Part shown: positions 1 through 64,000 of the stretch, one piece after another
Position numbering within the stretch: the stretch's first letter is position 1
Layout of the letters: each line of letters opens with the position of its first letter
Source: TPA_inf: Saccharomyces
Lineage: Eukaryota
Length of the DNA stretch: 64,000 nt
Direction: 5' to 3'
Assembly: GCA_000146045.2 (NCBI GenBank)
Contig: BK006945.2
Span: forward strand, 352,001 to 416,000
Made by a program: the position numbers and the translations under genes
Notes under the pieces: model-generated
What the model was told of the DNA's origin: nothing
Database searches by the model: none
The model's input: the letters and a program-made list of their open reading frames with translations, nothing else

Positions 1-3000
1 TCCACCGAAGGGCCTCTCTTCTGTTCCTTTTTAATAGGACCCCCTTTATTTGCTTTGATCCACTCTATAATGATATCAAAAACGAAAGCGTTCCCTGTCT
101 CCTTTGCATTTTCAAGCTTCTTCAATAATTCATTAATGAATAACTCAAATCTAGAATATGACTCGATAAATGAAGAATCAAAAATTCGACTGGAATTGAA
201 GTGTACGAAAAACGAAGATAAGGTCGATTTTGCATCTAACAAGATCTTTTGTTGTTCTGAAGTTGCTGAGTATTTCGAAATAACAGACAAGGTCTGTGCG
301 GCATAGTCTAACAAAGAAGGCAGCCACTTTTCAAACAATCTGACATTATCTACATTCGCTTTTAATGAAGAATGAACAATATCGCCCTTTAAGCAAGTAA
401 AGTGTTCTAGGTCTAACATCATACCATTAATCTTACAGTAATCATTCGTGAACTCTGATAGAGGGTGACGAACTGTAATCAGGGAAAACATCAAACTCTG
501 TGCGAGTGCCATACCTCTTTCTATAGCAGCAACAGGGATATCATCACTTGGATTCGATGCAGCGCTTCTCAGCTTGGGTAAAAGGTCAAGGATTTTGAAA
601 AAGAATGCGTCTGACGAATTTAAATATTCATTATTGAAAGGGGCAATGTTTGCCAAAATAGTTGTTGTAGAAGATTGAACTTTTTGAATGTCTTCCCTAA
701 AATTGACTTTTAAACCGATTCTTCTCAATTCTTTCAATGCATCACCTAAAAGTTTACTTTTTTGAGTCTTCAAGTATGCCAACCTCTTTTTGTTCTCCTT
801 TGTATATACATTAGGGGTTTCCTTACGTAACCTTTCAGCTTCAGCATAAAAGTCCGATGCTAAATCTGCGAAGTTAGGGAATTCCTGTGATGATATCTTT
901 TCCAAGTAGGAGTCCATGTTACTTGCTACCGTGTCAATATTCCTTAATGGCGCAGCTCTCATACTCCAAGTAGAAATTTCTTTCACCAAATTTTTCGAAG
1001 CCTCTAAGTTGGGGTCTTCGTAAAAATGTTGTTTTAAAGTAGGGAGTTTTAGTTTATTTTCGTTGGAATACAAAAGACCGGCCTCAATAATGGTTTTCGC
1101 ATCCCCATTTAGCAAATCACGGTATTTTCTGACAATTTTGTAAAGGTTGTTATGAGACTTACGAGAACTTTGTTTCAGGGCATCAACGTTAACATCTTTC
1201 CAACTGGCTAAAAGAATTATATCGTCAATTTCTTTTTCCAGACTCTTTTTTCCATTCGTAATCCGCTCATCAATTAATGGTTTGAACTGATAATAGAATT
1301 TTATAGTATTATGGAGCAAGCCCGCTATCTTCGAGCTCCTCAATCCAATTAGTTGAATGTGCTTGTAGAATGCTTTTACAAGATCTAGCCTGGCGTTGAA
1401 TTCGCCCAATGTACTCTTACTAAAAAATAAGTTAAGTGAGCTTACCAAAAGTGTAGCGTTAGGGGCCGTTTCCTTCTTTTCACTAACAAAATTTGAAATG
1501 ACAATTGACTCGTACAAATAAAACCACCATTTTCCAATAGATTTTCTGGTTTTTGCGTCTTCCGAGTTGAAAAGACCTTTCCAGGTGCGTAATTCTAGTT
1601 TTCTCCATGAAACTATCAAATCTGTAATCAGTTTAACGGTGTTATTCAGGGATACTTCCGAGGAAGCGTATTTTTCCCATTCAGCTAGGTATGTATATAT
1701 TTGTTCGATCTTTTGAAGCTGTCTTGCTAAGGGTGTTTTAATGGGGTAGTTTAAAAATTCTTGGGAAACTCGATATAATTCTTTGAGGGTGGCATGTTCT
1801 GGCCACTGCTTCAACAATTTCAAGACTGACTTAAGCACAGTTTCAATGATATCACCTGCTTTTTGAAACTCCGGAATAGAGAAATCGTGGTAAAAATCGA
1901 TATTACCAAAAACTTCCGTGTTTTTGAAAGATTGTGTTTCTGCATCAAGTGTATTAATCACAGCAGACAACGATCCGCTTTTCAACTCTTCTATCCTGGT
2001 GTTTTTTAAATCTTCACTCAAAATTGTTGTTATTATCGCACCGCTCTTCAACTCAGAAGAAAAGTTGGCGTCATGATCTTTGTCAAATACCGAGATATAT
2101 GTGTCGGCAAGCTTGAAATAGATGTCATCAAGATTTTCAGGACTCGAAATATCTTTTTCATTAGTTACCAAAGCTGTGTCCTCATAATCTGGAAACAGCT
2201 TTCTAAAGTCTGCCTCGTAATCATCTGAATTATCATTGAATTTGAACATATTTGACTTTTCGTTTTCCTCCTGCTCCTGTCTGAAACGTCTCACAGACCA
2301 TCTTGAATACAGAGTATACAAAGCAGCCTCAAAAATTTCCAGTAAATTTGTATCCCTCTTATGGAACTTAAACAGCGTCAAGAAGTACATCAAAACCTTT
2401 TCAATCGAAGTATCTTCCATATCACCCTTTTTGAAGAACCTTGACAGCTCATGATAAGCGCTTAAAACATTCTCTGCGCATGAAATATTGATAGGGTCCA
2501 TACTCCATAAAGGAGAAATTTGGAATGATGCTCTATCCTTAGATTTTTGAAGCTTCAATAAATCAAAGCCAAAGTTGATACTGTAAATATATCCCGCGAG
2601 GATATCATTTAAATCAGCAAATTTTGAATAACCGCTTTCGAGACGATTCAAAAAATGTGCACTATTTTGTTGGAGCATTTCTAATCTACGATCCGATTGA
2701 TCTGAATTGCACTTGTAGGAACTCACTAGCTCTTTTATTTGACGAGAACTCATAGTTGACGACAAAAATGCCATCCATTCATCAAATAAAGAGTCAATAG
2801 ACATGCCTGTACGATATACCCTAGGGGATTGAGGTGCGTCGTCATCGCTTATGGTATTGATAAGTTTTTCTGTGAAAATCTCCTCATCGCCACTGATTAC
2901 TTTACGAACATTTCTCCAACTTTTCATTAGGTTTTGAGAAAATGTCTTTGTCTTCAAAAATAAATCATATAAAACGTAATCGTGTATTGCCGGATCATAG

Positions 3001-6000
3001 GGAGAATCTGGGACGAATAGCAGAAGCAAACCTGTACCAAATGTGATCCAAGCTTCTCCCAGTTCTTCTAATGATTTCGAACTTTCAGCCAAATCTAGAG
3101 CGGGAAAGATGTATTCTGCAAAAGTCACGCGTGTCTCTGAAGCAGTTTTTTCTTCTATGAGAGAGCAAAGTTCTTTCAAAGTCAATTTCAAGCAGTCCCC
3201 GCCGACGTGAATATCAATAACTTTTCTGAGCCATGACAGTAACATATTTTTATAGTACTCCATTTGGCTCTTAAGTAGGTTAGGTGAACACTTGATAGTG
3301 GAGGAAAGTAGCAATTCTGCGTCACTAATAGATTGTTTGATCTGATTTCCCGAAAATGATTTCAAATTATTAGATTTACGAACGACATCTTCGAGAAACT
3401 GGGATGAAAATATGGTAGAAGTAAAGGAAGTCAATTTAGCATTTTTTTCTGTCCAAAGAACATCAAAGATAGGCGGATAATTGTATTTGTTGGTAATAAG
3501 TTTTGTAAGTTTTTGCGTGGCTAAAGAAGAAGCGGGAGCAAGTTCTTTTATTAGCTCGGCTGTGTCAACTGAGAAGGTATATCTGATCAAATTGTCAAAT
3601 TCGTCAGCAAAATAATGTTTTCTTTTGTTTAAAAACTTATTTGAAATTAGTTCCAATTCATTTATACCATCTTCTAACTTTGATAGCAAGAGATTAAACT
3701 CACTTAATTTATTATTCAACACATCATCATTTAGCAACCGGAAAACGTCCATCAAATCCTTAATGGAATTGTATGATTCAGAAAATTGGAGCAGACGTAC
3801 TTTGTCAAATTTTTCAGATAAATTAATGAGCTTTTCGAAAGCTAGCCAGCTGTTGGAGGTTGTCGGATAATTTTTTCTGAATATATCCCATAGTAAAGTT
3901 ATGGAGTGGCCCCTCGACAACTGTAAAACATCGGTAAATTCCAAATTGATGTTAAGGAAGGGAGTTATCTCAATGTCTGATTTGGATTTTACGGACGCAA
4001 TCCAGCTATCTATCAACTCCTTATATACTCTTAGACGTGCTTCATCCTTTGTAACGGCGGTTTCTAATGCTGCAATTACAATTACCAGTAAATCCCAATA
4101 ATATTGATATTGGTTGGAGCCGCAAAATAAACTTTCCGTCTTAAGGTTTTCAGACATTACTGTTAAAATATTGTAGAGAATACAGAATATTGGAATGCGA
4201 GGAATATTCTTCAAATGGCGACCGTTAAAGGCAGCCGCAGATAATTCAATATACGTCAGTTCGTCAATTTTACCATGAGTTGATTTTTCATTGATTAATT
4301 TGAGAGCGTTCAAAGAGTTGAGTAGCAGACGTAAACTTGATAATAAGTATAACGACTCTGGAGATTTGATCTTATCTGAATACTTGCTGACTGTTGGAAG
4401 AACATATTCGTTCAAGGTAAGCGAGACAGTTTCCTCTGTCAATTGCTTATCATGCAGCCCCAAAGCCTTCTGGAATTTTAGGTTTGCAGGTTTGTATAGG
4501 TTATTAATCTTTTCTAAGACACCCATATCAGTCAAAAATGTTATAAAAACATAAAGCCTTTCTGCGATCTTTTTTTCTGAGTACTCCGTGCAATTCAATA
4601 CATTATTGGCCCATTTACCAACTTCCCCTAAATGGGAAATCGGAATAACAGCAGCAAGAGATTCTTCAATTGGTTCTTCGTCAGATAATAATAAAATATC
4701 ATGTACTTGTGCAAATATGCATGGTCTGCTTAAATAGGATGGAACATAGTGTTTTAATGGTATCGACATATCAGGTTCATTTAGTTTTATTTTTTTGATG
4801 CCATCATCAATAGAAACAAAGTCTATATTCTCTCCAAGTTCAAAGCCTAGGGTGAGGCGATCGAAGGCTGTAGAACGACTGTGCAATTCGTCGATATAAA
4901 TCTCCACACCTCTGTTTCTCATAGCTCGGGATAATTCACCATATTTTGGATCCATGGTCAAAAATAATCTGAAGTTAGGGTGGGGTTTGAGAACCCTTGG
5001 TTGGCCATCTTCTTGGCTACATTCATTGATGAGCAGCGACCCGTCTATCTCCAATAGAGAGTTCAGTCTATCAAGAACAGAAGGAGAACAAAGATTAGCA
5101 TTATCTAAGATTAGCCAATGGCCCTTTTCAACTGCTTTGACCAACATGCCATCAAACCATTCAAATTTAACCGAAGCTTCCTTAGTGATGATTTCAGTCA
5201 TTTTTTCAATATTCATACTCATAGTTTTTAATAGGGGATGCCCTTCTAAGTGCGAAAAGAACCTATTAAAACGATTTCTGAAATCTTGGAATTTCTCAGG
5301 TGTGACGATATTATTGAGCAAATATTTCAATAAGTTCAAACCTTCCATGATTGCGGTAGCATTTGGTGAGAGCTTCATATTCATCGAGATTATTTCTCTT
5401 ACGATATTTGTTAACTCCTCAGTGATATATGATATTTGTCTAGTCAAATCAACTTGTTCATAACCACCAAGGATATCCATACTATCTATATCACTATTCA
5501 TGGAAAACACGTCTACTCTGGGACCCAAGATTGAAGCTAAAAATCTTATCGTTTCCGTTTTACCGGAGTTTGAGGGCCCAACAAGTACCAACGGCCAATT
5601 ATTGTTGATTGCTTTCAAAACAGATTCATAAACGGCGACATTGCACTCTAATGGGAAAAGATTCTGGGTAATTGGATAGCGGTAATGGGGATTTCTTAGA
5701 GCTACCTCGTTGTTAATTTGAACATAGTCTTCTGTAAGTTTGAAAAAGTTCTCTTTAGTTGAGAATTTACCAAAAATATCTTCAATGAGAAGCTGTGCTT
5801 TATTCTTATCGCTGATAGTACGGAACCTCTGCTTAACGATTATATCAACAAAGTCAAACACGTCCACATCTTCGCAAATCGAATATTGGTTGAGTAACTT
5901 TAGCCAACGCAATGTATCTCTCAAATTGAACTCCCATGGTGAACCAGAATTACCCCAAAGTTTTCTTTTACAGACTTGATCCTCTAAAGTAGACATTAAC

Positions 6001-9000
6001 TTAATCATTTTCGCGATGATATCTGGCTCAATACTTGGATATAAGTGTTTTGCAATCAAAAGGAGATCATCAGATGTAAGCATGTCAATAAATACCACGC
6101 TAAATCGATTAACGAAAGATTTAGGAAGACCTTTCCTACCACCACCTTGATACTGAGGATTTTGAGCAGCAAAGACCAGAAAATTGGGGTGGCAGGAAAA
6201 CGATATGTCCAACTCGGGGATATACGCTTCGCCTCGATGATCTAAACAGGCATTCAACCCTTCTAGGACGGATTGGGAGGCTAAATTCATTTCATCTAAT
6301 AAAACCCACTCACCTTTCTTCATTGCTCTTAAAAACGGAGCATCGTGCCATAAAAATTCACCACTTCGCTCACCAGGAGCGTCTGCACCGAAAAGATCTA
6401 CTAGATCCGTTTGTTCAGACAAATTGATTCTTGTAAGCTTATTTCCTGTAATATTGGCAAGAGCGGTGATTAAACTTGTTTTACCAACACCTGGACTACC
6501 TTCAAGTAAAATTGGCTTGTGTACTTGCATAGCCCGTACAACCCTTACTAAGTTTGAGGCAGTAGTGGGGGCGGTTAAGTTAAAGGATGAAGACTGAGCA
6601 TCTGGAAATCTTGGTATTTTGAACATTCCGACTTGTAATTCATCCTGAGTCACAATAATTTCGTTCGTTTCAATTTGTTGTAGTTCCAAATCGTCACCAC
6701 ATAGTTTCAATAGTTGTATAATACATTCTGTTCTAAGTGACTTTAAATCATTTTCGTTTTCAGCTAAGTAAGCAGTGTTATTTGTACCAAGGGCGTCAAT
6801 AAAAACCATTGAGGCACCTTGAATTAAGGCAGTTGACTTGTTCTGTATTTTCGGAAACACTTTATTAATAAATTCAACCCATGCAAGTATGTCACGTAAA
6901 GAAATGACACCACTTGTTGCATTTCCGCCTCCCAGCTTCTTGCCAAACCATTCAGAGAATTTCACAATTGGATTAGCAAGATCTTTCAAGTCCTCTAAAA
7001 GCCTTGAGGATACGATCATGTTTACATCGTTGAAATCTTCCATGGATGGTACCCATATTTCAGTAAATCTATTTCTTAACGCTGGAGATAATTCTTTTTT
7101 ACCGTAATCTCCACCAGGGTTCATGGTTGCGAAGAATTGAAAGTTTTCTGAAGCCGTTACAAGGCTATCGGATGAACCCTGTTCTGCTAACAACAAACTC
7201 CTTTCTGGCTCCAAAACACTATTTAGTCTTTCAAGAACGGAATCATCTGCTAGCGATATTTCATCAAGTAGAAAAAAATTTCCCGTCCTCATAGCTTGAA
7301 TCAGAGGCCCGTCACTCCATTCAAATAAAACATTCAAACTATCCCTCAGCTTTTGTATTTCCAGTTGAACATCTTCGGCTATATTTTTATTATCTGACTT
7401 AGAATATAGCTGTAATAACTCTTTCAAGTCTACATCTTGGTCATTAGCAATATTCAATGCTGTTTTTAAGGATTTTATTAGCTTATATTGAATTTCAGAC
7501 CTGTTACGAACAGGTCTTTGAGCACCTAATATGTCTCCAGTTTCTGTGTTTTGATGGGCATTTAGTGTGATCAGTTCTCGACCCATGAATTGCGCCAATA
7601 ATTGGCAAATTGTTGTTTTGCCGCACCCAGTTTCACCTACCAGTAGTACTGGCTCCTTATTCTTTAAACAACTAGAAACTAAGACGGATAGTCGGCGCAT
7701 TCCTTTTGTCCAAGTAACAGAGCCAATGGCTTCTAAGGATTTATCTTCCAGACTTGCATAATATTGGTCCATATCTAATTTAACTTTCATTACTTTTTCT
7801 AAAGTCTTTTTGACTGTAACTTTTTCTTGTGGAGTTCTGCACCTTTCTGCAAGAAGCATATAGCCACTGGCAGCAAGCTGCTCATATCCCACTGCGTCCC
7901 TTAAAGCCCAGCGGAAAAGATCACGTAGAGTTGCAAAACTATTTTTCTGTTCGAACAACCTTGAAGCGGAACGTTCGATGGATAATTGGCGGTATACTTC
8001 AACGATTTTCTTTGCATATGATGGGGCAATTTGGCAGCGCTCACGTAGGATAATTTCTAATTCATCTTGCGGAATATCGTCGAAGTGCAACTCCAGAAAA
8101 CGATTCCTAAAAGCTCTTGAAAGAATTTTACGGCCACCGTATATCCCAGGTGGATTCTGGGTAGCAAAAAGAAGGAAATCAGGATGAGGATGTACAACTT
8201 CTTGTGTTTCTGGAATAAAAAGTTCTCTGTTATCGTCAAGTAACCTATTTAAGGCTTCTAAAACATCGGTTGGGGCAAGATTTAATTCATCCAAAACAAT
8301 CCAATATCCTTTTCGTAGTGCCTCGACTAAAACACCTTCCTTAAACGACAGCTTTCCGGTATCATCGGTAACATATGTACCTAAATATTCCTGTAAATCT
8401 GTATGCTCATGGTTATTTATACGGACAAACTTATGGCCCGTTATATCCGCAAGATATTTGATCATACTGGTTTTTCCCGATGAAGTTGGACCTTGAATAA
8501 GCACAGGAAATCTTTTGCCTGATGTAGCTCTTACCAAATTCATCATATTCTTTTCAACAAAAGGCGTAATGATATAGTGAGCTTGTTCTTGAATTGTATT
8601 AGGGCCCTTTTTCATCCAATAATGCTTAAACTGAACATAATCTGGTCCTGGAGAGGGAGGTGTCTGTGACATGATTGACTTGACATTTTTTAGCCTCCCC
8701 AATGTGAATTTTTCTATTACTGGCTTCAGAATGGCCTCAGATTTTTGGTCCAGTAAAGTCAAAAAACTCATACAGAATCCATCATACAGGGAACGGCGTA
8801 GACCGTAGATATGAATAATATCAGTAACATAAAGCAATGTACGCGTCAGGGTACGGATACTAAAGTGTGGTTTTTGGTTTGAGCCATCAACTATAGTATT
8901 GTTATCGGAGAGTTTTTTGGCTTCAAGGTAAAGTTCAGCGATGTCATTTCCTACCCATTCATCGCTGACGCTGTACTTTCCAATATATTTATCAATTATG

Positions 9001-11738
9001 GAAAGCAAATCAGTAATATCACGTTCCGGAGAATGTACATATATTTCGGTAAATCTTGATCTGATACCCATAGGTAAGTCTCTTTTACCAACATCAGTAG
9101 CGGGGTTCATACAAGCAAATATTCTAAAATCGGGGTGAGCTTTTATAGGCTCAGCGTCACCCTTTTCTGAAAGAAGAATACTACGAGAATCAGGCTCGGT
9201 GAGAAGGTCAGAAATACTTTCTAAGGTATCTGCGGTTGCTAAATTCACTTCATCGAGCAATAGCCACTCCCCAGCCCTGATAGTCTTTACCAAAGAACCC
9301 TCGACAAAATTGAAGACAAACGAGTTTTCAATAGAGCTAGACTGGGCCTCAAACTTCTTCACTGAGTCATTGAAGTCAGCCCATTTGTCAAGTAACAATT
9401 TTTTTTCATGAGTATTGAGTCTTCTTTTCTTCTTCTTTGCATTTTCGTTTTCATTTTCAGTGTTTGTAATTTTTAATATGCTTTGAGCCATTTTGTACGC
9501 TTCGTTCCAAAGTTTAACAACGTTCTTCCATTGATTCTTGTTGAAGCACCTATGTAGCATCTTGTGAAACTTCTCGTTCTTCTTTAAGGAAAATGTAGCA
9601 TTAAAAAGAGTTTCAAAATTTTCTTGTATAGGAACTGCAACTGTTTTAGAATTTACGGGTTTGTACCCACCAAGAAGATCACCAGTTTCTGTTTGTTGTG
9701 AAACATTGATTACCGTTAATTTTTTTGCTAACATCTTAGCAAGTTGTTGAACGACTGTAGTTTTCCCGGTACCCGTTTCACCGACTAGTAAAACAGGTTC
9801 AGTCATCTGTATACAAACAGAAATCTGTTCCATTAGTCTTAAAGAATGATTCGTAAATGCGAACAATGTGCTGTTCATTGATTTTTTTTGTATATTTAGC
9901 TTTTCCTTAAGTAATACGGCTCTTCCAATTTTAATGCTATCATCAAGGTTTTCCAAAGTGGGCACATGTTGGGTCAAAAATAACGAAATCCTTGAGGAAG
10001 CAATGTCTAATGACTCGCCGATTGCTTGTATAATAGGTTCCAAAGCTTTGAATTCTCCAATAGCGCCAGCGAAACAGTCGGCGGCTTCGGAGAAAATACT
10101 GTCGTAGACAGAAGACTGGATTAGTTGGTCAGGTTTGTTGATGCCATTGTTTTTGAATAGGATGTCTAACCTTTCGCACAGCTTAATTAAATCTCTTACA
10201 GATACAACTCTTGTGTGTGCCCCCTTGTTCAATGAAATGAACTTGGTGTTCATATAAATACTTTTGACGTTTTTGTATGAATCGATTAGTTTGGGGATAA
10301 GGTTGGTCAAAATGGGAAACTTTTGGGCTAAAATGTGTGTCAAATCCTCTTCGCTAGGTTCCTCTAATTCAATAACATTCCAGATTCTCATACCAATCAT
10401 ATTCAAGTTATAGATCTTATTGGAACTATCCTTCTGATGATCTTCGTTTATTCTAACAGTTGATATTAACTGGAAACCATTTGCAGCCTTTACAGTCTCT
10501 CCTCTGGATGGAATGGTTAGTTCGCGCTTTTCTAAAAGCGATAAAAGTATTGATAAAACATCTGTAGGAGCTTTATCTATGTCTTCTATAAGTACCCATC
10601 TCCCTTCTTTGACCGCGGTAGCGAGAACACCAGCTCTCCATTCAAACGTGCCTGGCTTGTCACCAGAGGTATAAGTACCAATCAGTAACTTGGCATCAGT
10701 TTGTTCACCTAAATGAATTTTCACAATGGAGTCATGGCAACCCATATATTTACTTAGCTCATTGATTAAAAAGGTTTTACCGGATCCCGCTTTTCCAATG
10801 AGCATTATTGGAGTTGAATTTTGAATCTTTCTCCCGAGTTGACGAAGAGAGGAAACCGTTTTATGAGTAGGGACAAAGGTTAATGGGTAGAATACTTTGT
10901 CGTGGATAGTGTGGACCTTAGGGACGATAACGCCACAGATTGACGCGACCTTAGTACTCAAATCCTGAGGCTCAATAATGAAGTAGCTAGATTTTTTTTC
11001 TATAGTGAAACATTCTGGAACACTGGGTAGTTTAGAGAAATTTGCACATCTCTTAGCTTCGTTCAGTTCGAGGAAGCTGTAATCAATTCCAGAATCGCCC
11101 TCAAAATGGCCCAACAATGAATCGCGTGATTTTATATAAGTGTCGAGCATATCGTTTAATGTTTTTTCTCCCATGTCTAAGTATAAAGATAAAACCTTTA
11201 ATGCTAGAAATATAACAACCTGATTTTCTTGTTCTTTGGTGAGTAAATCCACAAGTTGGTATAAAATGTCGGGTTGAATGAAGCGTGCAAATACTTCTTT
11301 ATTGTGATATAGTAACCTATAGTATGCTAATAGTATTTTAAACATGTCGGAATCCTTTTGTGTGGATGGATTTTGAAGAATAGTGATGAAATGATCATTC
11401 TCTTTATCTAAATAGTCTTCAATTAATGGCATTGCAACGGGAAATATTGTAATTATACTTGCCAACTTTTCAATTACAAGAACGTAATCTTTTTTTTTGG
11501 AGTCCTTTATCCAACGTGCCACTATCTCTAAAAAAATATGTTTGTAAAGGAAAACATGACCAGTGATGGAACGGCTATGTAGTATAGTTCCTGCTAAATT
11601 GTCTAAATTCTCAGAAGTTGATTCCTTGTTGCTAAAGTGGAAGGGCGCTTCAATAGCATCAGAGGGAAAAGCAGAATTGAAGAGAATTAACCTTTGGTTA
11701 ACTACGTCTAAATCTAACAAAATTCTATCCTGGGACAT
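1..11738 (-). CDS. MDN1: Midasin, giant AAA ATPase for 60S ribosome biogenesis (YLR106C); N-terminal ~3900 codons, with the 3' end lying beyond position 1
   Basis: There is one uninterrupted minus-strand reading frame across 11.7 kb and no large plus-strand ORFs. The reverse complement at 11738 reads ATG TCC CAG GAT AGA ATT = MSQDRILLDLDVVNQRL..., which matches the Mdn1 N-terminus. Several Walker-A boxes follow, e.g. the reverse complement of ~5560-5600 gives LVLVGPSNSGKTET, and GPTSSGKT-type motifs recur. The ORF track omits it because it has no in-window stop. Confidence 0.9.
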   Translation of the reverse strand, partial: MSQDRILLDLDVVNQRLILFNSAFPSDAIEAPFHFSNKESTSENLDNLAGTILHSRSITGHVFLYKHIFLEIVARWIKDSKKKDYVLVIEKLASIITIFPVAMPLIEDYLDKENDHFITILQNPSTQKDSDMFKILLAYYRLLYHNKEVFARFIQPDILYQLVDLLTKEQENQVVIFLALKVLSLYLDMGEKTLNDMLDTYIKSRDSLLGHFEGDSGIDYSFLELNEAKRCANFSKLPSVPECFTIEKKSSYFIIEPQDLSTKVASICGVIVPKVHTIHDKVFYPLTFVPTHKTVSSLRQLGRKIQNSTPIMLIGKAGSGKTFLINELSKYMGCHDSIVKIHLGEQTDAKLLIGTYTSGDKPGTFEWRAGVLATAVKEGRWVLIEDIDKAPTDVLSILLSLLEKRELTIPSRGETVKAANGFQLISTVRINEDHQKDSSNKIYNLNMIGMRIWNVIELEEPSEEDLTHILAQKFPILTNLIPKLIDSYKNVKSIYMNTKFISLNKGAHTRVVSVRDLIKLCERLDILFKNNGINKPDQLIQSSVYDSIFSEAADCFAGAIGEFKALEPIIQAIGESLDIASSRISLFLTQHVPTLENLDDSIKIGRAVLLKEKLNIQKKSMNSTLFAFTNHSLRLMEQISVCIQMTEPVLLVGETGTGKTTVVQQLAKMLAKKLTVINVSQQTETGDLLGGYKPVNSKTVAVPIQENFETLFNATFSLKKNEKFHKMLHRCFNKNQWKNVVKLWNEAYKMAQSILKITNTENENENAKKKKRRLNTHEKKLLLDKWADFNDSVKKFEAQSSSIENSFVFNFVEGSLVKTIRAGEWLLLDEVNLATADTLESISDLLTEPDSRSILLSEKGDAEPIKAHPDFRIFACMNPATDVGKRDLPMGIRSRFTEIYVHSPERDITDLLSIIDKYIGKYSVSDEWVGNDIAELYLEAKKLSDNNTIVDGSNQKPHFSIRTLTRTLLYVTDIIHIYGLRRSLYDGFCMSFLTLLDQKSEAILKPVIEKFTLGRLKNVKSIMSQTPPSPGPDYVQFKHYWMKKGPNTIQEQAHYIITPFVEKNMMNLVRATSGKRFPVLIQGPTSSGKTSMIKYLADITGHKFVRINNHEHTDLQEYLGTYVTDDTGKLSFKEGVLVEALRKGYWIVLDELNLAPTDVLEALNRLLDDNRELFIPETQEVVHPHPDFLLFATQNPPGIYGGRKILSRAFRNRFLELHFDDIPQDELEIILRERCQIAPSYAKKIVEVYRQLSIERSASRLFEQKNSFATLRDLFRWALRDAVGYEQLAASGYMLLAERCRTPQEKVTVKKTLEKVMKVKLDMDQYYASLEDKSLEAIGSVTWTKGMRRLSVLVSSCLKNKEPVLLVGETGCGKTTICQLLAQFMGRELITLNAHQNTETGDILGAQRPVRNRSEIQYKLIKSLKTALNIANDQDVDLKELLQLYSKSDNKNIAEDVQLEIQKLRDSLNVLFEWSDGPLIQAMRTGNFFLLDEISLADDSVLERLNSVLEPERSLLLAEQGSSDSLVTASENFQFFATMNPGGDYGKKELSPALRNRFTEIWVPSMEDFNDVNMIVSSRLLEDLKDLANPIVKFSEWFGKKLGGGNATSGVISLRDILAWVEFINKVFPKIQNKSTALIQGASMVFIDALGTNNTAYLAENENDLKSLRTECIIQLLKLCGDDLELQQIETNEIIVTQDELQVGMFKIPRFPDAQSSSFNLTAPTTASNLVRVVRAMQVHKPILLEGSPGVGKTSLITALANITGNKLTRINLSEQTDLVDLFGADAPGERSGEFLWHDAPFLRAMKKGEWVLLDEMNLASQSVLEGLNACLDHRGEAYIPELDISFSCHPNFLVFAAQNPQYQGGGRKGLPKSFVNRFSVVFIDMLTSDDLLLIAKHLYPSIEPDIIAKMIKLMSTLEDQVCKRKLWGNSGSPWEFNLRDTLRWLKLLNQYSICEDVDVFDFVDIIVKQRFRTISDKNKAQLLIEDIFGKFSTKENFFKLTEDYVQINNEVALRNPHYRYPITQNLFPLECNVAVYESVLKAINNNWPLVLVGPSNSGKTETIRFLASILGPRVDVFSMNSDIDSMDILGGYEQVDLTRQISYITEELTNIVREIISMNMKLSPNATAIMEGLNLLKYLLNNIVTPEKFQDFRNRFNRFFSHLEGHPLLKTMSMNIEKMTEIITKEASVKFEWFDGMLVKAVEKGHWLILDNANLCSPSVLDRLNSLLEIDGSLLINECSQEDGQPRVLKPHPNFRLFLTMDPKYGELSRAMRNRGVEIYIDELHSRSTAFDRLTLGFELGENIDFVSIDDGIKKIKLNEPDMSIPLKHYVPSYLSRPCIFAQVHDILLLSDEEPIEESLAAVIPISHLGEVGKWANNVLNCTEYSEKKIAERLYVFITFLTDMGVLEKINNLYKPANLKFQKALGLHDKQLTEETVSLTLNEYVLPTVSKYSDKIKSPESLYLLSSLRLLLNSLNALKLINEKSTHGKIDELTYIELSAAAFNGRHLKNIPRIPIFCILYNILTVMSENLKTESLFCGSNQYQYYWDLLVIVIAALETAVTKDEARLRVYKELIDSWIASVKSKSDIEITPFLNINLEFTDVLQLSRGHSITLLWDIFRKNYPTTSNSWLAFEKLINLSEKFDKVRLLQFSESYNSIKDLMDVFRLLNDDVLNNKLSEFNLLLSKLEDGINELELISNKFLNKRKHYFADEFDNLIRYTFSVDTAELIKELAPASSLATQKLTKLITNKYNYPPIFDVLWTEKNAKLTSFTSTIFSSQFLEDVVRKSNNLKSFSGNQIKQSISDAELLLSSTIKCSPNLLKSQMEYYKNMLLSWLRKVIDIHVGGDCLKLTLKELCSLIEEKTASETRVTFAEYIFPALDLAESSKSLEELGEAWITFGTGLLLLFVPDSPYDPAIHDYVLYDLFLKTKTFSQNLMKSWRNVRKVISGDEEIFTEKLINTISDDDAPQSPRVYRTGMSIDSLFDEWMAFLSSTMSSRQIKELVSSYKCNSDQSDRRLEMLQQNSAHFLNRLESGYSKFADLNDILAGYIYSINFGFDLLKLQKSKDRASFQISPLWSMDPINISCAENVLSAYHELSRFFKKGDMEDTSIEKVLMYFLTLFKFHKRDTNLLEIFEAALYTLYSRWSVRRFRQEQEENEKSNMFKFNDNSDDYEADFRKLFPDYEDTALVTNEKDISSPENLDDIYFKLADTYISVFDKDHDANFSSELKSGAIITTILSEDLKNTRIEELKSGSLSAVINTLDAETQSFKNTEVFGNIDFYHDFSIPEFQKAGDIIETVLKSVLKLLKQWPEHATLKELYRVSQEFLNYPIKTPLARQLQKIEQIYTYLAEWEKYASSEVSLNNTVKLITDLIVSWRKLELRTWKGLFNSEDAKTRKSIGKWWFYLYESIVISNFVSEKKETAPNATLLVSSLNLFFSKSTLGEFNARLDLVKAFYKHIQLIGLRSSKIAGLLHNTIKFYYQFKPLIDERITNGKKSLEKEIDDIILLASWKDVNVDALKQSSRKSHNNLYKIVRKYRDLLNGDAKTIIEAGLLYSNENKLKLPTLKQHFYEDPNLEASKNLVKEISTWSMRAAPLRNIDTVASNMDSYLEKISSQEFPNFADLASDFYAEAERLRKETPNVYTKENKKRLAYLKTQKSKLLGDALKELRRIGLKVNFREDIQKVQSSTTTILANIAPFNNEYLNSSDAFFFKILDLLPKLRSAASNPSDDIPVAAIERGMALAQSLMFSLITVRHPLSEFTNDYCKINGMMLDLEHFTCLKGDIVHSSLKANVDNVRLFEKWLPSLLDYAAQTLSVISKYSATSEQQKILLDAKSTLSSFFVHFNSSRIFDSSFIESYSRFELFINELLKKLENAKETGNAFVFDIIIEWIKANKGGPIKKEQKRGPSV

Positions 11739-12115
11739 TCTCAGCAGATTATAACGGTTTTAAAAATAATGTGACCGCGTAAAGTAGAGGTACCTTAAAA
11801 TAATAAGAGTAGAATTCGATGTCAAATTAACTCAGAGGTACTTTGAATCTTTAAAATAATCACTTTGGAGAGGAATGTCTAAAGTAAAGCAGTAAGTGAT
11901 ATAATGTTTTCTTTTCATAAAGCTAAATAGACCTTAGCTCATCGCTTCTTTAAAATTTTTCACTCGAAAAAGAAAAAATACCTCGTAAAGGGCGACAATA
12001 AATGATGAGTAGAAAAAGAAATGGAATAACGGTTCAAGTGCATTTAAAATCAATGCCTTGAATATGTGTTTCAGTATACATTCAGTTTGACTATATATCA
12101 AGAGAAAGCTTTAGT

Positions 12116-13330
12116 ATGGGAAGTTTGTTGAGACCGGTTGATCTGGTAAATCAACCGCTTGGATTCCAAGAAAGATATAAAATTTTGCAGAAATTATTCA
12201 AGCAGCTACAAAAGGCATATGCACACACAAAAGGAACTAATATTGACCTTGAAAGACTTGCCACTCGCTTAGAAGTCCATGTTGCTAAAAACAGCTTGTC
12301 TGGTCAGAGTTACAAGTTTAACATGAGCATTTTACTGCGGGATGTGCTTAAATATAAAGGAGATCTCTCGAAGATCAAAATTAATGGGCGCCCCCTTAAA
12401 GGAGCTAAGCCTCATTTATCCTCAATTGGTAATGCAAACTCTATCACTACAAAATCAAAAGCGATGGAAGCTTTAAAGGCTCTGATTTTGGATTCGAAGG
12501 TCTTAGAGAAAAATGGGTATATTGTTAAGGAAATGCAAAATAAAACTAATGATGACAATAGTACGCAACTGTATGCACCTTGTTTGCGTTGCAGCTCAAA
12601 TTTCAAAAAAACAGACATCATGGAAAAGACTCTATGTAGGTATCACCCTTTGAAAAGAATATACAACAGAGATACCAAGAACCATCAGTATCCATGCTGT
12701 GGTGAAACTACTGATTCCGTTTCTTTTCTAAGGCTAGGATGCAAGACGTTTTTTCACCATGTGTTTAGAGGAGAATCATATGACGAGTTATGCAAAATTT
12801 CGAAGTTTTCTAGTACAGATGACATTGATGGTGTTGAGAATGTTCTTTCTCTTGACTGTGAAATGGCTTTTACATCATTGGGCTATGAGATGATACGTTT
12901 AACAATTGTGGATTTTTTCACCGGCAAGACACTATTTGATCATGTAATTCAGCCAATAGGGGATATTGTCGATCTGAATTCAGACTTCAGTGGTGTCCAT
13001 GAGATTGACCGAACCAATTGCCCGACGTACAAGGAGGCACTTGATGTTTTTTTATCCGAAAACTTAATAAATAAAAATAGTATTCTTATAGGGCACGGAC
13101 TAGAGAACGATCTGAACGTCATGAGGCTATTTCATAATAAGGTTATAGATACTGCAATACTTTATTCAAGAACAAAGTTTAAGGTTTCTTTGAAGAACTT
13201 AGCGTTTGAAGTTTTGAGTAGAAAAATCCAAAATGGCGAGCATGATAGTTCTCAAGATGCAATAGCAACGATGGACGTTGTTAAAGTCAAAATAGGTATT
13301 TCTCCAAGTCAAAACAAGTGGGAAAAATAA
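12116..13330 (+). CDS. REX3: RNA exonuclease 3, DEDDh 3'-5' exonuclease (YLR107W), 404 aa
   Basis: ATG verified at 12116. The length of 404 aa and the exonuclease motifs (DCEM..., HGLENDLNV, H-x4-D region) fit REX3. It sits between MDN1 and SNR6 as in chrXII. Confidence 0.88.
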   Translation: MGSLLRPVDLVNQPLGFQERYKILQKLFKQLQKAYAHTKGTNIDLERLATRLEVHVAKNSLSGQSYKFNMSILLRDVLKYKGDLSKIKINGRPLKGAKPHLSSIGNANSITTKSKAMEALKALILDSKVLEKNGYIVKEMQNKTNDDNSTQLYAPCLRCSSNFKKTDIMEKTLCRYHPLKRIYNRDTKNHQYPCCGETTDSVSFLRLGCKTFFHHVFRGESYDELCKISKFSSTDDIDGVENVLSLDCEMAFTSLGYEMIRLTIVDFFTGKTLFDHVIQPIGDIVDLNSDFSGVHEIDRTNCPTYKEALDVFLSENLINKNSILIGHGLENDLNVMRLFHNKVIDTAILYSRTKFKVSLKNLAFEVLSRKIQNGEHDSSQDAIATMDVVKVKIGISPSQNKWEK

Positions 13331-14204
13331 TGTGATCATATTCAAAGTTGAGCAGACATATATAGTTATTACATTTCATACGGTTCACATGAGTTTTATT
13401 AAGTAATTACGTTAAGAAACAACATGATAAAAGTAATGATTTCGTATTGCTTTCCTATTTTCTGTATTTAAGCGAACAATAATAATGCACCTTTTCAATA
13501 TCTGAATATTAAAATATCGTGAAATTGGGTTCAGGATGTACCAAACTTGATGATAGCTGAAGCACCATAATCCTATTTAAAGAAGTACCTGTTATCCGTC
13601 AGTAATTACCAGAACAAGTTAATTTTAAGTTTAATCTAAAAAAGTATTGCATGCGGCATTAAAAGACAACATAAAACATCTAAACGGTAAAGTATGATCG
13701 ATAATTCTCCATAATAGTTCTGTTATTTATAATCTCCAGCACTAATAAATGCTATACGTATATTTGTACACAATATAATTTCAGAATTTATATTGCTACC
13801 ATGACTGTCTGAGAATTGGGGGAATAACTTGATAATTGTTGGGATTCCATTGTTCGTAAACGCAATAATATTAGGTATATAGAAGATACTAAATGTTCTC
13901 TCCGAGGATATAGGAATGCTCACAATGGAATCGATATATTTCTACATAATAGTATTGAGATTATTCCTCTTTTAGTTTTATATAATTCATTATCCTATTA
14001 CATTATCAATCCTTGCATTTCAGCTTCCATTAGACTTAATGACTGTTTCTCAATTTTTATGTCATCTTCCTGGACCTCATGTGATACTATACCAGTAGCA
14101 TGAATACTACTGAATCGATGATACTTTAGAGTTTCATTGCAACAGTTTCAACACAGCCTGGCATGAACAGTGGTAAAAGTATTTCGTCCACTATTTTCGG
14201 CTAC

Positions 14205-14212
14205 TATAAATA
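14205..14212 (+). promoter_or_regulatory. TATA box of SNR6 (TATAAATA) about 30 bp upstream of U6 +1
   Basis: The sequence tataaata lies 23 bp before the U6 5' end at 14235, matching the known upstream TATA of yeast SNR6. Confidence 0.7.
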
Positions 14213-14234
14213 AATGTTTTTTTCGCAACTATGT

Positions 14235-14346
14235 GTTCGCGAAGTAACCCTTCGTGGACATTTGGTCAATTTGAAACAATACAGAGATGATCAGCAGTTC
14301 CCCTGCATAAGGATGAACCGTTTTACAAAGAGATTTATTTCGTTTT
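14235..14346 (+). ncRNA. SNR6: U6 spliceosomal snRNA gene (112 nt, Pol III)
   Basis: The sequence reads GTTCGCGAAGTAACCCTTCGTGGACATTTGGTCAATTTGAAACAATACAGAGATGATCAGCAGTTCCCCTGCATAAGGATGAACCGTTTTACAAAGAGATTTATTTCGTTTT. This matches yeast U6, including the invariant ACAGAGA and AGC-triad region, and is followed by a T10 tract. Confidence 0.95.
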
Positions 14347-14352
14347 TTTTTT
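14343..14352 (+). terminator. Pol III terminator T-tract (T10) for SNR6
   Basis: Ten consecutive T residues end the U6 sequence. Confidence 0.85.
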
Positions 14353-14466
14353 ATCATCGAGTGAAGTATCGTGACTTGTACATTTGAAGATACCCAGCGT
14401 ACAGCAGTGTATCTTTATCTTCCTGTATGATATAGATAACTAACATCTCGAATAGAAAATTGTCTC

Positions 14467-14477
14467 GCGTTCGAACC
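14467..14477 (+). promoter_or_regulatory. Downstream extragenic B-box-like element of SNR6 (GCGTTCGAACC), TFIIIC site
   Basis: GTTCGAACC lies at +233..+243 relative to U6 +1. That is the known unusual position of the SNR6 B block, about 120 bp after the terminator. Confidence 0.7.
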
Positions 14478-14666
14478 TAAGCCTTTGCTATCGGTTGAAC
14501 ATAGAAGACCGCGTGATTCATTTTAGTGCGTAAGAATGCTATTAGTACTTATGTGCTTTATGAATGTGAATATTGTTACAGCTATGCAATGGTACGATCA
14601 TACTCTGAACGATCCATTTAAATTATATATGTCAAACAGAAGAGAAAGGTTTTTTTATTGAAGATT

Positions 14667-16124
14667 TCACAGAAAATCAATCATTTTGCAATATTCCTTC
14701 GTCCCAGAGAAGGTTTCGGCTTTTACAGCAACGAGAATGATTCTTCCATTATTTGTACCTAGCTTCCACATGGATTTCGATAAGTGTAGTTTCAAACCAT
14801 GAACGCAATTCAAAACTTTCAAATTGGTGCAATCCAAGACCCTCCCTTTACATTTGGAGTCGTTAACTAATGAGAAAATATTACAGCATTTTGCGCCATT
14901 TACCGTCAAGTCACAAATGGAGACACATGCAGGAATAATTAAGTGGGATTCAACTTGCATTTGACTGTCACGAAGTTTGACCTTATATTCGGACAGATCA
15001 ATTTTAAAATCTGGGTTTTCCAATAAAACATCCGAGAACTTGTTTTCAAACAACACTGCAGCCTCTCTGGATAGGTCTACATGAACAGTCTTATTCTTTT
15101 TGTTGAATATTATTTTGCACTGGTTAGAGTGTAATTGGAAAATAAGATCGTGCGAAACTGTATCGATATAAGGCCTTTGGTATTTTAACATGCTCCAGTG
15201 TCTTTCAATACAATGTTTTACCTTTTTTGTTGGAGGTTCATATTCATCATTGTTGCCTGAATCAGTCTCGGTTTTATGAAATCCAGTAGCGGCTTTTTCA
15301 CCCTCAGTTCCATTGAGACAACTGCTTACCGCTAAAGATTGGTTTCCGGTATGAAGTGATGTTAACCTTTCAATGGTTACACCCTTCTTGGAGACGCTAT
15401 CAAGAGCTATGCAAACTTCTTGACAATTAGTTAAGGGATTATATATAATTTTTGCCCGCACTAATTCCTGCTCCAACCTGTTGAGACGGTAATAACGACA
15501 CTCTTTTATCAGAGATGCGGTTCTTTCCTCAGACAGTTCTAATTTGGAACCGCCCAGTAAAGATAATATATCTCGGAAAAATTCTGGGGACCTTGCAATA
15601 TATGAGGGTGGTAATAAAGGTGGAAAGCCCGGCTTCTTATTTGACTCCCACTTCTCAATTTCCTCATAAGATATGCGAGAAATCGTTTCAAAATAGTTCA
15701 ACCGGTTCCCTTCTTCATGGAATAATGATTTTGGTACCTTAAAGGGAACACCTCCAATATTAGTGAAGTGGTAGTCGTATTCTTTTATGAGTTTAACTAA
15801 CTTGGGTAACTGAAAATATAATGCGTCCGCGAAAAGACAGGTAAATTGTACTTCGTTCTTAATATCGGGAAAATAACCTTGTAAATGTCTGTATATTATG
15901 ATGAACACGTCTTCCGATCTATCAACAAATAGAATCGTATTTTTATCGTGCGTATTGAAGAATTGGGTGAAAAAATTGGGCGCATCCGAATTCAATGTAG
16001 CACCTGAGATCTCAAATAGCTTTTGGCCAATCCTAATCTTGAAAACTTCATGGTTTGGTAAAAGCTCGGGGGTAGTTTCTAACTCTTTTGTATAAACCAC
16101 GATCTCGCCCTTTTGGCCAGACAT
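14667..16124 (-). CDS. Uncharacterised protein YLR108C, 485 aa, with N-terminal BTB/POZ (KCTD T1-like) domain
   Basis: ATG verified (reverse complement of 16122-16124). The N-terminus (FKIRIGQKLFEISGATL...ILFVDRSEDVFIIIYRHLQGYFP...LFADALYFQLPKL) follows the T1/BTB tetramerisation-domain pattern. The length matches YLR108C. Confidence 0.8.
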   Translation of the reverse strand: MSGQKGEIVVYTKELETTPELLPNHEVFKIRIGQKLFEISGATLNSDAPNFFTQFFNTHDKNTILFVDRSEDVFIIIYRHLQGYFPDIKNEVQFTCLFADALYFQLPKLVKLIKEYDYHFTNIGGVPFKVPKSLFHEEGNRLNYFETISRISYEEIEKWESNKKPGFPPLLPPSYIARSPEFFRDILSLLGGSKLELSEERTASLIKECRYYRLNRLEQELVRAKIIYNPLTNCQEVCIALDSVSKKGVTIERLTSLHTGNQSLAVSSCLNGTEGEKAATGFHKTETDSGNNDEYEPPTKKVKHCIERHWSMLKYQRPYIDTVSHDLIFQLHSNQCKIIFNKKNKTVHVDLSREAAVLFENKFSDVLLENPDFKIDLSEYKVKLRDSQMQVESHLIIPACVSICDLTVNGAKCCNIFSLVNDSKCKGRVLDCTNLKVLNCVHGLKLHLSKSMWKLGTNNGRIILVAVKAETFSGTKEYCKMIDFL

Positions 16125-16286
16125 CTGATATGAGCGTGCGTGTGAGTGACTTTACACTTGTCTATCCACGTCCTGAAGTTGTTCGTGTTCTTTGGATATT
16201 CGTGTTCAAGCTAATAATGAGCCTTTAAGGTAATACAATTTATAAACCACCACCTTGGCCTCGATCTATTGCGCTTATGTTGTCTA

Positions 16287-16293
16287 TTAGTAA
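16287..16293 (+). promoter_or_regulatory. Candidate Yap1 response element TTAGTAA in the AHP1 promoter
   Basis: There is an exact TTA(C/G)TAA match about 490 bp upstream of the AHP1 ATG. AHP1 is a known Yap1 target. A CCCCT STRE lies at 16323-16327. Confidence 0.4.
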
Positions 16294-16780
16294 TCAAGAA
16301 AAGAACCCTAAATCATCGGCGTCCCCTGTGGGGCTCTCGGAAAAACCGGTCCTGACGTCACTGAAAAGATTTCGGCACATGGTCATGGGACCAGAGAAAA
16401 ATTAATCCGACATGTGGAATATTTCCTTCCGTTAAGGTAGTGAGCGCGGATTTTTTCTGATTTGTAATTATACGGGGAGCTCTGGCCAAAAAGGTCAGTA
16501 TTTGGTGATGAAGTTGAATATCATCTTTTGATTTTCTTCTGTATCATTCTTTTTCTTTTTCCACACCCCTTCCGGACGGTATTCACATATTGTTGAGAGG
16601 TTAAATGAAAAATAAAGGGGTGGAAAATTAAGGACGAGATGTAAGGGAAAAGCATAAACGAAACATTATATAAAGGAGCACAATTTCCTCTCCCTTGCCA
16701 ATTGTGCATATACCGTTTCTTTATAACGAAATTTCAACAAACCAGAACAACACAAGTACTACCAATAACCACAACAAAAC

Positions 16781-17311
16781 ATGTCTGACTTAGTTAACAA
16801 GAAATTCCCAGCTGGCGACTACAAATTCCAATACATTGCTATCAGCCAAAGTGATGCTGACAGTGAATCTTGTAAGATGCCACAAACAGTTGAATGGTCC
16901 AAATTAATTTCTGAAAACAAGAAGGTTATCATTACCGGTGCTCCAGCTGCTTTCTCCCCAACCTGTACTGTCAGCCATATTCCAGGTTACATCAACTACT
17001 TGGATGAATTAGTTAAGGAAAAGGAAGTTGACCAAGTGATCGTTGTTACTGTTGACAACCCGTTCGCTAACCAAGCGTGGGCTAAGAGTTTAGGTGTTAA
17101 GGACACCACACACATCAAGTTTGCCTCCGACCCAGGCTGTGCTTTCACCAAATCCATTGGTTTCGAATTAGCCGTCGGTGACGGTGTTTACTGGAGTGGT
17201 AGATGGGCCATGGTTGTTGAAAACGGTATCGTTACTTACGCTGCCAAGGAAACCAACCCAGGTACCGATGTGACCGTTTCCTCAGTCGAAAGTGTCTTGG
17301 CTCATTTGTAG
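16781..17311 (+). CDS. AHP1: Alkyl hydroperoxide reductase, Prx5-type thiol peroxidase (YLR109W), 176 aa
   Basis: ATG at 16781. The protein MSDLVNKKFPAGDYKFQYIAI...PTCTVSHIPGY... carries a peroxidatic Cys in a PTCT context. Length and sequence match Ahp1. Confidence 0.93.
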   Translation: MSDLVNKKFPAGDYKFQYIAISQSDADSESCKMPQTVEWSKLISENKKVIITGAPAAFSPTCTVSHIPGYINYLDELVKEKEVDQVIVVTVDNPFANQAWAKSLGVKDTTHIKFASDPGCAFTKSIGFELAVGDGVYWSGRWAMVVENGIVTYAAKETNPGTDVTVSSVESVLAHL

Positions 17312-17696
17312 ATGCTATGTAATAGACAATAAAACCATGTTTATATAAAAAAAATTCAAAATAGAAAACGATTCTGTACAAGGAGTATTTTTTTTTTGTT
17401 CTAGTGTGTTTATATTATCCTTGGCTAAGAGGCACTGCGTATACTTCAAGGTACCCCTGTGTTTTGAAAAAAAACAACAGTAAAATAGGAACTCCGCGAG
17501 GTTCAGGAACCTGAAACAAAATCAATAAAAACATTATATGCGTTTCGAACAAAATTAAAGAAAAAGAATAAATATAGATTAAAAAAAAAAAGAAGAAATT
17601 AAAAGAATTTCTACTAAATCCCAATTGTTATATATTTGTTAAATGCCAAAAAAGTTTATAAAAAATTTAGAATGTATAAATAATAATAAACTAAGT

Positions 17697-18098
17697 TTAC
17701 AACAACAAAGCAGCGGCACCAGCCAACAAAGCACCAGCAGCTGGCAAAGCCTTAGCAGCAGCACCAGTGTAAGAGGTGACAGAGTGAGTTGGAGCAGCAG
17801 AGGTGGTGTTCTTTGGAGCTTCAGTAGAGGTAACTGGAGCAGCAGTAGAAGTACCGTTCTTTGGGGCTTCAGTGGTCAATGGGCACCAGGTGGTGTATTG
17901 AGTGATAACGTCATCGACGGTGACGGTAGCGGTGGAAACCAAAGCTGGGGAGACAGTTTCAGAACAGACGTGGTCTTCACAAGAAGTGATGGTGACCAAA
18001 GTGGTAGATTCTTGGCTGACAGTAGCAGTGGTAACGTTAGCAGCGGCAGAAGCGACAGCGGCGACAGCGGCGATAGAAGCGACAGTAGAAAATTGCAT
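17697..18098 (-). CDS. CCW12: GPI-anchored cell-wall mannoprotein (YLR110C), 133 aa
   Basis: ATG verified. It has a signal peptide (MQFSTVASIAAVAAVASA), Ser/Thr/Ala-rich repeats (TTEAPKNGTSTAAPVTSTEAPKNTTSAAP) and a C-terminal hydrophobic GPI signal. The plus-strand ORFs 17643-18104 and 17902-18135 are antisense shadows. Confidence 0.92.
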   Translation of the reverse strand: MQFSTVASIAAVAAVASAAANVTTATVSQESTTLVTITSCEDHVCSETVSPALVSTATVTVDDVITQYTTWCPLTTEAPKNGTSTAAPVTSTEAPKNTTSAAPTHSVTSYTGAAAKALPAAGALLAGAAALLL

Positions 18099-18390
18099 TA
18101 TTGATATAGTGTTTAAGCGAATGACAGAAGATTAATTTCTTGGTATGTTAGGAAAGAATAAAGGAGAATAAGAATAATTAGAACAATGTAGGATGGAAAG
18201 AAAGATTATCAAGCATGCCGACTTTATATACTTGAACGGAGGCAAAGGATGCAAAATTTTCTCACATTTCTTTCTGCCGTTATGTTGGAAGTAAGACTCC
18301 CATTATCGCAATACTGCAACACGAATATGCAAAATTTGCTGAGTTATCGCAGATAGTTGTTGCAAAGATAGCGGCGTAGGTGGCCGCGAA

Positions 18391-18723
18391 ATGGGGAATT
18401 CCAAAACAAACGGTTTTTTTACTCCTGAGAAATACTTGTACGGGATAATCCAGGGCCTACCACCCACGCTTCGAGGATTGGCTTTTATTTTTTTTTTTTT
18501 GGTGGCGTTTTATTTCTTTCCCGCTTTCTGGGACTTGTGCGGAGTTTTGAGAGGGGCGCGCGGCAAAGGATTCCCAAAACGGAAATCAGACGCCAATAGC
18601 CAGCACTCAAAGCAGTTCTGGACCCATTCCGATTTTCCCATTTGGTTCTTGCGCGTGCTGATTCCGACACGCGCGTCTATAAATAGCATGAAGTATCCGC
18701 ACACCGCAGCGTTAGTGAGGTGA
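18391..18723 (+). CDS. Dubious ORF YLR111W (110 aa), probably non-coding and lying in the CCW12 promoter region
   Basis: It has an ATG start, but the composition is low-complexity and the sequence is not protein-like. A TATAAATA lies at ~18679 and poly-T tracts are present. It overlaps antisense ORFs. Confidence 0.15.
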   Translation: MGNSKTNGFFTPEKYLYGIIQGLPPTLRGLAFIFFFLVAFYFFPAFWDLCGVLRGARGKGFPKRKSDANSQHSKQFWTHSDFPIWFLRVLIPTRASINSMKYPHTAALVR

Positions 18724-18790
18724 GGGTGGCAGCAAGCTAATTCCCGCATCTGGAATCTGAACTGCCCCTTTTGGACTAACCGTGTGGTTC

Positions 18791-19210
18791 ATGGGTGGGC
18801 GAAGTGCGCAACCTCGAAGGTTTTCTTTTGCGTGTCGGATTTTACATCCGGCGGTAGCGCATGATGCCATGGCTGGCTCCAGATACATCCTCAGGGCACC
18901 AGCATCTATAATTAGATTGGCGCAACATGGCTGGCTGCACTGCTGTCTTCACTTCTTTCTTTTTCCGGCAATGAATGATGTATGTTTTGTGGCAAAAGGG
19001 TCCGCATTGTACCTGTTTACAGTTGAGATTATCGTTTTTGGTAGCCCTTCATTACGGCATAACGTATTAAGTTTCTTTTATTTTGCTTTGCCCTGGTTTA
19101 AAAGACAATGTCGATTAAAAGTTAATTTTAATCGATTGAAGGAAATAAGAGGAATAGCGCAAGTTGTTAGGAAAGCGTTCTTTATCTCCAAGACTTTGCC
19201 CTGTATATAA
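18791..19210 (+). CDS. Dubious ORF YLR112W (139 aa from the first ATG)
   Basis: The track ORF begins at GTG 18782 and the first ATG is at 18791. The sequence is not protein-like and sits in the CCW12-HOG1 intergenic region. Confidence 0.15.
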   Translation: MGGRSAQPRRFSFACRILHPAVAHDAMAGSRYILRAPASIIRLAQHGWLHCCLHFFLFPAMNDVCFVAKGSALYLFTVEIIVFGSPSLRHNVLSFFYFALPWFKRQCRLKVNFNRLKEIRGIAQVVRKAFFISKTLPCI

Positions 19211-19619
19211 TTAAACACCTCAAAGCGCTTCGTCATGGATGGAGATTATTCGGCATTTTGACATACAGGAGTGCCACATGCGAAAGCGGAGTGGGCGTAT
19301 TCTCTGGTTACCCTACATGGTCTGGCGGCGTTATTATACGGGAGGATCTTCGAAGGGAAGGAAGGAAAAAAAAAAAGAAAAGGCCAACGAAAAGCAAATA
19401 TTATCTATCGTCGAAATTATCATACTATCTTACAATAAGAGTAGTAATTACTTTCTTGTTTGTATAGTGGAAGAGGAATTTGCGATAATAATAGCAAAAG
19501 TAACTAATCTCTAACAAGAAACCTTATTTATTTTCTCTTTCTTCTATATTGGTAAATACTAGACTCGAAAAAAAGGAACAAAGGGAAAACAGGGAAAACT
19601 ACAACTATCGTATATAATA

Positions 19620-20927
19620 ATGACCACTAACGAGGAATTCATTAGGACACAGATATTCGGTACAGTTTTCGAGATCACAAATAGATACAATGATTTAAAC
19701 CCCGTTGGGATGGGGGCATTTGGGTTGGTTTGCTCAGCCACGGACACTTTGACATCTCAGCCAGTTGCCATTAAGAAAATCATGAAACCTTTTTCCACTG
19801 CAGTGCTGGCCAAAAGGACATATCGTGAACTAAAACTACTAAAACATCTAAGACACGAGAACTTGATTTGCCTTCAGGACATATTTCTTTCTCCATTGGA
19901 AGATATATATTTTGTCACGGAATTACAAGGAACAGATTTACATAGACTCTTGCAAACAAGACCCTTGGAAAAGCAATTTGTTCAGTATTTCCTATACCAA
20001 ATTCTAAGGGGTTTAAAATACGTTCACTCCGCGGGCGTCATTCATAGAGATTTGAAACCGAGCAACATTCTGATTAATGAAAACTGTGATTTGAAGATTT
20101 GCGATTTCGGTCTAGCAAGAATTCAAGACCCTCAAATGACAGGCTATGTTTCCACTAGATACTACAGGGCACCTGAAATCATGCTAACGTGGCAAAAATA
20201 TGACGTCGAGGTCGACATTTGGTCCGCTGGTTGTATTTTTGCCGAAATGATTGAAGGTAAGCCTTTGTTCCCTGGGAAAGATCATGTTCACCAATTTTCG
20301 ATCATCACTGACTTGTTGGGATCTCCGCCAAAGGATGTGATAAATACTATTTGTTCCGAAAATACTCTAAAATTTGTTACTTCGTTACCACACAGAGATC
20401 CAATTCCATTTTCTGAAAGATTTAAAACAGTCGAACCTGATGCCGTAGACCTTTTGGAAAAAATGCTGGTTTTTGATCCTAAGAAGAGAATCACTGCGGC
20501 GGATGCCTTGGCTCATCCTTATTCGGCTCCTTACCACGATCCAACGGATGAACCAGTAGCCGATGCCAAGTTCGATTGGCACTTTAATGACGCTGATCTG
20601 CCTGTCGATACCTGGCGTGTTATGATGTACTCAGAAATCCTAGACTTCCATAAGATTGGTGGCAGTGATGGACAGATTGATATATCTGCCACGTTTGATG
20701 ACCAAGTTGCTGCAGCCACCGCTGCCGCGGCGCAGGCACAGGCTCAGGCTCAGGCTCAAGTTCAGTTAAACATGGCTGCGCATTCGCATAATGGCGCTGG
20801 CACTACTGGAAATGATCACTCAGATATAGCTGGTGGAAACAAAGTCAGCGATCATGTAGCTGCAAATGACACCATTACGGACTACGGTAACCAGGCCATA
20901 CAGTACGCTAATGAGTTCCAACAGTAA
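19620..20927 (+). CDS. HOG1: Osmostress MAP kinase Hog1 (YLR113W), 435 aa
   Basis: The full kinase domain is present, with GMGAFGLV (Gly loop), [11 protein letters not shown] and the activation-loop TGY in [14 protein letters not shown]. The C-terminal (AQ)n tract is also present. Length and sequence match Hog1. Confidence 0.97.
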
Positions 20928-21998
20928 ACGTGTTTTTTTAATGTCCCTAACCACTCATTCTTACTTCTTTTTGATGTTTCTTTTTTTTATGGTACTCATA
21001 AAAGTATTTACGTATATAGTTGTATAGAGGAAACAAAAAAAAAAAGATAAAACTCAATTACAAAGTAAAGTGGACGTATTTCGATCATGATTTTTTTCTG
21101 TTTTAACCGCATTGGATTTTCTTGTAAAACTGGAAGAAAAAGGAAACTAAAAAGTCAAGAAAGACCTTTTTAAGACTCCAAGAACCGTCACTTATGGCGT
21201 ATTGTTTGTTTATCAGCACTTCTATCTTCGATAAAGGTTTGTCTGTCTTATATTGTTTACATTTCAAGTCTAATTCTGTGCTTTTACCGAAGAGGAATTT
21301 TCATAAATACGGAGAAAATATAAAAAAAAAGTAAATACAGAAAATAGAACAGTTGAAGCAGAAAAAGAGAACTTGCTAAATAGCTGTCTCACCCAGACAA
21401 GCGTATACTTACCACATTTAGTCTTTTGCAATCTCATTCTTGTTGAAGATAACTATTACATTCACGGACTGTGGCAGAAACTTCTCCTTAAGAAATTAGG
21501 AACTCATAAAAGGAATCAGCAGCTCTATGTAATATCAAAATCTTTTCTATTTTTTGTATTTATGCTCTCATTCATTAATTCTAACGGAGCTATTTATTAT
21601 AAACAGTGAAGATATAAACCATATGTCTAATAGAACAAATTTCAAAAAGTCTTCAATTTCGTGGATGTGGGAATGCATTTATTAAAAATAATGAATGGCA
21701 ACATACGACACCAAAATAGGAACACTTTCAGTACTATACAGAACTACGGATCTTAGTTTATTGAGTTTTGAGAAATAGGTTGATATGGAGACAATTTCTT
21801 AGCGTTATTAGAGGTTATAAGTATACAGAATAACCTACGAGTAGTCCTCAAGAAGATAAGACTCTGCAAAAGGTATCAATAATTTTACTTAATCATAGCA
21901 CTATTTCTTCTTTCGCTTTGTACAGCAGCTCATATATTCCATTACATTATCAATTCTTACATCGTAGCATAAAACACTAAGATTCAAAAATAGAAAAC

Positions 21999-22338
21999 TG
22001 TTGTATCTCAAAATGAGATACGTCAGTATGACAATACGTCATCCTAAACGTTCATAAAACACATATGAAACAACCTTATAACAAAACGAACAACATGAGA
22101 CAAAACCCGTCCTTCCCTAGCTGAACTACCCAAAAGTATAAATGCCTGAACAATTAGTTTAGATCCGAGATTCCGCGCTTCCACCACTTAGTATGATTCA
22201 TATTTTATATAATATATAAGATAAGTAACATCCGTGAGTTAATCTGATAAACCGTTTTGACAACTGGTAACTTCCCTAAGACTGTTTATATTAGGATTGT
22301 CAAGACACTCCGGTATTACTCGAGCCCGTAATAAAACA
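21999..22338 (+). mobile_element. Ty3 sigma solo LTR (340 bp) with a 5-bp AAAAC target-site duplication
   Basis: It starts TGTTGTATCTCAAAATGAGATA... and ends ...CTCGAGCCCGTAATAAAACA, the sigma consensus with a slightly degenerate 3' inverted repeat. AAAAC lies at 21994-21998 and again at 22339-22343. The 3' end is 16 bp from the tRNA 5' end, the classic Ty3 integration position. Confidence 0.85.
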
Positions 22339-22354
22339 AAAACAATAAATCTTG

Positions 22355-22427
22355 TTCCTCGTGGCCCAATGGTCACGGCGTCTGGCTACGAACCAGAAGA
22401 TTCCAGGTTCAAGTCCTGGCGGGGAAG
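22355..22427 (+). tRNA. tRNA-Arg, anticodon ACG, 73 nt
   Basis: The sequence is TTCCTCGTGGCCCAATGGTCACGGCGTCTGGCTACGAACCAGAAGATTCCAGGTTCAAGTCCTGGCGGGGAAG. It has a 7-bp acceptor stem, an A box TGGCCCAATGG, a B box GGTTCAAGTCC and an anticodon loop CT-ACG-AA. Confidence 0.93.
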
Positions 22428-22428
22428 A

Positions 22429-22435
22429 TTTTTTT
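22429..22435 (+). terminator. Pol III terminator (T7) for the tRNA-Arg gene
   Basis: A run of seven T residues lies immediately 3' of the tRNA. Confidence 0.8.
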
Positions 22436-22943
22436 GCTCCGACAATTATGTCGCTACCCTTCAGTTTTGTTGAAAATGATGCTTTTATCGTTAACTTTAC
22501 TTATCTTTATTGTTTGCAAGATTACTATTAATATTAAAGAGGGTCTAGCAAGGATACTGCGATTGTTTCTAAATATTTCAACTTTCTACGTTATTCATCT
22601 TTAGGAAGCTAAAAAGCATTCAAAAGATTACTATGAAGTTAATCTTTAAACATAGTTTGATGAGCGTCTATGCAAATAGAATAACTTCAAAAAATTTTCT
22701 ATTCCATTTTTGGAAAGCCCCAAAAAGCTATATTCTATAATTTCTGAATCTTATTGTGCTTGTGGAGGTCACCCCAGTTTTCTATAAATTATTATTCAGC
22801 TATTATCCCAATACGACTAAAGGTATTGAGATTCACGGATATTTTTTCCCCTGCAACTTTCACAACTGGAGGGCTCTGTTTCTTGATTTTCTTTTTGTCA
22901 TATAAACATATCTTAGCGCGATTGCTAACAAATAGTATAGATA

Positions 22944-25238
22944 TCATAATTTTTCCTCATCCTGCACACAATTACCTATAGCAGCGTCATTCGCACCGCC
23001 CTCCTCATTGGATTTTTTAACTGTATTTCTCGTTTTAGATGAGTCTTCAACATTTCTATCGTTTTCATAAATATCAGTTTTACTGTCGGAATTTTTATTG
23101 CTCTCAGGACCACCTTCAATATCTTTATCTGCAACGGTTTCGTCCTCATTAAAATTTTCTGCATTACCCTCAAAATTCTGTTCATTTTCTTTATCATGAT
23201 CAGTGTTAATGTTCGTAACGTCTGTAAAACCATTGCTAAAATCTTGACTGTCTTCCTTATCGCCATTTTCATCGCCCTCACCGTCATCGCCATTTTCATC
23301 GCCCTCACCGTCATCGCCATTTTCATCGCCCTCACCGTCATCGTCATCGTCATCGTCCTCACTATCATCGTCATCACCACCATCATCATCATCATCCTCA
23401 GAGTCCTCATCAGTATCATCATCTTCATTGTCCTCACTATTTCCCACCTCTTCACTTTGTTGATCTGTCTCCGCATCAGGTTTATAATGTAAACCCAAGC
23501 CCATCATAGCTTTCTGTATCGCGTTCGATGTTTTACTTCTGTTTTTGAGATCTTCTGTGGATTCAGTAACATCTTCATTAGCAGTATTCTTTGGTTTATT
23601 GAAATATTCCTTCCATGAATTCCATAAGTTGGCTGCTGGCTTGTCTGTATTCTTTCCAGGATTTACAGAAATTTGGGAAACAGACTTTTTTGACTCGATG
23701 CTTTCCTGGTCTTTGATATCCTCCTCGCTTTGATGACCATTTTTATTGCTTGAAGAGTTGCTAGAGCTTCTTTTTAAATTATGAAATGTGGCCAAAAATC
23801 GTTGCTGTAATAGAGACAGAGTGTCGGCACCGTTATATATATGCTTCGGAGGAAACAAGTCGAACAATCTATCATCTGTTCTTGAGTTGAATATCAGAAA
23901 ATTTTGAGTCTCTTTCCAACTCTGAACCCAATTCAAATTGAATAAATGAACGGGATTGGAATTTAGCATATCCTCAGGTATAGTCTTCAAAGCTTGATCA
24001 TTCTCTTTATGCAGGTCCAAATAATCACTTAATTTAACACTGGAAAGTAACCCCGTTAAATAGTCCTCGAATTGCCACCTAATGAAATCCTCACTGCCTT
24101 CAAATTGAGAGTTTTTTGGAGTTTCATCATCATTTTCGTTCCATGTGTCTGATACAATTCCAGATATAGATTCAATCCATTTTTTATCATGACTTGACAA
24201 TTGGAGGACGGGGTTCAAAGTCTTGTCCAGAATATCTACAGTGGAATTGTCTGTATTGACAAATATGTGGCACAGTTCCTCCTTTTGTTCAGCAAGCAAT
24301 GTGTTGGAACTTCCAATCATAAAAAACAAAGTACGTTCTGACCGTATGTCATTCATTTGCTGCAGTGGAGTATAGGGTGAAAATAGTCCACCTTTTTCGA
24401 AAATCGGTAATGGAAAACCTAAGAATCTCAACACTGATTCTCGATTGCTTGATTTAAACGAGTCCACAACATTTAATTTCGAAATATCCTGAAACAACTG
24501 AGGACTGCCAGAATCCTGCAAATTTGACATCAAGTCCGGAATTAAGCTGATCAGACCGAACTGTAAATTACACAAAGCTTCCACGTCGTTGCCGTAAACT
24601 ATAATTTTTTTTTCAAGCATAATTGCTTTCAATAAGACTAAAGCGTTTCTCTTAAAATCATGTAGTATCTTTCTCAGACATAACCCAATATAAAGACGAT
24701 TTTCGGCATTTCTGACCAATGATGCAGGCGTGTAAATCGACTTCAGGTTTTCGTATAAAGACTGGATTATCTTCCTGTCCCCAAAATCATGCTGCAAGAA
24801 AAAAGCATTAGTCACAATACTAAGTTTGTCCTTGATTTGACCGAAGATTGGTTGCCTTGAGATGACTACAATTGCCTTCTGTACAGTAGATCGTGTTACA
24901 TCCTTATCTTTAGTGACCAATTCATCACTCTTTATCTGTCTCGAGCAAGATATGGCAAACAAAGTCGTGTTGTCATTGATGCTATCATCACTCAGATCAG
25001 TTGCCCCGTTGGGAGGGCTCCTTTGTCTTCTTTCATCATATAGTAATGTGAAATAAGTAAATGTTTCTTCAAACGAGTGAGAACCATCAGGAAGGGCCTG
25101 GAAGGGTAAATTTGGCCATAGTTCTGCACTTTGGGTGCCCTCAGGTAAGCCATACCAGTATTCTATTTCAGGGCCTCTTTTGTGATGAAAGTCCACAAGG
25201 CAGATACCGAAGATGACTGCTTCCTCGTGTTCATCCAT
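22944..25238 (-). CDS. AVL9: Late-secretory exocytic transport protein with DENN-like domains (YLR114C), 764 aa
   Basis: ATG verified (MDEHEEAVIFGICLVDFHHKRGPEIEYWYGLPEG...). The C-terminus is extremely acidic, with DDDDD runs and GDENGDDGE x3. Length matches Avl9. Confidence 0.88.
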   Translation of the reverse strand: MDEHEEAVIFGICLVDFHHKRGPEIEYWYGLPEGTQSAELWPNLPFQALPDGSHSFEETFTYFTLLYDERRQRSPPNGATDLSDDSINDNTTLFAISCSRQIKSDELVTKDKDVTRSTVQKAIVVISRQPIFGQIKDKLSIVTNAFFLQHDFGDRKIIQSLYENLKSIYTPASLVRNAENRLYIGLCLRKILHDFKRNALVLLKAIMLEKKIIVYGNDVEALCNLQFGLISLIPDLMSNLQDSGSPQLFQDISKLNVVDSFKSSNRESVLRFLGFPLPIFEKGGLFSPYTPLQQMNDIRSERTLFFMIGSSNTLLAEQKEELCHIFVNTDNSTVDILDKTLNPVLQLSSHDKKWIESISGIVSDTWNENDDETPKNSQFEGSEDFIRWQFEDYLTGLLSSVKLSDYLDLHKENDQALKTIPEDMLNSNPVHLFNLNWVQSWKETQNFLIFNSRTDDRLFDLFPPKHIYNGADTLSLLQQRFLATFHNLKRSSSNSSSNKNGHQSEEDIKDQESIESKKSVSQISVNPGKNTDKPAANLWNSWKEYFNKPKNTANEDVTESTEDLKNRSKTSNAIQKAMMGLGLHYKPDAETDQQSEEVGNSEDNEDDDTDEDSEDDDDDGGDDDDSEDDDDDDDGEGDENGDDGEGDENGDDGEGDENGDKEDSQDFSNGFTDVTNINTDHDKENEQNFEGNAENFNEDETVADKDIEGGPESNKNSDSKTDIYENDRNVEDSSKTRNTVKKSNEEGGANDAAIGNCVQDEEKL
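23259..23339. repeat. Perfect 27-bp x3 tandem repeat (coding minisatellite) inside AVL9
   Basis: The unit atcgccattttcatcgccctcaccgtc is repeated exactly three times, with a partial fourth copy. On the minus strand it encodes GDENGDDGE x3 in frame. Confidence 0.9.
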
Positions 25239-25984
25239 TATTTTGACAACAAGGTTGCAGCGAGGCAGAATGTATATGTTAGTTTGATATGGTCTTCCTG
25301 CTTGGATTCCTTTAAGGCTTCAAAATTTTCTTGAAAAGGAAACTTCGTGAATGAGCTGTAAGGATGCTTGATCGGGCCGTACATTCTTATGCAAGATCCA
25401 TTATTGACTGCTCTCTGTTGGGTTAGCTTCCATATCTTCCGTTACCCGTTCGTATAATCATTACCCGACGGACAAGCATCATTTCAGCGGCTATTTTTGC
25501 TAGGCAAACCTCCTAAGCAATGATACTTCTCAAACGTTCAATGGAAGTAATAGAAGTTCAACTTACCCCATTAATAATCCACACATTAGAAGGTTGGGAC
25601 AATAAAAATAAAAAGCATTAATTAGTGTAAACTTTGCTCCCAAATGCAAGTCTAAGGTAAGTTCTTTGGTTCATGGAGTTTTTGCAGTGTAATCTCACGT
25701 GCACTAGACTGAGTAAAGCGAACCTGAGTTCAAGAAATAATGATTCACCTATGACATATAGTCCAACTATACAAGCAATGAACCCTTACGGATTGAAGTC
25801 ATTCAATGTTCAATGTTTGTTGTAATAAGAAATATTACTAGAAAAAGATTTTTTCTTTCGGCGGCGTTTTCCCGCTTTTCTTAAACAATCTGCAGTTTTA
25901 ACATCGAATTCACGAATATTTGTTCGCTAAAGAAATAACACAGAAGATGAAATGAAGAACATACATTGAGGGCGACGAATATAT

Positions 25985-28564
25985 ATGACTTATAAATACA
26001 ATTGCTGTGATGATGGATCAGGAACCACCGTTGGTTCAGTGGTACGATTTGATAACGTCACCTTGTTAATCGATCCCGGTTGGAATCCATCTAAAGTATC
26101 GTATGAGCAATGCATCAAGTACTGGGAAAAAGTGATACCGGAAATTGATGTAATAATACTATCACAACCAACAATTGAATGTTTAGGTGCTCATTCCCTT
26201 CTGTACTATAATTTTACCTCGCATTTCATATCCAGAATTCAAGTTTACGCAACTCTTCCTGTTATCAACTTAGGGAGAGTTTCCACCATAGATTCATATG
26301 CATCTGCAGGTGTTATAGGTCCATATGACACAAATAAACTCGATCTTGAAGATATTGAGATATCTTTTGATCATATTGTACCTTTGAAGTACTCGCAATT
26401 GGTAGATCTACGATCAAGATACGATGGATTGACTTTACTGGCGTACAATGCTGGTGTGTGTCCAGGTGGTTCTATTTGGTGCATTAGCACATACTCAGAG
26501 AAATTGGTTTATGCAAAGCGATGGAACCACACTAGAGATAACATACTAAATGCTGCTTCTATATTGGACGCCACTGGTAAGCCCTTATCAACTTTGATGA
26601 GGCCCTCTGCAATAATTACTACTTTGGACAGGTTTGGCTCCTCTCAACCGTTTAAAAAACGTTCAAAAATCTTTAAAGATACATTAAAGAAAGGTTTGAG
26701 TTCGGATGGGTCCGTTATAATACCGGTAGATATGAGTGGCAAATTTCTGGACCTGTTCACACAAGTTCATGAGTTATTATTTGAAAGCACAAAGATCAAT
26801 GCGCACACACAAGTACCTGTACTTATTCTGTCTTACGCGAGAGGAAGAACTCTAACATATGCCAAATCAATGCTCGAGTGGCTGTCCCCTTCACTACTTA
26901 AGACATGGGAAAACAGAAATAATACTTCTCCATTTGAAATTGGATCACGGATCAAAATCATCGCACCAAACGAATTGAGTAAATATCCTGGTTCAAAGAT
27001 TTGCTTCGTATCTGAGGTAGGAGCTTTGATTAATGAAGTGATAATTAAAGTTGGTAATTCTGAGAAGACAACCTTGATTTTGACCAAGCCGAGCTTTGAA
27101 TGTGCGTCGTCTTTAGACAAGATACTAGAAATTGTTGAACAAGATGAAAGAAATTGGAAAACATTTCCTGAAGATGGTAAATCATTCCTCTGCGATAATT
27201 ACATTTCAATAGACACCATAAAAGAAGAACCCTTGAGTAAAGAGGAAACAGAGGCGTTTAAAGTACAGCTTAAAGAAAAGAAAAGGGACAGAAATAAGAA
27301 AATTCTACTGGTGAAAAGAGAGTCTAAGAAACTGGCTAACGGCAACGCAATCATAGATGATACCAACGGAGAGAGGGCAATGAGAAATCAAGACATTTTA
27401 GTGGAAAACGTCAATGGAGTACCACCGATTGATCATATTATGGGGGGTGACGAAGATGATGATGAAGAGGAAGAAAACGACAATTTGTTGAATTTACTCA
27501 AGGATAACTCTGAGAAATCAGCAGCGAAAAAAAATACGGAAGTTCCTGTAGACATTATAATTCAACCAAGTGCCGCTTCAAAACATAAAATGTTCCCATT
27601 TAACCCCGCTAAAATCAAGAAAGATGATTATGGTACTGTTGTAGATTTTACGATGTTTTTACCTGATGATTCTGACAATGTTAATCAAAATAGCAGGAAA
27701 AGACCTCTCAAAGACGGTGCTAAAACCACGAGCCCTGTAAACGAAGAAGATAACAAAAATGAAGAAGAAGATGGTTATAATATGAGTGATCCAATTAGCA
27801 AAAGGAGCAAACACCGTGCTTCTCGTTACTCGGGATTTTCTGGAACCGGAGAAGCAGAAAATTTTGATAACCTTGACTATTTAAAGATAGACAAAACGCT
27901 CTCCAAAAGAACAATCTCAACTGTAAATGTCCAATTGAAATGCTCCGTAGTAATCCTAAATTTACAGAGTTTAGTTGATCAAAGGTCTGCATCTATTATA
28001 TGGCCATCGCTAAAATCTAGAAAAATAGTTCTTTCCGCCCCCAAACAGATTCAAAATGAAGAAATTACGGCAAAACTTATCAAGAAAAATATTGAAGTGG
28101 TCAACATGCCATTAAATAAGATAGTGGAATTCAGTACAACAATAAAGACCCTGGATATCTCCATTGACTCCAACCTCGATAACCTTTTGAAATGGCAACG
28201 TATCAGTGATAGTTATACAGTTGCCACTGTCGTTGGCAGGCTGGTTAAGGAGAGCCTACCGCAAGTGAACAATCATCAAAAAACAGCGTCAAGGAGTAAA
28301 CTAGTCTTGAAACCATTACACGGTTCATCTAGGAGCCATAAAACAGGTGCGTTGTCAATCGGTGACGTTAGGTTAGCACAATTAAAGAAACTTCTCACAG
28401 AGAAAAACTACATTGCAGAATTTAAAGGGGAAGGTACACTTGTCATAAATGAAAAAGTAGCAGTCCGCAAAATCAATGATGCAGAAACTATTATCGATGG
28501 TACGCCTTCCGAACTTTTTGATACTGTCAAAAAATTGGTTACGGATATGTTAGCAAAAATCTAG
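25985..28564 (+). CDS. CFT2: Cleavage and polyadenylation factor CF II subunit, CPSF-100 homologue, metallo-beta-lactamase/beta-CASP fold (YLR115W), 859 aa
   Basis: ATG at 25985 (MTYKYNCCDDGSGTTVGSVVRFDNVTLLIDPGWNP...). The N-terminal region is of MBL type, and the length of 859 aa matches Cft2/Ydh1. Confidence 0.88.
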   Translation: MTYKYNCCDDGSGTTVGSVVRFDNVTLLIDPGWNPSKVSYEQCIKYWEKVIPEIDVIILSQPTIECLGAHSLLYYNFTSHFISRIQVYATLPVINLGRVSTIDSYASAGVIGPYDTNKLDLEDIEISFDHIVPLKYSQLVDLRSRYDGLTLLAYNAGVCPGGSIWCISTYSEKLVYAKRWNHTRDNILNAASILDATGKPLSTLMRPSAIITTLDRFGSSQPFKKRSKIFKDTLKKGLSSDGSVIIPVDMSGKFLDLFTQVHELLFESTKINAHTQVPVLILSYARGRTLTYAKSMLEWLSPSLLKTWENRNNTSPFEIGSRIKIIAPNELSKYPGSKICFVSEVGALINEVIIKVGNSEKTTLILTKPSFECASSLDKILEIVEQDERNWKTFPEDGKSFLCDNYISIDTIKEEPLSKEETEAFKVQLKEKKRDRNKKILLVKRESKKLANGNAIIDDTNGERAMRNQDILVENVNGVPPIDHIMGGDEDDDEEEENDNLLNLLKDNSEKSAAKKNTEVPVDIIIQPSAASKHKMFPFNPAKIKKDDYGTVVDFTMFLPDDSDNVNQNSRKRPLKDGAKTTSPVNEEDNKNEEEDGYNMSDPISKRSKHRASRYSGFSGTGEAENFDNLDYLKIDKTLSKRTISTVNVQLKCSVVILNLQSLVDQRSASIIWPSLKSRKIVLSAPKQIQNEEITAKLIKKNIEVVNMPLNKIVEFSTTIKTLDISIDSNLDNLLKWQRISDSYTVATVVGRLVKESLPQVNNHQKTASRSKLVLKPLHGSSRSHKTGALSIGDVRLAQLKKLLTEKNYIAEFKGEGTLVINEKVAVRKINDAETIIDGTPSELFDTVKKLVTDMLAKI

Positions 28565-28821
28565 CCTTCTTGTATACAGCACAAATAAAAGGTTCAATTT
28601 ACGTTCGTGGACTGCCCACAAAACAGTATGTGACATAAATTGCTGTGTATCTCGCACCGCTATTATCTGTATATAACATTCTAACTCACTTTTAACGATA
28701 TTAGCATTATTGATTTCTTTCTTTTTCTGCTGAATTTCACCAAGCGGAAATTTTCAAAGCAGAATTTTTTCCCTAATTTGCTACAAGTGCTATTCTATCC
28801 CACAATAAAAGGAAATTGTTG

Positions 28822-30252
28822 ATGAGTTTTAGAAGGATTAACTCTAGATACTTTGAAAATAGAAAAGGAAGCAGTATGGAAGAAAAAAAAGCAAAGGTTC
28901 CTCCAAACGTCAACCTTTCGTTATGGAGAAAGAACACGGTAGAAAGCGATGTCCATCGATTCAATTCTCTTCCATCAAAAATTAGTGGGGCCCTAACTAG
29001 GGAACAAATATACTCCTATCAAGTCATGTTTAGGATTCAAGAAATTACCATCAAACTGCGTACGAACGATTTTGTGCCCCCCTCCAGGAAAAATAGGTCA
29101 CCTTCTCCGCCACCAGTTTATGATGCCCAAGGTAAAAGAACGAATACCCGTGAGCAGAGGTATAGAAAGAAACTAGAGGATGAACGTATTAAACTTGTTG
29201 AGATAGCCCTAAAGACCATCCCTTACTTCGTTCCTCCGGATGATTACAAGAGACCTACCAAATTTCAGGACAAGTATTATATCCCGGTGGATCAGTATCC
29301 TGATGTCAATTTTGTTGGTTTATTATTAGGTCCTCGTGGACGTACGTTAAGAAAGCTGCAAGAAGATTCGAATTGTAAGATTGCAATTAGAGGAAGAGGT
29401 TCAGTCAAAGAAGGTAAGAATGCAAGTGACTTACCTCCAGGCGCCATGAACTTTGAGGACCCCTTGCACTGTTTAATTATCGCAGACTCGGAAGACAAGA
29501 TCCAAAAAGGTATAAAAGTTTGTCAAAACATTGTTATCAAAGCGGTGACATCTCCGGAAGGCCAGAATGACTTGAAACGAGGACAACTGAGAGAATTGGC
29601 GGAACTTAATGGTACTTTAAGAGAAGATAACAGGCCCTGTCCAATCTGTGGTTTAAAAGATCATAAAAGGTACGATTGTCCAAACAGAAAAATCCCAAAT
29701 ATACAGGGCATTGTTTGCAAAATATGTGGACAAACTGGACATTTCAGTAGAGACTGTAACTCATCGTCTCAAAGAATGAGCCGTTTTGACAGAAACGCCA
29801 CGGTAAATAATTCTGCGCCAATACAGAGCAATGACGTACACTATAATAGCAATACTCATCCAATTCAAGCACCAAAAAGATCTCGTTATGACAATAACTC
29901 GACGGAACCTCCTTTAAAATTTCCGGCTTCTTCACGTTATGCACCATCACCTTCACCTCCTGCGTCACATATTTCGAGGCAAGCTCAAAACGTGACGCCT
30001 ACACCCCCTCCCGGCCTAACATCAAGTAGCTTTAGTTCCGGAGTTCCAGGAATCGCCCCTCCCCCATTACAAAGCCCTCCAGAGTCGGAACAACCGAAAT
30101 TTTCGCTACCTCCACCTCCCGGTATGACTACGGTACAATCCTCAATTGCACCTCCTCCTGGCCTAAGCGGTCCTCCAGGGTTTTCTAATAACATGGGCAA
30201 TGACATTAACAAACCTACACCTCCGGGACTGCAAGGGCCTCCCGGATTATAA
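28822..30252 (+). CDS. MSL5: Branchpoint-binding protein BBP/SF1 (YLR116W), 476 aa; KH domain, two CCHC zinc knuckles, Pro-rich tail
   Basis: The true ATG is at 28822 ([11 protein letters not shown]...). The track ORF starts at TTG 28816. The KH region is [27 protein letters not shown]. The knuckles are [14 protein letters not shown] and [14 protein letters not shown]. The C-terminus has PPPGL repeats. Confidence 0.9.
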
Positions 30253-30470
30253 TACACTCCCATTATACAATATCTGCATTTTTTTTTATTTGTGTTGAAG
30301 GTATGTAGTCTCTATTTTGCATAGTTCCTTTTTTTGTTGGTTTTTTGCCTTCCTGGTTATTATTAACTTTTGATATTTAATTTACTTACTAGCTTATTCT
30401 ACTACTGTTTAGTTTCTACGGCCTGAACTACAATGACAAAAATATTATTTCACGATACCCTTACCTTTAT

Positions 30471-32534
30471 TCAAAGTGCCTGTTCCTGTTTCCATTTTTT
30501 GGCTAGTTCCAAGAACTTTGATGGTTTTGGCTTGTCATCATCGATATCATCAGGAAAAATGTAATCCACGAATTCTTCTTCCACACCGTTCTGTAACCTC
30601 ACTTTTTTGATTACTTTAGGGAATCTTTTCTTGACGGTTTCTTGATCGAGTTCAGTACCGTAAGTTTCTTCATAGTCTTTTAGCGCTTCCAAAATAGACA
30701 GTCTCCCTTGTTTATCATCCTTCTCCTTGAAAAAAACTATCGCCTCTTCAAAAACTTTTCTTGCCTCCAATTTATTCTCATCGGTAATTTCAAACTCTAT
30801 GTCTTCATCCACATTTTCGCTTTGCAGTTTTGCTAAATCTAATAGTTGTTGCTCCGTCGGGGTTGAAGTTTGATACATGGCGAATTCGATCCAGCTTTGG
30901 GGGGAATATTGGTTGAGCTCCAAATATCTTCTATAAAGCTTCCTTGCCTTTTCAAATTCTTGTGATTCTGTCTCAAATGTTATGTATTTTTGAAGTAATA
31001 CAATTTTAGCCTCCTTTGTTAAGAAATCAGAATTTTCATCTAGTGCAATTGTATATATACCTCTTACTCTATCCCAATCTCCTAAATTTTCTTCTAGTTC
31101 TCCATATTGTGACCAAATTTGTAGATCAGAGGGCTGAAATTCAATAAATTTCTCATATATTTTTCTCACACGATCAAATTCCTTCAACTTCACTTCCAAC
31201 TCGATATATCCTTTGAAAGTTTTAGCCTTAGGACATAAACCGATTGCTTTACCCAAAATTTTTCTCGCCTTCGGTACATCATCATGTCGTATCAGAAATT
31301 TAGCATACATTAGCCATATTTTGGAAAAAGTGAAATGTTTATGAGGGATGATGTCGTCAATTAACCTCTGAAAAAGTTCTTCTTCTAAAAGCGAATTTTC
31401 CAATTCTAACTCAACATAGCATATATATCTCATCCACAGATAAATATACCTTTTCCACTGAACATTTTTTGATAGTTCTTTTGGTCGGCTGTCCACAATA
31501 GCTTTCTCGAAAGTTTGCATTATTTGTTTGGGGAAACTTTCTGAAATGAGATCCAAGTACAGCCACCAGGTGTCATAATCATAGGCGTTATTACTCAATA
31601 TTGTTTCATACTCCATTTTCCTTTTATAGCTAATAGTTTCTTCTATTGAGTTTATGTCACCAAACTGCTTTTCAAAATCCAACAGTCCTGCCTTGAGCAA
31701 TTGATTGGAGGGCCATTTTTCTATAGCAATTTGATAAAGAGCACTAGATCTTTCGTATTCTTGCTGCGCAGCTTCCCAATGAGCAAATGAATTTACTAAT
31801 TTTGCAACCTCCATATCAGACCAAATCTGTAAATTTTGGAGGTTAGCTACTGTGTCTATCGCTAAAGAATACACACTTCTCGTAAATTCAGTATTACCAT
31901 GTCTATTTTCAAACCTCACCCACTTTAGCCATGTCTGCATTTGCGGGTGAGCCATGACGTATTTTGAGTAAATCTCTCTTACACCGTTCCAGTTTTTCTG
32001 TCTTATTTCAAAATCCACGAAAGAATTCCATGCATTAACCCCTGGCTCCAAGGAGCACCATTTGGTGTACAGTGATCGTACAATTTCAACGTTGTTTAAC
32101 GACTCTTCGACAATGAGATACTTGTACCATAACTTGTCTACTCTGGGCAACGTACTAATAGCTCTGTTCATAAGATTCCTAGCATGGTTAATACATTTGA
32201 CTTTCAGCTCAGCATCAATGTATCGTATCCAAAGGGGGATGAATGAACTATCTACTAATAATGCTCTTTCAAAGATAGATCTGGCGCGCCTCATGTCGTG
32301 TTGTTCGATTTCGAATTGCGCATAACGAATCCATTGTCCCATATCCAGTCGGTTTCTCTTCAAATAACCCTCATATTCTGTTCTCTTCCTTCGTTGATAC
32401 TCTCGAAGTTCCTCCAAGTCTAATATATCAATATTAGTCGATCCTCTTGCTTTTTGCCCCTTCTTGTACACATCCCGCAGAATCTGCTCCGCAGAAACAT
32501 GCGTATCAACGGCTGTTGGCTCTAAAGTGTCCAT
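30471..32534 (-). CDS. CLF1: Crooked-neck-like pre-mRNA splicing factor, HAT/TPR repeats (YLR117C), 687 aa
   Basis: ATG verified (MDTLEPTAVDTHVSAEQILRDVYKKGQ...). Repeated W-x2-Y-x3-E HAT-type helices run throughout. Length matches Clf1/Syf3. Confidence 0.88.
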   Translation of the reverse strand: MDTLEPTAVDTHVSAEQILRDVYKKGQKARGSTNIDILDLEELREYQRRKRTEYEGYLKRNRLDMGQWIRYAQFEIEQHDMRRARSIFERALLVDSSFIPLWIRYIDAELKVKCINHARNLMNRAISTLPRVDKLWYKYLIVEESLNNVEIVRSLYTKWCSLEPGVNAWNSFVDFEIRQKNWNGVREIYSKYVMAHPQMQTWLKWVRFENRHGNTEFTRSVYSLAIDTVANLQNLQIWSDMEVAKLVNSFAHWEAAQQEYERSSALYQIAIEKWPSNQLLKAGLLDFEKQFGDINSIEETISYKRKMEYETILSNNAYDYDTWWLYLDLISESFPKQIMQTFEKAIVDSRPKELSKNVQWKRYIYLWMRYICYVELELENSLLEEELFQRLIDDIIPHKHFTFSKIWLMYAKFLIRHDDVPKARKILGKAIGLCPKAKTFKGYIELEVKLKEFDRVRKIYEKFIEFQPSDLQIWSQYGELEENLGDWDRVRGIYTIALDENSDFLTKEAKIVLLQKYITFETESQEFEKARKLYRRYLELNQYSPQSWIEFAMYQTSTPTEQQLLDLAKLQSENVDEDIEFEITDENKLEARKVFEEAIVFFKEKDDKQGRLSILEALKDYEETYGTELDQETVKKRFPKVIKKVRLQNGVEEEFVDYIFPDDIDDDKPKPSKFLELAKKWKQEQAL

Positions 32535-32724
32535 GCTGGCAATAGTAGAGTACTTTTAGCTCAAGTTTGTCTATCTATTATGAACTTGCATAATCAATGA
32601 GTCTCATCACCCCAACTATTTGGCACCAAGGTTTTTAATTTTCTATCGCGTCTTACGGATGTATATAAATTATTTAACCAAGTATAATAGCGGTTAAATT
32701 GAACTCGCAATATTAGGAAAAGAG

Positions 32725-33408
32725 CTATGATGATAAGCTCTTCTTGATAAATGAAGCCAAGTCTTCTAATTCATCTGGAACTGTAGAATGGGCCATACCT
32801 TTGTATACTTTAAATTCATAATTTTGTATCTCACAGCTATCTTGATAGAACTGTTTTGCCTTTATACCTAGTCCAATAGGAACTACTGGATCCATGTCAC
32901 CATGCCCATGAAAAATTGGTGTCTTTACATTAATGCCATTCTTATGTTGTTTCAGAATTCCTGGGATGGAACAAAATCCCGACAGAGCTACTATACCACC
33001 GATTTTCCATGGTAAAGTAACTGATGTTGCGAGAGCTAATGCGGCACCCTGAGAGAAACCTCCGATAATAATCTGCTCCGGTTTAATTCCTTTATCAATT
33101 TCTTGCTTAACCGTCTTTTCTATGGAATTCAAAGAATTCATAAAACCGTCACTGTCAACTTTGGAAAAACTAGGATCCCATTCCAAGATGTCAAACCAAG
33201 CAGGCATCAATGCACCGCCGTTTGCTGTCACATGAAGCTCTGGAGCATTAGGAAAAACAAAATTAGTATGCTGGAAAGCGGCAGGGTCTCTCTGTTGTAA
33301 ATACTGAGCTAAAAATCCCCATCCCGAACCTGTATCACCTAATCCATGCAAGAATATGATAGTTTGGCGTGCTGGCTGAATTTTTGCTGCAACTCTAAGT
33401 CCATTCAT
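32725..33408 (-). CDS. Acyl-protein thioesterase 1, alpha/beta-hydrolase (YLR118C, Apt1p), 227 aa
   Basis: ATG verified (MNGLRVAAKIQPARQTIIFLHGLGDTGSGW...). A GFSQG nucleophile elbow (GGFSQGAALAL) and a catalytic His near the C-terminus are present. Length is 227 aa. Confidence 0.85.
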   Translation of the reverse strand: MNGLRVAAKIQPARQTIIFLHGLGDTGSGWGFLAQYLQQRDPAAFQHTNFVFPNAPELHVTANGGALMPAWFDILEWDPSFSKVDSDGFMNSLNSIEKTVKQEIDKGIKPEQIIIGGFSQGAALALATSVTLPWKIGGIVALSGFCSIPGILKQHKNGINVKTPIFHGHGDMDPVVPIGLGIKAKQFYQDSCEIQNYEFKVYKGMAHSTVPDELEDLASFIKKSLSS

Positions 33409-33533
33409 ATTCGATAGCGCTCAAATGGGCAAATATAGTGTATGTGTTCTTATTTTCGTTCTCTTTTGCTAACATTTTTATTTCATACAGAAGCCATTTT
33501 TCCCTAGAATAGGCGTTCTGAAAAGAAGGAAAT

Positions 33534-34175
33534 ATGAAAGTAAAGGCTACAAAACTAAGGATAAAACAACGAAGGAAAAATAAGGGGCTCAATATAAGCA
33601 GATTAGATATTATCAGAGCAGAAATGGATGTGGTACCATCTCCGGGTTTACCAGAAAAAGTAAACGAAAAAAGCAAAAATATTCCCTTACCTGAAGGAAT
33701 TAACCTTTTATCATCAAAGGAGATAATCGATCTAATTCAAACCCACAGACACCAATTAGAGTTATACGTCACAAAATTCAATCCCTTAACGGACTTTGCT
33801 GGAAAGATTCATGCATTCAGAGATCAATTTAAACAATTGGAAGAAAATTTTGAAGATTTACATGAGCAAAAAGATAAGGTCCAAGCCTTATTAGAAAACT
33901 GTAGGATTTTAGAATCCAAATATGTAGCTAGCTGGCAAGATTACCATTCCGAATTTTCAAAAAAATATGGTGACATAGCATTAAAAAAGAAATTAGAACA
34001 AAACACAAAGAAACTTGATGAGGAGAGTTCACAGCTAGAAACTACCACAAGGTCCATTGACTCAGCCGATGACCTGGATCAGTTCATCAAAAATTATCTG
34101 GACATACGAACACAATATCACTTGAGGAGAGAGAAACTGGCGACCTGGGATAAACAAGGTAATTTGAAATACTAG
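33534..34175 (+). CDS. SRN2: ESCRT-I subunit Vps37 (YLR119W), 213 aa
   Basis: ATG at 33534. The protein is a 213-aa coiled-coil. Length and position match Srn2/Vps37. Confidence 0.8.
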   Translation: MKVKATKLRIKQRRKNKGLNISRLDIIRAEMDVVPSPGLPEKVNEKSKNIPLPEGINLLSSKEIIDLIQTHRHQLELYVTKFNPLTDFAGKIHAFRDQFKQLEENFEDLHEQKDKVQALLENCRILESKYVASWQDYHSEFSKKYGDIALKKKLEQNTKKLDEESSQLETTTRSIDSADDLDQFIKNYLDIRTQYHLRREKLATWDKQGNLKY

Positions 34176-34510
34176 TTCAGCAGCTACCGCCATTATCAAT
34201 ATGTACGTATATAGACTATACTTTATAGATTATTCTAGATGCCAAACGAATTATTAGAATATTAAAGCCTTTGATTATAGGCCATATCCCAGGTAAATAG
34301 TATACTAGGAATGAGAAAAAAAAATGTGAATAAATGGTAACCTATTCTTAGTGGGTAAGATAAACTATTGTGAAGTAAAAATGAAGACCGCCAACGTAAC
34401 AATAAAAAATTAATAATAAAAAAAAACTTTGCCCAAGCGAGAGCAACGATTTCCGCCAGAAACTCCAACTGGCTTGGAGATGTGAATGTCTAAACTTTGT
34501 GCAACGGTTT

Positions 34511-36220
34511 TCAGATGAATGCAAAAAGAAGAGAAATTAATGTGAGGGGTAAAGATGGAACTATATGATCACCAACATTTCTTTTACTTGATGTAGAAGT
34601 GGCGGATGCAGTACTGGTCGTCAGGTTACCGCTAAAGGAAGCAGTTTGTGAGGAATTTACAGTAAATATGTTACCACCGGTAACAATAGATGCACTTGTG
34701 GACCAAGTGTTTGTATAGCCTGGTGCCTTTACGGCGCTTGGAACAGAGGATGTAATAATTTCGATATTTTCGCTTGTGGTATTATAGCGAGCTTGTGCCA
34801 TGGATATTTCAAGATTCTCCAAATCATAAACCACGTACGCGTTAGTCAAAAATGAATCACCCAAAATGGTACCTGTGTCATCACTCGTTGGGATAATACC
34901 TAAAAGACATGTAGTGCCAGTACTCAAGATAAAACTCGAAAGTGGTGCATTGATGTGAAAACCACCAAAATCGAACACTATTTCCATACTATCATCAGAT
35001 GGACAGTCCAATACGTAATACCCTATCCTGGAAGAGTATTGCGCACCTAGTTCAGTAGCGATCATACTTACCACTGTTTGAGGTAAATAAGTCAAAGTAG
35101 TACCGGAATCCAACAAAGCAGGTATTTTAGTGGTAGTCAAGGTCTTGTTACTACTCCCAGAATCACTAATACCGATACCATTAATAGTGACATCAAATTG
35201 AATGGGAGAGCTAAATCCACTAGCACTCAGAGTGTTTACGATGGGGATTGTGTATAAGGTGCCGGTATATTTACTGTGGTCCACGGCTCCGAACAAAATG
35301 GTGCCATGCATAGCGTCCGAGTCGTTCAAATACAAAGAATATGTGTTGCTTTTGATAGCACCAGAATTTTTCAATACAATGGGGAAGTTGTCGTATTTAT
35401 AAGCTTTTCCACTATGAGACGCAGTAGAGCCAGAATAAGTGACTTCTAATTCGGGCAAACCAATACCTAACACACCCATAGTAGAATTCGTTTCATTGGC
35501 AACGGCAAAAGACAACCCGGTAACGTTCAAGTCGCTTAAATCCAAAACATCCGTACCAAAAGTACCGGAGGCAAAAGTCCCATCACCGTAGCTAATACTG
35601 AAATAGGTGTTGTTTGATCTAAATGTAGAAGAGCCCGAAGTGGAAAATGTCCCGTATTGTTGACAGTCCATGGTGGCTTCCGAAGCAGGCACGGATTGAG
35701 TTGCCGTACCTGAACCGCCTCCTAAGCCCGTAGCAGTGGGGCCAATGGCACTGCCCGTTCCCGTCAACCAGCCAAATGGGTTTATATCATTAATCAAAGA
35801 TCCGCCGCTTGACGAATCATCACGTTTGTCAATAACACGTCTCCGGCTACTACCCATACTGTTCGAAGAACAGTATGGATTATCCGAGCCCATAATCCAT
35901 AGATCAGAGGAGCCTGTGTCCACCAGGACCGTTACGTTCTGTGGTGGCGTGCCCACTTCCAAGTCCACCGAATAGAAACTTTGCTGGTTGGTAATTATAA
36001 TTTCTTCATAACCGTCAGCCCTCTTCAATAGGCGTACTTCCGGTTTTTTGTCGCTTCCCACATTTTCTAGCGAGTCCCCGTAAAGCTTATGAAAGGGCAA
36101 CTTGACGAACTTGGAATTCGAGTCGTCGTCGCGCTTGTTTGCTGCTGGTATTATCTTACCGAGAACCTGCGATGCAAAGAGTGACGAAAGGACCGCAGAT
36201 CTTACAGTTTTCAGTTTCAT
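34511..36220 (-). CDS. YPS1: Yapsin 1, GPI-anchored aspartyl endopeptidase (YLR120C), 569 aa
   Basis: ATG verified. It has a signal peptide, catalytic VLVDTGSSDLWI and LLDSGTTLTYLP motifs, a Ser/Thr-rich stalk and a hydrophobic C-terminal GPI signal. Confidence 0.93.
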   Translation of the reverse strand: MKLKTVRSAVLSSLFASQVLGKIIPAANKRDDDSNSKFVKLPFHKLYGDSLENVGSDKKPEVRLLKRADGYEEIIITNQQSFYSVDLEVGTPPQNVTVLVDTGSSDLWIMGSDNPYCSSNSMGSSRRRVIDKRDDSSSGGSLINDINPFGWLTGTGSAIGPTATGLGGGSGTATQSVPASEATMDCQQYGTFSTSGSSTFRSNNTYFSISYGDGTFASGTFGTDVLDLSDLNVTGLSFAVANETNSTMGVLGIGLPELEVTYSGSTASHSGKAYKYDNFPIVLKNSGAIKSNTYSLYLNDSDAMHGTILFGAVDHSKYTGTLYTIPIVNTLSASGFSSPIQFDVTINGIGISDSGSSNKTLTTTKIPALLDSGTTLTYLPQTVVSMIATELGAQYSSRIGYYVLDCPSDDSMEIVFDFGGFHINAPLSSFILSTGTTCLLGIIPTSDDTGTILGDSFLTNAYVVYDLENLEISMAQARYNTTSENIEIITSSVPSAVKAPGYTNTWSTSASIVTGGNIFTVNSSQTASFSGNLTTSTASATSTSSKRNVGDHIVPSLPLTLISLLFAFI

Positions 36221-36743
36221 ATGTGGTAGGTAATATTATACTATATGCTTGGTGTTCACCTTATCTTTTTATTACGCTATGTATTTTAATATACAGAAAA
36301 GCCAATTGCGTTCTTCTTAATAACCGTCCAATTGCGGAAATAGGAACAAATGCAAAAAGAAGGAAAAAAGTAAATCCTCTTTGACACCCTTTTCTTAAGT
36401 AGTCGGATTTCCCTGTTTCTCCATAAATAAGTCCACGAATTTTTTTATGAAACCTCAATTTTTTCGGACACATCAGTGAAACGAAAACTACTCATGGCGC
36501 AGTATAAAAGGAGCGAAAAGCCACTCAGTTGAGTGGACGAGGGAGGTGAGGTGGTGACAGAAAAGAGGAGGAAGGAGGCAGTGCTATGTGAGGGTGTCTT
36601 GGCTGCATGCAAGGTCTGACGATCTAATTGACGCGTCAGAACGTGTGTTTTAGGAATATTCTTATTTAAGTATGCTTTTCCTCTTGAAATCGCGCAAAGA
36701 AGGAAAGGAAAAAGTGTCTATATATAGTGTCTATTGTTTTTTT

Positions 36744-38270
36744 TTACGAAAAGAAAACGGAAAGGATGAGTAAGGAGGGGACTAGCAGTAAACCCAAGGT
36801 AGAGCGTATACTGGAAGCGGAGTTGGTAGCAGCCCTCTGGAGTGCCCTCTTGCTTTTATGAGTCGACTTTGCAGTAGTGGTAGAGTTTGTCTTCTTGGTG
36901 GTGGTTGACCTCGTAGTGGTGGCAGTACTGGTGCCATTGAAAGTGCGCACGGTGGTAAAAATATTACCACCGGACGTGGCGGAGGCGTAGTTAGACCAAG
37001 TGTTGTTGTAACTGGGGGCCCTTATTGCACTGGGAACGGTAGATTTGATGACTTCGACGTTCTCTTTCCCCGTGCCATACTTGGCTTGAGCTAGGGAAAT
37101 CTCGTAGTTATCCAAATCGTAGACCACGTAGGCGTTTCTCAAGAAGGAATCACCAAGGATAGCGGTGGCGTTGCCCGCTTGTGGAATTATTGCCAAGACA
37201 CAGGTCCCCACACTGGTCTGCATAGTAAAGTCGGATAGAGGAGCGTTGATACGGAAGCCACCGAAGTCGAAGGCCACGCTGGTTTTGTTGTCGCTCGAGG
37301 GACACGTGTACTCATAATAACCCAATGTCTTGGAATACGAGGCATTCAAGCTCTTTGCTAGCAAAGCCACTGCCTGGGAGGGCAGATATGTTAGCGTTGT
37401 GCCTGAATCGAGTAGGGCTGGGAGCTTGGTGGTGGTCAATGTGATGTTGCGCTTGTCGGTTTGCAGTCCTAAGCCCTGTAAAGTGACATCGAACGCCACC
37501 GGGTGCTGATAACCCTGCGACTTATAAAGATTAACCAACGGGATAGTGTACAGTTGGCCCTCGTACTTGCTGTGATCTACAGCGCCGAAGAGGATGCTGC
37601 CGGAGGACTGTGACTCGTCATTTAGGAAAAGAGAGTATGCGGTTGCATCGATGGCTCCAGAATGTTTTAGGAACAGGGGAAAGTTATCATACTCGTAGCT
37701 TCTCTTGTCCATAATAGCGACTTTTCCAGAATAGGTGACTTCAAGCGTGGAAAGGCCGATCCCGAGCACACCAAAGGTTGAGTTAGATTCGTTGGCCACG
37801 GCAAACGATAGACCACTGAGGTCTAATTCGTTGTACTTTAATTTATCTTGACCAAATGCACCTTCTGCATAGGTTCCGTCACCGTAAGCGGCATAAAAAG
37901 GCGAGGACTTGTTGGCTTTGAACGTGGACGACTTGGTCTTGTCGAACACGCCATACTGGTCACAGTCCATCACAGAACCGCAGTAGGGGTTTCCCTTGCC
38001 AGGAACCCATAAGTCAGCTGAGCCTGTGTCTAACAGCACAGTGAGGTTTTGTGAAGGTGTACCAATGGCTAGCTCAACAGAATAAAAGCTTTGCTCGTTA
38101 GCTAGTACAAATTTTTCATGGCCGTTCGATCTCTTGCTGAGTTCACCATTGTCGCCGTTCTTTTTTTTTGTGAAGGGAATCTTGACGTATTTCCCATCGG
38201 GAAGTACTCTACCGAATGCCGGACTAGTTAAGACTGCTAATGTAGCCACTGCCGCCAATTGAAGTTTCAT
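36744..38270 (-). CDS. YPS3: Yapsin 3, GPI-anchored aspartyl endopeptidase (YLR121C), 508 aa; tandem paralogue of YPS1
   Basis: ATG verified. It has LLDTGSADLWV and LLDSGTTLTYLP motifs, a Thr/Ser-rich C-terminus and a hydrophobic tail. It is about 50% identical to the adjacent YPS1 in the same orientation. Confidence 0.92.
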   Translation of the reverse strand: MKLQLAAVATLAVLTSPAFGRVLPDGKYVKIPFTKKKNGDNGELSKRSNGHEKFVLANEQSFYSVELAIGTPSQNLTVLLDTGSADLWVPGKGNPYCGSVMDCDQYGVFDKTKSSTFKANKSSPFYAAYGDGTYAEGAFGQDKLKYNELDLSGLSFAVANESNSTFGVLGIGLSTLEVTYSGKVAIMDKRSYEYDNFPLFLKHSGAIDATAYSLFLNDESQSSGSILFGAVDHSKYEGQLYTIPLVNLYKSQGYQHPVAFDVTLQGLGLQTDKRNITLTTTKLPALLDSGTTLTYLPSQAVALLAKSLNASYSKTLGYYEYTCPSSDNKTSVAFDFGGFRINAPLSDFTMQTSVGTCVLAIIPQAGNATAILGDSFLRNAYVVYDLDNYEISLAQAKYGTGKENVEVIKSTVPSAIRAPSYNNTWSNYASATSGGNIFTTVRTFNGTSTATTTRSTTTKKTNSTTTAKSTHKSKRALQRAATNSASSIRSTLGLLLVPSLLILSVFFS

Positions 38271-38953
38271 TTTTCAATGCCGAGTAATTTTGCTCTATTT
38301 ATCCTATATAAATTCACAAACACACAAGTTAGCGGCTACAGATATTCATATATAATATATATACGTACATATATATATTATTATGGCGTCCAGCCTTCGA
38401 CCACACAAGTTTCCTTTTGAGGCTTATAGTTCTAAGTTCTTCGCTATTTTTAATTTCTTTTCCGCGAATAGTAATCCGATCGCCAATAATTTCTACTACA
38501 AAGGAAGCGCGAAAAAAATAAGAGATATTTTCGCTATTTCTTTTGCCTGTACATGGCCCGGCCCCAAATATCCGATTCTCGTTTCTGTGCCGGATTCCAC
38601 TACCACGAGACTCAGAGCCCTATAAGCCAGGAGGCCAAAAAGCAATCTCCATTACCAACAATATCGCGGTAGTGAAGATTTGTATGTATATTGAATGCCA
38701 AGACAAAATGGTGGCCAATTCTGCCATTCCGTCATAAGGGATATTGAATTTTGCTTATTTCATCACCCCACGCCATTGTTTTGTCCCGCCCGGAAAAACT
38801 CTGCCAAAAAAAGAGTACATTTCTGGCCCATCTCCGCACTAATTCCCCTTTCCTTTAAAATACGCTGCTTATAGGCGTCGAATGGAGAAAAGGTAGTGAG
38901 TGATTCCTCACCCTCCACTCAGACGTTTCTGATATACAATTGGGGAAAGGGGT

Positions 38954-39331
38954 TCACACACAGCAAGCCGGTATGTTACAATTGTATTTAGATAAGTTTT
39001 TCGTTTGAATGCGTTGAAAATTACTTGCGCTAGCTTCAGCTGATGTGCCATGTAACGCCGTTCTATCCACGCTAACTTCAATAGACTTCAATAGAAAGCA
39101 AATAGTTATATAATTTTTCATGGACGGTCCAGAGAATGCCACAAAAGTGCGGCCATAGAATGAAGACTGTATGAAAGAGCGCCATTGTCCCCACGTGTAA
39201 CTGGGGCGAAGGGCAGGAATTCTGAGAGCAAACTTTGCTTCCAGCATTATGTAAAAAATCGAAGCGCACAATCGGACGCAAACATCTGTGTAGACGTAGA
39301 GAAACATGCAGTTTTGATATAGACGATTCAT
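38954..39331 (-). CDS. Dubious ORF YLR122C (125 aa from the first ATG)
   Basis: The track ORF starts at a TTG. The sequence is not protein-like and overlaps YLR123C in another frame. Confidence 0.12.
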   Translation of the reverse strand: MNRLYQNCMFLYVYTDVCVRLCASIFYIMLEAKFALRIPALRPSYTWGQWRSFIQSSFYGRTFVAFSGPSMKNYITICFLLKSIEVSVDRTALHGTSAEASASNFQRIQTKNLSKYNCNIPACCV

Positions 39332-39407
39332 GTTGATGACGAGCAAGGCAATTTCGAGATTTGACTACTGAAGAATTTCTGTTTAGGAGCCGCTTTTGCA
39401 TTATCAT
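39078..39407 (-). CDS. Dubious ORF YLR123C (109 aa)
   Basis: It has an ATG start, overlaps YLR122C and shows no domain signal. Confidence 0.12.
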   Translation of the reverse strand: MIMQKRLLNRNSSVVKSRNCLARHQHESSISKLHVSLRLHRCLRPIVRFDFLHNAGSKVCSQNSCPSPQLHVGTMALFHTVFILWPHFCGILWTVHEKLYNYLLSIEVY

Positions 39408-39599
39408 TGCCCTATTACGAGCCCAGTTAATGTTGGTTCGCCTAGTCTTGGGATTGGGATATAGGGTTAGGACGAGTCGATCTTAGTGGTACAAAGGAAC
39501 CTCTCATCATCCTGAGTCCATTGTCTGCGTTTTTTCTTGAAGCTGAATATAATGTTGTAATTTGCTCGTTCTAGCAACTTCAGCGAAGCCAGTCTTCTA

Positions 39600-39944
39600 A
39601 TGACTCCGCTGTTCCCAGAAAGTGTGAGCACTTACATATATGAATACAGCACTATCTGGAGAAGTGGCGCGCTCTTAATTAAAATGATGCAGCGTGTTAT
39701 CACATCTTGCGTTACCGGGCCTTGCAAAAATTGCTATGTTTTTCTTGTGCTTGGTATTGCTTCGTGGAGATATATATTCTCATATCAGGACGGAATTTTA
39801 CAAAGTGAGAACTCTAAATGGTGTAGTAAAGAGAAGAAAAAAAAATGCTCAGCGATTTACCCTCATTACAACCACCGAGATTCACTAGGAAACGGAGCTG
39901 TCCCTCGGAATTTATTGTCAACATATCATCCAATGTTAATGTAG
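39600..39944 (+). CDS. Dubious ORF YLR124W (114 aa)
   Basis: It has an ATG start and a Cys/Trp-rich, non-protein-like composition. Confidence 0.12.
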   Translation: MTPLFPESVSTYIYEYSTIWRSGALLIKMMQRVITSCVTGPCKNCYVFLVLGIASWRYIFSYQDGILQSENSKWCSKEKKKKCSAIYPHYNHRDSLGNGAVPRNLLSTYHPMLM

Positions 39945-41483
39945 AATGAGTTACCGTCTGTTACTTTTGGGACGGTTTTTGCACTAAGAACAGACGAGTT
40001 TACGGTTATCCTCAACAAGCAAGCAAGTATTTGCTAATCTAGATGCCATTCCGAATCATTACTCATACGTTACTATTGAGAGATGTTTTACAATAGATGA
40101 GAAGAATACAATGTCCAGAGCTCCTGGTATGCTAGAGTGCATATTCCAGGTCTTATTCGAATCATATCATACCGTCCATTTCAACAATGGTGAAATGTGG
40201 TCCACATATATCAGAAATCTTAACATTTAGTGAGGAGAGCCAGTAGAAAAATGTGCGCAAGCGGAAAGAAGTCATTCACAGACACGTTTAACAAAACACC
40301 ACCACAGCAGCTTTGTCTCTTGATTCTGATCAGTTTGCCATCGAAGAAGCAAAATTGTGGTGTTATTTTTTTCAAACAAAACTTTTTTGGCAACAGCAGT
40401 TTTCTTCTGGATATTTGTACTTTATCATCCAACCGATGAAAGCTGGTTTCCTGTCAACCTACATTTAAATGGCCCGTACTTCTTCAAAACCGCTAGATAA
40501 GCAAATTAACCCAACTTTTGAGCGTCCTAAATTCCCCTTGGCTCAGAAGACTCGTTAATATGGGAAGTTTAAGTCCTACCATATAATCAAATTGGAAGCT
40601 TTCTGTGTTCGAATGGCTATTCTAACCGCTGGGCTATTAATCAGAGGGGAAGTGAAATGACCGAGACGTATTATACGTCATGTTGACATCAACAATTTAA
40701 GGAAAAAAATAAAAAAAAGCAATGAAAAAGGGTTTTTTTAAGTTGAAGACCCTTTTCAAATATATGTTGCTTTGAATTGTATCTACCGTCTCGTTTCTTC
40801 TGCTTTACCGTTTTTTTTTGCCTTCTTTAGATATGTCTTTTATGCTTGAAAGGTCCGGCTTTAATGCATTCATCTAAACGTAGTATTCCTATTTTTGAAC
40901 TGCTACCAATCCACCATGACTTTACTATGAAGGACATTATTAGTGAACAGCTTCAAAAAAATAAACTTTTCAAGTCATTAAGATATATCTTGTTGCAGCG
41001 TAAGATGTTGGTGTTCAGTGCATTCTGTACAAAAATCCGTGTAATACCAAGTCATCCTCAGTTTACAAAGCTTGCTAGTTTCCTGCAGTTTGGAATGAAC
41101 CATTAAAGACGCTAATCTTCGGATAGAGATCAGCTCCTTGATACTGTATAATCCCTATCCACTTGAATTCCTGTTGCATCCCAGTTCTATAGGCATCACC
41201 TACTGCATCACCTACTTGTATAATCCTCGAGCAGGTATGCTAGCTCTGCGTCAGTCCTTGCGATACACAACTAATGGAATATCTTATGGGTCAATCAAAA
41301 CCATTCTTCTAGAACGCCGAGTTTCCAGTTTTGGGATTTAAGTAATACATTAGGTGCCTGTCACGCAATCCGTCCGCTGTATTTCTCCGCATAGAGGATT
41401 TCAGTACGAGAGAGTGAAGAGTCAAACTAACGCAACGTAGTAGTGGCTTTGGACATTGAAAAGAATAGTCTAGTCTGCCAAGC

Positions 41484-41894
41484 ATGGGAGAAATTTTAGA
41501 ACTAACTAATAAGAATTTCATGAGCCACTTGAAAAAGGACATAACTTCGCAAGAATCCTTGAAAAGTAGAATTGAGGATAAAAATGGTGATGTCGCTAGC
41601 CCGAAAGAGGATAACTATCCTCTATTGAATGAAACAGCGGCATGGCCAGATGGGGTGATTACCTCTGAAGAAGGATGTTCATCTTCAGGTGAGAAAGAGA
41701 ATTCAGGCTTATGTTCAGAAGAAAGTTCAGAAGAAGATCCAGAAGAAGCTGAAGAGGAATCTGCAAGGGCTTTTGGAGAGTTAGTTGCAGTCTTGCGGGA
41801 CAAAGACATACCACTGAATGTATTGGACGAACCTCAGATGAAAGATTGGCTTGAAAAATACACCGGTGTTTATAGAAGCTCTTGGCATGGTTGA
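41484..41894 (+). CDS. Small uncharacterised acidic protein YLR125W, 136 aa
   Basis: ATG verified. The central Glu/Ser-rich acidic block is SSSGEKENSGLCSEESSEEDPEEAEEES. It is an isolated ORF in a gene-sparse 4.5-kb interval. Confidence 0.55.
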   Translation: MGEILELTNKNFMSHLKKDITSQESLKSRIEDKNGDVASPKEDNYPLLNETAAWPDGVITSEEGCSSSGEKENSGLCSEESSEEDPEEAEEESARAFGELVAVLRDKDIPLNVLDEPQMKDWLEKYTGVYRSSWHG

Positions 41895-42764
41895 TTATGA
41901 AGAAAATTCCATAATTTTGCGAGGTGGGAGAATACTCTTGGGAAAGTGTTGAGAACAAAAACGCCACTAAAAACAGCAGGATTATTAAAAAGTAAAAAAA
42001 AAAAATTCCTTTTCAAGCAGGCAAACAATGGGTTATTTGAATGGAGAAGTATGCTACTATTTCTGCATGTTGTGGATCTAAGGCGATGTGGGCCTAGATT
42101 CTTTCCTTTTTTTGTTTTTACCTTAATTATCTTACGTTGTTCTTTCCGTCAGTTTTACACCTGACATGGGACAAGAGAACAAATTGTGAAATAAGTTCAA
42201 GCCTCTGTTGACATTTATTGATGTATCTATTTCTTTGAGGGTTAATTAAAGATAACAAATTGCTTTCTTCCGCTAATTTGAGCCTATTGAATTTACTGGG
42301 AAATGCCAACGTGGTCAGACATCAATTCAAGAAGTTTAGTTCTCAGAGAGTGTAACTTGCCTGTTTGGTCGCTGCAGTGAAACTGCCATTAGCTCTTTAG
42401 AACAACGTTCTAACTATACGAGGACCATATTACGTAAATCAACAAACCTCAAGAATTAGTGTCATATTTTCTCGCAGATATTACTACTGACATTCAGTCA
42501 GCTATATCCATTATGCATGAGCGAAAAAAAAGTGCATACAAAAAAGCTTATTTATTGGACTTAATAAACGAAACTATGTAGTGCCGAACCTTCGGATACT
42601 GATCATTGGAGTGATTTGATAAAGTTTCTGCAGAATTCTGGGAAATGAAGGAAATGACGTAGCGAGGCCTTCATGCAACACTAGTTGAAATTGAAAAAAA
42701 AAAAAACCTTATAAGCTATCTTTCCTATACGTCCTCTATCGACTATATAACCCAAGCAGCTGTT

Positions 42765-43520
42765 TCATATTTTTTGCAAGAATAACCTCCAAATATTCCT
42801 GGCAGCTTGTATGCCATTGTTATCCAGCTCCTGGCACTGTCTTTCGTATCTATTAAACTCTTCAAGGGTAAGCTTGTCTTGAGACTTCAAAAGCCCCTTC
42901 TGAGCGACATCACTATTGAATTCAGGGTGTCCTTGAAACGTCAGCACTCTGTTTTGCCTGTAAAATCCTTGGTTTTGACATTTTTCACTTGACGCCCAAT
43001 TTTGGTATCCCTCTGGGACATCGAACACGCAGTCACTGTGCACTTCAGAAAGATTTAATTCTTGAGCACCAAATAACTTTTGACCCACAGAGTTCAGTTT
43101 TAGTGACACAACCCCACCTTCAAACCCTTTCGGATTCCGTCCAACTGAACTTCCTAGAGCAGCCGCGATAACTTGATGACCAAAACATATTCCAGCTACG
43201 GGCGGATATTCAGTCTTGCTAGTTAGCATCTCATTTAAGAAACTTCTTAATTTCATAATCCATTCAATTTCATTATCAAATGAATCATATTTTGAACCAG
43301 TGATGTATATGCCTAAATACTCATCTTTCTGAAGATCTGACAATTGAGGGAACACGTTTTTTTGTACGTGGAACACTTCATATTCGACATCTTCTGCGAT
43401 ACATTCCAATTTCCTGGTCTGTTCTAATAGCTTGATAGCCATATCAACAAAATTGCCCCATGGTTTACTCCATTCGTTATCTTCATCTGTATAAAGAATA
43501 GCTATTTTTTTTACTGTCAT
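42765..43520 (-). CDS. Class I glutamine amidotransferase-like protein (YLR126C), 251 aa
   Basis: ATG verified (MTVKKIAILYTDEDNEW...). The GATase1 nucleophile elbow is GICFGHQ. Confidence 0.85.
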   Translation of the reverse strand: MTVKKIAILYTDEDNEWSKPWGNFVDMAIKLLEQTRKLECIAEDVEYEVFHVQKNVFPQLSDLQKDEYLGIYITGSKYDSFDNEIEWIMKLRSFLNEMLTSKTEYPPVAGICFGHQVIAAALGSSVGRNPKGFEGGVVSLKLNSVGQKLFGAQELNLSEVHSDCVFDVPEGYQNWASSEKCQNQGFYRQNRVLTFQGHPEFNSDVAQKGLLKSQDKLTLEEFNRYERQCQELDNNGIQAARNIWRLFLQKI

Positions 43521-43757
43521 TATGATGTTTTCTTAGTATTTTTTTGATATAATTCAATTCTAATATATGTTAATGCATAATTTTCAGAGCTATAGCGGTA
43601 TATATTTCAAACTTTCTCAATTATCTATGTGAAATTATAAACCTTATCTGTCTTTTCTTCTGTACACCTCATCTGCCACTTCCCACTTTGGCGCGCGTTG
43701 ACATTTTGCGACAAAAAGAGATTGTTCGTGGCAGTCGTGTAAAAAACTGCACCTCAA

Positions 43758-46319
43758 TCATGAGTTTTTATGCCCATTTTTCACTATTTCATATGAACCA
43801 TTGGCAATGTACTTCAGCCTACCCTCATCGGCCAGAGTGTTTAAATATCCCTCTAATTGTTGAAGAGTAATTCGGTTATATCCCCAATCTTTTGGCACGG
43901 TAATTTTCAAAAAAGAATGGATCTTATGAAGTTTCATTGCGCCTAAATTAGTCAGCATTCCTTCGATGAATGGCAGACTTCTTTGAAGTGTCAATTCATA
44001 TTTTCTTTCTATCTCAGAATCGTTATGTAGTTCATAGTTACTGTTCTCAATCTCCATTGGGGCGGTCTTTTGTGCTTGATCAAAATCCATCTCGCTATGT
44101 TCAATAACGGAATAGGTTCCATTTTCTTTTAAAAGCACACCTTTTTGAATCCAGAAATCTAACAAATGAGTTAGCCTGGGAGGAGCAATATTTAGTGACT
44201 CAGAAAGCTGCTCTAGTGATAAACAAATTGGCTCATCATTTGGAGAATCAAACTGATTTATTACGCTGCATTGTTCTAAAGAAACGTCTAACACTAATTT
44301 CCTACCATCTTTGAAAGCTAATTGTATTTCTACTTTTCCTTTATCTTTGCATAGTTGTAACTTGCGCCCAGGTTTCAGCTGTGAGTATATATCAGAATAC
44401 TTCTGTAGCTCCCTTTCTAAATCTATTGGTAAATGAAATGCAAGATCATTAGAACCTTGTGTATCGCAGTTGTACTTCCAGTAGAGGAGTGAGATAAATT
44501 TTGGAAATATTATGGGATCCAGTCCGGCTACTTCATGCATTTTACGGCAGAGCTCCTCGCTACATTTTATATCCCAAAGCATAACATCAATGCTATTCAA
44601 ATTCGACTGGTCTGCATCTGCTGCAGGGGCTGTTGTTTCTAGGAGTCCTAATATACCGTTTGTTATATAATTGGAATGACTTGTTTCTGTGAATTTGACT
44701 ATTTTTTCTCTTATTAATTTCAAACATCGGGTCCATTTTTCATCCAACGTATAAAATTTCAAAGTGAATAATCTGTCGGTTAAGAGATTTCGAAATTCTG
44801 ATATGAAAAATTCTCTTGATTCAAATAGATCCAAAAGCACCTCAAACAAATTTGTCTTAATATAACTTGATTTGATGTTACCGGGAATCATGTCATTAGG
44901 CTCTGGTACCCAAGCTATATAATAATTGAGTATATGTTCGTATAGCATGGCGTGTCTTATTGGTAGGTCCTTGTTCAATTCCCTCTTTCCTTTCACCTTG
45001 AGGTTCCATAGAAAGGGGCTTTTTTTATTCTTGTCCCTTTTGGTGATGTTCGTATCTTGATTGATATCAGAATCGTGCAAAGTGTCTACAAGTGAGAGCA
45101 GTGCCTTCATATCTACATTGAAATTAATTTTCTCCTTTAGTTCTTCTTCAGGTAAGTCCAACATTGCGTATAACAATACATTTACTAAGTGCTTCCGCTC
45201 CTGAAAGTAAGGTTTAACAAACGTGGTTATTGAATGTAGGCATCTCCCTGTTGGATCCAGGACCAAAAATGCTTTGATAGTTTTAACATATCTCAACAAA
45301 GCGTCCACCGTAGTTACGCTGGGGTTTAGAATGTATTTCTTGAAATCAGACAAAAAAGTTGTTACAATATTTGTGTAGTCTTTAAAATCTTTCATAATTT
45401 TCCTCAATTCCAATAAAGTAACCTTTGAATCAGGATAAGCCAAAACGCATATATCAAAGATTTCATTCGTTCTTATCCTAAGAAAATTGGACTCAAAACA
45501 GTTGAAAACTGTAGTGGTCAGTTCGTGATCATCCTCTGGACAACCGACTAATTTAGAGAACTGAGACCAATATTGATTAATAAATTTGTTGAATGTTTCC
45601 ATAATCATAAACCTTTTATTCCATACTCTACTCATGTTATCTTCACAAAATTTATTGATTTTGCTGTAAAGAGCATTGACTATCAATTCCGTAGAGGATA
45701 AGGAACCATTAGCAGATTTGAGCCATTGGATTAAATTGTCTGCCAGGTCGAAATCATCATCCATTATTAATTTGTCTAATCTTGTTCTTAAATTATTTTT
45801 GAACTTTATATTTCTATTCAACAGATAATGTCTTAAAGAATTAAGTTCAAGTGCCCAGTCGTTTACATTTACGTCAAAAATAGGAACGTAACGTAAAGGA
45901 AACTCGTAATAATTTTCCCATCGTTGGATATCTTTTAGATAATTAATGTTGTTAAAATGTAAGAAAAAATGATAACGAACCTGGAAAATATAAAACTCTT
46001 TGAGCGTGGAAAAAAGTTGTAGTTGTAACTCTTTGTTTGTATTTCCCTCATTAACTATTGAATTGTTTGCCTGACTAGTGTTTATCATGCTATATGGCGA
46101 TGTGGTTGCGTTATTAGGGAAGAGAACCTTAATGATATTCTTAATACGAAGGCTTGGAGGACGTAGTTGATGGTTACTCTTGGCATCATTAGGGCTCATC
46201 CATGTAAGTAAAGAGTTCAAATCATCGACTATGTTTGTGTGAAAGATGTATGAGGAAAGTGTTTGTAACTCATCTGTAATAACTTTCAAATCTCGAGTTG
46301 GGGTAATCTGAAATGACAT
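43758..46319 (-). CDS. APC2: Anaphase-promoting complex subunit 2, cullin-homology subunit (YLR127C), 853 aa
   Basis: ATG verified ([19 protein letters not shown]...). The C-terminal region has cullin homology and a winged helix. Length matches Apc2. Confidence 0.85.
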
Positions 46320-46529
46320 GATGGAAAAACCTTAACTATAAGCCATAAATATTTACAGTCCCGCTAAGTCTGGCTTTCGTCTAGTTTTCGATATTTTGGC
46401 TCTTTTGTCTATTACTGTTTTTGTAACCAAAGGTTTGAAAATTTAGATGCAACTAATGAACTTACGCAGTAACATGCAAGTACCCAATAAAAAAAGAAAT
46501 TTTTGAAGAGACGTTCTTGCATTCAGGAC

Positions 46530-47433
46530 ATGGTATGTTTTTAATTTCGTTTCTTTAGTTCTCAGGCTCTTCAAAGTACTAACACTTTATTGGCAAGGGG
46601 CGCTCAAATGTGATGCATCATTATAGAGTAATAATAAAATAAAAAGAAAGGATGCAAGCCCGGAACAAGAGGCAATTGAATCATTCACCTCATTAACCAA
46701 ATGTGACCCCAAGGTATCCAGGAAGTACCTGCAGCGTAATCACTGGAACATCAATTACGCTCTCAATGATTATTATGACAAGGAAATAGGGACGTTTACT
46801 GACGAGGTTTCAACTGTGGCTCATCCACCCGTATACCCGAAGGAGCTAACACAGGTATTTGAACACTATATCAATAACAACTTGTTTGATATAGACTCAC
46901 TGGTCAAGTTCATTGAGGAGCTAGGCTACAATCTTGAAGATTTAGCGACATTATGCTTAGCCCATTTACTGGGGTACAAGAAACTAGAAGAACCCTTAAA
47001 ACGAGAGGACTTCCTGTCAACATGGTTTATGCAAGGCTGTTCCACCATTTCAGACATGCAAGAGTGCATCAAGACGTTAGATGTTAAATTACATGAAGAC
47101 TTACAATATTTCACACAGATTTATAACTATGCTTTCAATTTGATTCTGGACCCAAATCGAAAGGATATAGATACAGACGAAGGCATCCAGTATTGGAAGC
47201 TATTTTTCCAACCAGAGTACCCAGTGCGTATGGAACCAGATTTGCTTGAGGCATGGTTCCGTTTCCTTCGCGATGAGGGGAAAACCACTATAAGTAAAGA
47301 CACCTGGCGTATGCTGCTCCTCTTTTTCAAACGATACCCCACTATTCAGAAAATAATAAGCGATTACGACGAAACTGCAGCCTGGCCATTTATTATCGAT
47401 GAGTTCTATGAGTGCTTACAGGATCAGCAATAA
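46530..47433 (+). CDS. DCN1: Cullin neddylation scaffold Dcn1 (YLR128W), 269 aa, spliced: join(46530..46532, 46627..47433)
   Basis: Exon 1 is the ATG alone, followed at once by GTATGT (46533). The branchpoint TACTAAC is at 46577-46583 and the 3' splice site is the AG at 46625-46626. Exon 2 then continues in frame as SNNKIKRKDASPEQEAIESF...NDYYDKE (UBA domain) followed by the PONY domain. The spliced product is exactly 269 aa. The ORF track shows only 205 aa from an internal GTG. Confidence 0.85.
46533..46626 (+). other. DCN1 intron (94 nt) with canonical GTATGT, TACTAAC and AG signals
   Basis: The splice signals are exact yeast consensus, and an in-frame stop at 46624-46626 shows the coding frame cannot extend further upstream unspliced. 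An alternative AG at 46596-46597 lies 14 nt past the branch A. Confidence 0.8.
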
Positions 47434-47656
47434 ACATCCTTTCATATACTTAAGGGTATGCTGTTTAATATTGCATGGAATACGTTACCCTTCTAAGATA
47501 GATGGGAATAAGGCGGAAATAAAAAACGCGATGAGCAGTGGAAAATTTTTCAGAAATTTTCAGTTCCCTCATAATATAGATGTAGATATTGTATAAGGTC
47601 GTACGTATATCAGAGTAGCCACTAGAAGGACCAGAGAAACTGGAATAAGAGCTATT

Positions 47657-50488
47657 ATGGTCAAATCATACCAACGTTTTGAGCAAGCAGCTGCTTTTGG
47701 TGTAATAGCCTCCAATGCCAATTGTGTTTGGATACCTGCGTCATCCGGAAATAGTAATGGTAGTGGACCAGGACAATTGATTACGAGTGCTCTCGAGGAC
47801 GTTAATATATGGGATATTAAGACCGGGGATTTGGTCAGTAAATTATCCGATGGCTTACCTCCAGGCGCATCTGATGCTAGAGGCGCCAAGCCAGCCGAGT
47901 GTACATATTTGGAGGCTCATAAAGATACGGATTTATTAGCTGTCGGTTACGCAGATGGTGTCATTAAAGTTTGGGATTTGATGTCTAAGACTGTGCTTTT
48001 GAATTTTAACGGTCACAAAGCAGCTATAACATTATTACAATTTGATGGGACTGGCACAAGATTAATTTCTGGTTCCAAGGACTCCAATATCATTGTATGG
48101 GATCTTGTTGGAGAAGTTGGTCTTTATAAACTTAGATCACACAAGGATTCCATTACTGGCTTTTGGTGTCAAGGAGAAGATTGGCTGATCAGCACCTCCA
48201 AAGATGGAATGATCAAGCTATGGGACCTAAAAACACATCAATGTATAGAGACACATATTGCGCATACTGGAGAGTGTTGGGGCCTTGCAGTGAAGGATGA
48301 TTTACTGATCACAACTGGTACTGATAGTCAAGTAAAAATTTGGAAACTGGATATAGAAAATGACAAAATGGGGGGGAAACTAACAGAGATGGGTATTTTC
48401 GAAAAGCAAAGTAAGCAACGTGGGTTAAAGATTGAGTTCATAACAAATTCGTCTGACAAAACCTCTTTTTTTTACATCCAAAATGCTGATAAAACCATCG
48501 AGACTTTCAGAATTAGAAAAGAAGAAGAAATAGCAAGAGGTTTAAAGAAAAGAGAGAAGAGGCTAAAAGAAAAGGGGTTGACAGAAGAAGAAATTGCAAA
48601 ATCTATTAAAGAATCCTACTCCTCCTTTATATTGCATCCTTTTCAAACCATAAGATCATTGTATAAAATAAAATCTGCATCATGGACAACGGTCTCAAGT
48701 TCCAAACTTGAGTTGGTATTAACTACATCGAGTAATACCATAGAGTATTATTCCATTCCATATGAAAAAAGAGACCCAACAAGCCCTGCTCCTCTCAAGA
48801 CACATACTATTGAATTGCAAGGGCAAAGAACGGATGTGCGTAGTATTGACATCAGTGATGATAACAAATTACTTGCCACAGCATCCAATGGTTCATTGAA
48901 AATATGGAATATCAAAACACATAAATGTATCAGAACTTTCGAATGTGGGTATGCATTAACTTGTAAGTTTTTGCCAGGTGGGCTACTAGTCATACTGGGT
49001 ACAAGAAACGGGGAGTTACAGCTCTTTGATCTAGCATCATCAAGTCTTTTGGATACCATTGAAGATGCACATGATGCGGCAATTTGGTCGCTAGATCTGA
49101 CCTCAGATGGTAAACGATTAGTGACCGGATCTGCCGATAAAACTGTCAAGTTTTGGGATTTCAAAGTTGAAAATAGCCTAGTGCCAGGTACCAAGAACAA
49201 ATTCCTGCCTGTTTTAAAACTGCACCATGATACAACTTTGGAATTAACTGACGACATTTTATGTGTACGGGTTTCTCCTGACGATAGATATCTAGCCATC
49301 TCGTTGCTGGATAATACTGTTAAGGTATTCTTTTTGGACTCAATGAAGTTTTACCTAAGTTTATATGGGCACAAATTACCTGTACTATCTATCGATATTT
49401 CATTTGATTCTAAGATGATTATTACGTCTTCCGCAGACAAAAATATCAAGATTTGGGGTTTAGATTTTGGTGACTGTCACAAGTCTTTATTTGCCCATCA
49501 GGATTCGATTATGAACGTTAAATTCTTACCACAGTCTCACAACTTCTTTAGTTGTTCTAAAGACGCAGTGGTGAAATATTGGGATGGCGAGAAATTTGAA
49601 TGCATTCAAAAACTATACGCTCATCAGAGCGAAGTTTGGGCTTTGGCGGTTGCTACTGATGGCGGCTTTGTTGTTTCTTCATCCCATGATCACAGTATAA
49701 GAATCTGGGAAGAAACCGAGGACCAGGTATTTTTAGAAGAGGAAAAGGAGAAAGAACTTGAAGAACAGTACGAGGATACATTGCTAACTTCTTTGGAAGA
49801 AGGAAACGGTGATGATGCATTTAAAGCTGATGCATCGGGTGAAGGCGTTGAAGATGAAGCATCCGGTGTTCATAAACAGACTTTAGAATCGTTAAAGGCT
49901 GGTGAAAGACTTATGGAGGCGCTAGATTTAGGAATTGCTGAGATTGAAGGTTTAGAGGCATATAACAGAGATATGAAGCTATGGCAAAGAAAGAAGTTGG
50001 GTGAAGCGCCAATAAAACCACAGGGTAACGCTGTTCTAATTGCTGTGAATAAAACTCCTGAGCAATATATTATGGATACCCTGTTAAGAATAAGAATGTC
50101 TCAGTTAGAAGATGCACTGATGGTTATGCCATTCTCATATGTCCTCAAATTTTTAAAATTTATTGATACCGTTATGCAAAACAAAACTTTGCTGCACTCT
50201 CACTTACCATTAATTTGCAAGAATTTATTTTTCATTATCAAATTTAATCATAAAGAATTGGTTTCTCAGAAAAATGAAGAATTGAAATTGCAAATAAATA
50301 GAGTAAAGACTGAATTAAGAAGTGCATTAAAATCTACCGAGGATGATCTAGGCTTTAATGTTCAAGGGTTGAAATTCGTCAAGCAACAATGGAATCTAAG
50401 GCATAACTACGAATTCGTTGACGAATATGACCAACAGGAGAAAGAGAGTAATAGTGCAAGGAAGAGAGTTTTCGGGACCGTTATATAA
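47657..50488 (+). CDS. DIP2: U3 snoRNP / SSU processome WD40 protein Dip2/Utp12 (YLR129W), 943 aa
   Basis: ATG at 47657. Multiple WD40 repeats are present (e.g. LISGSKDSNIIVWDL, LVTGSADKTVKFWD), and the C-terminal region is of Utp12 type. Length is 943 aa. Confidence 0.88.
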   Translation: MVKSYQRFEQAAAFGVIASNANCVWIPASSGNSNGSGPGQLITSALEDVNIWDIKTGDLVSKLSDGLPPGASDARGAKPAECTYLEAHKDTDLLAVGYADGVIKVWDLMSKTVLLNFNGHKAAITLLQFDGTGTRLISGSKDSNIIVWDLVGEVGLYKLRSHKDSITGFWCQGEDWLISTSKDGMIKLWDLKTHQCIETHIAHTGECWGLAVKDDLLITTGTDSQVKIWKLDIENDKMGGKLTEMGIFEKQSKQRGLKIEFITNSSDKTSFFYIQNADKTIETFRIRKEEEIARGLKKREKRLKEKGLTEEEIAKSIKESYSSFILHPFQTIRSLYKIKSASWTTVSSSKLELVLTTSSNTIEYYSIPYEKRDPTSPAPLKTHTIELQGQRTDVRSIDISDDNKLLATASNGSLKIWNIKTHKCIRTFECGYALTCKFLPGGLLVILGTRNGELQLFDLASSSLLDTIEDAHDAAIWSLDLTSDGKRLVTGSADKTVKFWDFKVENSLVPGTKNKFLPVLKLHHDTTLELTDDILCVRVSPDDRYLAISLLDNTVKVFFLDSMKFYLSLYGHKLPVLSIDISFDSKMIITSSADKNIKIWGLDFGDCHKSLFAHQDSIMNVKFLPQSHNFFSCSKDAVVKYWDGEKFECIQKLYAHQSEVWALAVATDGGFVVSSSHDHSIRIWEETEDQVFLEEEKEKELEEQYEDTLLTSLEEGNGDDAFKADASGEGVEDEASGVHKQTLESLKAGERLMEALDLGIAEIEGLEAYNRDMKLWQRKKLGEAPIKPQGNAVLIAVNKTPEQYIMDTLLRIRMSQLEDALMVMPFSYVLKFLKFIDTVMQNKTLLHSHLPLICKNLFFIIKFNHKELVSQKNEELKLQINRVKTELRSALKSTEDDLGFNVQGLKFVKQQWNLRHNYEFVDEYDQQEKESNSARKRVFGTVI

Positions 50489-50793
50489 TAAAACTATTAT
50501 CCTACATAATACCGGCATTACTCTGCCCTTTTCACACTTCAAAAGGATAGATTAAATTATCTGTATATTATACAATTCCAATCATAAAAATTGTCATTCC
50601 GATTGCCCTTCGGTAATAATGGGCATATCCAAATAACGGAATATGTGTTTTTTATACTTATTGGTCGCTGACATATGCTGTTTTTTGCGAGATGTCTCTC
50701 GTCTCTGCAGAGCAGTTGTAAAATTATAGGTCATGCATTTTTTTTTTTTTGATAATGAATAACTATCTAATCTAACAAAATATACGTGAGATA

Positions 50794-52062
50794 CTATGCC
50801 CATTTCCCTAGAAGAGCCATTAAAGCAGCTCCACAACACATGATGAGATATGCACTAAGCATTTTTTTGAGGCCATCAGGTCCTTTGAATTGATTAGAGT
50901 ATAAGAATTCATGAGCCATTAATTCGACTAGTCCAGTATAAATAAGAATTCCTGATGATATCGAGTCAAAAACACCATTAGCAATTAATGCTCTTCTAGA
51001 GCCAGGTATCCAAGAGTGTCTGACACCAATACCTACCGCGACTGCTATGGGTGACGTTAAAGTGAAGGCTAATCCCATTAACCAAGGCATGTACTTCTTA
51101 CTTTCTGGCCAATTCGTTTCGGCAACTCTTGTGCCTAGACCCAAACCTTCGAACATTTGGTGGAAAGTTAAAACGATAAATAAGGTTTCGAATTCTTCAC
51201 CCGCGACAGATAGCGAAAGACCCACAAATACAGAGTGAAAGATGATGCCAAATTCTAGAATAAAAACAGCTAGTATCTGATTGAGATACTGCTCTTTATC
51301 TTCCTCCTCGATACGTGTGGCCAACTGGGAGACATCTTGATGGTCATTTTCGTGAGAATAATGATCTTTTCCAGGTACAGAAGCGAGATTTGTCGCATGG
51401 GAACTGGTTGGAACTAGTTCATTAGCTAGTGACTCTGTTTTTCCCGGTTCCAGATCATAATTAGTAACATTTGAGCCGGGTTCTTTTTCCTTTATAGGAG
51501 TAGCGACAATCTCTTCATTTCTAGTAGTGTACGGAGTTTTGTCATTATGGATGGAGTAGGCAGCTTCGTTATTGAAAGATACAGGATCCGAGTCCATATT
51601 TCTGATGACAAATCCCGAACTGGGAGCATCAACATCAATACTGGTAACTTCCCCATGGTCCCCATGATCGTGTCCCAGCGTTTTCGCTACAAAATAATGC
51701 GTGATGATTTCAGTGAAGAAAAGTAAGAAAAGCGACATTAAACAGATCCCAAAAGCCCATGGATATTCGGCAAATGTGCCACCAAGACATTCATCTCCCA
51801 GAGCTTCGGCTGCGGGCTGTAGAAGATGAACGAACGCTGTGGCAACAATGACACCAGAACCGAAGAACTTCGCTATGAAAAAGCACCAATTTGGTAGCCT
51901 TATAAACGAATACCGTGATGACAAAATTGGGAAATAAACTCCCAATCCTGACGATATCAGTATAATGAATACTGCCAGAATTCTAAGACCTGCGTGCCCA
52001 TTGTAGCCGTTAGAAGCTTGGCAAGTATCTACGGAGTCATCCCTCGCTATAAGATCAACCAT
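50794..52062 (-). CDS. ZRT2: Low-affinity plasma-membrane zinc transporter, ZIP family (YLR130C), 422 aa
   Basis: ATG verified (MVDLIARDDS...). It has a His-rich loop HDHGDHGE, and ZIP-signature helices with HSVFVGLSL and HQMFEGLGLG. Confidence 0.9.
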   Translation of the reverse strand: MVDLIARDDSVDTCQASNGYNGHAGLRILAVFIILISSGLGVYFPILSSRYSFIRLPNWCFFIAKFFGSGVIVATAFVHLLQPAAEALGDECLGGTFAEYPWAFGICLMSLFLLFFTEIITHYFVAKTLGHDHGDHGEVTSIDVDAPSSGFVIRNMDSDPVSFNNEAAYSIHNDKTPYTTRNEEIVATPIKEKEPGSNVTNYDLEPGKTESLANELVPTSSHATNLASVPGKDHYSHENDHQDVSQLATRIEEEDKEQYLNQILAVFILEFGIIFHSVFVGLSLSVAGEEFETLFIVLTFHQMFEGLGLGTRVAETNWPESKKYMPWLMGLAFTLTSPIAVAVGIGVRHSWIPGSRRALIANGVFDSISSGILIYTGLVELMAHEFLYSNQFKGPDGLKKMLSAYLIMCCGAALMALLGKWA

Positions 52063-52313
52063 ACTTTCGAATATGCAGTGTCACTTGGAAACGCCTGCAA
52101 TGTTTTCTTTGGTTGATGCACCGTTGTATTTTCGGAGATCAACTTTAGCTTTCTTCCGGTCTAACCAACAGGGTGTATGATTCAATAAACAGTATCATCA
52201 TATATAGTGGGTTTTAGATCGTGTCTCCCAAAAGGTTGCGTCATTTAAAATCGTCACACTGTGTTTTACCAAAGGATGTGTGAAGCTGGTTTGTAGTAGT
52301 TAAAGGGCAATGT

Positions 52314-52324
52314 ACCCTAAAGGT
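52314..52324 (+). promoter_or_regulatory. Zap1 zinc-responsive element ACCCTAAAGGT in the ZRT2 promoter
   Basis: It is an exact match to the ZRE consensus ACCYYNAAGGT, about 250 bp upstream of the ZRT2 ATG. Confidence 0.7.
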
Positions 52325-52362
52325 TGTGAAAAATTTTCATTTTCGAGAAGGAGTCGCATATA

Positions 52363-52373
52363 ACCTTTAGGGT
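52363..52373 (+). promoter_or_regulatory. Second Zap1 ZRE, ACCTTTAGGGT, the exact reverse complement of the first
   Basis: The same 11-mer occurs in inverted orientation 49 bp away. A weaker ZRE-like TCCCAAAAGGT lies at about 52226-52236, near TATATAG at about 52202-52208. Confidence 0.65.
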
Positions 52374-52509
52374 TATGTCCCTATAAACGATGACTATTGC
52401 CTTTTTTGGCCCTTAAGACTACAGTGTACGTAAATCGTAAAGAAATAAATGTATTATATTATTGTTACTATTATTTATTATGTTAATATCATGCATAGAT
52501 AAATGTTCG

Positions 52510-54822
52510 TCAGAGAGCATCAGTTTCGTTTGAAAGGGTGCGGTTCGAGTTTTGCTCGTGCGCTGCTGTGGATGGGGGTGGATCCAGTAATCCATGTTTG
52601 CGCATATCATCTCGCAGCTGTTCCTCCATTTTCATTAGGACGCTCCCATCTTTATCCCGGGCGATAGTTTCTTTTACGGGACTTGTGTCATGCGGGCTGT
52701 CAAGCAGGCTTTTTTTGGGAGATGTAAGTTTCTTGTTGATCGAATGTTCTAATTTCTTACCGCCGGTGCAAATCATCCGACTTCTATGCACCATTAGAGC
52801 ATCCTCCCTATTAAATCTCTTTCCGCATGGGCAGATGTATTTCTTGGCATTATGGGAGATTTTGTGTCTTATTAAATCATGATTGCGAACAAACGCCTTG
52901 GTGCAACCGGGAAAGTCGCATGAATACGGTCTATCTTGCAAATGTGTCTGAATATGCGACCTTATGTTGTATCTACGCTTGAATACTTTGTTACAGTTAG
53001 GGTATAAGCACTCGAATAGTTTGTCGGGTAGTTCCTTGACGTACTGGTCAATGGTACCCGGAGGCAGAGTAGTTGGTTTCTTGGTTATTTTCATTGGCGT
53101 AGTCCTAGGTATTATTTCATCTGGTAAAGGAGACGTACTATGCAAAGTGGGGCTTTTGTGAATATCATGTGTGACAGGTGGTACTTGCGGATAGCTTTCC
53201 ACTTCACAGTGACTGTTATTTCGTATGGGTGTCTTAATTTCTAACTGATGATCTGTTAAATCCGGTGCATTTAGAAGCGGAGCTAGGTTACTTCCGTTCT
53301 TTGGTGGAGCTTTGACGGGAGTATGTTGAAATACATGTTTTTGTGGCAAAGAATTCTTAATTGGAGTGTTATTGCTGGAACCAGGAATAGGAGGTAGTAC
53401 ACTTGATGACGCTAAAGCGTTTGCATTTCTTAATGTTGGGTTCTGGGTATTTCGCATGTGGATGGGTTCAGTGTCATCCTGCAGTTGTGATATTGTCGAG
53501 ACCGTGGAAACTACGGATTCCCTTTTCTTGTGGATAGGTGACAACTGTGTTCTAGGCGTGAACGTGCCAGCAGCATATCGATCATCCCTGCTTTTATCTG
53601 TGCCGACGAGGAAGGGCGATCTCAAACTATTTCCATTTATCCTTGGAGAGATACTTAGCCCACCCGGGGAAGTCTTTTCGAACAGACGGAATATGTTATC
53701 ACCAGTACTATTTTTTTTATCATTATTGTTTTTATCACTGGTGTTATTATGGTCATTATAAGTCAAGCCGTCCAAGTTTAAATTATAATTTTGTGGAGAA
53801 AATGAAAGCAGTTCAGAATCTCTCAAATAACCACTGTTAGAGGAAAAAAGGTTCAATCCATTACTTTCTGGGCTTTTATTTGGATATCGTTGCCTATGGT
53901 ATTTCCTGGATGGTGAACCATTTATTGAAGTATTTGACATCCGAGGCGATATTAACGTCGGAGGAGGAAATTGATATCCGCCATTTGCAGAGTTCGTTGT
54001 GACGATTATAGCATTATCTTTCATTCTACCGTTTTGCATGGCAGGTGTCTTTAGTATTACTGGAGATCCAGGTTTGGAATTAGAATTTGTAGCCCCAGAA
54101 ACCAACTTCTGCGCCACCTCTTCTTGCTCTTCTAATACTTTACGCAACTTTTCTTGCTGTATTTGATTGTCTCTCAACTGCTTCTCCAATTTTTCGTTCA
54201 CTTCCTTTTGTTTTTCAAGAGCAATTCTTAACTCCTCCTGCTGTTTCAACAAAACTTGGCTCAAATAGCTATTTTCACCATCATTTTCCCTTATATGGTC
54301 AAAGTCATCATTGTTATTTTTTACCGTATTATGATTACCCAATTCATTTATGAGTTCCATGGGTTGCGGATCTTTAGACATATTTAGAATGGATTGCTGT
54401 AAACTGGAAATACTCAATGTCTTATTATGGCCGAGAAATCCAAATATCGCTGTGCCACTTAGACCTCTCTTGTGTGAGGACATTGATTTTTTGCTATAGT
54501 GGGAGACTTTGTTGTTTTCATCACCAAGGTTCCAAGTTCTATCAATATTCTTTTTATCAGAAGAACCATCGCCCGTCTTAGGAGAAGGCACTAAAGGAAT
54601 ATCCAGATCTCTTAACTCTTGAGTCAACAGGTCATCGATGTTATAGTAGTCCATACCTAACAAGTTATCGAGGCCATCATCGTTTTCATTATTCAAAATA
54701 TAATTGTCGGGTGGGGGTATGGTAGGATTGACATTATCATGATGTTGAACATACTCCTCATCTTGAGTGTCTTTCGCGAAGCCTGAGGGATTTATATACC
54801 ACGGATCTACAACGTTATCCAT
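52510..54822 (-). CDS. ACE2: Daughter-cell-specific C2H2 zinc-finger transcription factor (YLR131C), 770 aa
   Basis: ATG verified (MDNVVDPWYINPSGF...). Three C-terminal C2H2 fingers are present: CLYPNCNKVFKRRYNIRSHIQTH, CDFPGCTKAFVRNHDLIRHKISH and CPCGKRFNREDALMVH. Confidence 0.92.
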   Translation of the reverse strand: MDNVVDPWYINPSGFAKDTQDEEYVQHHDNVNPTIPPPDNYILNNENDDGLDNLLGMDYYNIDDLLTQELRDLDIPLVPSPKTGDGSSDKKNIDRTWNLGDENNKVSHYSKKSMSSHKRGLSGTAIFGFLGHNKTLSISSLQQSILNMSKDPQPMELINELGNHNTVKNNNDDFDHIRENDGENSYLSQVLLKQQEELRIALEKQKEVNEKLEKQLRDNQIQQEKLRKVLEEQEEVAQKLVSGATNSNSKPGSPVILKTPAMQNGRMKDNAIIVTTNSANGGYQFPPPTLISPRMSNTSINGSPSRKYHRQRYPNKSPESNGLNLFSSNSGYLRDSELLSFSPQNYNLNLDGLTYNDHNNTSDKNNNDKKNSTGDNIFRLFEKTSPGGLSISPRINGNSLRSPFLVGTDKSRDDRYAAGTFTPRTQLSPIHKKRESVVSTVSTISQLQDDTEPIHMRNTQNPTLRNANALASSSVLPPIPGSSNNTPIKNSLPQKHVFQHTPVKAPPKNGSNLAPLLNAPDLTDHQLEIKTPIRNNSHCEVESYPQVPPVTHDIHKSPTLHSTSPLPDEIIPRTTPMKITKKPTTLPPGTIDQYVKELPDKLFECLYPNCNKVFKRRYNIRSHIQTHLQDRPYSCDFPGCTKAFVRNHDLIRHKISHNAKKYICPCGKRFNREDALMVHRSRMICTGGKKLEHSINKKLTSPKKSLLDSPHDTSPVKETIARDKDGSVLMKMEEQLRDDMRKHGLLDPPPSTAAHEQNSNRTLSNETDAL

Positions 54823-55282
54823 GATTGTATTAACACCGTTTTTGGTCCTATAGATTTCTTTAGTTATTTCTTGAATTTATGCCTTGTATTTTTTTCTTCT
54901 AGCACTTTAACTGTTGCTTGAGTCTCCCTGCAACGTAGCTTTTGTTTGCTAGGTACAATGCCGAGAGAGGTTGTTATAAGTTTATGTGTACTATAAAACC
55001 CTTAATGAAAGAAAAGGGACAGAAATATTGCGAGTAAACAAACAGTACTCCCTCCTTAATATTTGCCCGTTAATGGCTAAATGCTTTCTGGAGTTGATTT
55101 ACTAGCTACAAGCATCCTTATCCTTTACCTGTAAACCAAAAGTGTCCTGAAATTTTCCCAAAGTGCCAATGTTTACATTTTGCCGTTTTGAGATATATAT
55201 CGTATATTATGACAACCTTCACCTATCTGACGAGCCGCTCTCAGTGCCCCGGTATTTTTGGGCGGCTATTCCTATAACACTA

Positions 55283-56155
55283 TTAGTTAAAAGGGATTCT
55301 AATGGAGTGACGGTTTTCATCACAATAGATAGAGTTAACTAAGAACTCTAGTTTGTATGCAAAGTCATTATTGAGTAGTAAAAGCGCCCCCATCGTCTCG
55401 TTTAATTGTTGATAACGTTTTAATGTGGCTTTTGAAGGGTTGCTAGCGATGGCAATTGAAACATGTAAATTTTGCCTACTTACAATTAAATCCTGATAGT
55501 TTGAAATGCCTGATTTCTGAAGTGCCTCAGCTATTATCGTTTTGAAAGGAGAAATTTGTGCCTTATTGGGACATTCTGAGACAGGGAGACCGAGGTACAA
55601 GGTGTTGGCTCGTTCTGATATATATAACTTCGGATATGAGCAGATTTGAAGTTTAAAAGGGGTTATTTCATTATTTCGTAAACCATTACGCATTTCTTGA
55701 ATGAAAACATGTCTTTGTTCTTCAGTTTCAAACAACAACGATCGAGTTAAGGAAACGTGTAAAGGTTTGGGGGCTCCCAAGTGTGAGATGAACAACGGGT
55801 CAAAATCCACCAGTTGATACGGATTAGTGTATTCCTGTTTCATAAATGTTTCTTTATATTTACATATGATTTTCTGAAGTTGTCGGTGAATCGCTGGAGT
55901 CGGACGCCACTCAAAATATGTGAACGAACGCCAAAATCGACTCATATTCATATCCTGGTGCTCGTACTTTTGTAAATTCGGAGGGATGTGGTACTTCAAT
56001 ATAATTGAATCCGGTATTGCAGGTAAATCAGTGGAATCGGCTTTCTGTATGCAAGTTTTCTCCGTGTATTCGATTTGGACCTCACTTTTGTTACTACTTT
56101 CGCTCTCGGTATCACTACCGTCACTGCTAGAATAGTCTGCAGATATGAATTCCAT
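55283..56155 (-). CDS. USB1: U6 snRNA phosphodiesterase, 2H phosphoesterase family (YLR132C), 290 aa
   Basis: The track ORF starts at a GTG (56194). The first ATG, at 56155, gives [14 protein letters not shown]... and a 290-aa product. H-x-S/T-type motifs (HVSL..., HVSI...) are present. Confidence 0.85.
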
Positions 56156-56444
56156 AGGCCAGTCTTCTTCTAAGCGATTGGTAACCTCCTTCACTTTAGA
56201 ACACCACCAACAGATCGTTCTCTTGTTCTTTGTTCTTTATGGTATAATATTCACATGGTGCTCTACCGTTTTTCTTGTCGGCCCAGCCGGTTAAATCTCG
56301 AAGAGACAGAATAGAAGCTCTGTGGCTGTAAGTAAGGATAAGCCAAATGGAAAAGTTATAGAATTAGGACAACAATATACAGTTTTTTTTTGTACTCTTA
56401 TAGAATACACACACATAGATACGCACGTAAAATTAGAGCAAAAG

Positions 56445-58193
56445 ATGGTACAAGAATCACGTCCAGGGAGTGTAAGAAGTTACTCGGTCGGTTACCAAGC
56501 AAGGTCCAGATCGAGTTCTCAAAGAAGACATTCGTTAACACGCCAACGTTCCTCGCAAAGACTGATTAGAACCATCAGTATCGAGTCTGATGTGTCTAAT
56601 ATTACTGACGATGACGATTTGAGAGCTGTCAATGAGGGAGTAGCGGGTGTGCAACTGGACGTCTCTGAAACCGCAAATAAGGGACCAAGAAGAGCATCAG
56701 CAACTGATGTCACAGATAGTTTGGGTTCGACTTCGTCGGAATATATTGAGATTCCCTTTGTTAAGGAAACATTGGATGCAAGTTTACCTTCGGATTATCT
56801 GAAGCAGGACATATTAAATCTCATTCAGAGTTTGAAGATATCCAAATGGTATAACAACAAGAAAATCCAACCGGTAGCACAAGATATGAACTTAGTCAAG
56901 ATCTCTGGTGCGATGACAAACGCAATTTTCAAAGTTGAATACCCTAAGTTACCATCGTTGCTATTGAGAATATACGGACCGAATATTGATAATATCATTG
57001 ACAGGGAATATGAATTGCAGATTTTGGCTAGGCTTTCATTGAAAAATATAGGTCCTTCCCTTTACGGCTGTTTTGTAAACGGTAGATTTGAGCAGTTTCT
57101 GGAGAATTCTAAGACTTTAACAAAAGACGACATTAGAAACTGGAAGAACTCTCAAAGGATTGCAAGGAGAATGAAGGAGTTACATGTAGGTGTTCCTCTC
57201 TTGAGTTCAGAAAGGAAGAACGGGTCGGCTTGTTGGCAAAAGATTAACCAGTGGTTGCGCACGATTGAGAAAGTCGACCAATGGGTGGGGGATCCTAAAA
57301 ACATTGAAAACTCTTTATTATGTGAGAATTGGTCCAAGTTTATGGATATTGTCGATAGATATCACAAGTGGCTTATTTCTCAAGAACAGGGTATAGAGCA
57401 AGTCAACAAAAATCTTATATTCTGCCATAATGATGCCCAATACGGCAATTTACTTTTCACTGCTCCTGTGATGAACACACCGAGCCTATACACTGCACCT
57501 TCGTCTACATCATTGACTTCCCAATCAAGTTCCTTATTTCCTTCGAGCTCCAATGTCATTGTAGATGATATAATCAACCCGCCAAAGCAGGAGCAAAGCC
57601 AAGATTCCAAATTGGTCGTCATTGATTTTGAATATGCAGGTGCCAATCCCGCCGCATATGATTTAGCGAATCATCTTTCCGAGTGGATGTATGATTACAA
57701 CAATGCTAAGGCCCCACATCAGTGCCACGCTGATAGATATCCCGATAAAGAACAGGTTTTGAATTTCTTATACTCTTATGTTTCGCATCTAAGGGGTGGT
57801 GCTAAGGAACCCATAGATGAAGAGGTTCAAAGACTCTATAAGTCAATCATTCAATGGAGACCCACTGTACAACTATTTTGGTCGCTCTGGGCCATCCTAC
57901 AAAGTGGTAAATTAGAGAAAAAAGAAGCCTCCACTGCCATCACTAGAGAAGAAATTGGACCCAATGGAAAAAAATATATCATCAAGACTGAACCCGAATC
58001 CCCTGAAGAAGACTTTGTTGAAAATGACGACGAGCCTGAAGCTGGCGTCAGCATTGACACGTTCGATTATATGGCTTATGGTCGTGACAAGATTGCGGTC
58101 TTTTGGGGCGACCTCATTGGCTTAGGCATAATCACCGAAGAAGAATGCAAAAATTTCAGCTCTTTCAAGTTCCTCGATACTAGTTATTTGTAA
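56445..58193 (+). CDS. CKI1: Choline kinase (YLR133W), 582 aa
   Basis: The true ATG is at 56445 (MVQESRPGSVRSYSVGYQARSRSSSQRRHSL...). The track ORF is extended 41 codons upstream from a non-ATG start. Brenner's motif HNDAQYGNLL and a choline-kinase motif are present. Confidence 0.9.
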   Translation: MVQESRPGSVRSYSVGYQARSRSSSQRRHSLTRQRSSQRLIRTISIESDVSNITDDDDLRAVNEGVAGVQLDVSETANKGPRRASATDVTDSLGSTSSEYIEIPFVKETLDASLPSDYLKQDILNLIQSLKISKWYNNKKIQPVAQDMNLVKISGAMTNAIFKVEYPKLPSLLLRIYGPNIDNIIDREYELQILARLSLKNIGPSLYGCFVNGRFEQFLENSKTLTKDDIRNWKNSQRIARRMKELHVGVPLLSSERKNGSACWQKINQWLRTIEKVDQWVGDPKNIENSLLCENWSKFMDIVDRYHKWLISQEQGIEQVNKNLIFCHNDAQYGNLLFTAPVMNTPSLYTAPSSTSLTSQSSSLFPSSSNVIVDDIINPPKQEQSQDSKLVVIDFEYAGANPAAYDLANHLSEWMYDYNNAKAPHQCHADRYPDKEQVLNFLYSYVSHLRGGAKEPIDEEVQRLYKSIIQWRPTVQLFWSLWAILQSGKLEKKEASTAITREEIGPNGKKYIIKTEPESPEEDFVENDDEPEAGVSIDTFDYMAYGRDKIAVFWGDLIGLGIITEEECKNFSSFKFLDTSYL

Positions 58194-58722
58194 TACGTAT
58201 ACGAATTCCTTCAACAAAGGCCAAGGAAATAAAGCAAATAACAATAACACCATTATTTTAATTTTTTTTCTATTACTGTCGCTAACACCTGTATGGTTGC
58301 AACCAGGTGAGAATCCTTCTGATGCATACTTTATGCGTTTATGCGTTTTGCGCCCCTTGGAAAAAAATTGATTCTCATCGTAAATGCATACTACATGCGT
58401 TTATGGGAAAAGCCTCCATATCCAAAGGTCGCGTTTCTTTTAGAAAAACTAATACGTAAACCTGCATTAAGGTAAGATTATATCAGAAAATGTGTTGCAA
58501 GAAATGCATTATGCAATTTTTTGATTATGACAATCTCTCGAAAGAAATTTCATATGATGAGACTTGAATAATGCAGCGGCGCTTGCTAAAAGAACTTGTA
58601 TATAAGAGCTGCCATTCTCGATCAATATACTGTAGTAAGTCCTTTCCTCTCTTTCTTATTACACTTATTTCACATAATCAATCTCAAAGAGAACAACACA
58701 ATACAATAACAAGAAGAACAAA

Positions 58723-60414
58723 ATGTCTGAAATAACCTTAGGTAAATATTTATTTGAAAGATTGAGCCAAGTCAACTGTAACACCGTCTTCGGTTTGCCA
58801 GGTGACTTTAACTTGTCTCTTTTGGATAAGCTTTATGAAGTCAAAGGTATGAGATGGGCTGGTAACGCTAACGAATTGAACGCTGCCTATGCTGCTGATG
58901 GTTACGCTCGTATCAAGGGTATGTCCTGTATTATTACCACCTTCGGTGTTGGTGAATTGTCTGCTTTGAATGGTATTGCCGGTTCTTACGCTGAACATGT
59001 CGGTGTTTTGCACGTTGTTGGTGTTCCATCCATCTCTTCTCAAGCTAAGCAATTGTTGTTGCATCATACCTTGGGTAACGGTGACTTCACTGTTTTCCAC
59101 AGAATGTCTGCCAACATTTCTGAAACCACTGCCATGATCACTGATATTGCTAACGCTCCAGCTGAAATTGACAGATGTATCAGAACCACCTACACTACCC
59201 AAAGACCAGTCTACTTGGGTTTGCCAGCTAACTTGGTTGACTTGAACGTCCCAGCCAAGTTATTGGAAACTCCAATTGACTTGTCTTTGAAGCCAAACGA
59301 CGCTGAAGCTGAAGCTGAAGTTGTTAGAACTGTTGTTGAATTGATCAAGGATGCTAAGAACCCAGTTATCTTGGCTGATGCTTGTGCTTCTAGACATGAT
59401 GTCAAGGCTGAAACTAAGAAGTTGATGGACTTGACTCAATTCCCAGTTTACGTCACCCCAATGGGTAAGGGTGCTATTGACGAACAACACCCAAGATACG
59501 GTGGTGTTTACGTTGGTACCTTGTCTAGACCAGAAGTTAAGAAGGCTGTAGAATCTGCTGATTTGATATTGTCTATCGGTGCTTTGTTGTCTGATTTCAA
59601 TACCGGTTCTTTCTCTTACTCCTACAAGACCAAAAATATCGTTGAATTCCACTCTGACCACATCAAGATCAGAAACGCCACCTTCCCAGGTGTTCAAATG
59701 AAATTTGCCTTGCAAAAATTGTTGGATGCTATTCCAGAAGTCGTCAAGGACTACAAACCTGTTGCTGTCCCAGCTAGAGTTCCAATTACCAAGTCTACTC
59801 CAGCTAACACTCCAATGAAGCAAGAATGGATGTGGAACCATTTGGGTAACTTCTTGAGAGAAGGTGATATTGTTATTGCTGAAACCGGTACTTCCGCCTT
59901 CGGTATTAACCAAACTACTTTCCCAACAGATGTATACGCTATCGTCCAAGTCTTGTGGGGTTCCATTGGTTTCACAGTCGGCGCTCTATTGGGTGCTACT
60001 ATGGCCGCTGAAGAACTTGATCCAAAGAAGAGAGTTATTTTATTCATTGGTGACGGTTCTCTACAATTGACTGTTCAAGAAATCTCTACCATGATTAGAT
60101 GGGGTTTGAAGCCATACATTTTTGTCTTGAATAACAACGGTTACACCATTGAAAAATTGATTCACGGTCCTCATGCCGAATATAATGAAATTCAAGGTTG
60201 GGACCACTTGGCCTTATTGCCAACTTTTGGTGCTAGAAACTACGAAACCCACAGAGTTGCTACCACTGGTGAATGGGAAAAGTTGACTCAAGACAAGGAC
60301 TTCCAAGACAACTCTAAGATTAGAATGATTGAAGTTATGTTGCCAGTCTTTGATGCTCCACAAAACTTGGTTAAACAAGCTCAATTGACTGCCGCTACTA
60401 ACGCTAAACAATAA
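58723..60414 (+). CDS. PDC5: Pyruvate decarboxylase isozyme 2, TPP-dependent (YLR134W), 563 aa
   Basis: It begins MSEITLGKYLFERLSQVNCNTVFGLPGDFNLSLLDK... and carries the TPP-binding motif GDGSLQLTVQE...NN. Residue differences from Pdc1 (e.g. SQVNCN, ANAPAEI) and the chrXII context indicate PDC5. The antisense ORFs are codon-bias shadows. Confidence 0.93.
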   Translation: MSEITLGKYLFERLSQVNCNTVFGLPGDFNLSLLDKLYEVKGMRWAGNANELNAAYAADGYARIKGMSCIITTFGVGELSALNGIAGSYAEHVGVLHVVGVPSISSQAKQLLLHHTLGNGDFTVFHRMSANISETTAMITDIANAPAEIDRCIRTTYTTQRPVYLGLPANLVDLNVPAKLLETPIDLSLKPNDAEAEAEVVRTVVELIKDAKNPVILADACASRHDVKAETKKLMDLTQFPVYVTPMGKGAIDEQHPRYGGVYVGTLSRPEVKKAVESADLILSIGALLSDFNTGSFSYSYKTKNIVEFHSDHIKIRNATFPGVQMKFALQKLLDAIPEVVKDYKPVAVPARVPITKSTPANTPMKQEWMWNHLGNFLREGDIVIAETGTSAFGINQTTFPTDVYAIVQVLWGSIGFTVGALLGATMAAEELDPKKRVILFIGDGSLQLTVQEISTMIRWGLKPYIFVLNNNGYTIEKLIHGPHAEYNEIQGWDHLALLPTFGARNYETHRVATTGEWEKLTQDKDFQDNSKIRMIEVMLPVFDAPQNLVKQAQLTAATNAKQ

Positions 60415-61280
60415 GCTAATTAACATAAAACTCATGATTCAACGTTTGTGTATTTTTTTACTTTTGAAGGTTATAGATGTTTAGGTAAATAATTGGCATA
60501 GATATAGTTTTAGTATAATAAATTTCTGATTTGGTTTAAAATATCAACTATTTTTTTTCACATATGTTCTTGTAATTACTTTTCTGTCCTGTCTTCCAGG
60601 TTAAAGATTAGCTTCTAATATTTTAGGTGGTTTATTATTTAATTTTATGCTGATTAATTTATTTACTTTCGTATTCGGTTTTGTACCTTTAGCTATGATC
60701 TTAGCTAATTGAAGAGGGTGGTGTGATCTTTAACCATACCTTATTATCTTTCAGCTGCTTACCATTTTCTTATATTGATTTTTAGCGAAAGATTTTTATT
60801 CACAAGCTTTTTTTATCCTTAATGCTCGAATACTACAACAAAACAAAAAACATTAAACAGTTTTTAATTTTGTGAACAAACTGAATTACAAGGCCTTACA
60901 TCTTATTTAGAATATATTAAGAAACAGAGGCCAACATGCCTTCTTAATTATATTGATATGGACCTCTGTCCTTCCTAAAAACGGGTTTTTGTTCGATGAA
61001 AAATCACCAGTAGAGCACCATATATGAATTTACAATCATTGTAGGGAAAAGAAAACTTGTTCTGCTTCGCCAATTGATTTCATTTCTTTTTTTCCTTTGT
61101 TTTTGTTGTATACTATTAATATGCGTAGTTCTTTGTCACTTAGTGGTTTTTTGTTTAATTTATAACGCGAAAGCTGCATACTAAAAATATAGAGATGAAT
61201 GGAACTCCGAACAAGCAAGAGAGATATTATCTATCTCTGTTCCATAATAATAACCAGTAGTTCAGTTGGGGAACTTAATA

Positions 61281-63527
61281 ATGGAACTTCAGAGGGCACA
61301 ACGGAATTTGAAGTTTTTACAAAACGAGGATTATGTGAACGTTACCGATCAAACTAACCTGAATGGAGAGAGCCAGAATGCTTACTCTTTAGGAATGGAA
61401 ACTCAAGTACCGGAAATGCAGTTTTCCTTATCATCTGATGATGATTCAATAGGTACGCAAGTAAAAAGCGTAACTGCACAAAAATCGCCTATGACGCAAG
61501 AGACTACGAAAAACGATACAGAAAGAAATAAAGATGTTGATAAAAGTTGTAACCCAGTCAGCACTTCCCATCCCGATTTAGGCGGATCAAATATCGAGGA
61601 GAACATATTCATTAACACTCAAATTCAAAGCCGACTTGATGACGCAGAGGAAGAAACAAATCTTAAGTTAAAACTTGAAAAATTCAAGTATTCGTTCAAG
61701 AGTAGTAACGCAGATGATACCCACAGCAATGCAAATGTAACAGCTAAAAGAAGACCAGCAATAAGGAAGGCTAATTCGAAACTCAAAACAAAACCTAAAA
61801 CTAAACGAGACCCTAAAATTATCAAAAATATAACTGATTTCAATATTAATAACTACGAACGTTCAAGGACTGCCAGCTTATTAAAGCAATTATCAGGTAA
61901 GCACAAGAAGGTTTTGGACATAATAAAGACGCAAAATGAAGGAAACAGTGATAAACCTCCCAGAGCAAGGAATAACAAGGGTGAAAAAGCTACTTTTGAT
62001 ACATATAGTGAACAGGAGTGGAAAGATATTATGAAACTTCTTCTACAAAAGTTTCCGCAAAGTGAGGAAACGGATTTGAATGAAGTCCAGAAATTTTTAT
62101 ATGGAAGCGAAAAAAGCTCGAATTCTCTAGACAATCAAGAATCCTCACAACAAAGACTTTGGACAGCATCACAATTACCACCCGAGCTTCCCGATGAGGC
62201 TATTCAACCAGAGCAGGAAGAAAGGATACGCGATACCCAAAGTGCAGTAAATTTCTTATCGTTGTCTCAAGTAATGGATGACAAAAGTGAAATTATGAAA
62301 GACGAAGAAAGCATAATTATTTCACGGGGAGATTCTACAAGCTCTCAAGAATATGGAAACGGGTTAGAGCCACAACAACCGGTAGGAAATGTTGTTGGTG
62401 AAGATATTGAACTGGCTGTGGGAACACGTATAAATGCATTTTCACTGACAGATTATAAAGCTTGCAAACCTATGTCTGTTGAGGTAAGTAGAAGATGCGA
62501 AAACAGTACGGATAATGATTATGACAATATTTCTATTGTCTCAGATACTACAGATGAGACATCCACATTGTTTCCACTAGACCAGTATCGGTATGTTTTC
62601 ATTGAAAATGATGAAAGACCACCATTAGCCACCGACACGATAGGCAGCACACAGTTTTTCACTCCAAACACATCGCCTTTGGATGGGATAATCGATTTAA
62701 CACAGGAATCATTCAAAGCTGTTCGATCGTTAATATCACCTTTGAAAGTAGAAAACAACAAAACAGGGGTAACATCACAAGCATCAAATCAGGTTCAGGT
62801 ACCAGCTACAAGAACCCCTACAATTATTCCTCAAAAGAACCTTACTACAACTTTAAAAACTGAAGAAGAAAAGAATAACATAGGAAGTTCCATCAGAGTT
62901 AAATTATTGCAAGAAAGCGTAGTTAAGCTAAACCCCAAACTGGTGAAACATAACTTTTATAGAGTTGAGGCAAATGATTCTGAAGAAGAGGAGACAGAAT
63001 TTGATGACCAATTCTGCATTGCTGATATCCAATTGGTAGATTCCTCCAAAATTTCGACTAAAGATTCTACACAAAATCCTACTACTAGCAACGACATTAT
63101 TGATACCTCTGCAGCTAGTTCCATAGCTTCTCCCGAGAAATTTTGTGAGATCATGATGTCCCAATCAATGAAAGAGCTTCGACAAAGCTTGAAAACAGTG
63201 GGGTTGAAACCTATGAGGACGAAGGTTGAAATCATTCAATCCTTACAAACTGCATCTCAAATTCTGTCCACAGCTAATCCAGATAATAAAGGTGAGCATG
63301 GTGGGGTGGCAAATTTCAGTAAGATAGAAATATTTGATCATTTAACCGAACTAATTGAAGCCTTCCCTGATTTTTTGGAGCGAATATATACCTTTGAACC
63401 CATTCCGCTAAATGAGCTAATTGAAAAGCTGTTCAGCGCCGAGCCATTTGTTTCGCAAATCGACGAAATGACCATCAGAGAATGGGCCGATGTTCAAGGA
63501 ATATGTCTGAGAAACGATAAAAAGTAG
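61281..63527 (+). CDS. SLX4: Structure-specific endonuclease scaffold subunit (YLR135W), 748 aa
   Basis: The true ATG is at 61281 (MELQRAQRNLKFLQNEDYV...). The track ORF starts 5 codons upstream at a non-ATG. The C-terminal SAP-like/CCD region is present. Length matches Slx4. Confidence 0.85.
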   Translation: MELQRAQRNLKFLQNEDYVNVTDQTNLNGESQNAYSLGMETQVPEMQFSLSSDDDSIGTQVKSVTAQKSPMTQETTKNDTERNKDVDKSCNPVSTSHPDLGGSNIEENIFINTQIQSRLDDAEEETNLKLKLEKFKYSFKSSNADDTHSNANVTAKRRPAIRKANSKLKTKPKTKRDPKIIKNITDFNINNYERSRTASLLKQLSGKHKKVLDIIKTQNEGNSDKPPRARNNKGEKATFDTYSEQEWKDIMKLLLQKFPQSEETDLNEVQKFLYGSEKSSNSLDNQESSQQRLWTASQLPPELPDEAIQPEQEERIRDTQSAVNFLSLSQVMDDKSEIMKDEESIIISRGDSTSSQEYGNGLEPQQPVGNVVGEDIELAVGTRINAFSLTDYKACKPMSVEVSRRCENSTDNDYDNISIVSDTTDETSTLFPLDQYRYVFIENDERPPLATDTIGSTQFFTPNTSPLDGIIDLTQESFKAVRSLISPLKVENNKTGVTSQASNQVQVPATRTPTIIPQKNLTTTLKTEEEKNNIGSSIRVKLLQESVVKLNPKLVKHNFYRVEANDSEEEETEFDDQFCIADIQLVDSSKISTKDSTQNPTTSNDIIDTSAASSIASPEKFCEIMMSQSMKELRQSLKTVGLKPMRTKVEIIQSLQTASQILSTANPDNKGEHGGVANFSKIEIFDHLTELIEAFPDFLERIYTFEPIPLNELIEKLFSAEPFVSQIDEMTIREWADVQGICLRNDKK

Positions 63528-63800
63528 TGCCGAATGATTGAGAATTTGACAAAACAAAAACAAAACAAAACAAACGTTACGTATAGATGAAGAATACACG
63601 TACACAAATATGCATATATACCGTCATGAAGTAGCTTAACTTAAATAAAAGTTTTTTTTTTTTAGAGTTACCAATATCGCAAACATGAAAATGAGAATAA
63701 AAAAAAAAAAGCAGAAAAAAAAAAAGCATAACATGGAGAAAAAAATAATAAATAATTGAGTTTAGTTGAGACGCCGGTCTTCGCCAGGCCAGGAATTGTT

Positions 63801-64000
63801 TCACCAGGTCATTCTCTGCAAAGCCTTTACTTTAACATTTAGATTCTTCTTCTTGGCGGAGCCGCGACCATTGCTTCTCTTTTCGTCTGATTGTTTGCTA
63901 GTCGAAGAGACGTTACAGTAAGTACCAGCTTTCACGTAAACAGCAATGTCGTTGTCGTCGCCATGTTTGAAGCAGCATCTTCTGCCATAAGGACAATAAC
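63801..64000 (-). CDS. TIS11: C-terminal end of a CCCH tandem zinc-finger mRNA-decay protein (YLR136C, Tis11/Cth2); truncated by the window edge
   Basis: The reverse complement reads ...CPYGRRCCFKHGDDNDIAVYVKAGTYCNVSSTSKQSDEKRSNGRGSAKKKNLNVKVKALQRMTW*, with a stop at 63801-63803 (TCA on plus). The C-x5-C-x3-H finger signature is present. Confidence 0.75.
   Translation of the reverse strand, partial: YCPYGRRCCFKHGDDNDIAVYVKAGTYCNVSSTSKQSDEKRSNGRGSAKKKNLNVKVKALQRMTW

Follow-up and report, generated by a model that had tools for sequence, protein, structure and literature searches.

The U6 snRNA gene SNR6 of Saccharomyces cerevisiae and its extragenic B block in a 64,000-nucleotide stretch of DNA

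Which gene lies in the DNA between the open reading frames of REX3 and YLR108C, and does the B-box-like motif downstream of it belong to that gene's promoter? The question arises from an original prediction, made from the letters of a 64,000-nucleotide stretch of Saccharomyces DNA (the whole stretch analysed, referred to below as the window), which placed here a U6 snRNA gene with an upstream TATA box, a T10 terminator and a B box beyond the terminator. The analysis leaves next to no doubt that the locus is SNR6, the single-copy U6 spliceosomal snRNA gene of S. cerevisiae, located on chromosome XII and transcribed by Pol III from a hybrid promoter. SNR6 and its extragenic B block are already known, from 1988-1990 onward, and nothing in the gene itself is new. 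The features of the locus are collected in Table 1, where signed positions are counted from the U6 start.

Table 1. Features of the SNR6 locus and its surroundings, in window coordinates
Feature	Position	Strand	Basis
REX3 open reading frame	12116-13330	+	identical to S288C Rex3, NP_013208.1
Diverged full-length solo Ty1 delta LTR	13810-14144	-	75.5% identity over consensus 1-332, E 2.5e-57
TATA box TATAAATA (-30 to -23)	14205-14212	+	position; conserved; published -30 (PMC2667510)
T7 element, seven-T run between TATA box and start (-18 to -12)	14217-14223	+	position
U6 snRNA coding region, 112 nt (SNR6)	14235-14346	+	Rfam RF00026, oligonucleotide tiling, conservation
5' stem-loop (nt 1-25, loop UAACC)	14235-14259	+	predicted in MFE and centroid structures
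Intragenic A block TGGACATTTGG (+21 to +31)	14255-14265	+	published box A +21 (PMC2667510)
ACAGAGA box (nt 47-53)	14281-14287	+	position; aligned to invariant ACAGAGA of Rfam consensus
AGC catalytic triad (nt 59-61)	14293-14295	+	position and Rfam; inside U4 stem I / U2 helix I strand
Internal stem-loop (nt 63-84), GCAUA pentaloop; C67, A79, U80 unpaired	14297-14318	+	predicted fold
T10 Pol III terminator (+109 to +118)	14343-14352	+	position; T8-T10 in 6/6 species
Candidate pseudo-A box TGTACATTTGA (+143)	14377-14387	+	9/11 positions as in the real A block
Extragenic B block GCGTTCGAACC (+233 to +243)	14467-14477	+	position; conserved; published box B +233 (PMC2667510)
B-block core GTTCGAACC (G53-C61 equivalent)	14469-14477	+	position; invariant
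Invariant block GAATATTGTTA (+334 to +344)	14568-14578		invariant in 6/6 Saccharomyces species; single occurrence in the window
YLR108C open reading frame	14667-16124	-	identical to YLR108C, NP_013209.1
Ser/Gly-rich open reading frame, probably spurious antisense	17643-18104	+
Open reading frame with Flocculin_t3 repeat	17697-18098	-	position looks like that of CCW12
Delta-like fragment	21479-21527		78% over 50 nt, E 1e-4
tRNA-Arg(ACG) gene	22355-22427	+	Rfam 60.8 bits, ARAGORN

Identity of the locus and of its RNA

The position of the gene follows from its neighbours. The flanking open reading frames are identical to the S288C proteins of REX3 and YLR108C, and the locus is therefore SNR6 on chromosome XII, placed between these two genes as had been predicted. 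YLR108C, followed by AHP1 as the next open reading frame, is convergent with SNR6, and the 3' intergenic DNA is common to both. Only one U6 locus is present in S. cerevisiae (PMC5855946).

The Rfam covariance model for U6 (RF00026), which begins at yeast nucleotide 10, matches positions 14244-14347 of the plus strand over its full extent (model positions 1-105), with 79.2 bits and an E-value of 1.8e-18. The search of 14235-14346 with this model had been put forward as a check of the U6 assignment, and it is passed, the gathering score being 44. The coding region was also compared with four published S. cerevisiae U6 oligonucleotides in an exact-match test. These are the Northern probe for nt 1-69 (PMC3445587), a labelled RNA of nt 49-88 (PMC3177201), a mutagenic primer for nt 77-99 (PMC6824469, where segments at positions 96-107 are named too) and the U6D primer for nt 92-112 (PMC2715229). 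Each of them is an exact match to the U6 sequence of the window. In combination they cover 112/112 positions with no mismatch, which bears out the claim of an exact, 112-nt match to yeast U6.

The sequence motifs and folds expected of a U6 RNA are present as well. The ACAGAGA box, which pairs with the 5' splice site, and the AGC triad had both been named as features to look for; they lie at nt 47-53 and nt 59-61 and are invariant in 6/6 Saccharomyces species. Across the coding region, 108/112 alignment columns are invariant in the six species. In the predicted 5' stem-loop, S. kudriavzevii carries two substitutions, U3>C (facing G23) and A8>G (facing U18), and a standard pair is kept at both. 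These are the only 5'-stem substitutions among the six species, too few for statistical covariation.

When nt 62-85 are folded in isolation, the internal stem-loop with its GCAUA loop is obtained. The bases of this stem-loop double as U4/U6 stem II (nt 64-80), and its pairing with U4, like that of other U6 segments with U4 and U2, was assessed using published fragments of the partner RNAs (PMC3177201). The duplex of U6 nt 64-80 with U4 nt 1-17 has an energy of -24.3 kcal/mol, compared with a mean of -10.2 and a best value of -17.6 for 300 shuffles. The U4 stem I strand is complementary to U6 nt 55-63, and U2 nt 2-12 is complementary to U6 nt 92-102 (helix II). The complementarities for U4 stem I, U4 stem II and U2 helix II are all at canonical positions. 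The 112-nt RNA carries the elements from which the catalytic core of the spliceosome is formed (internal stem-loop, ACAGAGA box and AGC triad), and it pairs with U4 through stems I and II and with U2 through helix II. The expression of U6 and its assembly into the U4/U6.U5 tri-snRNP and spliceosomes are known from the literature (PMC5855946, PMC9670810).

Promoter elements and conservation of the B block

The published positions of the SNR6 promoter elements are -30 for the TATA box, +21 for box A, +109 for the terminator and +233 for box B (PMC2667510), and the motif coordinates computed here are the same. The locus is identical to S. cerevisiae SNR6 in the 112-nt RNA, the TATA box at -30, the A block at +21, the T10 run at +109, the B block at +233 and the REX3 and YLR108C neighbours, and no difference was found. 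All features listed in the original prediction are correct and lie where it had placed them, but it missed the pseudo-A box and T7 element as well as the intragenic A block.

The TATA box is the binding site of TBP/TFIIIB. Its predicted sequence and position at -30 agree with the published position, and it is found exactly at -30 in 6/6 Saccharomyces species, with 4/8 columns invariant. At the position of the T7 element, runs of T5-T9 are present in 6/6 species; this element is reported to cooperate with Nhp6 (PMC9136082; its function is also described in PMC5855946). Inside the gene, the A block has three mismatches to TRGCNNAGTGG and is a weak match. It is invariant, but it lies inside a conserved RNA, and its invariance is inseparable from constraint on the RNA itself. 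The T10 run anticipated after U6 is in place, and the RNA takes its 3' U tract from the first four T of this run. [quoted passage not shown] The sequence TGTACATTTGA is the best candidate in the window for a pseudo-A box, a putative assignment based on its resemblance to the A block.

Just past the terminator, at 14353-14361, the genomic sequence is ATCATCGAG, compared with ATCCTCGAG in the U6 plasmids of PMC6824469. The single A-to-C difference in ATCCTCGAG creates an XhoI site. Consequently, it is taken as an engineered cloning marker and not as a strain polymorphism.

The B block is the binding site of the tauB module of TFIIIC. In SNR6 it begins 114 nt past the last T of the terminator, so that the earlier estimate of about 120 bp was a fair one. 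It is essential in vivo as a TFIIIC site (PMC5855946), and a 2-bp deletion in box B abolishes TFIIIC binding (PMC2667510). The layout had been described as unusual for a Pol III promoter. This description is correct, but the split arrangement is a classic feature and no discovery; the account in PMC5855946 credits it to Brow and Guthrie 1990.

The B-box sequence taken by itself is uninformative. With one mismatch allowed, the consensus GGTTCGANNCC has 6 matches in the window, while 6.7 are expected by chance. The consensus scan for the TFIIIC B block finds the site, but the consensus is not enriched over chance. On the plus strand, the 11-mer has two mismatches to GGTTCGANNCC in S. cerevisiae and one in S. 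kudriavzevii, S. uvarum and S. eubayanus. The core GTTCGAAC is a palindrome, for which reason the consensus scan even reported the minus strand for this site. As the motif occurs at chance frequency, the B-box sequence alone is no evidence, and its significance comes from conservation and published experiments.

Conservation was assessed by comparing S. cerevisiae with S. paradoxus, S. mikatae, S. kudriavzevii (two strains), S. uvarum and S. eubayanus, whose loci were found via AHP1 orthologues. A syntenic U6 gene is present in 5/5 of the other Saccharomyces species, with scores of 79.2-79.5 bits. The six-species alignment spans -150 to +440 relative to the U6 start. Mean pairwise identity is 32% in the upstream region from -150 to -31 (excluding the TATA box and the T7 element) and 46% in the spacer between the terminator and the B box. 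In the B-box 11-mer, 9/11 columns are invariant. Variation is seen at 14475 and 14476 only, which coincide with the two N positions of GGTTCGANNCC. The run of eight invariant columns in the B box has a p-value of 0.00045 in a column shuffle of the downstream region. The B box is located at +231 to +234 in 6/6 species, its distance to the U6 start varying within 3 nt. The TATA box and the B box are thus fixed in position, whereas the distance from REX3 to U6 ranges from 641 to 1195 nt across the loci. Three of the species, S. kudriavzevii, S. uvarum and S. eubayanus, have GCGTTCGAGCC as the motif, and in them the palindrome is broken (GTTCGAGCC). Since the palindrome is broken in these three species, only the gene-strand reading fits the consensus, and the orientation of the B box is settled.

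A wider comparison was made by scanning metagenomes with a yeast-type U6 core, which returned two S. cerevisiae contigs and three other U6 genes (L009, L010 and L012). All three are true U6 genes according to Rfam, with 54.8-81.1 bits. In the yeast locus L010, a same-strand core GTTCGATTC is located 110 nt after the terminator, and in L012, from Hanseniaspora osmophila/vineae, a same-strand B core is located 131 nt after it. The terminators of these two loci are T10-T11 runs. The chance of such a B core occurring anywhere in 400 nt is 0.016-0.031 per locus. Among other budding-yeast U6 genes, L010 and L012 thus resemble SNR6 in having a downstream same-strand B core, whereas the H. uvarum gene (L009) does not, as no B core was found on either strand within 400 nt downstream. 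The layout is consequently widespread, but not universal among budding yeasts.

Several further observations concern these loci. In the H. uvarum U6 gene (L009 4600-4921, 54.8 bits), the 5' half is diverged and very AT-rich and has a different 5' hairpin, and the terminator is a T13 run. No TATA box was found at -30, an A-box-like TAGTTCAATGG is located about 40 nt upstream of the modelled RNA, and a neighbouring open reading frame begins only about 130 nt past the terminator. Judging from its sequence, the promoter of this gene appears to be organized differently from that of SNR6. In L010 (1-1203, 1339-1455), only about 136 nt separate U6 from the end of a REX3 orthologue (53% identity), and this interval contains no LTR. 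The B core of L010 lies inside a T-arm-like hairpin, GAG-TTCGATT-CTC, flanked by CCCGAG...CTCGGG.

These comparisons make it possible to weigh other readings of the downstream motif. The first is that GCGTTCGAACC is a chance match, or an element serving something else such as the 3' end of YLR108C, and is not an SNR6 element that binds TFIIIC. The chance frequency of the one-mismatch consensus in the window and the location of the motif in convergent 3' intergenic DNA, about 190 nt beyond the YLR108C stop codon, agree with this reading. However, conservation mirrors the B-box consensus, with an invariant core and variation in the N positions only, and in the six species the distance from the B box to the U6 start varies by no more than 3 nt, in contrast to other distances, which drift. 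The same-strand core at a similar distance in L010 and in the Hanseniaspora locus L012 also argues against it, as does the published mutagenesis, in which the element binds TFIIIC and is essential (PMC5855946, PMC2667510). A fortuitous match or an element of another gene is, in view of this, extremely improbable.

According to the second reading, it is by coincidence that U6 has the B box beside it, which would be either what remains of the T-arm of a decayed tRNA gene or a free-standing extra-TFIIIC (ETC) site. It draws on the fact that the core equals the tRNA T-loop consensus, and on the T-arm-like hairpin around the L010 motif. Yet no tRNA was detected near the B box by ARAGORN, a search of 13331-14700 with Rfam at a permissive threshold (E up to 1) gave U6 only, and no tRNA gene was found in the L009, L010 and L012 loci. 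Across species the B box keeps its distance from U6 and its orientation, which speaks for a functional link, and U6 transcription depends on the B block (PMC5855946, PMC9670810). A relic or a coincidental ETC site has the same minute probability as a chance match. A tRNA origin of the B block in deep evolutionary time is conceivable and would leave its present function unchanged. The least probable reading of all is a non-functional U6 pseudogene copy: numerous U6 pseudogenes are found in many eukaryotes (PMC5855946), but S. cerevisiae has its single U6 locus (PMC5855946), the sequence is identical to functional U6, and the promoter and terminator elements are intact and syntenically conserved in six species.

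Other elements in and around the intergenic DNA

The alignment contains a second conserved block downstream of the gene. The 11-nt sequence GAATATTGTTA is surrounded by DNA that is about 47-54% identical, and no invariant run of that length was obtained in 20,000 column shuffles. In S. cerevisiae it is flanked by the B block on one side and by the YLR108C stop codon on the other, about 90 nt past the former and about 88 nt beyond the latter. Over the species, its spacing ranges from 88 to 96 nt relative to the B box and from 82 to 99 nt relative to the YLR108C stop. Since the spacing is loose with respect to both, the block is not assignable to one gene. It could be a 3'-UTR or polyadenylation signal of YLR108C, which is the more mundane reading. 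An undescribed cis element tied to SNR6 or TFIIIC, such as a boundary or nucleosome-positioning site, is an unlikely explanation.

Read on the minus strand, S. cerevisiae, S. paradoxus and S. kudriavzevii have UGUAACAAUA at this place, a Puf5-like sequence. A Puf5-type site was rejected as the cause of the invariance, since the other three species, S. mikatae, S. uvarum and S. eubayanus, have lost the UGUA.

Upstream of U6, the intergenic DNA had been expected to look empty. This is not the case, because a diverged solo Ty1 delta LTR lies within it (Table 1). A Ty1 delta LTR consensus was the query used for its detection, and a copy in S. mikatae with 94% identity to this consensus validates it. 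The TG...CA termini of the window's element are preserved, and 91 bp separate its end from the U6 start downstream. Its flanking 5-mers, CTGTC and GTTTC, form no recognisable target-site duplication, which fits an old insertion. A BLAST search of the intergenic DNA between REX3 and SNR6 (13331-14234) against the whole window returned the self-match only.

LTR sequence is also found at the corresponding loci of the other genomes, at L001 2793-3105, L004 3061-3376, L005 2890-2976, L008 2920-3006 and L007 2529-2579. Such sequence is located between REX3 and U6 in every species examined, the only exception being one of the two S. kudriavzevii strains. The strain represented by L004 has one copy and a REX3-to-U6 distance of 1044 nt, compared with no copy and 641 nt in L003. 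Positions and orientations of the LTRs vary between species. Given this variation and the polymorphic presence in S. kudriavzevii, the region is regarded as a recurrent, still polymorphic Ty landing site. Ty1 is known to target DNA upstream of Pol III genes (PMC5911963), and the recurrent LTRs upstream of SNR6 fit such targeting.

A further Pol III gene in the window, tRNA-Arg(ACG), has syntenic counterparts in S. paradoxus, S. kudriavzevii, S. uvarum and S. eubayanus. A delta-like fragment is located about 830 bp upstream of it, and this fragment surfaced only with the delta consensus as query. Elsewhere in the window, two open reading frames on opposite strands overlap almost completely. The one on the minus strand contains a Flocculin_t3 repeat and, by its position, looks like the cell-wall protein gene CCW12, while the one on the plus strand is Ser/Gly-rich and probably a spurious antisense frame.

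Transcription mechanism and comparison with other Pol III promoters

The mechanism proposed for SNR6 combines two sources. The identity of the locus, the motif positions, the RNA complementarities and the cross-species conservation of the elements and their spacing come from the present analysis, while the binding of factors, the requirement for the B block and the part played by the nucleosome are taken from the literature only. As described there, TFIIIC binds the extragenic B block at +233 and contacts the A block at +21, which is intragenic and weak. The DNA between the blocks, roughly 200 bp, is wrapped on a positioned nucleosome, so that A and B are juxtaposed. A nucleosome that brings the A and B boxes together has been described (PMC9136082, PMC13475603), and the A-to-B distance of about 200 bp is considered atypical and functionally important (PMC5855946). 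As summarized in PMC5855946, Kaiser et al. 2004 found that the extended A-to-B spacing matters in vivo. According to these accounts, TFIIIC then places TFIIIB over the TATA box at -30, aided by the T7 element and Nhp6, after which Pol III starts at G+1 and stops in the T10 run.

The promoter of SNR6 shares properties with two other types. Like SNR6, tRNA genes (type 2) have A and B blocks bound by TFIIIC, an oligo-T terminator and the B-block core GTTCGANNC. In tRNA genes, however, both blocks are intragenic and 30-90 bp apart, whereas the B block of SNR6 comes only after the terminator, at a distance of about 210 bp from the A block, and there is a further contribution from an upstream TATA box. 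Human U6 (type 3, with DSE, PSE and TATA, SNAPc and Brf2-TFIIIB) resembles SNR6 in the RNA core (ACAGAGA, AGC and internal stem-loop), in a TATA box near -30 and in the use of Pol III. Its promoter lies wholly upstream and does not need TFIIIC, whereas transcription of the yeast gene in chromatin requires TFIIIC and the downstream B block (PMC5855946).

A type 3 promoter, of the kind found in vertebrate U6 genes, was rejected for this locus. The downstream B block is conserved and fixed in position, and it is reported to be required in vivo (PMC5855946, PMC9670810).

From the aligned sequences, the identity of the B block and its spacing of about 210 bp from the A block are under strong purifying selection across Saccharomyces. 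This is a small confirmation, probably already implicit in published work, for a gene that, together with its extragenic B block, has served since 1990 as a model for how Pol III transcribes genes in chromatin.

What the first reader, a model, noticed from the sequence alone, without database searches (positions are those of the whole stretch)
46530..46626. DCN1 has a one-codon first exon (ATG then GTATGT), which hides the N-terminal UBA domain from ORF-based annotation
The ORF track gives a 205-aa product starting at an internal GTG. The frame continues upstream through a UBA-like sequence (EQEAIESFTSL...NDYYDKE) to an in-frame stop at 46624-46626 that coincides with a TAG 3' splice site. Upstream, ATG is directly followed by GTATGT with TACTAAC in between. 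Splicing yields an exact 269-aa protein. An alternative AG at 46596-46597 lies 14 nt past the branch A, but using it would put the ATG out of frame.
Basis: partly seen in the sequence, partly recalled or inferred. Interest (0 to 1): 0.5.

Follow-up and report, generated by a model that had tools for sequence, protein, structure and literature searches.

The report
Known yeast DCN1 intron after ATG

Summary
ATG (46530-46532) is followed directly by GTATGT. TACTAAC lies at 46577-46583. An out-of-frame AAG lies at 46595-46597. A TAG at 46624-46626 is both the in-frame stop and a 3' splice site. Removing 46533-46626 (94 nt) gives an 810-nt reading frame of 269 aa.

That protein matches PDB 3bq3_A (full-length yeast Dcn1) at all 269 residues. 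The same sequence is filed in public databases as "NEDD8 ligase DCN1 [Saccharomyces cerevisiae S288C]". It has a UBA-like domain at residues 12-56 and a cullin-binding (PONY) domain at 145-263.

A 2011 paper lists DCN1 among yeast genes whose first coding exon is just AUG. A 2014 RNA-seq study lists YLR128W with GTATGT/TAG splice sites and no alternative junctions, even in NMD mutants. Five Saccharomyces-clade genomes and Kazachstania unispora keep the ATG|GTATGT layout. An intron-less S. eubayanus contig, most simply a transcript, shows the ATG|AGT junction.

Exon 1 probably also carries a 5' UTR, so only its coding part would be one codon.

Verdict: correct, ordinary and already known.

The parts
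46423..46529 (+). Probable 5' UTR part of exon 1. The 5' limit is inferred and not measured in S. cerevisiae.
   Evidence: The intron-less S. eubayanus contig L003 carries 108 nt upstream of the ATG, collinear with its genome. Its first base aligns to about window 46423.
46530..46532 (+). DCN1 start codon, the whole coding part of exon 1
   Evidence: PMC3226532 Table 2 lists DCN1 with a first exon of 3 nt, AUG.
46533..46626 (+). Spliceosomal intron, 94 nt, phase 0 after codon 1
   Evidence: Removing it gives a 269-aa protein identical to PDB 3bq3_A. The homologous 93-nt segment is absent from S. eubayanus contig L003.
46533..46538 (+). 5' splice site GTATGT (yeast consensus)
   Evidence: Unchanged in 10 S. 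cerevisiae strains and in 5 other species. Listed as GTATGT in PMC3983031 Table S4.
46577..46583 (+). Branch-point box TACTAAC, branch A at 46582
   Evidence: It is TACTAAC or CACTAAC in all the Saccharomyces-clade orthologues.
46595..46597 (+). Branch-proximal AAG, a skipped and non-productive candidate acceptor
   Evidence: Using it gives M+14 aa and then a stop. No alternative junctions for YLR128W were found in wild-type or upf1/2/3 deletion RNA-seq. The homologous AAG is bypassed in the S. eubayanus contig.
46624..46626 (+). 3' splice site TAG, which is also the in-frame stop that closes the upstream frame
   Evidence: Listed as TAG in PMC3983031 Table S4. It is TAG or CAG at the same place in the orthologues.
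46627..47433 (+). DCN1 exon 2 coding sequence: codons 2-269 plus the TAA stop
46657..46791 (+). Coding region of the UBA-like domain (residues 12-56)
   Evidence: Pfam UBA_8 at residues 12-56, E = 4e-18. UBA_4 at residues 15-53, E = 1.1e-12. PDB 2l4e covers residues 5-62.
47056..47412 (+). Coding region of the Cullin_binding / PONY domain (residues 145-263), including the DAD patch D226, A253, D259
   Evidence: Pfam PF03556, E = 9.7e-31. The three DAD residues are present; they are named in PMC4886823.

Best explanation
This is the standard gene model of Saccharomyces cerevisiae DCN1 (YLR128W). The gene lies between APC2 (minus strand) and DIP2 (plus strand).

Exon 1 probably consists of a 5' UTR plus the start codon. 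A canonical 94-nt spliceosomal intron follows at once, with GUAUGU, then UACUAAC, then UAG 44 nt past the branch A. Splicing joins AUG in frame to AGU (Ser2). The mRNA then encodes the 269-aa Dcn1 protein.

Dcn1 has a short basic tail, a UBA-like domain (about residues 12-56) and a C-terminal PONY/cullin-binding domain. It is the scaffold-type co-E3 that helps Ubc12 transfer Rub1/NEDD8 to cullins.

Unspliced RNA would be translated from the same AUG into MVCF and then stop. The branch-proximal AAG would give a 15-codon frame. So only the UAG junction makes the protein. The weak AAG acceptor is passed over in favour of the UAG; the yeast preference for YAG acceptors is established knowledge and was not tested here.

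Shown here: the sequence signals, the exact identity of the product, conservation of the intron, and a spliced orthologous contig. Taken from the literature: the 3-nt coding exon, the absence of alternative junctions, and the protein's function. Inferred: the position of the S. cerevisiae 5' end, and the reason the AAG is skipped.
For: - Signals and frame arithmetic.
- GTATGT-N(25-55)-TACTAAC is found once in the window, against 0.05 expected.
- The spliced product matches PDB 3bq3_A over residues 1-269. It also matches 2is9, 3o2p and 2l4e, all named Defective in cullin neddylation protein 1.
- The exact sequence is in NCBI and UniRef as 'NEDD8 ligase DCN1 [Saccharomyces cerevisiae S288C]'.
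- Pfam hits pass their curated cut-offs: UBA_8, UBA_4 and Cullin_binding. The DAD patch D226/A253/D259 is present.
- PMC3226532 Table 2 lists DCN1 with a first coding exon of 3 nt, AUG.
- PMC3983031 Table S4 lists YLR128W with GTATGT/TAG and no alternative junctions in wild type or upf1, upf2 and upf3 deletion strains.
- The locus is identical or nearly identical to 10 S. cerevisiae strain genomes (0-7 differences over 3904 nt). All splice signals are unchanged in them.
- APC2-DCN1-DIP2 gene order and the ATG|GTATGT...YAG|AGT layout are kept in S. kudriavzevii and S. eubayanus. ATG|GTATGT...TAG (with exon 2 starting TCA) is kept in Kazachstania unispora with the same gene order. The same intron layout is found upstream of the truncated gene calls in two further Saccharomyces-clade genomes.
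- S. eubayanus contig L003 lacks exactly the 93-nt intron and reads ...GGGATATG|AGTAGC....
Against: I could not retrieve S. cerevisiae junction-spanning reads or a cDNA directly. The accepted look-up returned only genomic contigs. A metagenome scan for the junction 24-mer found nothing.

The library type of the run behind L003 is not known to me, so calling it a transcript is an inference from the missing intron and the mRNA-like length.

Table S4 of PMC3983031 reports the annotated splice sites and the lack of alternatives. It does not give junction read counts.
Confidence: 0.97

Rival explanations
1. There is no splicing. The protein starts inside exon 2, either at the first in-frame ATG (Met136, 134 aa) or at the GTG reported by the ORF tool (205 aa). 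It would then lack the UBA-like domain.
For: the ORF listing reports the 205-aa GTG ORF. Some public strain annotations do file Dcn1 as 134 aa (RM11-1a) or 125 aa (VL3, Vin13), and as 183 aa in metagenome gene calls.
Against: The frame upstream of Met136 encodes a UBA-like domain with strong Pfam scores. That domain is conserved in every orthologue aligned. The solved full-length yeast structure and the NMR structure of the UBA domain contain these residues. The intron signals are conserved, and a spliced orthologous contig exists. GTG starts are a bacterial-code artefact of the ORF tool.
Confidence: 0.01
2. The gene starts at the upstream ATG 46447. An 11-codon first exon (MQLMNLRSNMQ) is spliced from GTACCC at 46480 to the same TAG acceptor, giving 279 aa. 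A few automated S. cerevisiae annotations use this model.
For: P0018 (279 aa; 6 contigs, named only 'unnamed protein product' or 'hypothetical protein') has exactly this N-terminus. The arithmetic is in frame.
Against: GTACCC departs from the yeast 5' splice-site consensus at positions 4-6. A perfect GTATGT lies 53 nt downstream, right after an ATG. ATG 46447 is not kept in any of the four other Saccharomyces-clade genomes aligned. The homologous stretch stays in the S. eubayanus contig, contiguous with the real ATG. The experimentally used protein is 269 aa.
Confidence: 0.01
3. The branch-proximal AAG (46595-46597) is used in a meaningful share of transcripts. This would be a non-productive alternative 3' splice site that lowers Dcn1 output through nonsense-mediated decay.
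For: The AAG lies 15 nt past the branch A, which is probably a usable distance. It is kept in all five Saccharomyces-clade genomes. YLR128W RPKM rises slightly in upf mutants, from 21.5 to about 28-30.
Against: PMC3983031 places YLR128W in the list of intron genes with no alternative junction in any strain, NMD mutants included. The branch-to-acceptor segment is no more conserved (37% invariant columns) than the intergenic region (39%). There is no significant or conserved RNA structure around it. AAG is a weak acceptor in yeast (established knowledge). The small RPKM rise could equally come from unspliced RNA, which stops after MVCF.
Confidence: 0.05

Closest known systems
S. cerevisiae DCN1 / YLR128W (Dcn1p; PDB 3bq3, 2is9, 3o2p, 2l4e)
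   Same: It is the same gene. The spliced product matches at 269 of 269 residues. The exact sequence is named NEDD8 ligase DCN1 of S288C. It has the same neighbours, APC2 and DIP2, and the same published splice sites.
   Different: Nothing differs.
Yeast genes whose first coding exon is AUG or shorter (PMC3226532 Table 2: RPL30, RPS17A/B, RPS24A/B, UBC12, VMA10, QCR9, MND1, BET4, BOS1, MPT5, YSF3 and others)
   Same: The start codon is followed directly by a consensus-type 5' splice site, so plain ORF finding loses the N-terminus. DCN1 is itself on that list.
   Different: Most members are ribosomal protein genes with introns of several hundred nt (my own knowledge, not tested here). DCN1 is a low-expression, non-ribosomal gene with a short 94-nt intron.
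Human DCUN1D1/DCNL1 and DCUN1D2/DCNL2
   Same: They have the same two-domain layout: an N-terminal UBA domain and a C-terminal PONY domain (PMC4886823). Sequence similarity to PDB DCN1-like protein 1 chains reaches E = 1.9e-22 and spans residues 11-266.
   Different: They are distant in sequence. I did not examine their gene structures, so I cannot say whether the intron position is shared.
Kazachstania africana DCN1 (KAFR_0H02270)
   Same: It is the orthologue at the same position between APC2 and DIP2 homologues. It has the UBA-like and Cullin_binding domains.
   Different: It is one uninterrupted 807-nt ORF with no intron. The intron is therefore dispensable and has been lost, or was never gained, in that lineage.

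Membership tests
Canonical S. cerevisiae spliceosomal intron | 5' splice site matching GUAUGU | tested here: met
   GTATGT at 46533-46538. Unchanged in 10 strains and 5 other species.
Canonical S. cerevisiae spliceosomal intron | Branch-point box UACUAAC upstream of the acceptor | tested here: met
   TACTAAC at 46577-46583. The GTATGT...TACTAAC combination is found once in the window, against 0.05 expected.
Canonical S. cerevisiae spliceosomal intron | YAG acceptor at a usual distance from the branch point, with removal restoring a long reading frame | tested here: met
   TAG at 46624-46626, 44 nt from the branch A. Removing the 94 nt gives an open 269-codon frame.
Canonical S. cerevisiae spliceosomal intron | Spliced RNA observed with exactly this junction | tested here: inconclusive
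   I retrieved no S. cerevisiae junction read. The evidence is indirect. The orthologous S. eubayanus contig L003 lacks the intron at the homologous ATG|AGT junction. Published tables give these splice sites. The recombinant protein used for 3bq3 has the spliced sequence.
DCN1 / DCUN1 family (co-E3 for cullin neddylation) | C-terminal PONY / Cullin_binding domain (PF03556) | tested here: met
   107.1 bits against a cut-off of 27.9, residues 145-263.
DCN1 / DCUN1 family (co-E3 for cullin neddylation) | DAD patch residues D226, A253, D259 that bind cullins | tested here: met
   All three are present at those positions. The residues are named in PMC4886823.
DCN1 / DCUN1 family (co-E3 for cullin neddylation) | N-terminal UBA-like domain (the Dcn1 / DCNL1 / DCNL2 subtype) | tested here: met
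   UBA_8 65.3 bits (cut-off 26) at residues 12-56. UBA_4 48 bits (cut-off 21.8) at residues 15-53. Conserved in the orthologues.
DCN1 / DCUN1 family (co-E3 for cullin neddylation) | Promotes Rub1/NEDD8 transfer from Ubc12 to cullins | not testable with these tools
   Taken from the literature (PMC10216172; PMC4886823). It applies because the sequence is identical to the studied protein.

The most novel reading that the evidence does not exclude
The intron may be more than an inert interruption. Under some conditions the branch-proximal AAG, kept in all five Saccharomyces-clade genomes, could act as a non-productive acceptor, or intron retention (MVCF then stop) could lower output. Either would tune Dcn1 levels. 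This could happen together with UBC12, the gene for Dcn1's E2 partner, which also has an AUG-only first coding exon (PMC3226532 Table 2). That would amount to splicing-level co-regulation of the neddylation pathway.
Probability: 0.04. Interest if true: 0.3.

Novelty: already known. Interest (0 to 1): 0.04.

Why it matters
It matters little for biology. The gene model, the protein, its structure and its function have been in the standard databases and the literature for years.

The practical point concerns annotation. An intron directly after the start codon defeats ORF-based gene calling. Public strain and metagenome annotations do contain truncated Dcn1 entries of 125, 134 and 183 aa, and an invented 279-aa model. 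The first-stage reader recovered the right model from raw sequence alone.

Tried and rejected
- **Look-up of the spliced S. cerevisiae protein for transcript contigs.** It was accepted as P0016, but only genomic contigs with the intron came back.
- **Scan of JGI metagenome contigs for the 24-nt spliced junction TCAGGACATG|AGTAATAATAAAAT.** No matches.
- **RNA structure that might hide the proximal AAG or bring the TAG near the branch point.** Single-sequence folds were no better than shuffles, z = 0.33 and 0.60. The five-species consensus fold had only 3 weak pairs at -0.54 kcal/mol. Rejected.
- **Extra conservation of the branch-to-acceptor segment.** 37% of columns are invariant, against 39% in the intergenic region. 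Rejected.
- **Fyv6 3' splice-site paper supplements.** DCN1/YLR128W is not mentioned in the text held.
- **Davis et al. 2000 and Spingola et al. 1999 intron surveys.** I tried the PMC ids I recalled for them; neither is held in the library.
- **PMC2448332.** It matched YLR128W in the search but not in the main text.
- **Rfam scan of the window.** Nothing in or near the intron.
- **Other GT...TACTAAC combinations that use the same branch box.** The donors at 46204 and 46248 lie inside the APC2 coding region on the opposite strand and follow no usable ATG. Rejected.

Full report
**What is in the sequence.** On the plus strand the window reads ...CATTCAGGAC ATG GTATGT ... TACTAAC ... GGCAAGGGG ... 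CATCATTATAG AGTAAT....

| Element | Coordinates |
|---|---|
| ATG | 46530-46532 |
| GTATGT | 46533-46538 |
| TACTAAC (branch A at 46582) | 46577-46583 |
| AAG | 46595-46597 |
| TAG | 46624-46626 |

The TAG is in frame with the long downstream frame and closes it on the upstream side. The mechanical ORF list uses the bacterial code, so it reports only 46816-47433, 205 aa, starting at GTG. Joining 46530-46532 to 46627-47433 gives 810 nt, which is 269 codons plus TAA.

**Is it more than chance?** GTATGT followed within 25-55 nt by TACTAAC occurs once in the 64 kb on both strands. Dinucleotide-preserving shuffles give 0.05 on average. ATGGTATGT occurs once, and TACTAAC twice.

I tested every AG from the intron to 46658 as an acceptor.
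- The proximal AAG gives a 15-codon frame.
- The GAG at 46627-46628 stops after 1 codon.
- Only the TAG (269 aa) and a distant AAG at 46649-46650 (261 aa, 68 nt from the branch A) keep the frame.

Unspliced RNA translated from the ATG gives MVCF and then a stop.

**What the product is.** The 269-aa protein matches PDB 3bq3_A, "Defective in cullin neddylation protein 1", at every residue from 1 to 269. It also matches 2is9 (residues 66-269), 3o2p/3o6b/3tdi (70-269) and the isolated N-terminal domain 2l4e/2l4f (5-62).

An exact-sequence look-up finds it in NCBI, UniRef and other sources as "NEDD8 ligase DCN1 [Saccharomyces cerevisiae S288C]", on 88 contigs.

Pfam gives these domains:

| Family | Residues | E-value |
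|---|---|---|
| UBA_8 | 12-56 | 4e-18 |
| UBA_4 | 15-53 | 1.1e-12 |
| Cullin_binding | 145-263 | 9.7e-31 |

The cullin-binding DAD patch D226/A253/D259, named in PMC4886823, is present. It begins near residue 12-15, not residue 2. Residues 2-11 (SNNKIKRKDA) are a short basic tail that varies between species.

**Where the window comes from.** The 3.9 kb around the gene is identical to one S. cerevisiae strain assembly. It differs at 2-7 positions from nine others. The neighbours are an APC2 homologue (43758-46319, minus strand, 853 aa) and a DIP2-type WD40 protein (47657-50488, plus strand, 943 aa). The window also holds U6 snRNA and a tRNA-Arg(ACG) gene.

[quoted passage not shown] It includes "DCN1 ... 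3 ... AUG". PMC3983031 (2014), Table S4, lists YLR128W with 5' splice site GTATGT and 3' splice site TAG. That table holds the intron genes for which no alternative junction was found by RNA-seq in wild type or in upf1, upf2 and upf3 deletion strains. RPKM values were 21.5, 30.0, 27.6 and 27.8. Reviews describe Dcn1 (YLR128W) as the co-E3 for Rub1 conjugation to cullins, with an N-terminal UBA domain.

**Comparative and RNA evidence gathered here.** Four orthologous loci keep the APC2-DCN1-DIP2 order.
- S. kudriavzevii has a 96-nt intron.
- S. eubayanus has a 93-nt intron.
- Two further Saccharomyces-clade genomes from a synthetic metagenome have introns of 99 and 91 nt. There the gene caller had reported only 183-aa truncated proteins.
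- All four of these begin ATG|GTATGT, have (T/C)ACTAAC and end in TAG or CAG before AGT.
- Kazachstania unispora also has ATG|GTATGT...TACTAAC...TAG, 115 nt, with exon 2 starting TCA. Splicing reproduces its annotated protein.
- Kazachstania africana has an uninterrupted 807-nt ORF, so the intron is absent there.

A 1032-nt Logan contig from run SRR23107907 (L003) encodes the S. eubayanus protein without interruption. Against the S. eubayanus genome it aligns as two collinear blocks that skip exactly the intron, and it reads GGGATATG|AGTAGC. It also carries 108 nt upstream of the ATG. This is most simply a transcript assembly, although I cannot verify the library type. If so, it shows the homologous junction in use and shows that exon 1 includes a 5' UTR.

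**The skipped AAG.** However, the branch-to-acceptor segment is no more conserved than the intergenic region, 37% against 39% invariant columns. No significant or conserved RNA structure surrounds it. No alternative junction was reported, even without NMD. The homologous AAG is bypassed in the S. eubayanus contig. The simplest account is the known yeast preference for YAG acceptors over AAG. That is established knowledge and was not tested here.

**Rival gene models.** Public annotations contain several.
- 134 aa (RM11-1a, starting at Met136), 125 aa (VL3, Vin13) and 183 aa (metagenome calls). These are what ORF-only calling produces.
- A 279-aa model that starts at ATG 46447 and splices from GTACCC at 46480.

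All are contradicted by the conserved UBA-coding frame and the solved structures. The 279-aa model is further contradicted because ATG 46447 is not conserved, and because the homologous stretch stays in the S. eubayanus contig.

**Verdict.** The feature is the accepted, published DCN1 gene model. Novelty: already known. Interest: very low.

Noticed in passing
window 46447-46506 (+): Three upstream ATGs (46447, 46456, 46474) share one frame that ends at TGA 46504-46506. This would be a 19-codon uORF if the DCN1 5' UTR reaches that far. ATG 46447 is absent from the four other Saccharomyces-clade genomes, and the other two are each kept in only one or two of them. A few automated annotations (P0018, 279 aa) start the gene there and splice from GTACCC at 46480.
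   Followed up: partly
window 46415-46444 (APC2-DCN1 intergenic region): A block (TGTTTTTGTAACC...GAAAATTT) is almost invariant in five Saccharomyces-clade genomes, while the rest of the intergenic region is about 39% invariant. The S. eubayanus intron-less contig L003 starts inside it. It may be a promoter or transcription-start element of the divergent APC2/DCN1 pair.
   Followed up: no
L004:1501-2307 (Kazachstania africana) versus L006:1501-2422 (K. unispora): K. africana DCN1 is an uninterrupted ORF. K. unispora and all the Saccharomyces-clade genomes examined keep the intron right after the ATG. So the intron was lost, or was never present, in one Kazachstania lineage.
   Followed up: partly
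proteins P0020, P0029, P0004, P0005, P0018 (public database entries for this gene): Public records hold truncated Dcn1 entries (125, 134 and 183 aa) and an extended one (279 aa). These are annotation errors caused by the intron after the start codon.
   Followed up: yes
window 46575, 46598, 46603: These are the only intron differences among 10 S. cerevisiae strain genomes: A>G at 46575, G>C at 46598 and C>G at 46603. None touches a splice signal. Position 46598 is the base right after the proximal AAG.
   Followed up: partly
window 14244-14347 (+) and 22355-22427 (+): A U6 spliceosomal snRNA gene (Rfam RF00026, 79.2 bits) and a tRNA-Arg(ACG) gene.
   Followed up: no
window 1 to about 11760 (-): A minus-strand open frame of at least 3919 codons runs off the left end of the window. 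The ORF tool therefore does not list it. It explains the apparent lack of ORFs of 150 aa or more between 5463 and 12116.
   Followed up: partly
PMC3226532 Table 2 (not in the window): UBC12 encodes the NEDD8 E2 whose N-terminus Dcn1 binds. It is also listed with an AUG-only first coding exon. This is a curious parallel within one pathway.
   Followed up: no
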